From contig JAGHSI010000015.1 in NCBI GenBank assembly GCA_018065925.1, forward strand, positions 1-42,675: 42,675 nucleotides of DNA, given 5' to 3'. Each line of letters begins with the position of its first letter. Position 1 is the stretch's first letter. Of this stretch, positions 1 through 42,675 are shown piece by piece. Below the pieces are notes generated by a model. The model was not told the origin of the DNA and did no database searches. It saw nothing but the letters and a program-made list of their open reading frames with translations. This DNA is from Candidatus Limimonas coprohippi (GTDB lineage: Bacteria > Bacillota > Clostridia > Oscillospirales > Acutalibacteraceae). Both the position numbers and the translations under genes were made by a program.

Positions 1-21
1 ATTATATATAGGAGGTATATT

Positions 22-483
22 ATGGCTGATTGTAAAAAGTGTGGAGCCGAGCTCAATGGTGAAAACAAATTTTGCCCTTCATGCGGTGCTACTGTAGAAG
101 AGTCATCAGATTTCAAAAAGAAGGTTGCTGACTTAAATAATACTGAGGATACAACCACAGAGTTTGATCCTGAGGACATTGAAAAGAATAAAATCTTTGC
201 TGTTTTAGCCTATTTAAGTTGGCTTATCCTTATTCCTATTTTTGTAGCAAAGGATTCAAAATTTGCAAGATATCACGCAAATCAAGGTCTTGTTCTTGCG
301 ATTTCTGCAACTGTTGGACTTGTGCTTTTAAGTCTACTTCCAAATATTGCTATAATAAGGCTTGTTGTTTCGCTTTTTGAAATTGTAGTATGGGTTATCG
401 ATATTATCGGACTCTATAATGCAGCTACAGGTAGAGCAAAAGAACTCCCGATTATAGGCAAATTTAGAATTCTTAATTATTAA
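22..483 (+). CDS. Zinc-ribbon membrane protein (N-terminal CxxC...CxxC ribbon plus C-terminal DUF4870-like transmembrane domain)
   Basis: AGGAGG lies 6 nt upstream of the ATG. N-terminus is CKKCGAELNGENKFCPSCGA. The hydrophobic C-terminal half carries a YHANQGL motif typical of DUF4870-like proteins. Confidence 0.8.
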   Translation: MADCKKCGAELNGENKFCPSCGATVEESSDFKKKVADLNNTEDTTTEFDPEDIEKNKIFAVLAYLSWLILIPIFVAKDSKFARYHANQGLVLAISATVGLVLLSLLPNIAIIRLVVSLFEIVVWVIDIIGLYNAATGRAKELPIIGKFRILNY

Positions 484-495
484 TGAAAAAAATAC

Positions 496-524
496 TTGCA
501 ATTTGTAATCCTTTTTGTTAAACT
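496..524 (+). promoter_or_regulatory. Sigma-A type promoter for rpmB
   Basis: TTGCAA (-35), 17-nt spacer, TGtTAAACT (extended -10), about 55 nt upstream of rpmB. Confidence 0.55.
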
Positions 525-581
525 AATTCTTGCTGTATTTCAAGTGGCGTAGCCACAATAGTTTAAGGGAGGTGCCGAATC

Positions 582-767
582 ATGGCAAAATGCGAGTACT
601 GCGGTAAGGATGTATCCTTCGGCATTAAGGTTTCTCATTCACACAGACGTTCAAATAGAACATGGAAGCCAAACGTTAAAAGAGTTAAAGCTATAGTTGA
701 CGGTTCTCCAAAGAGAGTATACGTTTGCACACGTTGCCTTCGTTCAGGAAAGGTTCAGCGCGCATAA
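582..767 (+). CDS. rpmB: 50S ribosomal protein L28
   Basis: 61 aa: MAKCEYCGK..SHSHRRSNRTWKPNVKRV..CTRCLRSGKV, a typical L28. GGGAGG RBS. Confidence 0.97.
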   Translation: MAKCEYCGKDVSFGIKVSHSHRRSNRTWKPNVKRVKAIVDGSPKRVYVCTRCLRSGKVQRA

Positions 768-781
768 TTAGCAAAATTAAA

Positions 782-806
782 GGGGATACTAAAAGTACCC
801 CCTTTC
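782..806 (+). terminator. Weak hairpin after rpmB (partial terminator or processing site ahead of the tRNA)
   Basis: GGGG(A)TAC-taaaa-GTACCCC stem followed by CTTTCATAT. The U-tract is poor. Confidence 0.4.
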
Positions 807-810
807 ATAT

Positions 811-884
811 AGCGGAATAGTGTAACGGTAACACGACTGACTCTGACTCAGTTATTTGGGGTTCGAATCCCTATTCCGCTGCCA
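811..884 (+). tRNA. tRNA-Gln (anticodon CUG), CCA encoded
   Basis: Manual cloverleaf fold. Acceptor AGCGGAA/TTCCGCT, D stem GTGT/ACAC, anticodon stem ACTGA/TCAGT with loop CT-CTG-AC, T arm TGGGG-TTCGAAT-CCCTA, discriminator G plus CCA. Confidence 0.88.
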
Positions 885-892
885 AAGTAATT

Positions 893-929
893 GCCTGATT
901 TGTCTACCAGACAGATCAGGCGATTTTTT
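893..929 (+). terminator. Rho-independent terminator after tRNA-Gln
   Basis: GCCTGATTTGTCT-acc-AGACAGATCAGGC (13-bp stem with one G-U pair) followed by GATTTTTTG. Confidence 0.85.
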
Positions 930-930
930 G

Positions 931-959
931 TTGTCTGACAAAATGTACTATGGTAAAAT
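931..959 (+). promoter_or_regulatory. Candidate promoter for the hydrolase gene
   Basis: TTGTCT (-35), 17-nt spacer, TGgTAAAAT (extended -10). Confidence 0.45.
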
Positions 960-1087
960 ATAAACGGAAGAAATTTCCTCGAACACGGCGTGATCATGCA
1001 GGAGCAGCACGACAAGATCCTGCACGACCTGACCGTGAAGATGGGATACGAAATAAAAAATAATTTCAAAAGTTGAGGGAACGATAT

Positions 1088-2344
1088 ATGGAAAAATCAC
1101 GAAATATGAATACCAAGAGAGTTATCTGCGCTTTTCTGATAGTTGTTCTGCTGGTCGTAACATTGAGCGCATGCGGCAAAAAGCCGTTTGAAGTGCGTAG
1201 AGTTGACGATTATTTTTATGAGGTGGGAACATACACTTCACTTGATTATGATTTTGTTAACGACTATTTTGCCAAAAATAATGACAACTGGGGTGGCGGC
1301 TGTTCAGCCGTTTCGGTAGATATAAACGGAACACGGCTTGTCGGCAGAAATATGGACCTGAATATATCCAACAAGTGTGCTTATGTTGTTCGTACAGATA
1401 TTTCGGGCAAGTACGAAACATTCGGACTTGCATACACATTCAGAGATATTTCTCCTGACTATGAGGTTGTTAAGAAGGACGGACTCGGAGACACATTTGA
1501 GAAGATTCTTCCGTTTATGTGCGATGATGTTGTTAACAGCGAGGGACTTCATATTGAAATCAATATGAGACATGGTGAGACAGACGAAAACGGAAACGAT
1601 ATTTTCGGTGTAGAGCATACAAATAAAAACGCGTCGGACAGAGTTTATGTCTTTAATCTCGGACAGTACATTGCTTTGAACTGCAAGGATCTTGATGCTG
1701 TCAGAGAATACCTTGAAAAAGATGTTGATGTTTATACGCAGAAGAATTACTGGAGCTATGCGTTTGTCATTACCGATGCTAAAGGCAACAGCGCACTTCT
1801 TGAGTTTGGCAACGGAAAGTATTATTGGGTAGAAAGAGACGAAAACGGCGTTGTAGCTCAGACAAACTTTTACGTTAACGAAGAATGCAATGCAAAAGAG
1901 GACATCAAGACAGGCCTTGGCAGATACGATACCATCATGAGCGGAATTAAAGATGTGAATAGTGCAAATGATCTCTACGAGCTTATGAAAAAAATATCTT
2001 ATTCATGGTACTATTCTGATTATGATGACTGCAAAAAGAATCACTTTGACCCGAGAAGTGAAATCATCGGTGAAGAAAACGATGCGGGCATTGATCTGAC
2101 ATACGATTTTGTTATGGCTGCAAAAACTGAAGAACTGATTTCTGCATTCTTGACTCAATCGGGTGAATATGTAAATTCATTGTCCAGGGATGAGAAGCAA
2201 GCACAAAATATATATTGGGAATCAACCTTTACGGAGATTGTTAATCCTGCTGAAAAGACAATTCAGGTTCGTTTGTTTGAAAACGAATCAAATTTGTATA
2301 GGATAACATTTGACGGAATAGAGAAAATCACCGAAATCGAATGA
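1088..2344 (+). CDS. Lipoprotein of the linear amide C-N hydrolase family (choloylglycine hydrolase / penicillin V acylase-like Ntn hydrolase)
   Basis: ATG at 1088 follows a GAGGGA RBS. The track start at 1073 is a TTG inside that RBS. Signal peptide has lipobox LSAC. The motif GGGC-SAVSVDINGTRLVGRNMDLN matches the nucleophile Cys and GRNxD signature of the CBAH family. Confidence 0.8.
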   Translation: MEKSRNMNTKRVICAFLIVVLLVVTLSACGKKPFEVRRVDDYFYEVGTYTSLDYDFVNDYFAKNNDNWGGGCSAVSVDINGTRLVGRNMDLNISNKCAYVVRTDISGKYETFGLAYTFRDISPDYEVVKKDGLGDTFEKILPFMCDDVVNSEGLHIEINMRHGETDENGNDIFGVEHTNKNASDRVYVFNLGQYIALNCKDLDAVREYLEKDVDVYTQKNYWSYAFVITDAKGNSALLEFGNGKYYWVERDENGVVAQTNFYVNEECNAKEDIKTGLGRYDTIMSGIKDVNSANDLYELMKKISYSWYYSDYDDCKKNHFDPRSEIIGEENDAGIDLTYDFVMAAKTEELISAFLTQSGEYVNSLSRDEKQAQNIYWESTFTEIVNPAEKTIQVRLFENESNLYRITFDGIEKITEIE

Positions 2345-2373
2345 ATTTATGCTTGGGGCAAATACGGTATAAA

Positions 2374-2401
2374 AAGAGAAGGCAATTGCCTTCTCTTTTT
2401 T
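2374..2401 (+). terminator. Rho-independent terminator
   Basis: AAGAGAAGGCAATTGCCTTCTCTT perfect palindromic hairpin followed by a T-run. Confidence 0.88.
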
Positions 2402-2503
2402 ATTTAGCTTTTTATAAAAATAGGAGATAAGGCCGCTCGTCGAAACATAATATACCATTCGTCCTATTTTTTGGACATCGAGCTTAAAAAACCGAAAAAA
2501 TTG

Positions 2504-2532
2504 TTGCTTTTCTATTTTCCTCAATATATAAT
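2504..2532 (+). promoter_or_regulatory. recA promoter
   Basis: TTGCTT (-35), 17-nt spacer, TATAAT (-10). Confidence 0.5.
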
Positions 2533-2542
2533 GTAACCATAC

Positions 2543-2565
2543 CGAACATTTGTGTTTAATGTTCG
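2543..2565 (+). promoter_or_regulatory. Inverted repeat CGAACATT-N7-AATGTTCG just downstream of the recA -10 (candidate LexA/SOS operator with atypical spacing)
   Basis: Perfect 8-bp inverted repeat whose outer CGAAC/GTTCG arms match Cheo-box half-sites. The spacing is not the canonical GAAC-N4-GTTC. Confidence 0.4.
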
Positions 2566-2594
2566 AAGCTCTTTTGTTTACGGAGGATTATAAT

Positions 2595-3734
2595 ATGGCA
2601 GATAAGAATAAGGCTCTTGAAACTGCGATTGCCCAAATTGAAAGACAGTATGGTAAGGGTGCTATTATGCGCCTCGGACAGAATGCCAACTTAAATGTTG
2701 AAGCCATTTCTACAGGCTCATTTACTCTCGATATTGCTACGGGTATTGGCGGTTTACCAAAGGGCCGTATTATTGAGATCTATGGTCCAGAATCATCAGG
2801 TAAAACCACTCTCGCTCTCCACGCTGTTGCTGAGGCACAGAAAGTTGGTGGCGAAGCTGCATTTATCGATGCTGAGCACGCCCTTGATCCTGTATATGCT
2901 GCAAATCTTGGCGTAGATGTTGACTCACTCCTTGTGGCTCAGCCGGATAATGGTGAACAGGCTCTTGAAATTGCCGAGTCACTTGTTCGCTCGGGCGCTA
3001 TTGATATTTTGGTAGTAGACTCAGTTGCTGCCCTTGTTCCTCGCGCTGAAATTGAAGGTGAGATGGGTGACTCTCATGTTGGTCTTCATGCTCGTCTTAT
3101 GTCTCAAGCACTCCGTAAACTTGCAGGTGCTGTATCAAAGTCAAATTGTATTATCATTTTCATCAACCAGCTCCGTGAAAAGGTTGGCGTTATGTACGGT
3201 AACCCAGAAGTAACAACTGGTGGTCGTGCTCTTAAATTCTACGCATCTATGCGTATTGATGTACGTAAGATTGAACAGCTTAAGGCTCCAGGAAATGAGT
3301 TTGTAGGTTCACGTACACGTGCACGTATTGTTAAGAATAAAGTTGCCCCTCCATTCAAAGAGGCAGAGTTCGATATTATTTATGGTCGTGGAATAGCAAA
3401 AGAAGGCGAAATCCTTGATGCCGCTGTATCTCTTGATATTATCCATAAGTCGGGTGCTTGGTTCTCTTATGGTGACCAGCGTCTTGGACAGGGCCGTGAA
3501 AATGTCAAGCAGTATTTGCTTGATAATCCTGATTTCATGGCTGAAGTTGAAAAGCAGGTACAGGCTCATCTTTCTGAACTTTCAAATCAGATGAAAGCAT
3601 CATACAAAGGTGGTCAGATGCATGATACACCTGTAAACGCTCCTGCAAAAGTATCAGAGGAGGAGGCAACTCCAAAAACTCCTACATCAGCTGCTTCAGC
3701 AAAAGCAAAACTTGATATTACGGTGGATGACTAA
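2595..3734 (+). CDS. recA: Recombinase RecA
   Basis: ATG at 2595 follows GGAGGA. Contains [28 protein letters not shown], Walker [10 protein letters not shown] and the FINQLREK region. The C-terminal tail is low-complexity (Ala/Lys/Ser/Pro-rich) and extended. Confidence 0.97.
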
Positions 3735-3735
3735 A

Positions 3736-4377
3736 ATGCTCTTAACTGCTAAACACGGTAGAGGAAATAAGATTCACTTATCAATTGACGGGGAATATGC
3801 CATAACAACAACCGAACGGGTATGGTATGATTCCCCGTTTTCGGATAATTATGAGATAAGTGAAGAGGAGTGGCGCGAACTCTGTGACACTATTAATTTC
3901 GAAAAGATGTACGAGCGTGCTCTAGATCTTTTAGAACTTCGCGACCACTCACAAAAAGAAATACTTGATAAGCTCGTCGTAAAGTTTGGGCTGGACAAAA
4001 AAGAACAAGCAAAGCTCGTTTTGGAGAAACTCTCCGAAAACGGTTTGCTTGATGATGAACATTTTGCTAGCATCTATGCCGACGAGCTTATAAGAAGAAA
4101 GCACGTAAGTCCAGCGGGATTGCGTGCCGCTTTGTCAGCTAAAGGAATAGACAGAAAAATATCTGATATCATCATTGAAGAAGCAAATATTGACTCGGTT
4201 GAGTCTATTAATATTTTGCTCGATACGAAATTCAAAACGGCTGACCTTCTTGATGAGAGACAGTGTGATAAAGTTGTCACCTCGCTTTATAGACTTGGCT
4301 TTATGCTCAGTGACATTCGAGATGTTCTCGCCGAACGTCAGCACATCCTCCGTCTCGAGCTTTTGGAAAATATGTAG
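3736..4377 (+). CDS. recX: Recombination regulator RecX
   Basis: Lies immediately downstream of recA. Helical-repeat protein containing ALDLLELRDHSQKEILDKL. The start is ambiguous: ATG 3736 is preferred because GGTGGA lies 8 nt upstream, with ATG 3727 as the alternative. Confidence 0.82.
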   Translation: MLLTAKHGRGNKIHLSIDGEYAITTTERVWYDSPFSDNYEISEEEWRELCDTINFEKMYERALDLLELRDHSQKEILDKLVVKFGLDKKEQAKLVLEKLSENGLLDDEHFASIYADELIRRKHVSPAGLRAALSAKGIDRKISDIIIEEANIDSVESINILLDTKFKTADLLDERQCDKVVTSLYRLGFMLSDIRDVLAERQHILRLELLENM

Positions 4378-4420
4378 AAATTTATTTGATATTTTTTACA
4401 CTAAACGGGTATAGGATTCC

Positions 4421-4449
4421 TTGCAAATAACTATATTTTAGTTTAATAT
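4421..4449 (+). promoter_or_regulatory. pgi promoter
   Basis: TTGCAA, 17-nt spacer, TAATAT. Confidence 0.5.
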
Positions 4450-4483
4450 ATAGTTAGTAAATATTATTAAAGGAGTCTTAAAC

Positions 4484-5821
4484 TTGCCTCTTAAGTTATT
4501 TGATAACTATCTTAAAAATTTCATATCAAATGATGAAATCCTGGGCATGCAGGCTGAAGTTACAGCTGCACATGAACTTCTCCATACAGGAAAGGGCCCT
4601 GGAAATGACTTCATAGGTTGGGTTGATCTTCCAGTTGATTATGATAAGGAAGAGTTTGCTCGCATTAAAGTGGCTGCAGACAAAATCAAGAAGAACTCAC
4701 AGGTGCTTGTTGTTATAGGTATCGGTGGTTCTTATCTTGGAGCGCGTGCAGCCATTGAATTTTGTAAGTCGCAAAATTACAACCTGCTCTGCAAAGATAC
4801 CCCACAGATTATCTTCTCCGGTAATACTATAAGTTCCACAACTTTAAATGAGATTATGGATCTTATCGACGGAAAAGACTTCTCGATAAATGTTATTTCA
4901 AAGTCTGGCACTACTACAGAGCCAGCCATCGCTTTCCGTGTATTCCGTGAACTTGCTATTGCAAAGTATGGTGAGGAAGGCGCGAAAGACCACATCTTCG
5001 TTACAACTGATAAAGCTCGTGGAACACTCAAAGCTCTTGCTGATGAGGTTGGATATGAGACTTTTGTAGTTCCAGATGATGTTGGTGGTCGTTACTCAGT
5101 ACTCACAGCAGTTGGACTTCTTCCTATTGCTGTCGCTGGTATCGATATTGATGCTCTTATGAAGGGCGCACAGGATGCTCGCGTTGCTTTCTGCGACGCT
5201 GACATAGAGAAGAATGACTGCTATAAGTACGCTGCTATTCGTAACGTTCTTGCTCGCAAAGGTAAAACAGTTGAAATGATGGTTTCTTATGAGCCTTCAT
5301 ATACCATGATGAATGAATGGTTTAAGCAGCTTTATGGTGAATCAGAGGGTAAAGACGGAAAGGGAATATTCCCTGCATCTGCTATCTTCTCAACTGATCT
5401 TCACAGCCTTGGTCAGTATATTCAGGATGGTCAGAGACTTCTCTTTGAGACGGTAGTTACTTTCAAAAATCCTACACGTGAATATATCATTAAAGAGGAT
5501 GCTGCAAACGTTGATGGACTTAACTTCCTTGCTGGTCGTGGAATGTCTTTCGTAAATCGCAAGGCTTTTGAGGGTACTGTACTTGCTCACAACGATGGTG
5601 GAGTTCCGAATATCGTTCTTGAGGCGGACGCCATGAACGAATATGAACTTGGCTATATGATTTATTTCTTTGAAAAAGCTTGTGCTATTTCCGGTTATAT
5701 TCTTGGTGTAAATCCATTTGATCAACCGGGTGTAGAGAGCTATAAGAAGAACATGTTTGCTCTTCTTGGTAAGCCTGGCTATGAGAATGAAAAAGCTGCT
5801 CTTGAAGCTAGACTTAAATAA
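4484..5821 (+). CDS. pgi: Glucose-6-phosphate isomerase (short Bacillus-type)
   Basis: TTG start with AAGGAG 8 nt upstream. Collinear from residue 1 with the remembered B. subtilis Pgi ([60 protein letters not shown]). Confidence 0.95.
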
Positions 5822-5867
5822 TTTTGAAAATTATCTAATTTTAATATTTTATTAGGAGGTAGATACT

Positions 5868-6284
5868 ATGGTATCACTTATTATCGGCCACAAAGGCTCA
5901 GGAAAAACTAAGAAACTTATCGACGCAGTAAACGCTGCACGCGAGGCATCAAACGGTAACGTTATCTGTATTGAAAAGGGCAGCAAACTTTCAAACGACG
6001 TTAAGTACACAGTACGTCTTGTTTCTGCTGACGAATATAAGATTTCTGGTTATGACGCATATTATGGATTCCTTGCTGGTATGTGCGCTGGCGACTCTGA
6101 TATTACAGATATCCTTGCTGATGGCACACTTAAAATTGGCGGCGAAATCGGTGATGAATTCCTTGAGTTCTTCAAGAAGGTAGCAGCTCTTTCAGAAGCA
6201 GCTGGCACAAAGTTCACATTCACAGTTTCAGCTGATGAAGAAGAACTTCCAAGCGAGCTCTTTGACTTCTGCCAGAAGGCATAA
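5868..6284 (+). CDS. Small P-loop NTPase-like protein of unknown function (138 aa)
   Basis: AGGAGG RBS. N-terminal Walker A GHKGSGKT. No other recognisable domain. Acidic C-terminus. Confidence 0.72.
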   Translation: MVSLIIGHKGSGKTKKLIDAVNAAREASNGNVICIEKGSKLSNDVKYTVRLVSADEYKISGYDAYYGFLAGMCAGDSDITDILADGTLKIGGEIGDEFLEFFKKVAALSEAAGTKFTFTVSADEEELPSELFDFCQKA

Positions 6285-6301
6285 TTTAACTGGAATTTTT
6301 A

Positions 6302-6329
6302 AGGGCGGGGAGCTGGTTCTTCCTGCCCT
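6302..6329 (+). terminator. Hairpin after the P-loop gene (weak terminator)
   Basis: 11-bp stem AGGGCGGGGAG/CTTCCTGCCCT with two G-U pairs. It is followed by AAAATTTTG, so there is no clean U-tract. Confidence 0.4.
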
Positions 6330-6338
6330 AAAATTTTG

Positions 6339-6367
6339 TTGACTTTATATATTTAAAGTTATATAAT
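6339..6367 (+). promoter_or_regulatory. Promoter of the yceD-rpmF operon
   Basis: TTGACT, 17-nt spacer, TATAAT. Confidence 0.58.
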
Positions 6368-6395
6368 TCATTGTACGCGCAAAGGCGGTGACTTT

Positions 6396-6896
6396 ATGTT
6401 TGAAATAAACCTTGAACCTCTGTTTAATGGAGCAAGTTCAAAAATTCAAGTTGATCACGCTCTCGATTTGAGCGACATTGAAATTTCAGACTCAAAGCCT
6501 ATGACTTCACCTTGTATGATAAAAGGTGTAATCAAGAATGAAACAGATATTGTTTCTATCTCTGCTTTGATTACAGTTTTATATTCCGGAAATTGTGATC
6601 GCTGTGCTAAAGAGGTAACTAAAGAATTTACCATTCCGATGGAACATACTTTTGTGACCGAGTTGAACGACAACCAAAACGACGAGTTTATTCTCGTGCC
6701 AACCATGCGATTCGACTTGGAAGGACTGGCGACTGAAGATGTTCTTCTTTATTTACCAACCAAGTTCCTCTGCGATGATGACTGTAAGGGAATCTGTCCT
6801 CAGTGCGGAAAGAACTTAAACGATGGTCCTTGTGGCTGTAAGAAAGAGATTGATCCACGCCTTGCGGCTTTACAATCTTTGCTCGAGGACGAATAA
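6396..6896 (+). CDS. YceD/DUF177 family protein (large-subunit ribosome accumulation protein)
   Basis: Conserved position directly upstream of rpmF. C-terminal CKGICPQCGKNLNDGPCGC motif is typical of DUF177. Confidence 0.9.
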   Translation: MFEINLEPLFNGASSKIQVDHALDLSDIEISDSKPMTSPCMIKGVIKNETDIVSISALITVLYSGNCDRCAKEVTKEFTIPMEHTFVTELNDNQNDEFILVPTMRFDLEGLATEDVLLYLPTKFLCDDDCKGICPQCGKNLNDGPCGCKKEIDPRLAALQSLLEDE

Positions 6897-6938
6897 TTAA
6901 TTTTGTAATTTGTATATTTTGATAGGAGGGTTTACCCA

Positions 6939-7118
6939 ATGGCAGTACCAGCTAGAAGAGTTTCTAAGGCTCGTCGTGACAAGAGACGTTCAAACGTATG
7001 GAAGATGAACGCTCCAGAACTCGTAAAGTGCCCACAGTGCGGTGAATACAAAAGACCACACAGAGTTTGCCCAGAATGTGGTTATTACAACGGCAAACAG
7101 GTAATCGTAAAGGACTAA
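6939..7118 (+). CDS. rpmF: 50S ribosomal protein L32 (zinc-ribbon form); absent from the ORF track because it is 59 aa
   Basis: Manual translation gives MAVPARRVSKARRDKRRSNVWKMNAPELVKCPQCGEYKRPHRVCPECGYYNGKQVIVKD. GGAGGG RBS. Confidence 0.95.
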   Translation: MAVPARRVSKARRDKRRSNVWKMNAPELVKCPQCGEYKRPHRVCPECGYYNGKQVIVKD

Positions 7119-7139
7119 TCAAAATTTCTTTAGAGATTA

Positions 7140-7171
7140 AAGGTGGAGAAGGGGAACCTTCCCCACCTTTT
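7140..7171 (+). terminator. Rho-independent terminator after rpmF
   Basis: AAGGTGG-A-GAAGG gaa-loop CCTTC-C-CCACCTT stem followed by TTTT. It lies inside the 5' extension of track ORF 7143. Confidence 0.75.
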
Positions 7172-7196
7172 AGTCGTTTATAGAGAGGAGGACAGG

Positions 7197-8525
7197 ATGG
7201 CAGCAACAGTAATGAGTGTAGAACCGGGTTCTTATGCAGAACTACATGGTATAACACCGGGTTGTACACTTCTTAAACTTAATGGTCATGAAATAGTTGA
7301 TGTTCTTGACTACCGTTTTTACATGACTGAGAGGGTCTTAAAAGTGGCTTTTAAGACACCTGATGGTCTTATAAAACTTGTGAAGATCGAGAAAGATGAT
7401 GAGTATGATGACCTTGGTATAGAGTTTGAAACTTATCTCATAGATAAACAGCATTCTTGTAAAAACAAGTGTATTTTTTGCTTCATTGACCAGCTTCCAT
7501 CTGGTATGAGAGATAGTCTTTATTTTAAAGATGATGACTCAAGAATGTCTTTCTTCTATGGAAACTATATTACTTTAACAAATTTAACTGACTCTGATAT
7601 CGACCGTATTATCGAGATGCACATCAGCCCAGTAAACGTTTCTGTTCATACAATGAATCCCGAACTTCGTTGTATGATGATGAATAATCGCTTTGCAGGT
7701 GATAGCCTTCGCTATTTATATAAACTTGCAGAGGCTGGAATAAGCATAAACACCCAACTTGTTCTTTGCCCGGGGATTAATGATGGCGATGAACTTGTCT
7801 ATTCTATAAATGAACTTTATAAGCTCTATCCTTCTGTACAGAGTGTAGCTTGTGTACCGGTAGGGCTTACAAAACATCGCGAAGGTCTTTATGAACTTGA
7901 ACCTTATACACGCTATAAAGCGAAGAAGGTTATTGAAACTATTGATAATCTTTCTGAAAGGTTCAAGGCTGAAACTGGAAAGAGATTCTGCTATGCGGCG
8001 GATGAATTTTATTTGACTGCAGAACTTCCAATTCCAGAAGAGGAATACTACGATGGCTATCCACAACTCGATAATGGCGTAGGTCTTTTGAGACTTTTTG
8101 AGACAGATGTCTATGATGCTCTCTCTGAGGAGGCTCCTGTATTTCTTGAGAATAAAGTAATCTTCTCGCTTGTAGCGGGAAAGGCTGCCGAGAGTTTTAT
8201 TAGAAGCATGTCATGTGCAATTGAGACTCTTTTTGGAAGAAAACTTCAAGTAAATGTATATGGTATTGAAAATGTCTTCTTTGGTCATGATGTTACTGTT
8301 ACAGGCCTTTTGACAGGCGAAGATATTATTAGACAATTAAAAGGTAAAGACCTTGGTTCGATTCTTTTCTTGCCAAAAGTTCTCTTAAGAAGTGGAGAGA
8401 CGGTTCTCCTTGACGACGTCACAGTTGAGGATATTGAACGCGAACTTGGCGTTCCAGTTTGTATCATCGATAATGATGGATATGAATTTACAAAAACAAT
8501 TATTTCAAAGGCGAAGGAGGCGTAG
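7197..8525 (+). CDS. DUF512 / radical-SAM protein with N-terminal PDZ-like domain
   Basis: ATG 7197 follows GAGGAGG. The track start at 7143 falls inside the rpmF terminator. CKNKCIFC is a CX3CX2C radical-SAM motif. It sits immediately upstream of der, as in other Firmicutes. Confidence 0.85.
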   Translation: MAATVMSVEPGSYAELHGITPGCTLLKLNGHEIVDVLDYRFYMTERVLKVAFKTPDGLIKLVKIEKDDEYDDLGIEFETYLIDKQHSCKNKCIFCFIDQLPSGMRDSLYFKDDDSRMSFFYGNYITLTNLTDSDIDRIIEMHISPVNVSVHTMNPELRCMMMNNRFAGDSLRYLYKLAEAGISINTQLVLCPGINDGDELVYSINELYKLYPSVQSVACVPVGLTKHREGLYELEPYTRYKAKKVIETIDNLSERFKAETGKRFCYAADEFYLTAELPIPEEEYYDGYPQLDNGVGLLRLFETDVYDALSEEAPVFLENKVIFSLVAGKAAESFIRSMSCAIETLFGRKLQVNVYGIENVFFGHDVTVTGLLTGEDIIRQLKGKDLGSILFLPKVLLRSGETVLLDDVTVEDIERELGVPVCIIDNDGYEFTKTIISKAKEA

Positions 8526-8527
8526 AT

Positions 8528-9862
8528 ATGTCAAGACCAGTAGTGGCTATTGTTGGTAGACCAAATGTCGGTAAATCAACACTTTTTAACAAACTCATAG
8601 GAAAAAGGCTCTCTATTGTTGATGACACTCCAGGTGTAACAAGAGATCGTATTTATGGCGATTGTGAATGGTTAGGACATAATATGCTTCTTGTTGATAC
8701 AGGCGGTATTGAGCCATATTCCGATGACATTATTCTGTCACAGATGCGTCGCCAGGCGCAGCTCGCAATTGATTCGGCAGACGTAATTATTATGGTTACT
8801 GATATACGTGATGGCGTTGTTGCAACGGACCAGGAGGTCGCAACAATGCTTCAAAAGAGCAGTAAGCCATTAGTACTCTGCGTAAACAAGTGCGATACGA
8901 CTGGCGAACTTCCGGCTGACTTTTATGAGTTCTATAATCTTGGTCTTGGAGATCCTATTCCAGTATCTGCAAGCCATGGTCGTGGCACTGGAGACCTTCT
9001 TGATGCTGTACTTCAGTATCTTCCAGAGGATGCTGGCGAGGACTATGAGGATGACACTATAAAAGTCGCTGTTATAGGAAAACCAAATGTAGGTAAATCA
9101 TCTCTTATAAATGCTATTTGTGGCGAAAATCGTGCAATTGTTTCTGATATTGCCGGTACAACTAGAGACGCAACAGATACTATGGTTGAGAACGAACATG
9201 GCAAGTTTGTCTTTATTGACACTGCTGGACTTCGTAGAAAATCAAAAGTTGATGATGCCATTGAAAAATATAGCGTTATCCGTGCTCGTATGTCGGTTGA
9301 ACGCGCTAACGTATGTGTTATTATGATTGACGCAACCGAGGGCTTTACTGAGCAGGACTCAAAAGTTGCTGGTATCGCACATGAACTTGGAAAGGCATGC
9401 ATAATTGCTGTTAACAAGTGGGATGCCGTTGAAAAAGATGGCGAGACAATGCAGAAAGAGCGTAAGAAGCTTATGAATGATTTTTCATTTATGTCATATG
9501 CTCCAATCATTTTTATTTCTGCAAAAACTGGTCAGCGTCTTGAACAGCTCTTTGAGCTTATTAAATTTGTTGATGACCAGAATGCTATGCGTATTTCTAC
9601 AGGTAAGCTTAATGATGTACTTGCTGCTGCCACTGCAAGAGTTCAACCGCCTACAGATAAGGGCAAGCGTCTTAAGATTTACTATATGACTCAGGCTTCG
9701 ACACGTCCACCAACGTTTGTCTGCTTTGTTAACTCAAAGGATCTTTTCCACTATAGTTATCAAAGATACTTAGATAATCAGATAAGGGAGGTATTCGGAC
9801 TTGAGGGAACACCTACTAGATTTGTTATCAGGGAAAGAGAAGAGAAAAAAGGTAGAAGATAA
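8528..9862 (+). CDS. der: Ribosome-biogenesis GTPase Der (EngA), two tandem G domains
   Basis: GRPNVGKST and GKPNVGKSS P-loops, DTGG and DTAG motifs, NKCD and NKWD motifs, KH-like C-terminus. Confidence 0.97.
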   Translation: MSRPVVAIVGRPNVGKSTLFNKLIGKRLSIVDDTPGVTRDRIYGDCEWLGHNMLLVDTGGIEPYSDDIILSQMRRQAQLAIDSADVIIMVTDIRDGVVATDQEVATMLQKSSKPLVLCVNKCDTTGELPADFYEFYNLGLGDPIPVSASHGRGTGDLLDAVLQYLPEDAGEDYEDDTIKVAVIGKPNVGKSSLINAICGENRAIVSDIAGTTRDATDTMVENEHGKFVFIDTAGLRRKSKVDDAIEKYSVIRARMSVERANVCVIMIDATEGFTEQDSKVAGIAHELGKACIIAVNKWDAVEKDGETMQKERKKLMNDFSFMSYAPIIFISAKTGQRLEQLFELIKFVDDQNAMRISTGKLNDVLAAATARVQPPTDKGKRLKIYYMTQASTRPPTFVCFVNSKDLFHYSYQRYLDNQIREVFGLEGTPTRFVIREREEKKGRR

Positions 9863-9986
9863 GCCACATACTGTCGGCGACGGTTGTAAGAAATGTAGTA
9901 ACTATAGTAAAGGATATTGCAAAGGTCGCGATTTTTGTTGTGAAGCTCATAAACCTATAGAAGAAAAAGAACCAAGTTCAGAATGA
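9801..9986 (+). CDS. Candidate small Cys-rich protein (61 aa from TTG), overlapping the der 3' end out of frame
   Basis: AAGGGAGG lies 9 nt upstream of TTG 9801. The ORF fills the otherwise unexplained ~105 nt between the der stop and its terminator. It has 5 Cys in GDGCKKCSNYSKGYCKGRDFCCEAH. No homology is recognised. Confidence 0.3.
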   Translation: MREHLLDLLSGKEKRKKVEDKPHTVGDGCKKCSNYSKGYCKGRDFCCEAHKPIEEKEPSSE

Positions 9987-10006
9987 ACTTGGTTCTTTCA
10001 TTTTTG
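9968..10006 (+). terminator. Rho-independent terminator of the DUF512-der unit
   Basis: AGAACCAAGTTCA-gaa-TGAACTTGGTTCT (13 bp) followed by TTCATTTTT. Confidence 0.87.
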
Positions 10007-10031
10007 TAAGGAAGTCGTAAGGGTTCTGTTG

Positions 10032-10060
10032 TTGACTTTATGAAATTGTTGTGATATCAT
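10032..10060 (+). promoter_or_regulatory. Promoter of the SPFH-RHH-ABC operon
   Basis: TTGACT, 17-nt spacer, TATCAT. Confidence 0.5.
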
Positions 10061-10070
10061 TTTGATATCA
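10052..10070 (+). promoter_or_regulatory. Tandem palindromes TGATATCA-ttt-TGATATCA overlapping the -10 and transcription start (candidate operator)
   Basis: Two identical self-complementary 8-mers 3 nt apart, read directly from the sequence. Confidence 0.4.
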
Positions 10071-10090
10071 ACTGAAGGAGGTTGACTTTT

Positions 10091-11110
10091 ATGGAAGAAA
10101 AAATCTATACAACTAAAAAGAACGGCATGCTCGCTTTGTTACTCATCATAGCACTTTACGCTTTGGCAATAATCGGCGTAATGAGTCCTGCTTTCTTTGA
10201 TGGTCCAGCGTCTGGTATTCTTATGGTATTTTCAATAATTTATTTAGCATTTGGCTGGATTCTTTTCCTTGGCCTCAAGGTTTTAAAGCCACAGGAAGCA
10301 TTGGTGCTTACACTTTTTGGTAAGTACAAGGGCACAATTAAGGAAGATGGTTTTTACTTTGTAAACCCATTCTGCGGATCATTCAATCCAGCAGCAACAA
10401 CAAAACTCAACCAGAGCGGTGATGTTGATACAAGCGCCGCTTCAATCCTTACTGCTGCTGCAACAGGCACAACTGCCGCAGCATATGAGAAATCATCAAA
10501 GAAAATTTCTCTTAAAATTATGACACTCAACAACAGCCGTCAAAAGATCAACGATTGCCTTGGCAATCCTGTTGAGATTGGTATAGCTGTTATGTGGAGA
10601 GTAACAGATACAGCAAAGGCTGTATTTAATGTAGATAACTATAAAGAATACTTATCACTTCAGTGCGATTCAGCACTTCGTAATGTGGTTCGTATCTATC
10701 CATACGACGTAGCACCTGGTGTTGATACAACAGGTGACGGTGTTGCTGATGAGGGCTCACTTCGTGGTTCTTCTGATATCGTTGCAAATCGTATTAAGGA
10801 AGAGATTCAATCCAAGGTTGATGAGGCTGGTATCGAAATCGTAGAGGCTCGCATCACACACTTGGCTTACGCTCCAGAAATCGCATCTGTAATGCTTCAG
10901 CGTCAACAGGCTTCTGCTATTATTGACGCACGTAAGATGATTGTTGACGGTGCTGTTGGTATGGTAGAAATGGCTCTTGATCGTCTTGAGTCGGGCACTA
11001 CAGTTAAACTTGATGACGAACGTAAGGCTGCTATGGTTTCTAACCTTCTTGTTGTTCTCTGCGGTAACAAGGATGCACAGCCAATCGTAAATTCTGGAAG
11101 CCTTTATTAA
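10091..11110 (+). CDS. SPFH (band 7 / stomatin-prohibitin) domain membrane protein
   Basis: ATG 10091 follows GAAGGAGG. Two N-terminal TM helices, then LKPQEALVLTLFGKYKGTIKEDGFYFVNPF, typical of SPFH. An Ala/Thr-rich low-complexity insert is present. Confidence 0.88.
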   Translation: MEEKIYTTKKNGMLALLLIIALYALAIIGVMSPAFFDGPASGILMVFSIIYLAFGWILFLGLKVLKPQEALVLTLFGKYKGTIKEDGFYFVNPFCGSFNPAATTKLNQSGDVDTSAASILTAAATGTTAAAYEKSSKKISLKIMTLNNSRQKINDCLGNPVEIGIAVMWRVTDTAKAVFNVDNYKEYLSLQCDSALRNVVRIYPYDVAPGVDTTGDGVADEGSLRGSSDIVANRIKEEIQSKVDEAGIEIVEARITHLAYAPEIASVMLQRQQASAIIDARKMIVDGAVGMVEMALDRLESGTTVKLDDERKAAMVSNLLVVLCGNKDAQPIVNSGSLY

Positions 11111-11129
11111 TTAAGAAAAAGGTGAACTA

Positions 11130-11333
11130 ATGGCTGACGAGAAAAAGCAGGTGCCACTGCGTCTTTCACCAAAACTTTATAACGCACTTTCAGCTTGGGC
11201 AGAAGATGATTTTAGGTCTGTAAATGGACAGATAGAATATCTTTTGACCGAGTGTGTTAAACAGCGTAAAAAAGATGGTAAATATGTTGGGCAGAATATA
11301 GATGCACCACTTGAAATTAAAATAGGTGATTAA
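11130..11333 (+). CDS. Arc-like ribbon-helix-helix DNA-binding protein
   Basis: [32 protein letters not shown] fits the beta-strand, helix, helix RHH pattern (Arc/MetJ-like). Confidence 0.75.
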
Positions 11334-11334
11334 T

Positions 11335-12060
11335 ATGCTTGAAATTAAAAATTTGACTAAAATATATGGTGAAAAACATGCAGTTGATAACCTTTCCTTG
11401 AAAATTAATCCAGGAGAGATTTATGGATTTATTGGCCACAACGGTGCTGGTAAAACTACAACTCTCAAATCAATTGCAGGAATACTTCAATTTGAGGAAG
11501 GGGATATCTTAATCGATGGAATATCAATTAAAGATAAACCTCTTGATTGCAAAAAGATTTTTGCATATATTCCGGATAATCCAGATCTCTATGATTTTAT
11601 GACTGGTATTCAGTATTTGAACTTTATTGCAGATATATTTGAAGTATCTCAAAAAGACAGAGAAGAACGTATTCATAAGTATGCTTCAGCTTTTGAGATT
11701 GAGAGTAATCTTGCTGAGATGCTCTCATCTTATTCACATGGTATGAAGCAAAAACTTGCTATTATCTCTGCTTTGATTCATGAGCCAAAACTTATCTTGA
11801 TGGATGAACCATTTGTTGGTCTTGATCCTAAAGCTGCGCATATTTTGAAAGAATATATGCATGAAATTTGCGCAAATGGTGGCGCAATTTTCTTCTCAAC
11901 CCATGTGCTCGATGTCGCTGAAAAACTTTGTGACAAAGTTGCTATTATAAAAGGCGGTAAACTTATTAAGTGTGGAACTATGGATGAGGTTAAGGGTGAT
12001 GAATCACTTGAGGAGGTATTCCTCGAACTTGTAGATGAGGGAGTTGACGCAAATGTTTAA
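11335..12060 (+). CDS. ABC transporter ATP-binding protein
   Basis: ATG 11335 follows AGGTGA. Walker A GHNGAGKTT, signature YSHGMKQKL, Walker B LILMDEP. Confidence 0.93.
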   Translation: MLEIKNLTKIYGEKHAVDNLSLKINPGEIYGFIGHNGAGKTTTLKSIAGILQFEEGDILIDGISIKDKPLDCKKIFAYIPDNPDLYDFMTGIQYLNFIADIFEVSQKDREERIHKYASAFEIESNLAEMLSSYSHGMKQKLAIISALIHEPKLILMDEPFVGLDPKAAHILKEYMHEICANGGAIFFSTHVLDVAEKLCDKVAIIKGGKLIKCGTMDEVKGDESLEEVFLELVDEGVDANV

Positions 12061-13666
12061 GCTCATCCTCAAGAAACAACTTTTAGAGATAGGTACATTC
12101 TATGTGAAAGATAGAAAGACTGGTGCCAGAGCTAAAGGCTCTAAGCTTTTGCTCACAGCTGGACTTTGGATTTTTTGCATGTTTAGTTTGTTCATGGCGG
12201 GATTTGCAATGTCCTCACTTTTTGGTTCGACATTCTTTGAGATAGGTCTTGATTGGTTCTACTTTATAACTATGGGAATTATCTCTATTTTCTTTGGCGT
12301 TTTTGGTAGTGTGTTTAATACCTACGCTAGTCTCTATAAGGCAAAGGATAATGACCTTCTACTTTCAATGCCTATTAATACAAATTCAATACTCTCTGCA
12401 AAAATCTTTGTTACATTTTTGATGAGTATGATCTTTAGTTGCATATTTTATGTGCCAACTTGTATATATTATTACACACATGTTCCTCAGAGTTTTGCGT
12501 CGGTACTTGGCACTATTGTTATGTTTATCGGTGTAAATATATTTAGTACTGCTCTCGTATGTATTTTAGGTTATTTTTTGGCTTTGGCATCCAATAAGTT
12601 GCAGGGTAAATCATATGTAAGTGTCGTAATTACGCTTCTCTTTATTGCTGGATACTATTATGTATATTTTAGGATAAACAAATATTTAAACTATATTGCT
12701 GCAAATGGCGAGATTTTCGCTGAAAACATCAGGGGTAAGGCAAAACTTCTTCATATGTTTGGCGCTGCATTTGTGGGCGACACCAAGTCTATGTTGCTTT
12801 ATTTTGTAGTATTTGCAGCATTTTTAGCTCTTGTTTATTTTGTGCTTTCAAGTAGATATTTGAAGATAATGTGCACTAATAAAGGTAGTGCTAAAGTTGA
12901 ATATGTAGCTGAGAAGGCAATCAAGTCAAAGAGTGTGTCAAGCGCTCTTATTTCTAAAGAATTGTCACACTTTACAAAGAGCACAATTTACTTACTTAAC
13001 GGCGGACTCGGTATAATTATGATGCCTGCTTTTGCTCTTGTAATTGCCCTCAGAGCTGATTATATTAAAGGCGTGATGGCGGGTCTTAGCACACAGATTC
13101 CTGGTATAGAGAATTACTATCCTTTGGTTATAATTGCTCTCGCTATGGCTATATCATCGACAGTGATGATTACAGCTCCTTCGATTTCACTTGAGGGCAA
13201 GAACGCTTGGATATTAAAATCTTTACCAGTAAATACAACTGATATTTTTGCAGCAAAGATTAAAACTCAAAATAGACTTGCGATACCTGCTATGGCTATT
13301 TTTGCTGTTGTAACATCTTTGGCTTTGGGTCTTGATTATAGTAGTGTTATAACTGTTGCGGTAACTTCAGTTGTGTATATGATGCTTAGTTCATATCTCG
13401 GACTTATGCTTAATCTTTTATTTCCAAATCTTGAGTGGAAAGACGAGAGCGTGCCGGTAAAACAGGGAGCTCCAATACTTATAATGATGTTTGGTGGTTG
13501 GGCTTTCATAGTAATTTTGGGTGCACTTTATTATTTCGCTTTAAGAAAGATTCCTCTTGATCCAGGCGATTATGTCATTGCACTTATGGTTCTTTTTGCA
13601 GTTTGTGGACGTTTAGTCAGAAACTGGATAAATACCAAGGGAGTAAATCGCTGGGAAGAATTATAA
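12053..13666 (+). CDS. Polytopic ABC-exporter membrane protein (putative permease partner)
   Basis: ATG 12053 overlaps the ATPase stop (ATGTTTAA). About 12 predicted hydrophobic helices. No soluble domain is recognised. Confidence 0.78.
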   Translation: MFKLILKKQLLEIGTFYVKDRKTGARAKGSKLLLTAGLWIFCMFSLFMAGFAMSSLFGSTFFEIGLDWFYFITMGIISIFFGVFGSVFNTYASLYKAKDNDLLLSMPINTNSILSAKIFVTFLMSMIFSCIFYVPTCIYYYTHVPQSFASVLGTIVMFIGVNIFSTALVCILGYFLALASNKLQGKSYVSVVITLLFIAGYYYVYFRINKYLNYIAANGEIFAENIRGKAKLLHMFGAAFVGDTKSMLLYFVVFAAFLALVYFVLSSRYLKIMCTNKGSAKVEYVAEKAIKSKSVSSALISKELSHFTKSTIYLLNGGLGIIMMPAFALVIALRADYIKGVMAGLSTQIPGIENYYPLVIIALAMAISSTVMITAPSISLEGKNAWILKSLPVNTTDIFAAKIKTQNRLAIPAMAIFAVVTSLALGLDYSSVITVAVTSVVYMMLSSYLGLMLNLLFPNLEWKDESVPVKQGAPILIMMFGGWAFIVILGALYYFALRKIPLDPGDYVIALMVLFAVCGRLVRNWINTKGVNRWEEL

Positions 13667-13679
13667 TTTAAGGAAGACT

Positions 13680-14183
13680 ATGAAAATACTTGTAATTTCA
13701 GACTCACATGGAAGATATCAAAATGTATATGACATCATATATGAAAATGCAAATTCAGATGTAATTATTCACTTGGGAGATGGGGTCTCCGATGTGGATG
13801 AGGCGGCTCGCGAGGTCGCAGACATGCGTCACCTTAAGACTCTTCAAATCATTAAGGTGAGGGGCAACTGCGACATATTCTCGAGCGAGCCTGTCACAAG
13901 TTTTGACAATATCGGGGACCATAAGTTTTACAGTACCCATGGTTATTCGGTAAACGGTACGGCCGCCAGTGTTAAAGCAAGACTTGGGGTGGATGCCCTC
14001 TGTGAAGACGCGCGCCAAAATGGCTTTGATGTGGCCCTCTTTGGCCACACGCACAAAGCTTTTTATGAGGAGCGCTCTGGCGTACACCTCTTCAACCCTG
14101 GCGCCGCTTTAAAAGGTCAATATGGCATCATTACAATTGATGATGCAACAGGCAATTTGAAATTTGAGCACAAAGAAATATAA
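13680..14183 (+). CDS. YfcE/MJ0936-family metallophosphoesterase
   Basis: MKILVISDSHGR, GDG, GNCD and GHTH metal-ligand motifs. Confidence 0.9.
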   Translation: MKILVISDSHGRYQNVYDIIYENANSDVIIHLGDGVSDVDEAAREVADMRHLKTLQIIKVRGNCDIFSSEPVTSFDNIGDHKFYSTHGYSVNGTAASVKARLGVDALCEDARQNGFDVALFGHTHKAFYEERSGVHLFNPGAALKGQYGIITIDDATGNLKFEHKEI

Positions 14184-14401
14184 TTAAATACTTTTGTCAA
14201 TTGTTATGTTGCTCCCAATGCTTATAGTTTTTGCATTGCCTACATCGGCAAAGTCCAGTGTTATTATGTTGGAGGAACCTATAATGGTGGTGGTCACGCA
14301 CGGAATGTCTTGACAAATGTGAGTCAACAAATTACGCTTATTATGTCCATAACTTTAATGGATTCATAATTGATAAAACAAAGTCTTAAAGGAGAGTATA
14401 T

Positions 14402-14809
14402 ATGGAGAGAACATATATCATGTTAAAGCCTGACTGCGTTAAGCGCGGCCTTATGGGTGAGGTTATCAATCGCATTGAAAAGAAGGGCTTTAAAATTACA
14501 AATATGAAGATGATGAATCTTGATGAAGCAATTCTTAAGGAGCACTATGCTCATATTGCTGATAAGCCATTCTTCCCGGGCATCCTTGAATACATGACAA
14601 GTGGTCCAGTTGTAGCTATGATTGTTGAGGGTGACAATGCAGTTCTTGGCATGAGAACTCTTATGGGCGCTACAAAGTACGAAGATGCCCTTGCTGGTAC
14701 AATCCGTGGCGATTATGCTACATCAACAGGAAATAACATCATTCACGGCTCAGATTCAGTTGAGAATGGTGAGATTGAAATCAAGAGATTTTTCGGTCCA
14801 AACGCTTAA
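14402..14809 (+). CDS. ndk: Nucleoside diphosphate kinase
   Basis: ERTYIMLKPD, a YMTSGPVVAM-type segment and the NIIHGSDS active-site His motif. Confidence 0.97.
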   Translation: MERTYIMLKPDCVKRGLMGEVINRIEKKGFKITNMKMMNLDEAILKEHYAHIADKPFFPGILEYMTSGPVVAMIVEGDNAVLGMRTLMGATKYEDALAGTIRGDYATSTGNNIIHGSDSVENGEIEIKRFFGPNA

Positions 14810-14820
14810 GTTTTTGCTAA

Positions 14821-14852
14821 AAAGCCTCCGAGAAGGGGGCTTTTTCTTTTTG
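14821..14852 (+). terminator. Rho-independent terminator after ndk
   Basis: AAAAGCCTCC-gagaa-GGGGGCTTTTT followed by CTTTTT. Confidence 0.87.
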
Positions 14853-14902
14853 TGTTTTTGGAAACTCCCGGATGGGTGTATTAATAACTTTTAAAAAAGT
14901 TG

Positions 14903-14931
14903 TTGACTATGGCTCTTGACAAGTGTATAAT
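14903..14931 (+). promoter_or_regulatory. rpoBC promoter
   Basis: TTGACT, 17-nt spacer, TATAAT, about 110 nt upstream of rpoB. Confidence 0.58.
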
Positions 14932-15043
14932 TCCACCACTTGTTTCATTTTCCTTTAATACGCGCGTATATATAAAGGCGCTACTAAATGAAATTATGCC
15001 AATTCTAACAAGTAAAAAATCTTGAACGGAGTGATTAAAGTCT

Positions 15044-18000
15044 ATGGTAAGTGTTAAAGAGACCAAACTCGGCAATACCACTAGAATGAACTTCGCTAAA
15101 ATCAATGAAGTTATGGAGATGCCAAACCTCATTGAAGTGCAGAAGAATTCTTACCAGTGGTTCCTTGACGTAGGTTTGAAAGAAGTCTTCAGAGACATTT
15201 CGGAAATTACTGACTACACTGGAAACTTAGTACTTGAGTTCGTTGATTACAAAATGGACGAAACACCAAAGTACACAGTAAAAGAGTGTAAGGAAAGAGA
15301 CGCAACTTATGCAGCACCTCTTCGTGTAAAGGCTCGTCTTTACAACAAGGAGACAGGTGAGGTAAAAGAGTCTGACGTTTATATGGGTGATTTCCCTCTC
15401 ATGACAGAGAGTGGTACATTCGTAATCAACGGTGCAGAACGTGCTATCGTTTCTCAGCTCGTACGTTCTCCAGGCGTATACTTTGACATGACACACGATA
15501 AGACAGGTAAGGAGCTCTTCACTTCTACTGTTATTCCAAACCGTGGTGCATGGCTCGAATACGAATCAGATCAGAACGATCTCTTCTATGTTCGTATTGA
15601 TAAAAACAGAAAACTTTACATTACAACTTTCATCCGCGCACTTGGCCTTGGTACAAATCAGGAAATCCTTGATTTCTTCGGCGCAGACGAAAGAATTATG
15701 GCAACACTTGAGAAGGATACTACACAGAATGCTGAAGAGGCACTTCTTGAAGTTTACAAGAAGCTTCGTCCAGGCGAGCCACCAACGCTCGAAACTGCAC
15801 AGGCTCACCTTGACGGTTTGTTCTTTGATGCTCACCGTTATGATCTCTCTCGTGTAGGTCGTTATAAGTACAACAAGAAGCTTGCTATTTCTCAGCGTCT
15901 TGTTGGCAACAAGCTCGCAAGACCAGTTATTAATGAGACAACTGGAGAATTACTTGCAGATGCCGGCGAAATCATATCCGTTGATAAGGCTTATGAGATT
16001 GAGCAGGCTGGTGTAACAGAGGCATTCCTCGATGTTGAGGGTAAGGAAATCAAAGTTATTTCAAACGGCATGGTTGATATTCTTCCATACGTTAAGGGTC
16101 TCAAGATTACAGAAGAAGAGCTTGAAAAAATTGCAATTAACGAAAAGGTTCGTTACAGCATTCTTATGGAAATTCTTGCAGAGAAGCCAAAGAAGGCTGC
16201 ATTGCTTGAAATTCTTAAAGAGCGTGCAACAGACCTTATTCCAAATCACATCATCATCGACGACATCTTTGCTTCAATCAACTATTTGAACTGTCTTGCA
16301 TCAAATGTCGGCACAATTGATGATATCGACCACCTCGGTAACCGTCGTATCCGTTCAGTAGGTGAATTACTTCAGAATCAGTTTAGAATTGGCTTTACTC
16401 GTATGGAAAGAGTTGTAAGAGAGCGTATGTCTCTCCAGGCTCAGGAACCAGAAAAGGCTACTCCACAGGCACTCATCAACATCAGACCTGTTGTTGCTGC
16501 TGTTAAGGAGTTCTTCGGTTCTTCTCCACTTTCACAGTTTATGGATCAGACAAACCCACTTGCTGAGCTCACTCACAAGCGTCGTCTTTCAGCCCTCGGT
16601 CCTGGCGGTCTTTCACGTGACCGTGCCGGATTCGAAGTTCGAGATGTACACTACAGCCACTATGGTCGTATGTGTCCTATCGAGACACCAGAAGGTCCTA
16701 ATATCGGACTTATCTCTTACCTCGCTACATTTGCTCGTATTAACAAGTACGGCTTTATCGAGGCTCCATTCCGTAGAGTTGATAAGAAGACTGGCGTAGT
16801 TCTTGATGAAGTTGTTTATATGACAGCTGATCAGGAGGATGAGTTCAGAGTTGCTCAGGCAAATGAACCTCTTGATGCTGAAGGTCACTTCCTTCGTGAT
16901 AAGGTTACAATCCGTTATCGTGATGGATTTGCTGAAGTTGATAAGAACGTTCCTGATTTCATGGACGTATCTCCAAGAATGCTTGTATCTGTAGCTACAG
17001 CTATGATTCCATTCCTTGAGAACGACGACGCAAACCGTGCACTCATGGGATCTAACATGCAGCGTCAGGCAGTTCCACTTATGAAGACTGCAGCACCATT
17101 TGTTGGTACTGGTATGGAACATAAGGCAGCCGTTGACTCAGGTGTTGTTGTACTTGCAAAGAATGCAGGTAAGGTTATCCACGTTGATGCTAACACTATT
17201 GAGATTGAAACAGAAAAAGGTGCTATTGACACATATGAACTTATCAAGTTCATGCGCTCAAACCAGGGCACATGTGTAAACCAGCGCCCAATCGTTTCAC
17301 TTGGACAGAAGGTTGTTGCCAAAGAGGTTATCGCAGATGGACCTGCAACTGACCACGGCGAAATCTCCCTTGGTAAGAATGCTCTTATCGGCTTCATGAC
17401 ATGGGAAGGTTACAACTACGAGGATGCTGTTCTCCTCAACGAAAAGATTGTTCGCGACGATGTTTATACTTCAATTCATATTGAAGAGTATGAACTCGAA
17501 GCTCGTGATACAAAGCTTGGACCAGAAGAAATTACACGTGATATTCCAAACGTTGGTGATGATGCTCTCGCAGATCTCGACGAGTTCGGTATTATCCGTG
17601 TAGGTGCTGAGGTTCACTCTGGTGATATCCTTGTTGGTAAGGTTACTCCAAAGGGTGAGACTGAGCTTACAGCAGAGGAGAGACTTCTCCGTGCTATCTT
17701 CGGTGAAAAAGCTCGTGAAGTACGTGATACTTCTCTCCGTGTTCCTCATGGTGAGTATGGTATCGTTGTTAACGTTGAAGTATTTACAAGAGAAAACTCT
17801 GATGAACTTTCACCTGGCGTTAATAAGGTAGTACGTTGCTACATTGCCCAGAAGAGAAAGATTCAGGTCGGCGATAAGATGGCCGGTCGTCATGGTAATA
17901 AGGGTGTTGTATCTCGTATCCTTCCACAGGAAGATATGCCATTCCTTCCAGACGGTACTCCACTTGATATCGTTCTTAACCCTCTTGGCGTACCTTCACG

Positions 18001-18955
18001 TATGAACATCGGTCAGGTACTTGAGGTTAACATCGGTATGGCTGCTCGTCGTAAGGGCTGGAAGATTATGACTCCAGTATTCGACGGCGCTCATGAGGAA
18101 GATGTTCAGTACTTCCTTTCAGAATCTAAGCTCCTTGAAGAGGGCACAGATAAGATTCGTGAACTCGTACTCAAGTATGAGGATATGAATAAAGATAAGG
18201 GATTTGTTCTTTTAGACCTTATCGAATTCTTGAAGGCAAACACTAAGACAGAGACGGAACACGCTCTTATTGATGCGGCTTATGAGCATCGTTTTGGTAA
18301 GACACAGCTCATCGATGGACGTACAGGTAAGCCATTCGATAACCCTGTAACTGTTGGTGTCATGTATTACTTGAAACTCCATCACCTTGTTGATGATAAG
18401 ATTCATGCTCGTTCAACAGGTCCTTACTCTCTCGTTACTCAGCAGCCACTCGGTGGTAAAGCTCAGTTCGGTGGCCAGCGTTTCGGTGAGATGGAGGTTT
18501 GGGCACTTGAGGCTTATGGTGCAGCTTATACACTTCAGGAAATTCTTACTATTAAGTCAGACGACATTGTTGGTCGTGTAAAGACATATGAAGCTATTGT
18601 TAAGGGTCAGTCAGTACCTAAGTCAGGTGTTCCAGAATCATTTAAGGTTCTTATTAAGGAACTTCAGGCACTTGGTCTTGACGTTAAGGTTCTTGATAAG
18701 GACGAAAACGAGATTGATCTTAAGCAGAACTTTGACACAGATGACGTAAACTTCCGCCTTGTTGAAAATGAAAACTTCTCACAGCAGATTGTAAATGATG
18801 CTGAAGGTGCAGAAGGTTTTGCTACAACACTTGATGAAAATGGCGAAGTAATTGAAAACGAATTTGACGCAGATGCTGAATTCTCAAATGATCTTGACGA
18901 TCTTGAAGGTCCAACAGATTATGATATGGGCATTGGCGCAGATGACATGGAATAA
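15044..18955 (+). CDS. rpoB: DNA-directed RNA polymerase subunit beta
   Basis: 1303 aa, collinear with the remembered B. subtilis RpoB from the N-terminus (NLIEVQ..SYQWFL) to [24 protein letters not shown]. It carries extra insertions and an acidic tail. Confidence 0.98.
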
Positions 18956-18970
18956 GGAGGGTGAGTTACA

Positions 18971-21900
18971 ATGACTGATATTCAACCAATTGCAACAAAT
19001 GAAATTGAATTTGAATCTATTAAAATTGGCCTCGCTTCTCCAGATGCTATTAGAGCTTGGTCATATGGCGAAGTAAAGAAGCCAGAAACTATTAACTATA
19101 GAACTTTAAAGCCAGAGCGTGACGGTCTCTACTGTGAGCGTATCTTTGGTCCAACAAAGGACTGGGAGTGCTACTGCGGTAAGTATAAGAGAATCCGTTA
19201 TAAGGGTAAGATTTGTGAACGCTGCGGTGTTGAAATCACTAAGGCAAAGGTTCGTCGTGAGCGTATGGGTCACGTTGAACTCGCTGCTCCTGTTTCTCAC
19301 ATCTGGTATTTCAAGGGTATTCCATCACGTATGGGTCTCATGCTTGATATTAGCCCAAGAAATCTTGAAAAAGTTCTTTATTTTGCACTCTATATCGTAA
19401 CAGACCCAGGTACTACTCCACTTGAAAAATATCAGGTTCTTTCTGAGAAAGAATACGAAGATATGCGCGAGAAGTATGAGGACGAGTTCGAAGCAGGAAT
19501 GGGTGCTGAATCAATCAAGAAACTTCTTGCTGAAATTGATGTACCAGAACTCGCAAAGAAACTTCGTGAAGAGCTTGAAGGTGCTTCTGGCCAGAAGAGA
19601 GCAAGAATTCTTAAGAGACTTGAAGTTGTTGAAGCATTCAACAGTTCAGGTAACAAGCCTGAGTGGATGATTCTCGATGTAATTCCTGTAATTCCACCAG
19701 ACATCAGACCTATGGTACAGCTTGACGGTGGTCGTTTTGCTACATCAGACTTGAACGATCTCTACAGAAGAGTTATTAACCGTAACAACCGTCTTAAGAG
19801 ACTTCTTGAACTCGGTGCTCCTGATATCATCATCCGCAACGAGAAGAGAATGCTCCAAGAAGCTGTTGACGCACTTATCGATAATGGTCGTCGTGGCCGT
19901 CCTGTTACAGGTCCTAACAATAGACCTCTTAAGTCACTTTCTGACATGCTTAAAGGTAAGCAGGGACGTTTCCGTCAGAACCTTCTTGGTAAGCGTGTTG
20001 ACTACTCAGGACGTTCTGTTATCGTCGTAGGTCCAGAACTTAAAATGTATCAGTGCGGTCTTCCAAAGGAGATGGCACTTGAGCTCTTTAAGCCATTCGT
20101 TATGAAGCGTCTTGTTGAGACTGGTATTGCCGGCAACATCAAGTCAGCTCGTAAGATGGTTGAGCGTTCAAAGGACGAGGTTTGGGATGCACTTGAAGTG
20201 GTAATTAAGGATCACCCAGTAATGCTCAACCGTGCTCCTACACTTCACAGACTTGGTATTCAGGCATTTGAGCCTGTGCTTGTTGATGGCCGTGCTATTA
20301 AGCTCCATCCACTTGCATGTACAGCCTTCAACGCCGACTTCGATGGTGACCAGATGGCTGTTCACGTACCTCTTTCTGCTGAAGCACAGGCTGAGGCTCG
20401 TTTCCTCATGCTTGCAGCAAATAACTTGCTTAAGCCTTCAGATGGACGTCCTGTAACAGTTCCTACACAGGACATGGTTCTTGGTTCATACTACTTGTCA
20501 CTCGACAAAGATGGTGAGCCAGGTGAGGGTAAAGTATTCCGTGATGTTGATGAGGCTCAGATGGCATTCGATGAGGGTGCAATCACACTTCACTCAAAGA
20601 TCAAGGTTCGTATGACAAAGGTTATCGACGGTGTTGAGAAGACAGAGCTTGTTGATGCTACACTTGGTAAAATCATTTTCAACAACCCAATCCCACAGGA
20701 TCTTGGTTTCGTTGATAGATCAATCCCAGGCAACGAATTCAAACTTGAGTGCGACTTCCTTATCACTAAGAAATCACTTGGTAAGATTATTGAACGTTGT
20801 ATCGAAGTTCACGGTACAGCTAAGACATCTGTAGTTCTTGACGCAGTTAAGGCTCAGGGTTATAAATATTCAACACTTTCTGGTATTACAGTAGCCGTTT
20901 CAGATGCTAAGATTCCTGAATCAAAGAAAGTAAGTATCGCTTCAACAGAGGCTCATATCGATCAGATTGATAAACTCTATAAGCGTGGTATGCTTTCAGC
21001 TGATGAGGCATCAAGACTTAAACTTGGTGCTTGGGACCGTTGTACAAAGGAAGTATCTGCTGGTCTTAAGGACAACCTCGGTAAGTACAACCCAATCTTC
21101 ATGATGATTGATTCTGGTGCCCGTGGTTCTGACTCACAGCTTAACCAGCTCGCTGGTATGCGTGGTCTTATTGCAAATACATCTGGTAAGACAATCGAAA
21201 TCCCAATTCGTGCTAACTACCGTGAAGGTCTTAATATTCTCGAATACTTCATTTCTTCTCGTGGTGCTCGTAAAGGTCTTGCAGATACAGCTCTTCGTAC
21301 AGCTGACTCTGGTTACCTTACTCGTCGTCTTGTAGACGTATCACAGGAGATTATCGTTCGCGAAGAGGACTGTGGATGCCACGATGGTATTCTCGTATAT
21401 GACATCTATGCTGATGGCCGTGTAATCGAGGAACTTTCAGAGCGTCTTGATGGTCGTTATCTCCTTGATGATCTCGTTGACGAGAAGACAGGTGAGCTCA
21501 TCCAGTCATCACAGAAGATGATGCGTAAGGATGACGCCGCTCGCGTTGCTGATTACGTAAAGGCTCACACAAAGGAAGGCGAGCGCGCTGAAATTATGAT
21601 TCGCTCACTTCTTACATGTCAGTCACAGCATGGTGTATGTATGCACTGCTACGGCCGTAACCTTGCTACAGGTGGTCCTGTAACAGTTGGTGAGGCTATC
21701 GGTATCATCGCTGCTCAGTCAATCGGTGAGCCTGGTACACAGCTTACAATGCGTACTTTCCATACTGGTGGTGTTGCTTCTGCAGCAGATATCACACAGG
21801 GTCTTCCAAGAGTTGAAGAACTCTTTGAGGCACGTAAGCCAAAGACTCTCGCTATTCTTTCAGAAATCTCTGGTATTGCTTCAATTCAGGAGATTAAGAA

Positions 21901-22618
21901 GAGTAAGTACGTAGTAGTAACAAATGCTGAAGAGGGTATTGAAAAGCAGTACCTTATCCCTTACGGTCTCCGTCTCCGCCAGAGAATTCAGGAGGGTGCA
22001 GAGATTGCAAAGGGCGAAGCCTTGACAGAAGGTTCACTCAATCCACATGATCTCCTTGACATCATGGGTGTAGACGCAGTTTACGATTACCTTATTCGTG
22101 AAGTACAGTCTGCATACCGTACTCAGGGTGTTGATATCAACGATAAGCACATTGAGGTTATCATCCGCCAGATGATGAAGAAGGTTAAGGTTGACGAAGT
22201 TGGTGAATCTGAGCTTCTCTCAGGTACAGTAATTGATAAGTCTGAATTCTATGCTGAGTATAGAAGAATTAAGAAGCTTGCGAAGTCAGAGGGCAGAGAA
22301 CCTGCACTCCCAACTTATATTCCAATGCTTCTTGGTATCACAAAGGCTTCTCTTGCAACTGACTCATTCCTTTCAGCCGCTTCATTCCAGGAGACAACAC
22401 GAGTACTTACAGACGCCGCTATCAAGGGCAAGGTTGATACTCTTCAGGGTCTTAAAGAGAACGTTATTATTGGTAAACTTCTCCCATCTGGTACAGGCAT
22501 GAAGTGCTACTGCGATGTAGACGCGAAGAAGGTAGGCTCAGAATTTAACACAATTTCTTCTGACCTCTTCCTCGATCTCGAAGATGATGAACTCGTTTCA
22601 GATGAAGACGAGGACTAA
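18971..22618 (+). CDS. rpoC: DNA-directed RNA polymerase subunit beta'
   Basis: 1215 aa with the Zn-finger [20 protein letters not shown], the catalytic NADFDGDQM motif and an acidic C-terminus. Confidence 0.98.
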
Positions 22619-22651
22619 TAAATAGCCTTAAAACTACATAACTAAGTATAT

Positions 22652-22685
22652 TTACCCTATTGACATCGACTTGCCAATAGGGTAA
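22652..22685 (+). repeat. Perfect 11-bp inverted repeat TTACCCTATTG-N12-CAATAGGGTAA
   Basis: Read directly from the sequence. It spans the -35 to -10 elements of the rpsL promoter and lies in the rpoC 3' flank. Confidence 0.7.
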
Positions 22686-22688
22686 AAT
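22660..22688 (+). promoter_or_regulatory. str-operon (rpsL) promoter
   Basis: TTGACA, 17-nt spacer, TAAAAT. Confidence 0.55.
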
Positions 22689-22754
22689 ACTATCTTGCCT
22701 ACGCATATTTTTCTATAATATAAATAGGTTATATTATTATTGGAGGTGAATAGA

Positions 22755-23177
22755 TTGCCAACATTTAACCAACTTGTTCGTCAGGGTAGACAGACATCTG
22801 TTAAGAAGTCAGGTGCTCCAGCACTTGGTAAGGGTCTCAACTCAAAGAAGAATGTTATGACTGATAACAATTCTCCACAGAAGAGAGGCGTATGTACAGC
22901 TGTTAAAACTGCAACACCTAAGAAGCCTAACTCAGCTCTTCGTAAGATTGCCAGAGTTCGTCTTACTAATGGTATCGAAGTTTCAGCTTATATCCCAGGT
23001 GTAGGCCACAACCTTCAGGAACATAGCGTTGTACTTATCAGAGGCGGCCGTGTTAAGGACCTTCCTGGTGTACGTTACCATATTATCCGTGGTACACTCG
23101 ATACTCAGGGCGTTACTGACCGTATGCAGTCCCGTTCAAAGTACGGTGCTAAAAGACCAAAGGCTAAGAAAGCCTAA
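22755..23177 (+). CDS. rpsL: 30S ribosomal protein S12
   Basis: TTG start 6 nt after GGAGGTG yields (M)[11 protein letters not shown], the canonical S12 N-terminus. The [10 protein letters not shown] motif is present. Confidence 0.95.
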
Positions 23178-23236
23178 ACCAAAACACGAGATTAACGACA
23201 GAATCTTCTTGCAGGCTGCATAATTTATTTATGCAA

Positions 23237-23279
23237 CCAATGTAAGAGTGCTTATATATATTAAGTCCTCTTTCATTGG
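23237..23279 (+). promoter_or_regulatory. Stem-loop in the long rpsL-rpsG spacer (candidate S7 autoregulatory structure)
   Basis: CCAATGTAAGAG ... CTCTTTCATTGG (12-nt arms, one mismatch). A second hairpin TGCATAA-tttat-TTATGCA lies just upstream. Confidence 0.3.
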
Positions 23280-23341
23280 CGCCACGAGAACTTTGTCACT
23301 CGAGTACCTAAGATATCATTAATATGAAGGAGGGAAGCGAA

Positions 23342-23812
23342 GTGCCAAGAAGAGGCCAGATTGCAAAACGTGATGTTTTGCCAGATCCGCTTTACAATTC
23401 AAAACTCGTAACACGTTTAATTAACAATGTTATGCTTGATGGTAAGAAGGGTGTAGCTCAGAGAATTGTCTACGACGCTTTTGATATCATCAAGGAAAAG
23501 ACAGGAAGAGAACCACTTGAGGTTTTCGAAGAAGCAATGGAAAATGTAATGCCATTGCTTGAGGTAAAGGCTCGCCGTATCGGTGGTGCTACTTACCAGG
23601 TACCTATCGAGGTACGTCCAGAGAGAAGACAGACACTCGGTCTTCGTTGGATTACTCTTTTCTCACGTCAGCGTTCAGAGAGAACAATGAAAGAGAGACT
23701 TGCAAACGAGATCCTTGATGCTATTAACCAGTCAGGTGGAGCATTCAAGAGAAAAGAAGAAATGCACAGAATGGCAGAGGCTAATAAGGCTTTTGCACAT
23801 TTCAGATATTAA
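23342..23812 (+). CDS. rpsG: 30S ribosomal protein S7
   Basis: GTG start after GAAGGAGG gives (M)[19 protein letters not shown], the canonical S7 N-terminus. Confidence 0.95.
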
Positions 23813-23847
23813 TCTGAGCATTGTTTGCAATTAACAGGAGGTAAATA

Positions 23848-25926
23848 ATGCCTAGACAGGTATCACTTGAAATGACAAGAAATATCGGTATCATGGCTCA
23901 CATCGATGCCGGTAAGACAACAACTACAGAGCGTATTCTCTATTACACTGGTGTTAACCATAAGATGGGTGAAACACATGACGGTGGCGCTACCATGGAC
24001 TGGATGGCTCAGGAGCAAGAGCGTGGTATCACAATCACTTCTGCTGCTACAACATGTTTCTGGAAAGAACACCGTATTAATATCATCGACACTCCGGGCC
24101 ACGTAGACTTTACAGTAGAAGTACAGCGTTCACTTCGTGTACTTGATGGTTCTGTAACAGTTCTTTGTGCAAAGGGTGGCGTTGAGCCTCAGTCTGAGAC
24201 TGTATGGCGTCAGGCTGATGAATATCATGTACCTAGAATGATCTATGTTAATAAGATGGATATCATGGGTGCTGATTTCTATAACGTACTTGATATGATC
24301 AAGGATCGTTTCAAATGTAACGCAGTTCCAATTCAGCTTCCTATCGGAGTTGAGCAGACATTCAGAGGCATCATTGACCTTGTTAATATGCGTGCTGAAG
24401 TTTACTATGACGACATGGGTAAGGATGTTCGTGATGAGGATATTCCTGCTGACATGATGGAACTTGCTAATAAGTATCATGATGAGCTTCTTGAAAGCGT
24501 TGCTACAATCGACGAAGAGCTCATGCTTAAGTACTTAGATGGCGAAGAGCTTACTGTTGATGAAATCAAGAAAGCTATTCGTAAAGCAACAATTGCAAAT
24601 GAGATGGTACCAGTTTGCTGTGGTACTTCTTATAGAAATAAGGGCGTTCAGCCACTTCTTGATGCTATTGTTGACTATATGCCAGCTCCAACAGACGTAG
24701 AAGCTATCAAGGGTATCAACCCTAAGACAGACGAAGAGGAAGTTAGACATTCTTCTGACACTGAGCCATTTGCAGCTCTTGCATTCAAGATTGCAACTGA
24801 CCCATTTGTTGGTAAGCTCTGCTTCTTCCGTGTATACTCTGGTACAGTAGAAGCTGGTGCAACAGTTCTTAACTCAGTTAAGGATAAGAACGAGCGTATG
24901 GGACGTATTCTTCAGATGCACGCAAACCACAGACAGGACCTTGACATCGTTTACGCTGGTGACATCGCTGCTTGTGTAGGTGTTAAGAATACAACAACAG
25001 GTGATACACTCTGTGATCCTAAACACCCAGTTATCCTTGAGTCAATGAACTTCCCTGAGCCTGTTATTCGTGTAGCTATCGAACCAAAGACCAAGGCTGG
25101 TCAGGAAAAGATGGGTATTGCTCTTGCAAAGCTTGCAGAGGAAGATCCAACATTCAAGTGCTACACTGACGAAGAGACAGGTCAGACAATTATCGCTGGT
25201 ATGGGTGAGCTTCACCTTGAAATTATCGTAGATAGACTTCTTCGTGAATTCAAGATTGAAGCAAACGTTGGTAAGCCACAGGTTGCTTACCGTGAGACAA
25301 TTACTGCCGAAGCTGATGAGGACTGTAAGTATAAGAGACAGTCTGGTGGTTCTGGTCAGTACGCCCATGTCAAGATTAAGATTGAGCCTAACCCAGAGAA
25401 GGGTTACGAGTTCGTAAACGCTGTTGTCGGCGGTTCTGTTCCTAAGGAGTATATCCCAGCAGCAGAACAGGGCATCAAGGGCGCTATGCTCTCAGGTGTA
25501 CTTGCTGGTTATAACGTTGAGGACGTTAAGGTAACACTTTACGATGGTTCTTACCATGAGGTAGACTCATCTGAAATGGCATTCAAGATCTGCGGATCTA
25601 TGGCATTTAAGAACGCTATGAAGAAGGCAGCTCCAGTACTTATGGAACCTATGATGAAGGTTTCAGTTACAACACCTGATGACTATGTTGGTGATGTTAT
25701 TGGTGACATTAACTCACGTCGTGGTCTCATGAAGGGTATGGAGCCAAGAAACGGTGCAACAATGATCACTGCATTCGTTCCACTTGCCAACATGTTTGGT
25801 TATGCTACAGACCTTCGTTCAAAGACACAGGGTCGTGCTTCATACGTTATGGAGCCTTCACACTATACTGAGGTTCCAAAGTCAATCGCAGAACAGATTA
25901 TGACTGATCGTTCAAAGAAAGACTAA
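23848..25926 (+). CDS. fusA: Elongation factor G
   Basis: [17 protein letters not shown] and NKMD motifs; 692 aa. Confidence 0.98.
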
Positions 25927-25941
25927 GAAGTTTAATAATGC

Positions 25942-25970
25942 TTGATTTAAAAGTATTATTTTGTTAGAAT
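25942..25970 (+). promoter_or_regulatory. Possible internal promoter for tuf
   Basis: TTGATT, 17-nt spacer, TAGAAT in the fusA-tuf spacer. Confidence 0.4.
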
Positions 25971-26014
25971 ATTAAAGAATTTTATTCATATGTGATTAAA
26001 AGGAGGAAATTCCC

Positions 26015-27214
26015 ATGGCAAAAGAACATTTCAACCGATCAAAGCCACATGTTAACATCGGTACAATCGGTCACGTTGACCACGGTAAGACAACACTTAC
26101 AGCAGCTATTACAAAGGCTCTTTCAATGAAGGGTTATGCAAAGTTTGAAGATTATTCAGCTATTGATAAGGCTCCAGAAGAGAGAGAGCGTGGTATTACA
26201 ATTAACACAGCTCACGTAGAGTATGAGACAGACAACCGTCACTATGCTCACGTTGACTGCCCAGGCCATGCCGACTACATCAAGAACATGATCACTGGTG
26301 CAGCTCAGATGGACGGTGCTATCATCGTTATCGCTTCAACAGATGGTCCTATGGCTCAGACAAAGGAGCACCTTCTCCTTGCTCGCCAGGTTGGCGTTCC
26401 AGCAATCATCGTATTCATGAACAAGGTTGATCAGGTTGATGACCCTGAGCTCCTTGAACTCGTAGAGATGGAAATTCGTGAAACTCTTGCTGAGTACGAA
26501 TTTGACGACGAGTGCCCAGTAATCAAGGGTTCTGCTCTTAAGGCTCTTGAGTATTCAGGCGGCGACATCAACGCTCCAGAGCTTGCTCCTATCTGGGAAC
26601 TCATGGATGCTGTTGATTCATACATCCCAACACCTGACCGTAAGGCTGACATGCCATTCCTTATGCCAGTAGAGGACGTATTCACAATCACAGGTCGTGG
26701 TACAGTTGCTACAGGTAGAGTAGAGCGTGGACAGCTCAAGACAGGCGAGGAAATCGAAATCGTTGGTCTTACAGAAGAGAAGAAGAAGACAGTATGTACA
26801 GGTATCGAGATGTTCAGAAAGATCCTCGACTACGCTGAGGCTGGTGACAACATCGGTTGTCTTCTCCGTGGTATTGAGCGTACAGGTATTGAGCGTGGAC
26901 AGGTTCTTGCTAAGCCAGACTCAATTCACCCACACACAAAGTTCCATGGCCAGGTTTACGTATTGAGCAAAGAAGAAGGCGGACGTCATACTCCATTCTT
27001 CAACAACTACAGACCACAGTTCTACTTCAGAACAACTGACGTAACTGGTGTTATCAACCTTCCAGCTGGCACAGAGATGTGTATGCCTGGTGATAACGTA
27101 GAGATGGATGTTGAACTTATCACTCCAATCGCTATCGAAGAAGGTCTTCGTTTCGCTATCCGTGAAGGTGGCCGTACAGTAGGTTCAGGCGTTGTTACAA
27201 AAATCAACGAATAA
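26015..27214 (+). CDS. tuf: Elongation factor Tu
   Basis: [17 protein letters not shown] and NKVD motifs; 399 aa. Confidence 0.98.
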
Positions 27215-27231
27215 TTGAATTACTAAGAATT

Positions 27232-27261
27232 GAGCGTTGCTTTTAGCAACGCTCTTTTTTT
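27232..27261 (+). terminator. Rho-independent terminator of the str operon
   Basis: GAGCGTTGC-tttta-GCAACGCTC followed by 7 T. Confidence 0.9.
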
Positions 27262-27352
27262 ATTCATTGTTACCGAAAAATGAACAAAATACATCTTAAA
27301 TGGTGCAATCGTAACAAATTGAATACAAATATTTACAAGTTAAATTTGCTAC

Positions 27353-27380
27353 TTGTAAGCGTATTTTTTTGTGCTAAAAT
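27353..27380 (+). promoter_or_regulatory. Candidate promoter of the orphan lipoprotein gene
   Basis: TTGTAA, 16-nt spacer, TGcTAAAAT (extended -10). The -35 lies in the inverted repeat TTACAAGT-N10-ACTTGTAA. Confidence 0.4.
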
Positions 27381-27425
27381 AACGATTGTTTTATTGTCTA
27401 TATTATTGAGAGGAATTTTACTCAT

Positions 27426-28526
27426 ATGAAACAGTATTTAAGTGTTTTATTATGTTTGGTTCTATGCACTGTATTGATAATCTTTGCATTTGGTTGTTCA
27501 AGTATTAAGAATCCTGGCCAAACACCCGTCGGGACACTAAAATACATAGGAAGCAGAGACTTAAAAGCTAAATCTGACTCTAATATTACTGTTGCTGATG
27601 TCTTAGAAGATGTGAGCGAAATTGATCTCAATATGAAAATGGGAGATATTACAGGGCTTACTCTAAAAACAGAAAAAAATGAGGAAGATTCCACTTCGAT
27701 TGATTACTATTATCGTAACGATGAGCTTATTTATGCTGTCTATAATGGATATGGTGAAAATGTTTGGGAATATTACACCACATCAAAAGCTGGAACTCCT
27801 ATTTCTGTTTCTTTTTGGGATGAGGGCTTAGGTCCAAATGTAAGAATTAAGACAAATGATGAGTCTTTAAAATATCAGTATAATGTATATTATGAAAATG
27901 TTGGTACTGATTACGGAAATGGCGCTGAAAAAATTGACGTAACTATTTCAGCAGGCGATGAGCACTTTACTAATACTATTTCTGGAAATGTTTATTATAT
28001 TTCTTCAGCATTATACTGGAAAGATAAAAGTCTTCATTATTACACTGCAGATGCCGAAAAGGGAAAAATCACATACGAATATGATAATGAAGTTATCTCA
28101 TCTGATCCTCCAAAAGCAAATAAGGATGCTTTAGAAGTAATTAAAGGGCTTAAAGGACTTCAGGACATTAATATTGTATATGGTACTCATAAAGTGTACT
28201 TAAACCAGGATGGAACATTCTTTATAAATGCTAAAACTACGTTGTTTATCGACACAGAGCGCAATGCAAATGATGCGATTTCGAAACTCAAAAGCACATC
28301 TGTAAAGGATAGTGACTTTACAGTAGAAGAAAATGAGGACACTGGAGAGTTTGAAGTGACTCTTGGAGCCCTTACCTACGAGGTTTCAAAGGATTATGAG
28401 AATCTCAAAGAATCGATGATTTCTATGGCAAGTGAAGAAGTTGATGATCCTTCGTTTAGAACAGTTGATTTTGATTCTGATAACAACCTTTTGAAGATGG
28501 ACTTTTCAAAATATCAACTTTATTGA
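27426..28526 (+). CDS. Lipoprotein of unknown function (366 aa)
   Basis: Signal peptide with lipobox FGCSS. The mature part is Asn/Tyr/Asp/Glu-rich with no motif I recognise. Strong terminators flank both sides. The gene is visibly more AT-rich than its neighbours. Confidence 0.8.
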   Translation: MKQYLSVLLCLVLCTVLIIFAFGCSSIKNPGQTPVGTLKYIGSRDLKAKSDSNITVADVLEDVSEIDLNMKMGDITGLTLKTEKNEEDSTSIDYYYRNDELIYAVYNGYGENVWEYYTTSKAGTPISVSFWDEGLGPNVRIKTNDESLKYQYNVYYENVGTDYGNGAEKIDVTISAGDEHFTNTISGNVYYISSALYWKDKSLHYYTADAEKGKITYEYDNEVISSDPPKANKDALEVIKGLKGLQDINIVYGTHKVYLNQDGTFFINAKTTLFIDTERNANDAISKLKSTSVKDSDFTVEENEDTGEFEVTLGALTYEVSKDYENLKESMISMASEEVDDPSFRTVDFDSDNNLLKMDFSKYQLY

Positions 28527-28542
28527 TGTTAATAAATTTGAC

Positions 28543-28575
28543 AAAAACGGTGAGGGATTCCTCACCGTTTTTCGT
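28543..28575 (+). terminator. Rho-independent terminator
   Basis: AAAAACGGTGAGG-gatt-CCTCACCGTTTTT. Confidence 0.9.
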
Positions 28576-28586
28576 TTTGTTTTGTC

Positions 28587-28615
28587 TTTACACCTTTGAG
28601 CATTTAAGGTAAAAT
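28587..28615 (+). promoter_or_regulatory. pyrH operon promoter
   Basis: TTTACA, 17-nt spacer, TAAAAT. Confidence 0.5.
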
Positions 28616-28658
28616 ATTACTTGTTAACTTCATTTATTATAAAGAGGGGTTGTTTAAT

Positions 28659-29369
28659 ATGGCACCTAAATTTAAACGCATTTTATTAAAACTCTCTGGC
28701 GAAGTCCTTGCCGGTGAGCAGGGCCACGGCTTTGACTTCGACGTTATAACCGACATCGCAAAAGCTGTGAAGCAGATTTCTGATTCAGGCTGCGAAGTCG
28801 GCATAGTAATCGGCGGAGGCAATTTCTGGCGTGGCCGTTCAAGCGGATCAATGGATAGAGTACGAGCTGACTCAATTGGTATGCTCGGCACAGTTATGAA
28901 CTCTATTGCCTTTGCAGACACATTGGAGCAGCTCGGCTGTAAGACTAGAGTTTACACTTCTGTAAACATGGCTCCACTTGCAAAGTTCTTTGATTCACAT
29001 GAGGCAAGAAAAGATCTTTCAGATGGTTATGTTACTATTTTTGGTGGCGGAACAGGAAGTCCATTTTTCTCAACTGATACTACAGCATCGCTTCGTGCTG
29101 CTGAGATTGAGGCAGAGGTAATCTTCAAAGCAACAAATGTTGACGGCGTATATGACAAGGATCCTAATAAATATCCTGATGCCGTTAAGTTTGATGAGAT
29201 TTCACAGTCGGATCTTCTTAACAAGGGACTTGCTGTTATGGATGCATCAGCTGCATCAATGTGCCGTGACAATGGTATAAACATTTTTGTATTTAACCTT
29301 ACAGACCCACAGAATATTGTTCGCGCTGTAAACGGTGAGAATATTGGAACACTCGTTTCTAGTAAGTAA
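28659..29369 (+). CDS. pyrH: UMP kinase
   Basis: ATG 28659 follows AGAGGGG. Contains KRILLKLSGE, a GGGNFWRG motif and GGGTGSPFFSTDTTA. Confidence 0.95.
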   Translation: MAPKFKRILLKLSGEVLAGEQGHGFDFDVITDIAKAVKQISDSGCEVGIVIGGGNFWRGRSSGSMDRVRADSIGMLGTVMNSIAFADTLEQLGCKTRVYTSVNMAPLAKFFDSHEARKDLSDGYVTIFGGGTGSPFFSTDTTASLRAAEIEAEVIFKATNVDGVYDKDPNKYPDAVKFDEISQSDLLNKGLAVMDASAASMCRDNGINIFVFNLTDPQNIVRAVNGENIGTLVSSK

Positions 29370-29398
29370 TAAATTCAAATTCTAATAGAGGTGACATT

Positions 29399-29953
29399 AT
29401 GGAAACTATTATCGCTAAGACAGAAGAAAGAATGGGCAAAGCAGTTGATTCATTAGTACATGATTATGCTGCTATCCGCGCAGGCCGTGCAAATGCAGGT
29501 GTTCTTGATAAGATTATGATTGACTACTATGGTGTACCAACACCAATTCAGCAGGTTGCTGCTATCTCAATTGCAGAAGCTCGTATCCTTGTTATTCAGC
29601 CATGGGATAAGATGATGATTCAGCCAATCGAAAAGGCAATTCAGACATCAGATATCGGTATCAACCCACAGAACGATGGTACTGTTATCCGTCTTATGTT
29701 CCCAGCTCTTACAGAGGATAGACGTAAGGAAATTGCAAAGGATATTGCAAAGCGTGCTGAGGAGGCTAAGGTAGCTGTTCGTAACGTTCGCCGTGACGGT
29801 ATGGAAGAACTTAAGAAACTCAAGAAGGATAATGCCATCACTGAGGATGATCAGAAGATTGGTGAGGACAAGATCCAAAAGGCTACAGATAAGAAAGTCA
29901 AAGAGATTGAAGAGATTGCTTCTGCTAAAGAAAAGGAAGTAATGTCTGTTTAA
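29399..29953 (+). CDS. frr: Ribosome recycling factor
   Basis: 184 aa with IRAGRANAGVLD, DYYG..TP and VRNVRRD motifs. Confidence 0.97.
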   Translation: METIIAKTEERMGKAVDSLVHDYAAIRAGRANAGVLDKIMIDYYGVPTPIQQVAAISIAEARILVIQPWDKMMIQPIEKAIQTSDIGINPQNDGTVIRLMFPALTEDRRKEIAKDIAKRAEEAKVAVRNVRRDGMEELKKLKKDNAITEDDQKIGEDKIQKATDKKVKEIEEIASAKEKEVMSV

Positions 29954-29991
29954 TTTTTCCTAAAACTTAAGTTGACTTTTGTAGGTGTATT

Positions 29992-30013
29992 AGGGGCGAG
30001 ATTCGCCCCTTTG
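29992..30013 (+). terminator. Weak terminator or attenuator between frr and uppS
   Basis: AGGGGCGA-gat-TCGCCCCT 8-bp stem followed only by TTG. Confidence 0.4.
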
Positions 30014-30042
30014 CACCTTAATTTGATATTTGGGGTGAGTGT

Positions 30043-30771
30043 ATGAGTAATTTACCACCTAAAGAGTTTATGCCAAAGCATATTGGCATAATTATGGACG
30101 GCAACGGTCGATGGGCCTCTGAGAGAGGCCTACCTAGAACAGAAGGTCACGTTGCCGGCGCTAAGGTATTTAGAAGAATAAGTGACTACTGTCATGAAAT
30201 CGGTATTGATGTTGTGACCTTCTATGCCTTCTCTACAGAGAACTGGCGTCGTCCACCAACGGAGGTGGCTGCGCTCATGAAGCTTTTCAAAGAAAATTTG
30301 ATAGAGGCGGATGAGATAAAATACGACCGACAAAAGGGAGGATATATTCTTCGCTTTATTGGTGATACTAGCGCCATTCCAAATGAACTTCAGAAGTTGG
30401 TCTCAAAGACACAACTTGACGCTATAGATGAGAATACCACTGTTATAAATATTGCTTTGAATTACGGTGGTAGACAGGAGATTCTTCATTCTGTAAAACA
30501 AATTGCCGAGAGGGTTGAACGAGGAGAACTTAAGGCTTCAAAAATTACTGCGGAAGATATCGCCGCTGGACTTTATACGGCAGGTCAACCTGACCCAGAT
30601 CTTATAATTAGACCGAGCGGGGAACTTAGACTCTCCAATTTTTTGACATACCAATCAGCATATTCAGAACTATATTTTTCAAACGTCCTATGGCCAGATT
30701 TCACAACTGACGATCTGGACGAGGCAATACTTGATTACGCAAAGAGAAATAGACGCTTTGGTGGCGTCTAG
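30043..30771 (+). CDS. uppS: Isoprenyl transferase (undecaprenyl diphosphate synthase)
   Basis: HIGIIMDGNGRWA, FSTENWRRP, IRPSGELRLSNFL and RRFGG motifs. Confidence 0.95.
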   Translation: MSNLPPKEFMPKHIGIIMDGNGRWASERGLPRTEGHVAGAKVFRRISDYCHEIGIDVVTFYAFSTENWRRPPTEVAALMKLFKENLIEADEIKYDRQKGGYILRFIGDTSAIPNELQKLVSKTQLDAIDENTTVINIALNYGGRQEILHSVKQIAERVERGELKASKITAEDIAAGLYTAGQPDPDLIIRPSGELRLSNFLTYQSAYSELYFSNVLWPDFTTDDLDEAILDYAKRNRRFGGV

Positions 30772-30782
30772 AGGAGACTATT

Positions 30783-31631
30783 ATGAAACAAAGAGTTATT
30801 TCGGGAATTGTTCTTGCTATTATTCTTATTGGAACTTGGTACTTCCTTGTTGACACTTTTATTTTTGATGTGCTCTTTGCACTCCTTTCAGCAGGTGCTT
30901 GCTTTGAGCTCACAAGATGTTTTAAACTCCCAAATAAATTTATGCAGGTGGCTGCAATAATCTTCTCTTTTGCAGTATCACTTGGTCTTGTATATCAGTC
31001 ATATTGTCCAGTTAGCGCTGTTATTGTGCTTTATGTAATCTTCCTTGCACTTATGACTGTAGTTAATTATCCAGAAATTAAATTTGAGCATCTTGCTGGC
31101 ACAGTTTATGCATCGCTAGTTATTCCAACGGCATTTACTATGGCACCAATCATTGCTGACCTTTATAAGAGCTACGACTTCATCGATAAGATGGAATGTA
31201 AGTTCTTTGTTTGGCTTGTTGTTGCAGGTTCTCTTTTTACAGATGTATTTGCTCAACTTTCAGGAATGGCCTTTGGCAAACATAAAGTAACACCAAATCT
31301 CTCACCAAAGAAAACTTGGGAGGGTTGTATTGGCGGTGTGATTTGTGCACTTCTTTTAAATCTACTTTGGCTCTTCCTCTATAATAAGTTCTTTGCAACT
31401 CAAGTATTCTCATTGCCAGTTTGGTTCTACTGCTTACTCTCTGTATTTATGTCAGTTGCATCAATGTTTGGTGACTTGATTGCCTCTCTTATCAAGAGAA
31501 ATTATGAGATTAAAGATTATTCAAAACTTATTCCAGGACATGGCGGAATTATGGACCGTTTTGACAGCGTGATTATGGTTATGCCATTGTTCTATGCGAT
31601 GATTACCCTTTATGGAGCGAGTGTGGCTTAA
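30783..31631 (+). CDS. cdsA: Phosphatidate cytidylyltransferase
   Basis: Polytopic membrane protein with the KRNYEIKDYSKLIPGHGGIMDRFDS signature. Confidence 0.9.
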   Translation: MKQRVISGIVLAIILIGTWYFLVDTFIFDVLFALLSAGACFELTRCFKLPNKFMQVAAIIFSFAVSLGLVYQSYCPVSAVIVLYVIFLALMTVVNYPEIKFEHLAGTVYASLVIPTAFTMAPIIADLYKSYDFIDKMECKFFVWLVVAGSLFTDVFAQLSGMAFGKHKVTPNLSPKKTWEGCIGGVICALLLNLLWLFLYNKFFATQVFSLPVWFYCLLSVFMSVASMFGDLIASLIKRNYEIKDYSKLIPGHGGIMDRFDSVIMVMPLFYAMITLYGASVA

Positions 31632-32786
31632 ATGACAGATAAACTTTGTATTCTTGGTTCTACGGGTTCAATAGGTACTCAGGCACTTGATGTTGCCCGT
31701 AAACATAACATAAAAATAACTGCTCTTACTGCTTCATCAAGTGTTGATAAACTTGAGGAGCAGGCGCGTGAATTTAAACCAAATCTTGTTGCTATGCTTG
31801 ATGAAAATGCTGCAAAGGATTTGAAAGTTCGTCTTCAGGATACCGATATTAAAGTACTTTCGGGTATTGGTGGTATCTGTGAATGTGCGCGCGAGGAGTC
31901 GGCTGACACCGTGCTGAACTCGGTTGTTGGCATGGCGGGTCTTGTTCCAACCCTTGACGCTATAGACGAGGGTAAGAACTTAGCCCTTGCCAACAAGGAG
32001 ACACTTGTTGCCGGTGGTCAACTCGTTATGAACGCCGCGCGCGAAAAAGGCATTAACATCTACCCTGTTGATAGTGAGCACTCCGCAATTTTTCAGTGCC
32101 TTCGTGGTGCACCAAAGGATAGAGCACTTAAGAGAATTTTGCTCACAGCATCTGGTGGACCTTTCTTTGGAATGACAAGAGAGGAACTTAAAGATGTAAC
32201 TGCAGAACAGGCACTTAAACATCCGAACTGGGAGATGGGCGCAAAAATCACAATCGACTCTGCGACTATGATGAACAAAGGTCTCGAGGTAATTGAGGCA
32301 TGTTGGCTCTTTGGTGTCTCTCCAGATAAGATTAAGGTTGTTGTTCATAGGGAGAGCATCATTCATAGCGCAGTTGAATTTACTGACAATGCTGTGATTG
32401 CGCAACTTGGTCTTCCTGACATGACAATTCCTATTCAATATGCTCTCACTTATCCTGAGAGAACAGAGTCCCTTGCAGGAGAACTTGATCTTGCAACTCT
32501 TGGAACACTAACCTTTGCTGAACCAGATTATGAGACCTTTGATTGTCTTTCGGTTTGTAAGGAAGCAATCCGTAGAGGCGGACTATATCCTGCTGCTGCA
32601 AATTCAGCAAATGAGCAGGCAAACGCTCTTTTCCGAAAGGGAAAGATTGGCTTCCTTGATATCGGTGAGCTTGTCGGCGAGGCAATGGAGAACTGTGGTA
32701 GAGCGGGTGATTACTCTCTAACAGACGTACTTGAACTTGACAGCGAGGCAAGAGCTTTTGTATCAAGAAATATCAAAAATAGTTAA
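31632..32786 (+). CDS. dxr: 1-deoxy-D-xylulose 5-phosphate reductoisomerase
   Basis: ILGSTGSIGTQ, LANKE, PVDSEHSA and LTASGGPF motifs. The start abuts the cdsA stop. Confidence 0.96.
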   Translation: MTDKLCILGSTGSIGTQALDVARKHNIKITALTASSSVDKLEEQAREFKPNLVAMLDENAAKDLKVRLQDTDIKVLSGIGGICECAREESADTVLNSVVGMAGLVPTLDAIDEGKNLALANKETLVAGGQLVMNAAREKGINIYPVDSEHSAIFQCLRGAPKDRALKRILLTASGGPFFGMTREELKDVTAEQALKHPNWEMGAKITIDSATMMNKGLEVIEACWLFGVSPDKIKVVVHRESIIHSAVEFTDNAVIAQLGLPDMTIPIQYALTYPERTESLAGELDLATLGTLTFAEPDYETFDCLSVCKEAIRRGGLYPAAANSANEQANALFRKGKIGFLDIGELVGEAMENCGRAGDYSLTDVLELDSEARAFVSRNIKNS

Positions 32787-32807
32787 TTGATGAAAGGGTG
32801 AGGTGAA

Positions 32808-33863
32808 ATGCTCGCTGATATTTTTAATACTGTATGGCCAATCTTAGTTGCCATTCTATTTTTCGGCGTGATTATTATGTCACACGAGCTTGGACATTTT
32901 ACTTTTGCCCGTATTTTTAAAGTTAAAATAAATGAGTTTTCTATCGGAATGGGCCCGGCAATTCTTAAAAGACATAAAGGTGATACTGATTATTCATTGA
33001 GACTTTTACCAATTGGTGGATATGTTGCGATGGAGGGAGAGGATGAGGACAGTCCTGATCCCAATTCGTTCAACTCAAAACCATGTTGGCAGAGAGCCAT
33101 TATCATTGTCGCAGGTGCAACTGTAAATATCATCTGCGGTATCATTATTATGGCAATTATCCTTGCTACTTCTGAACTTATTGGCACACCAACAATTGTT
33201 GGATTTGCTGATAATGCTGCAAGCGAGGCGGGCGGTCTCAAAGTTGGCGATAGAATTGTCGCTATTGGAAATGATAAGATTCATACAGAATATGACCTCT
33301 CGTACTTTATGATGAGAGATAAGGATGCTGTTTTAGATTTTGTTGTTGAACGTGATGGAAAACTTACAAATGTTAAATCGGTTAAATTCGATACTGTGGA
33401 GTCTGACGGTTCAACAACAATGGTTTACGACTTTGCCATTGTTGGCATAGAGCCAACATTCAAGAGCGTAACAAAATACGCTTTGCTCGATTCGTTCTCT
33501 ATCGGACGAATCGTATGGCTAAGTCTTTACGACCTTGCAACCATGAGATTTGAACTCAACGATCTCTCGGGTCCAATTGGCACAGTTGATATTATTGCTG
33601 ATACAACAACTGATGCCGTATCGACAATGGACTTTTCAAGACTTCTCACTATTATGGCGCTTATTGCTATTAATATAGGTGTGTTTAATCTCATACCATT
33701 CCCAGCGCTTGATGGTGGACGTTTTCTCTTGATTATTATTGAGGGCATAACTGGTAAAAAGCTTCCTGCAAAAGTGGAAGCTGCAATAAACAATGCAGGC
33801 CTTGCACTTCTTCTTGGCTTGATGGTTGTTGTTACAGTAAATGATATTTCGAAGTTCTTTTAA
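32808..33863 (+). CDS. rseP: RIP (site-2) zinc metalloprotease RseP/RasP
   Basis: HELGHF motif, an internal PDZ segment and FNLIPFPALDGG. Confidence 0.92.
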   Translation: MLADIFNTVWPILVAILFFGVIIMSHELGHFTFARIFKVKINEFSIGMGPAILKRHKGDTDYSLRLLPIGGYVAMEGEDEDSPDPNSFNSKPCWQRAIIIVAGATVNIICGIIIMAIILATSELIGTPTIVGFADNAASEAGGLKVGDRIVAIGNDKIHTEYDLSYFMMRDKDAVLDFVVERDGKLTNVKSVKFDTVESDGSTTMVYDFAIVGIEPTFKSVTKYALLDSFSIGRIVWLSLYDLATMRFELNDLSGPIGTVDIIADTTTDAVSTMDFSRLLTIMALIAINIGVFNLIPFPALDGGRFLLIIIEGITGKKLPAKVEAAINNAGLALLLGLMVVVTVNDISKFF

Positions 33864-33873
33864 GGAGTAGCAT

Positions 33874-34935
33874 ATGGAATTTTCAAAACCTAGAAGAGAA
33901 TGTCGAGAAGTAAATGTCGGCGGAGTAAAAATTGGCGGTGGAGCACCAATAGTAATTCAGTCTATGCTCAATGCCCTCTCGTCTGACATAGAGGGCAATA
34001 TTGCCCAGGCCAAAGCTTTGGAGGCAGCTGGTTGCCAAATTATCCGAATTGCTATTTCTAACAAGGAGGATATCGATTTAATCTATGCGCTCAAGGAGGC
34101 TGTTAGCACTCCTTTGGTTGCTGATATTCATTTTGATTACAGAATTGCACTTGCATCCATTGATGCAGGTATTGATAAAGTAAGAATTAACCCTGGTCAC
34201 ATTGGCGCCCGTGAAAATGTTGAGGCAGTTGTTGATGCATGTAAACGTCGTGGTGTACCTATTCGTATAGGCGTTAATTCGGGCTCTGTTGAGAGAGATT
34301 TGCTTGAAAAATATGGTGGTCCAACTCCAGAAGCAATGGCTCAGAGTGCGCTCAATCATGCCAAGATTTTAGAGGACTGCGACTTTTATGACACGGTTAT
34401 TTCAATCAAGTCATCCGACGTTAGAAATACAATCAACGCATACAGGATTGTCGCAAAGGAGTGCGACTATCCACTTCATCTTGGCGTTACCGAGGCTGGA
34501 ACCGCCTACAATGGACTTATCAAATCGTCCATTGGTATAGGTTCCCTCCTTGCTGATGGTATCGGTGATACCATCAGAGTATCACTTACCGCTGACCCAG
34601 TGGAGGAGATTCGTGCTGCGCACGATATCTTAAAGTGCCTTGATTTGATTGAAAATGAAGCTCAACTTATATCTTGCCCAACCTGTGGCAGGACTCAAAT
34701 TGATTTAATTTCAATCGCAGCAGAGGTTGAGAGTAGGCTTCGCAATGTACACAAGCCAATTAGGGTTGCAGTTATGGGATGCCCTGTAAACGGCCCGGGC
34801 GAGGCGAAAAATGCCGACATAGGCATAGCGGGCGGCAAGGGCTGTGGCCTAATTTTTAAAAAAGGTGAAATAGTAAAGAAGGTTCCAGAAGAGCAATTAA
34901 TTGATGAACTCTTCGCTGAAATAGAGAGGTTATAA
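33874..34935 (+). CDS. ispG: 4-hydroxy-3-methylbut-2-enyl diphosphate synthase
   Basis: Contains IVIQSM, RINPGH-type, ISCPTCGRT and MGCPVNGPGEA motifs. Confidence 0.96.
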   Translation: MEFSKPRRECREVNVGGVKIGGGAPIVIQSMLNALSSDIEGNIAQAKALEAAGCQIIRIAISNKEDIDLIYALKEAVSTPLVADIHFDYRIALASIDAGIDKVRINPGHIGARENVEAVVDACKRRGVPIRIGVNSGSVERDLLEKYGGPTPEAMAQSALNHAKILEDCDFYDTVISIKSSDVRNTINAYRIVAKECDYPLHLGVTEAGTAYNGLIKSSIGIGSLLADGIGDTIRVSLTADPVEEIRAAHDILKCLDLIENEAQLISCPTCGRTQIDLISIAAEVESRLRNVHKPIRVAVMGCPVNGPGEAKNADIGIAGGKGCGLIFKKGEIVKKVPEEQLIDELFAEIERL

Positions 34936-37900
34936 ATGCCAAATTTGGGAAAGAAAAGGATAAATGATATTTTCGGTACACTTTTGAATAGCAATTATCC
35001 TGAGAGTTTTAGATACGCAGAAATAACAGAAATGAAAATAAATAAGCAGACAAGGGAGCTTCGCTTGTCTGCGGTCTGTGCTGCATATTTTGATAAAGCT
35101 GATACAGTATGTGACAGTTTCGAGGAGGTTGTAAAATCTGCCTTGGAACTTGATAAAGTCATGATCAATCTCAGCGTTCCAGAAAAGGAAATTGCACCTT
35201 TGGAGGAGGCTCCTGCCGCCAACCCAATGGAGGCACTCCTTAAAATGCAAGCTGAGGTTGATGCTCAAAACATGATAGATAAGCAAAGGGAAATGGAGGA
35301 ACAGGAGGAGGCAAAGCCTCATCACGTTGAACCTGGCATTCCTCTCTATCTTGAAACTGCCAAGCTTATCTTTGGTCAAAAAATTGGCAAGATGCCAAAG
35401 AAAATAAGTGATGTTCACTACGATGATGGCCGTGTTGCAATTTGGGGCGACGTTTTCGGCCTTGATATTCGTGAAACTCGCGATAAGCGCAAGAAGATTA
35501 TAAACTTTAATATCAAGGATGACACAGGGGCTTATCCAATCAAGGTGTTCCAGCCAATCGCTGATGTTAGGGAACTCTGTGCCAATCTAAATGATGGCAT
35601 GTCGGTTATCATCCTTGGTGACGTAATCTATGACAACTATAAAAAGGAATACATTCTTGACGCCAAGGCTATTGCTAAGGTCAAGAAGATTGTACGTACC
35701 GATGACAGCGAGGAGAAGCGCGTCGAGTTGCACATGCACAGCAACATGTCCATGATGGACGGTATGTCTGATGCGGGCAAACTCGTTGAGCGCGCAGCCC
35801 AGTGGGGTCATCGCGCTGTTGCTATCACTGACCACGGCGTGCTCCAGGGTTACCCTGCAGCATTCCAAGCTGGTCATAAATTTGGTATAAAAGTTATCTA
35901 TGGTGTTGAGTCATATATCTATGATGATGTTAGAGATGGTGCACCACGTGAGTGGGACGACATACTCAAGAGTATCAAGGACCATCAGACGCATACATAT
36001 CACCAAATTATCTTGGTACTTAATAACACGGGCCTTAAAAACCTCTATAAACTCGTTTCTAAGGCTCATACGGAGCACTTTTATCACAGACCAATCACAC
36101 TCAAATCTGACCTCATCGAGCACCGTGAAGGCCTCTTTGTAGGTTCTGCCTGTGAGGCAGGTGAGCTCTATCGTGCGATAGAGGACGGCGAGAGTGAAGA
36201 GAGAATAAAAGAACTTGTTGATTTCTATGATTATTTAGAGATTCAGCCACTTGGAAATAATGCTTTTAAGCTTCGTCCGACTTTTGAGAAGGATAAGGTC
36301 ACAAAGCAGGAGGTACAGGTGCCTCCTCGATATGGTTCAATGCGTGAACTTGAGGATATCAACAGACGCATCTTGTCTCTTGCGATTGATGCGGGCAAGA
36401 TGTGCGTTGCAACCGGCGACGTTCACTTCCTTGAACCAGAGGATGCCAAGTACCGTACCATCCTTATGGCTGGTCAGGGCTATCGCGATGCTGAAATGCA
36501 AGCACCTCTTTATTTCAAAACAACAGACGAGATGCTTGCTGACTTTGCTTACCTTGGCGAGGATATGGCACGCAGAGTAGTTATTGAAAATCCTAATAAG
36601 ATTGCTGATATGGTTGAAAATATTCGACCTGTTCCAGCCGGAAACTTCCCACCATCAATTGATGGTGCGGAACAGGAACTTCAGGATCTCTGCTGGGCAA
36701 AGGCTAAAGATCTTTACGGCGATCCAGTTCCAGAATACGTATCTGAGCGTCTTTCAAAAGAGCTCACATCAATTATTAAAAATGGATTCGCCGTACTTTA
36801 TATGATTGCTCAGAAACTTGTAAAGAATTCTGAGGATCATGGTTATCTCGTTGGTTCACGAGGATCTGTAGGTTCAAGCTTTGTTGCACATGCATCAGGT
36901 ATTTCGGAAGTAAATCCACTTGCACCGCATTATCGCTGCCCAAAGTGTAAATATAATGAATTCTTTTTGGACGGTTCAGTGGGTTCTGGTTATGACCTCC
37001 CACCAAAGGATTGCCCAAAGTGTGGCACTCCTATGGCGCGTGACGGACACGATATCCCGTTTGAAACATTCCTTGGTTTCAAGGGCGACAAATCGCCTGA
37101 TATCGACCTTAACTTCTCTGGTGAATACCAGTCACGCGCACACCGTTACACTATCGAACTCTTTGGCGAGGACCATGTGTTCAAAGCAGGTACGGTTGCA
37201 ACCGTAGCTGATAAGACGGCTTTCGGTTATGCGAAAAAGTATCTTGAAGAACGTGGCATCATGGCAAATTCCGCTGAGGTTCAGCGTCTTACGAACGGTT
37301 GTACAGGTGTTAAGCGTACAACCGGTCAGCACCCTGGCGGAATGGTTGTTGTACCAAATGCCTATGATGTATATGACTTCACTGCCGTTCAGTATCCGGC
37401 CGATGATGCCGATAAGGGAATGATGACAACACATTTCGACTTCCATTTCCTTCACGATACAATTTTGAAACTTGATAATCTCGGACACGATGTTCCGACA
37501 ATGTACAAGTACCTTGAGGATATGACTGGCATTCCAGTTATGAGTGTCGATATCTGTGATCCTAAGCTATATGAACTTTTTACGAGTACAGAACCTCTTG
37601 GCATAAAGCCAGAGGATATCGACAACTGTGAGACGGGTACACTCTCAATTCCAGAGATGGGTACAGGCTTTGTTCGAGGTATGCTTATGGAGTGTAAGCC
37701 AAAGAACTTCTCTGACCTTCTCCAGATTTCTGGTCTGTCCCACGGTACTGATGTATGGCTTGGCAATGCGCAGGAGCTTATCCACAATGGCACCTGCACA
37801 ATTTCAGAGGTTATCGGTACACGTGACAACATAATGGTTGCGCTTATGCATTACGGTCTTGAACCGGATATGGCATTTAAAATTATGGAGATAGTGCGTA

Positions 37901-38535
37901 AAGGTAATGCTACAACCAAGCTTACCGAGGAGCATATCAAAGCAATGAAGGACAACAATGTACCAGATTGGTACATTGACTCTTGCTTTAAGATTAAATA
38001 TATGTTCCCAAAGGCTCATGCCGCAGCATATGTATCAGCTGCACTTCGCCTTGCTTGGTACAAGCTTTATAAACCTATTGAGTACTATGCGACATTCCTT
38101 ACAGTTCGAGGCGAGGACATTGATGCAAGCTCAATTTTGGCAAAGCCAGAGGAACTCTGTGCTAAAATTGCTGATATTAGTGCAAAGCCTAATATGAACA
38201 AGAAAGATGAAAATGAAATCATGTGTCTTCAAGTTGTGCTTGAAATGAAAGCACGAGGTGTAGAGTTCTTGCCGGTTGACCTCTATAAATCTAAGGCAAC
38301 TGTTTACACAATAGAGGACAACAAGATTCGTCTTGCATTTACATCGATTAAGGGTCTTGGTGCATCCGCTGCGACCTCTCTTGAGAAAGCAAAGGATGAC
38401 GGAGAGGGAGCATACCTCTCTATTGATGACCTTCAAAGACGTTCGGGAATCTCATCTGCTGTTGTGGCGTCCCTCAAGGAAATGGGCTCCCTCGAGGGTA
38501 TCCCAGAGAGTAGCCAGATGAGTTTGTTTGGTTGA
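34936..38535 (+). CDS. polC: PolC-type DNA polymerase III alpha subunit, apparently lacking the 3'-5' exonuclease insertion
   Basis: ATG abuts the ispG stop. Collinear with the remembered B. subtilis PolC: OB domain, PHP VELHMHSNMSMMDG / AITDHG, Zn module CPKC..CPKCG, PDIDLNFSGEYQ, KRTTGQHPGG, GLSHGTDVWLGNAQELI, KYMFPKAHAAAYV and C-terminal QMSLFG. It is only 1199 aa, with a ~25-aa linker where the exonuclease domain normally sits. Confidence 0.93.
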   Translation: MPNLGKKRINDIFGTLLNSNYPESFRYAEITEMKINKQTRELRLSAVCAAYFDKADTVCDSFEEVVKSALELDKVMINLSVPEKEIAPLEEAPAANPMEALLKMQAEVDAQNMIDKQREMEEQEEAKPHHVEPGIPLYLETAKLIFGQKIGKMPKKISDVHYDDGRVAIWGDVFGLDIRETRDKRKKIINFNIKDDTGAYPIKVFQPIADVRELCANLNDGMSVIILGDVIYDNYKKEYILDAKAIAKVKKIVRTDDSEEKRVELHMHSNMSMMDGMSDAGKLVERAAQWGHRAVAITDHGVLQGYPAAFQAGHKFGIKVIYGVESYIYDDVRDGAPREWDDILKSIKDHQTHTYHQIILVLNNTGLKNLYKLVSKAHTEHFYHRPITLKSDLIEHREGLFVGSACEAGELYRAIEDGESEERIKELVDFYDYLEIQPLGNNAFKLRPTFEKDKVTKQEVQVPPRYGSMRELEDINRRILSLAIDAGKMCVATGDVHFLEPEDAKYRTILMAGQGYRDAEMQAPLYFKTTDEMLADFAYLGEDMARRVVIENPNKIADMVENIRPVPAGNFPPSIDGAEQELQDLCWAKAKDLYGDPVPEYVSERLSKELTSIIKNGFAVLYMIAQKLVKNSEDHGYLVGSRGSVGSSFVAHASGISEVNPLAPHYRCPKCKYNEFFLDGSVGSGYDLPPKDCPKCGTPMARDGHDIPFETFLGFKGDKSPDIDLNFSGEYQSRAHRYTIELFGEDHVFKAGTVATVADKTAFGYAKKYLEERGIMANSAEVQRLTNGCTGVKRTTGQHPGGMVVVPNAYDVYDFTAVQYPADDADKGMMTTHFDFHFLHDTILKLDNLGHDVPTMYKYLEDMTGIPVMSVDICDPKLYELFTSTEPLGIKPEDIDNCETGTLSIPEMGTGFVRGMLMECKPKNFSDLLQISGLSHGTDVWLGNAQELIHNGTCTISEVIGTRDNIMVALMHYGLEPDMAFKIMEIVRKGNATTKLTEEHIKAMKDNNVPDWYIDSCFKIKYMFPKAHAAAYVSAALRLAWYKLYKPIEYYATFLTVRGEDIDASSILAKPEELCAKIADISAKPNMNKKDENEIMCLQVVLEMKARGVEFLPVDLYKSKATVYTIEDNKIRLAFTSIKGLGASAATSLEKAKDDGEGAYLSIDDLQRRSGISSAVVASLKEMGSLEGIPESSQMSLFG

Positions 38536-38552
38536 TATGAGGAGGAATAATT

Positions 38553-38864
38553 ATGATAGGACTTGGAAAATGGCAACTTGATATCTCTGTCCCAATGCTT
38601 AAGGTTCAACCAATTTTGATCATTGCAGACAACAATGGTAAATATGAATTTACAGTTGACGCAAGCGGCTTTGGCGTTACGCCAGCAATCAATCTTGTCA
38701 ATACTGTAGAAGAGGGCAACACTTTGAAAGTACGTGCGCAGGTACCTATGCTTAACCTTGGTGACATTGAGGGTAAGATTACTTTTGAGGGCGTGCATTG
38801 TACTGGTGAAGTCAATGTCCCAATGCTTGGTAAAATCACCGTCAAAGGTGTGAGAGTAGGTTGA
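38553..38864 (+). CDS. Hypothetical 103-aa protein with three VPML motifs
   Basis: GAGGAGG RBS. It starts 18 nt after the polC stop and ends 1 nt before the next ATG. SVPMLK, QVPMLN and NVPMLG motifs are present. The composition looks beta-rich. No family is recognised. Confidence 0.68.
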   Translation: MIGLGKWQLDISVPMLKVQPILIIADNNGKYEFTVDASGFGVTPAINLVNTVEEGNTLKVRAQVPMLNLGDIEGKITFEGVHCTGEVNVPMLGKITVKGVRVG

Positions 38865-38865
38865 A

Positions 38866-39993
38866 ATGAGCGCTATAAACACTTTTAACGCTTTCCTTGA
38901 AGAGAACTATCCAAGACTTGATTCCAAGATAGACTTCTTTAACAAGACAATGCTTCAGGAAGCACCTGAAGGATTTACAAGGTCAATGTCTTATTTCACC
39001 CATATTAACTCTGGTGGCAAGATGCTTCGCGGTGTACTTGCCAACATGGGTTATTACATTATGGGTGGAGAAGGTGACATAGATTATTCGGATGACCTTG
39101 CAATGTCACTTGAAATCTTTCAGTCTTCTATCCTAATTCATGATGACCTTCTTGATCACGGCAACACACGCCGCGGCAAGGAGACAACTCATGTAAGGAT
39201 ATTCAATGAGTTTAATATCACTAACGCCAAGGTGCTTGAGGACAGCCCAGATGTCATGAAGGATCTTGTAAATGGTGTGTCCGTAGCACTTGGCTATGTG
39301 GGCCTCTATGAGGCATATAACAAGCTCCTCTCGGCTTACTCTGACAATCCAAATATCTATCGCCTCTTAAAAGAATATAACCATATGGTTATCAAGACAG
39401 TTGAGGGTGGAATAATGGATGTTGTAATTCCATTCTCAGAGAGGTATAAGGATCAAATCCCAGTTCAGAGTCCAATCAATGCGGATCCATTTGTTGTCAT
39501 TGAAAACCTTGCGACACTCAAGACGGCTTACTATACAACAATGGGACCAATAGTACTCGGTATGATACTTGCTGGTGCAACAGAGAATCAAACAAACGCT
39601 GTCTCTGAAGTTATGCTTGATACTGGTCTTGCATTCCAGATTCAAGATGACCTTCTTGGTATCTATGCTGACCAGGACATCCTAGGTAAGGATGTTGGTG
39701 CTGATGTTGCTGAGTATAAACAGACATTCCTCTATGCTTATGTCAAGGCAAATGATGAGGCAGCACTTGATGAGCTCAATCGTTTCTATGGTGACAACAA
39801 AATTGACGCCAGTGGCGTCAAGGCAGTTCAAGATATTTTCAATAGGACTGGTGCATATCAGTTTGCACACGATAAGATGGAGTTCCACTACAAGAGAGCC
39901 AAGGAGAGACTTTCAAAAATTGACTTCATCGACGATGAGGGCAAGGAGCTTATTTTGGGCTTTATCGAATATCTCGAGCAACGCAAAAAATAA
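38866..39993 (+). CDS. Polyprenyl synthetase family protein (trans-isoprenyl diphosphate synthase), long form of 375 aa
   Basis: First Asp-rich motif is LIHDDLLDHGNTRRGK. Second is FQIQDDLLGIYADQDILGKDVGADVAEYKQT. An insertion sits between the motifs. Confidence 0.9.
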   Translation: MSAINTFNAFLEENYPRLDSKIDFFNKTMLQEAPEGFTRSMSYFTHINSGGKMLRGVLANMGYYIMGGEGDIDYSDDLAMSLEIFQSSILIHDDLLDHGNTRRGKETTHVRIFNEFNITNAKVLEDSPDVMKDLVNGVSVALGYVGLYEAYNKLLSAYSDNPNIYRLLKEYNHMVIKTVEGGIMDVVIPFSERYKDQIPVQSPINADPFVVIENLATLKTAYYTTMGPIVLGMILAGATENQTNAVSEVMLDTGLAFQIQDDLLGIYADQDILGKDVGADVAEYKQTFLYAYVKANDEAALDELNRFYGDNKIDASGVKAVQDIFNRTGAYQFAHDKMEFHYKRAKERLSKIDFIDDEGKELILGFIEYLEQRKK

Positions 39994-39996
39994 TCC

Positions 39997-40025
39997 TTGT
40001 ATGGTCACTATGTTAAGAGTATAAT
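39997..40025 (+). promoter_or_regulatory. Candidate internal promoter for the Nudix gene
   Basis: TTGTAT, 17-nt spacer, TATAAT. Confidence 0.45.
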
Positions 40026-40071
40026 AAACCCAAATTGTCTACGGCGCGTATGCGCTATCGGAGGGTATATT

Positions 40072-40791
40072 ATGCTTGGCAAATTTGTCAGGGTAAAGGT
40101 AACAACTCCGGTTGGTTCTGCAGATGAAAATGGTCTTATCTACAAACTGAATTACGGAGAAATTGATTTTGTTACCTCAAAGGGACGCCAAAAATTAAAG
40201 GCGTTTATCTTAGGCATTAACCATCCCGTTTCCACGTTTGATGGTCGAGTTAATGCTACCTGTGAAAAGAACGGGGAAATTTATTATCTTGTTGCTCCAA
40301 AGAGCAAAAGATTCATCATTCATGATATTAAGGACGCACTCTCGTTCTTTGAACCAGATGACATTACTTGTCTCTATGAACGTTCCTGTGGAGCTATTGT
40401 CTTTAGAAAGATAGGAGAGAGTTATCGCTATCTTCTTATAAAGAACAAGCGTAGCATTCATTGGAGTTTTCCAAAAGGTCATGTTGAAGAGGGGGAGACA
40501 GACGAGGACACTGCAATTCGCGAAGTGTTCGAGGAGTCTGGCCTTCATATTGACATAATTCCTGGTTTTAAGACCACCTCTGAATATCTCATTCAAGGTA
40601 GGGTTGAAAAAACAGTTAATATCTATGCTGCAAAAACTCAGGACACTAACACAGTTATTCAAGAGGAAGAGATTGAGGATTATGCATGGCTTCCTTTTGA
40701 ACAGGCATTAAAGCGCCTTAAGTTTGAAAATGATAAGAAGATTTTAACTGATGCTCGTGCATTCCTTCTTGAGAAGGGCTTAGTTGAATAA
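40072..40791 (+). CDS. Nudix hydrolase (Ap4A-hydrolase-like) fused to an unassigned ~100-aa N-terminal domain
   Basis: ATG 40072 follows GGAGGG. Nudix box GHVEEGETDEDTAIREVFEESGL is preceded by WSFPKGH. The N-terminal domain MLGKFVRVKVTTPVGS...LNYGEI is not confidently assigned. Confidence 0.87.
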   Translation: MLGKFVRVKVTTPVGSADENGLIYKLNYGEIDFVTSKGRQKLKAFILGINHPVSTFDGRVNATCEKNGEIYYLVAPKSKRFIIHDIKDALSFFEPDDITCLYERSCGAIVFRKIGESYRYLLIKNKRSIHWSFPKGHVEEGETDEDTAIREVFEESGLHIDIIPGFKTTSEYLIQGRVEKTVNIYAAKTQDTNTVIQEEEIEDYAWLPFEQALKRLKFENDKKILTDARAFLLEKGLVE

Positions 40792-40801
40792 GGAGAAGAC
40801 T

Positions 40802-41335
40802 ATGTCTGAAACATTAGCAAATGCCATCGTCGGTTTCTTTGGCACCGATGGCGGAACTTTAGGAAATTACCTCATAATTTTTGGCATCTCATTACTTCCA
40901 ATACTTGAACTTCGTGGTGGGCTTATAGCTGCCTATCTCTTAGGCTTACCGCTTATTCCATCTATGATAGTTTGCTATATTGGCAATATGATTCCAGTTC
41001 CTTTTATTCTTATTTTTATTAAGAAGATTTTGAATTTTATGGGTAGGTTTAAAATCTTTGAAAAACTTGTAAACTGGGTTCAACATCGTGGTGAGAAGAA
41101 AGCCGATGAGATGAAAAAAAGACAGTCAAAGTTTGAGGAGTGGGGACTCATGGCATTCGTTGCTATTCCTCTTCCTGGAACTGGAGGCTGGACCGGATCA
41201 TTGGTTGCAGCACTTCTTGACATGGACAACAAGAAAGCATTTAAGGTAATAGCTGTTGGCGTTGCTGTCGCAGGCATTATTGTTGCTGCTTTATCCTATG
41301 GACTTGTTGATGTTATCGTAGGACTTTTTAAATAA
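40802..41335 (+). CDS. Small membrane protein, 'small multidrug export'-like (COG2426 type)
   Basis: ATG 40802 follows AAGGAGAA. Four hydrophobic helices. LPILELRGGLIAAY and a GTGGWTGS loop are typical of this family. Confidence 0.78.
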   Translation: MSETLANAIVGFFGTDGGTLGNYLIIFGISLLPILELRGGLIAAYLLGLPLIPSMIVCYIGNMIPVPFILIFIKKILNFMGRFKIFEKLVNWVQHRGEKKADEMKKRQSKFEEWGLMAFVAIPLPGTGGWTGSLVAALLDMDNKKAFKVIAVGVAVAGIIVAALSYGLVDVIVGLFK

Positions 41336-41344
41336 GTGAAAAAT

Positions 41345-41382
41345 AAAGAGCACTTTGGATTTCCAAAGTGCTCTTTACTTTT
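41345..41382. terminator. Bidirectional rho-independent terminator between convergent genes
   Basis: 14-bp stem AAAGAGCACTTTGG-attt-CCAAAGTGCTCTTT with T-runs on both strands. Confidence 0.87.
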
Positions 41383-41391
41383 AGTTATGCT

Positions 41392-42615
41392 TTACTTGAG
41401 TGTTGCAAAACGCTCAAACATATCGTCCATATAATCAAAGAACTGCTGTGCAGGAATATGAGCGCCATTCCATGAGAGGTGGCACTGATGCTGAACAGGC
41501 ATATTGTACCAGATACCTGGCTTTAATTCCTTGCCTGCCTCGAATTCTTCCTGAGGAGCATTGAAAGGTGCACGCTGTCCAAGAACGTTTACAAAACCGT
41601 CGTTTGAAAGCCATTCTTCTTTGTTTGGATGTTCAGGATAAACTGCTGCCATTTCATCTGACCAAGCAGAACCTGTGAGCCAGCCAGCACCCCAAGGTAC
41701 AAAGTTCATAGCGCTCCAAATTGGCTTGTGATTTCCATTTGATTTTGGCTCTGAAGCCTCGCCGATATAAGCAAAGTAATATGTGTTAGGATTTGGCTTG
41801 TGCTCTTTGTTAGCTTCTTTCATATACTCGAGAGTCATTTCCCAACCAACGTTATCCTGCTTGCACTTTGAGTATGCAATAGCACCGTCACGGTATTCCT
41901 CTGGCTTTGCAATGTGGAGGAATTTTGGTTTGTCTTCAGGATTTGCAGTGATATTCCACTGATCGAGACGCTGATCCCAGAAATGAGTTACGAGACCCAT
42001 TCTACCGATAGTACCAACACCGTAGCAAACAGCCTTCATAATCTTCTCATAGCCATTGCCTTCCATGAGCTTTGAGGCCATAGTTGTACCATTGTTAACA
42101 CCTGCAAGTGTTACAACACAGTGGAGAAGGTCGCCCTGGCCACCCTTAAAGAGTGGAGAAAGTTCTGATTCTGGTGTTGCTGCACGTTCCTCTTCTGAAC
42201 CATTCATAAGCATGTTTGAGAAAGCAATTACAAATGAACCACCGAGGCTGTGACCAACGATGTTGATCTTCTCATGGTTACCTGGTTTACCCCAATCCTT
42301 TAGTACACCAGGGTAAGTACGTCCATAACGGGCATGTCCGTATTTCTCTGAATGTGCTTTACCATAGTCTACTGTACCACCGAGGAGGTAAGCATAGAGG
42401 ATACAGCAACGATCCCAAGCTGAGTTCCATGGACCGAGTGGTGGATTGTATACTTCGTATCCAGCTTTCTTGAGGCGAGGAAGCACATTGTGCTTTCTGT
42501 TCCAAAAGAACTTAAATCCCCAGTACTGAAGAAGATAATCATGGATCCAGTCACCCTTACCGAAGCCCATAAATCCGTGAAGAAGTATGGTTGGATAATT
42601 GTTGTTTTTTGTCAT
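41392..42615 (-). CDS. Alpha/beta-hydrolase lipase/esterase (Staphylococcus/Geobacillus-type lipase family)
   Basis: N-terminal YPTILLHGFMGFG oxyanion motif and nucleophile elbow GHSLGG. GGAGATG RBS. No signal peptide is visible. Confidence 0.87.
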   Translation of the reverse strand: MTKNNNYPTILLHGFMGFGKGDWIHDYLLQYWGFKFFWNRKHNVLPRLKKAGYEVYNPPLGPWNSAWDRCCILYAYLLGGTVDYGKAHSEKYGHARYGRTYPGVLKDWGKPGNHEKINIVGHSLGGSFVIAFSNMLMNGSEEERAATPESELSPLFKGGQGDLLHCVVTLAGVNNGTTMASKLMEGNGYEKIMKAVCYGVGTIGRMGLVTHFWDQRLDQWNITANPEDKPKFLHIAKPEEYRDGAIAYSKCKQDNVGWEMTLEYMKEANKEHKPNPNTYYFAYIGEASEPKSNGNHKPIWSAMNFVPWGAGWLTGSAWSDEMAAVYPEHPNKEEWLSNDGFVNVLGQRAPFNAPQEEFEAGKELKPGIWYNMPVQHQCHLSWNGAHIPAQQFFDYMDDMFERFATLK

Positions 42616-42675
42616 AATTTCATCTCCGTTTATTCAAAATTTTATTAAAACCAAGACTTATTATATACTTTATAG

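Follow-up and report, generated by a model that had tools for sequence, protein, structure and literature searches.

The polC gene described here encodes a 1199-residue PolC (the window protein; ORF 34936..38535, + strand, as are all features below) in which the DnaQ-like exonuclease (exo) insert is absent in situ and a structured 30-residue connector closes the PHP domain. The window is the whole stretch of DNA that was analysed, 42.7 kb in length. Many Gram-positive bacteria rely on PolC as their replicase, which makes it a target for antibiotics, and the DnaQ exonuclease built into it commonly counts as its hallmark. Its product belongs to the exo-less class of PolCs. We consider it fairly likely that an uncultured, Acutalibacteraceae-like gut bacterium of the Oscillospirales uses this gene as its functional, orthologous polC and that the enzyme would proofread in cis with its PHP domain.

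PolC proteins of this class have been described before. Timinskas et al. (NAR 2014; PMC3919608) reported that 6% of PolCs lack Exo and that all of these come from Clostridia or Negativicutes, the sole exception being an extra copy of PolC in Thermotogae. The window protein is a member of this class: it has no Exo insertion, its relatives are Clostridia of the Oscillospirales type, and its gene occupies the locus of exo-containing polC. The novelty of the architecture implied in an earlier note on this DNA was thus anticipated by that study. New in this work are the loss of N-terminal subdomain II (NII) in the clade of the window protein, the apparently repeated loss of the exo insert, and motif-less inserts at the exo position.

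Gene, locus and domain architecture

The reading frame of the ORF is intact throughout, and its product scored above the cut-offs of the NCBIfam PolC equivalog NF001688 (1432 bits, cut-off 873) and of TIGR01405 (1309 bits, cut-off 1043). Upstream of it lie frr, uppS, cdsA, dxr, rseP and ispG (29399..34935), each assigned by NCBIfam equivalog matches. These matches confirmed the conserved uppS-cdsA-dxr-rseP-ispG-polC context recognised in the earlier note and added frr to it. The same gene order precedes both exo-less and exo-containing polC in related species genomes, and wherever the related loci included enough upstream DNA, polC of either type followed directly after rseP-ispG. Since both types of gene share this slot, the window gene is by position an orthologue of canonical polC and not a stray paralogue, as the earlier note had also suggested.

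Because the source organism is uncultured and 42.7 kb of its genome is in view, one could suppose that the domain went missing through faulty assembly or binning, that the gene is a pseudogene, or that it is a secondary paralogue beside a full-length polC. We regard this as highly improbable. Apart from the intact reading frame and the shared slot, an independent Logan assembly bears the identical protein, and the same architecture was found in more than 110 related protein clusters (113 of the 119 near-full-length matches among the best 120 clusters were exo-less). A survey of polC in related genomes, which had been suggested as a check, found an exo-less gene in 54 of 80 species genomes, including that of the cultured isolate Eubacterium coprostanoligenes ATCC 51222. 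Furthermore, an exo-less PolC is the only PolC in 12 complete genomes in Table S2 of Timinskas et al. (PMC3919608). The absence of the exo insert is genuine and the concern about an assembly deletion was dispelled by the second assembly, the related clusters and the cultured isolate. The lesson for genome annotation is that "short" polC genes of these lineages are real and do not stem from mis-assembly.

Pfam searches of the window protein detected PHP (residues 264-437), DNA_pol3_alpha (580-850), the finger domain (864-1008) and HHH_6 (1108-1190), together with a weak tRNA_anti-codon match in the OB region (180-244, E=2.9e-4). The OB domain thus lies N-terminal to PHP and is followed by the Pol3 core and (HhH)2, which is the domain order of PolC and not that of DnaE. 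The AF2 model has a mean pLDDT of 80, and its best Foldseek matches were PolC structures, the top one being that of Geobacillus kaustophilus (Gka), 3f2b (TM 0.92, target-normalised), which was also the top PDB match by sequence. N-terminal subdomain I (NI; residues 1-82, 34936..35181) matches NI of relatives in the alignment and is modelled as an alpha/beta fold with pLDDT 81-88 over residues 11 to 80. The OB domain (residues 137-251, 35344..35688) is modelled as beta-barrel strands with pLDDT 85-93, and this stretch is 50% identical to that of the exo-containing relative P0066. The PHP domain is encoded in two parts (35725..35910 and 36001..36615), the second modelled with pLDDT mostly between 84 and 96, and is followed by the polymerase core of palm, thumb and fingers (36673..37959). 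The motifs PDIDLNF and THFDFH were found in the protein. Residues D722, D724 and D835, which we take to be the catalytic aspartates of PolC, and the zinc finger cysteines C668, C671, C693 and C696 are invariant columns of our alignment A1. The tandem helix-hairpin-helix domain (residues 1108-1190, 38257..38505; E=9e-12) precedes the C-terminal beta-clamp binding motif QMSLF (residues 1194-1198, 38515..38529), in which Q1194 and F1198 are invariant in A1; it conforms to the QxxLF type given for PolCs in the entries of Timinskas Table S1 considered here (PMC3919608). The protein thus retains an intact polymerase core, along with its zinc finger, HhH domain and clamp motif.

Missing exonuclease insert and N-terminal subdomain II

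In the typical PolC architecture, which accounts for 86% of PolCs, a DnaQ-like DEDDh exonuclease is inserted within the PHP domain as a hallmark. A Pfam scan of the window protein down to E<=1 detected the PHP domain and no RNase_T or other DnaQ-like domain, and the same scan detected RNase_T in P0066 at residues 414-569 (E=7e-41). Likewise, a regular-expression search for the Exo I, II and III motifs found none in the window protein and recovered DVETTG, HNAGFD and HRAIDDA in P0066. The NF001688 match falls into two stretches, of which the second places residues 348-1198 on profile positions 608-1444; its start at profile position 608 indicates that the exo block is skipped. Together, the Pfam and NCBIfam scans and the motif search bear out the proposal of a PolC without the DnaQ insert, and the junction lies where the earlier note had placed it. 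Between E325 (nt 35908-35910) and H356 (nt 36001-36003), 30 residues (326-355, nt 35911..36000; SYIYDDVRDGAPREWDDILKSIKDHQTHTY) replace an exo-bearing segment that spans 212-217 residues in exo-containing relatives. This linker is modelled with pLDDT 89-93 and a helix at residues 340-348. Its length is common to the window protein and its closest relatives, and judging from the alignment the linker is specific to this clade.

The exo insert is not the only part that is missing. The earlier note had regarded every other PolC module as present and had explained the length shortfall by one missing domain, and neither point held. NI aligns with relatives, but NII (Pfam PF11490) was not detected in the window protein, although it is present in P0037 and P0066. 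The alignment shows an N-terminal gap of about 65-80 residues relative to P0016, P0024, P0037, P0056 and P0066, such that residue 135 of the window protein aligns with residue 200 of P0066. At this site (residues 83-134, 35182..35337), the protein has a disordered acidic stretch and a long helix; in the AF2 model, residues 83-95 have a pLDDT below 50 and residues 97-126 form the helix. Because NII is also absent, the shortfall of 233 residues relative to the 1432-residue P0066 comes from more than one domain: about 183 residues from the exo region and about 65 from the N-terminus, with small length differences that partly offset. On the basis of these alignments, the loss of NII extends to the window protein's own clade.

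PHP metal site and proposed proofreading

All nine metal ligands of the PHP domain are present, as the earlier note had claimed: H266, H268, D275, H300 and E325 in the N-terminal part, where the ligand columns are conserved, and H356, C406, D495 and H497 in the C-terminal part, where all four are invariant in A1. They read HHDHEHCDH and agree with HHDHEH[C/H]DH, the consensus used in PMC12926913 as the criterion for an "active" PHP site. This site is kept in 112 of the 113 exo-less matches among the best 120 and in 53 of the 54 exo-less species loci, the lone exception being an ambiguous base call. However, it is equally complete where the exo insert is present (26/26 species loci and 6/6 close matches). 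Conservation of the site is therefore no peculiarity of the exo-less proteins and may stem from a structural role of the metals. Among representatives at 50% identity, the full site was found in 28 of 32 exo-less and 59 of 99 exo-containing proteins (odds ratio 4.7, p=0.005, uncorrected for phylogeny). Four exo-less representatives (P0181, P0214, P0237 and P0245) have a degenerate site, and thus an intact PHP site is not an absolute requirement. We also considered D-x-H versus N-x-H in the PHP domain as a tracker of exo loss and rejected it, because the exo-containing clostridial neighbours all have D; on the sequences compared, the difference is one between Clostridia and Bacilli.

The window protein probably proofreads with this intact metal site. 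In the mechanism that we propose, the PHP domain, with its fully kept nine-residue trinuclear metal site, would proofread in cis, in the manner of the PHP exonucleases in DnaE1 of Mycobacterium tuberculosis and DnaE of Thermus. DnaE1, whose presence we assume from the literature and whose PHP site would be expected to be intact as well, would serve as the second replicative polymerase of the genome. PolC is paired with DnaE1 in Clostridia and Negativicutes, and co-occurrence of the two is expected for exo-less hosts (Timinskas Table S2; PMC3919608). As a rule, clostridial PolCs would have a DnaQ insert along with a PHP site that appears to be active, so that the insert would be redundant and could be lost by decay and deletion, seemingly on more than one occasion. 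In the exo-containing PolC of C. thermocellum, the C669Y substitution is a mutator (C. thermocellum preprint), which supports PHP proofreading indirectly. The literature that we searched contained no enzyme assay of any exo-less PolC and no report of PHP exonuclease activity for any PolC.

Two other arrangements have to be weighed against PHP proofreading. The exonuclease may have been relocated, with a separate DnaQ/epsilon-like protein binding the exo-less PolC, or the clamp, and proofreading in trans. This is the standard solution for DnaE1 of the E. coli type, and stand-alone DnaQ homologues are abundant, averaging more than three per bacterial proteome (PMC12926913); on the other hand, a separate epsilon subunit is typically missing where PolC is present (C. 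thermocellum preprint). With 26 exo inserts we made an HMM of the exo domain of PolC, and we scanned every ORF of at least 60 residues with it, both in the window (six frames) and in the 80 related loci. It matched only the exo-containing PolCs themselves, which led us to reject a split-off exo gene near polC. At E<=10, there was no match in the 42.7-kb window or within 10 kb on either side of the 54 exo-less loci, and thus there is no linked, split-off exo gene. An RNase_T (DEDDh) domain was accordingly found neither in the protein nor in the six-frame window nor in the 54 flanks. We consider proofreading in trans unlikely, and conservation together with the literature favours the PHP domain over such an exonuclease.

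Slightly less unlikely, and still improbable in our judgement, is that the exo-less PolC lacks proofreading altogether. PolC would then be a reduced, auxiliary enzyme, and fidelity would be secured by mismatch repair and by DnaE1, which has its own PHP exonuclease and would carry out most of the synthesis or edit in trans. This possibility was raised by Timinskas et al., who point out that some Clostridia have DnaE1 only and that the exo-less PolCs are all clostridial (PMC3919608). The loss of NII in the window protein and the loss of PHP ligands in a few exo-less PolCs point in the same direction. However, the whole protein is strongly conserved, including the acidic residues of the polymerase, the zinc finger and the clamp motif, and the gene remains in a core replication and translation neighbourhood. 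If the site had no function, it would be difficult to account for the invariance of the nine PHP ligands in nearly all exo-less relatives, although the site may be structural. PHP proofreading in cis remains the reading that we prefer.

Apparent repeated losses and comparison with known polymerases

From the sequence relationships, the group of the window protein appears to have seen at least two to three losses of the exo insert. A single origin of the exo-less state was rejected, as a clade of all exo-less PolCs was recovered in 0 of 100 neighbour-joining bootstraps. In addition, unrecognised inserts without Exo motifs occupy the exo position in nine representatives from among clostridial PolCs (P0139, P0147, P0148, P0168, P0169, P0174, P0175, P0176 and P0229), and the PHP site is intact in all nine. 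A Pfam scan of these nine inserts gave nothing significant, and their link to the exo domain comes from profile-profile comparison only and is moderate. The order of events might have been from an active exo domain to a catalytically dead relic and then to a clean deletion. We tentatively suggest, as a possibility that we hold with less than even confidence, that the PHP domain is the only proofreader of PolC in several Clostridia lineages, that the DnaQ insert was shed in steps and on repeated occasions, and that the window protein, which also lacks NII, is an end-point of this process. If this were true, these PolCs would be a natural system in which to test PHP proofreading, and they would contradict the generalisation of a 2026 survey that it is PHP, and not the DnaQ proofreader, that becomes inactivated in the alpha subunits of Pol III. 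Many PolCs of the abundant gut Oscillospirales are exo-less, which raises the question of whether the PHP domain of PolC proofreads as that of mycobacterial DnaE1 does. For answering it, a compact exo-less PolC of 1199 residues that occurs in nature would be a convenient substrate.

The closest known proteins in architecture are the exo-less PolCs of Timinskas et al. (PMC3919608). The PolC of Acidaminococcus fermentans (1191 residues) has, in its table entry, the order NTD-OB-PHP-Pol3-HhH without Exo and the PHP site HHDHEHCDH, and the nine ligands are kept in both Acidaminococcus entries, the exo-less ones considered here. In the entries covered, these proteins also share the clamp motif at the extreme C-terminus, anaerobic Firmicute hosts and the pairing of PolC with DnaE1 at the level of the class. 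The window protein differs from them in the absence of NII and in its clade-specific 30-residue linker. Its uncultured Oscillospirales lineage was not found in the portion of that data set covered here, and the PolC of Ethanoligenens is exo-containing.

Canonical PolC, as represented by B. subtilis, G. kaustophilus (3f2b/3f2c) and Enterococcus (9qpc), has the same NCBIfam equivalog, domain order, zinc finger and clamp motif, and the window protein is 47% identical to the Gka structure in the Foldseek alignment. It differs from canonical PolC in having neither the DnaQ insert nor NII. Moreover, its PHP domain reads TGDVHF where the Geobacillus and Enterococcus enzymes have N (TGNVHY), and because of this D the PHP site of the window protein fits the "active" consensus and those of the Bacilli enzymes do not. 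The engineered, exo-deleted Gka PolC (3f2b/3f2c/3f2d), crystallised without NTD and Exo (Timinskas Fig. 1 legend; PMC3919608), is the best match in both sequence and structure: a short connector joins the same two PHP elements, and one unbroken alignment runs across the junction. That construct is a man-made deletion with a Gly/Ser linker, whereas the connector of the window protein is natural, conserved and helical. M. tuberculosis DnaE1 (5lew/7pu7) and Thermus DnaE likewise combine a complete nine-residue PHP site with the lack of an integral DnaQ domain, but their OB domain and CTD are C-terminal, and they are more distant from the window protein (about 20% identity, TM of about 0.55).

Architecture of the window PolC and its missing segments

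The polC gene occupies 34936-38535 on the forward strand, where a single unbroken reading frame encodes 1199 aa. Pfam assigned a weak OB fold (aa 180-244), a PHP domain (aa 264-437), a Pol III alpha core (aa 580-850), fingers (aa 864-1008) and an HhH domain (aa 1108-1190). The DEDDh 3'-5' exonuclease (exo, or DnaQ insert) lies inside the PHP domain of canonical PolC, but no RNase_T or other DnaQ-like domain was detected by Pfam in the window PolC, even at E<=1. The protein matched the NCBIfam PolC equivalog NF001688 at 1432 bits (cut-off 873) in two separate stretches; because the second aligns aa 348-1198 with profile positions 608-1444, the exonuclease block of the profile is skipped. Regular expressions for the Exo I, II and III motifs found none in the window PolC. 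The same expressions recovered DVETTG, HNAGFD and HRAIDDA in P0066, an exo-containing relative of 1432 aa, where Pfam also detected RNase_T (E=7e-41), so poor sensitivity does not account for the absence. E325 (nt 35908-35910) and H356 (nt 36001-36003) flank the junction, and a linker of 30 residues (nt 35911-36000) spans it; in exo-containing relatives the same interval comprises 212-217 residues. Thus, the exo-less state is real and precisely located, and the earlier note was right about both the missing insert and the position of the junction.

The same note had attributed the length shortfall to one missing domain, which did not hold. N-terminal subdomain II is also missing from the window PolC and from the proteins closest to it (P0001-P0011, 1164-1208 aa), which leaves a gap of ~65-80 residues where the exo-less relatives P0016, P0024, P0037 and P0056, as well as P0066, have the PF11490 region; residue 135 of the window PolC aligns with residue 200 of P0066. 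At the site of the missing subdomain (window 35182-35337, aa 83-134), the AlphaFold2 model predicts a disordered acidic stretch (aa 83-95) and a long helix (aa 97-126). Since subdomain II is absent besides exo, the shortfall represents two losses, the second of which had been missed.

Distribution, orthology and probable repeated loss

An identical 1199-aa protein with the same neighbours occurs on the independent Logan assembly SRR10505697. Among species genomes, a horse-faeces MAG (86% identity) and a partial match (94%) come closest. The best 120 protein clusters include 119 of near-full-length proteins: six carry the insert and 113 are exo-less, their linkers measuring 20-38 aa. The exo-less form is also found in 54 of 80 related species-representative genomes, including Acutalibacteraceae, Candidatus Fimenecus, many 'Clostridia bacterium' MAGs and the cultured Eubacterium coprostanoligenes ATCC 51222, and the remaining 26 carry exo (among them Anaerotruncus, Ruthenibacterium, Subdoligranulum and Ruminococcaceae bacterium FB2012). 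The genes upstream of polC in the window, frr, uppS, cdsA, dxr, rseP and ispG (NCBIfam equivalogs), also precede it at related loci with enough upstream DNA, whether the exo insert is present or absent. This shared context identifies the exo-less gene as a positional and genuine polC orthologue from which the insert was lost in place, and bears out the initial view that it is no stray paralogue.

A 103-aa ORF (38553-38864, +) starts 18 nt past the polC stop codon; it has no Pfam match, and its conservation at this position, directly after polC, is limited to the closest relatives (loci L010, L001, L003, L043 and L004). A few genes downstream of polC lies a NUDIX hydrolase (39997-40791, +) with an N-terminal extension of ~125 aa and synteny kept in the nearest relatives. 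Among NCBIfam models it most resembles 8-oxo-(d)GTP phosphatase MutT1 (E=5e-19, with a score well short of the cut-off); any connection to sanitation of the nucleotide pool is speculative. The remaining window is ordinary core genome, with a tRNA (811-881), recA-recX (2550-4377), glucose-6-phosphate isomerase (4484-5821), GTPase Der (8528-9862) and pyrH-frr (28650-29953). Records L006, L007, L008, L026 and L071 are titled Paludibacteraceae, Muribaculaceae, Bacteroidaceae or Bacteroides despite a Firmicutes-type frr...ispG-polC locus, and are probably mislabelled or mis-binned.

In a distance-based neighbour-joining gene tree of 76 PolCs (986 shared columns, exo region left out), the exo-less proteins formed a single group in 0 of 100 bootstrap replicates. 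The exo-less L039 and the exo-containing L056 were paired in 93 of 100 replicates, and the exo-containing L064 grouped with a large exo-less clade in 88 of 100. Both the sequence and the length of the linker (16-38 aa) are specific to each exo-less clade. In one clade, the linker NVSYKDLPSYH resembles NVDFKKVPSYH, the tail behind the exo core of exo-containing relatives, which suggests that connectors were fused once the core had been excised. Taken together, the non-monophyly in this distance-based gene tree, the unrelated linkers and the published Negativicutes cases suggest that the insert was lost independently at least two to three times. Two exo-less PolCs of the E. coprostanoligenes group, L053 and L033, have an extra insertion of ~15-30 aa right after the H356-equivalent strand, which displaces the otherwise conserved N-x-x-GLKNLY motif (e.g. 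KADNSMPMRLDENWRPVMDEPEDGIIHRGRKNLY).

Beyond the window, an insert of 142-291 aa occupies the exo position in nine representative PolCs of Clostridia MAGs (P0139, P0147, P0148, P0168, P0169, P0174, P0175, P0176 and P0229), several of which recur across many assemblies. These inserts are not recognised by Pfam and lack the DEDDh motifs, and profile-profile comparison by hhalign matches them to the exo domain from one end to the other (86% probability, E=5e-6). The full PHP site is present in 9/9. The inserts look like catalytically dead exo relics, an intermediate stage toward deletion.

The PHP metal site and proposed proofreading

All nine PHP metal ligands (H266, H268, D275, H300, E325, H356, C406, D495 and H497) are present in the window PolC, in line with the earlier note, to which they looked retained. 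The pattern HHDHEHCDH, of the form HHDHEH[C/H]DH classed as 'active' in a 2026 survey (PMC12926913), occurs in 112 of 113 exo-less protein matches from the best 120 clusters; among the exo-less species loci, 53 of 54 have it, the sole exception being an ambiguous base call. It is equally kept in exo-containing neighbours (6/6 matches, 26/26 loci), so conservation of the site is not specific to the exo-less state. A wider survey took the top 150 representatives at 50% identity, of which 140 cover the junction; the full site was found in 28 of 32 exo-less versus 59 of 99 exo-containing PolCs (odds ratio 4.7, p=0.005, uncorrected for phylogeny). An alignment of 55 relatives showed that the polymerase acidic residues D722, D724 and D835, four zinc-finger cysteines and the ends of the C-terminal clamp motif (QMSLF, aa 1194-1198 in the window PolC) are invariant. 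The PHP metal site is degenerate in the exo-less P0237 (1178 aa; pattern HRSLENSDQ, present in 9 cluster members), P0181, P0214 and P0245, which appear to lack both known proofreading sites.

The ligand conservation, the location of the losses and the C. thermocellum mutator (a C669Y PHP mutant of an exo-containing PolC, known from a preprint) make PHP-based proofreading a reasonable hypothesis for the window PolC. The PHP domain of exo-less PolC would proofread in cis, as in M. tuberculosis DnaE1, and the DnaQ insert would be redundant in a lineage already possessing an active PHP site. This is the best-supported reading, and we give it about an even chance of being correct. It is rather unlikely that PolC works without proofreading, with fidelity provided by DnaE1 and mismatch repair. 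Somewhat less likely still is proofreading by a DnaQ homologue acting in trans, against which stands the absence of an exo-like ORF from the window and from the 10 kb on either side of polC in the 54 exo-less genomes. The idea that the exo-less polC is an artefact or a paralogue is highly improbable in view of its recovery on an independent assembly, its recurrence across clusters and genomes, and the genes that precede polC with or without the insert.

Comparison with known PolCs

The exo-less architecture has been known from publications since 2013. Timinskas et al. (NAR 2014, PMC3919608) reported that the Exo insertion is absent from 6% of PolC sequences, all from Clostridia or Negativicutes except one additional Thermotogae copy. 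PolC is paired in these classes with DnaE1, not DnaE3, and Table S2 contains 12 genomes with NTD-OB-PHP-Pol3-HhH as the only PolC plus a typical DnaE1, which the authors speculate may be the main replicase in such organisms (PMC3919608). The Table S1 entry for Acidaminococcus fermentans gives a PolC of 1191 aa with PHP 9/9 and a C-terminal clamp motif. The literature searched contained no biochemical work on an exo-less PolC. The window contributes a new exo-less PolC from an uncultured Oscillospirales lineage, plus the extra loss of subdomain NII. The putative dead relics, if confirmed, would be counter-examples to the remark in the 2026 survey that the PHP domain, not the DnaQ proofreader, gets inactivated in Pol III alpha subunits (PMC12926913).

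Bacilli PolCs in the PDB differ in having N in place of D in the PHP D-x-H motif. The top match among solved structures was the Geobacillus kaustophilus (Gka) PolC crystallisation construct 3f2b, from which the N-terminal domain and the exonuclease are missing (Fig. 1 legend of Timinskas et al., PMC3919608) and which gave one unbroken alignment across the junction, whereas the alignment with the full-length Enterococcus PolC 9qpc falls into two pieces. The AlphaFold2 model of the window PolC has a mean pLDDT of 80, with mostly 84-96 in the PHP region and a confident 89-93 in the linker, for which a short helix (340-348) is predicted. Foldseek superimposed this model on the exo-deleted Gka PolC with a TM of 0.91-0.92 (normalised to target); the natural deletion thus resembles the engineered one.
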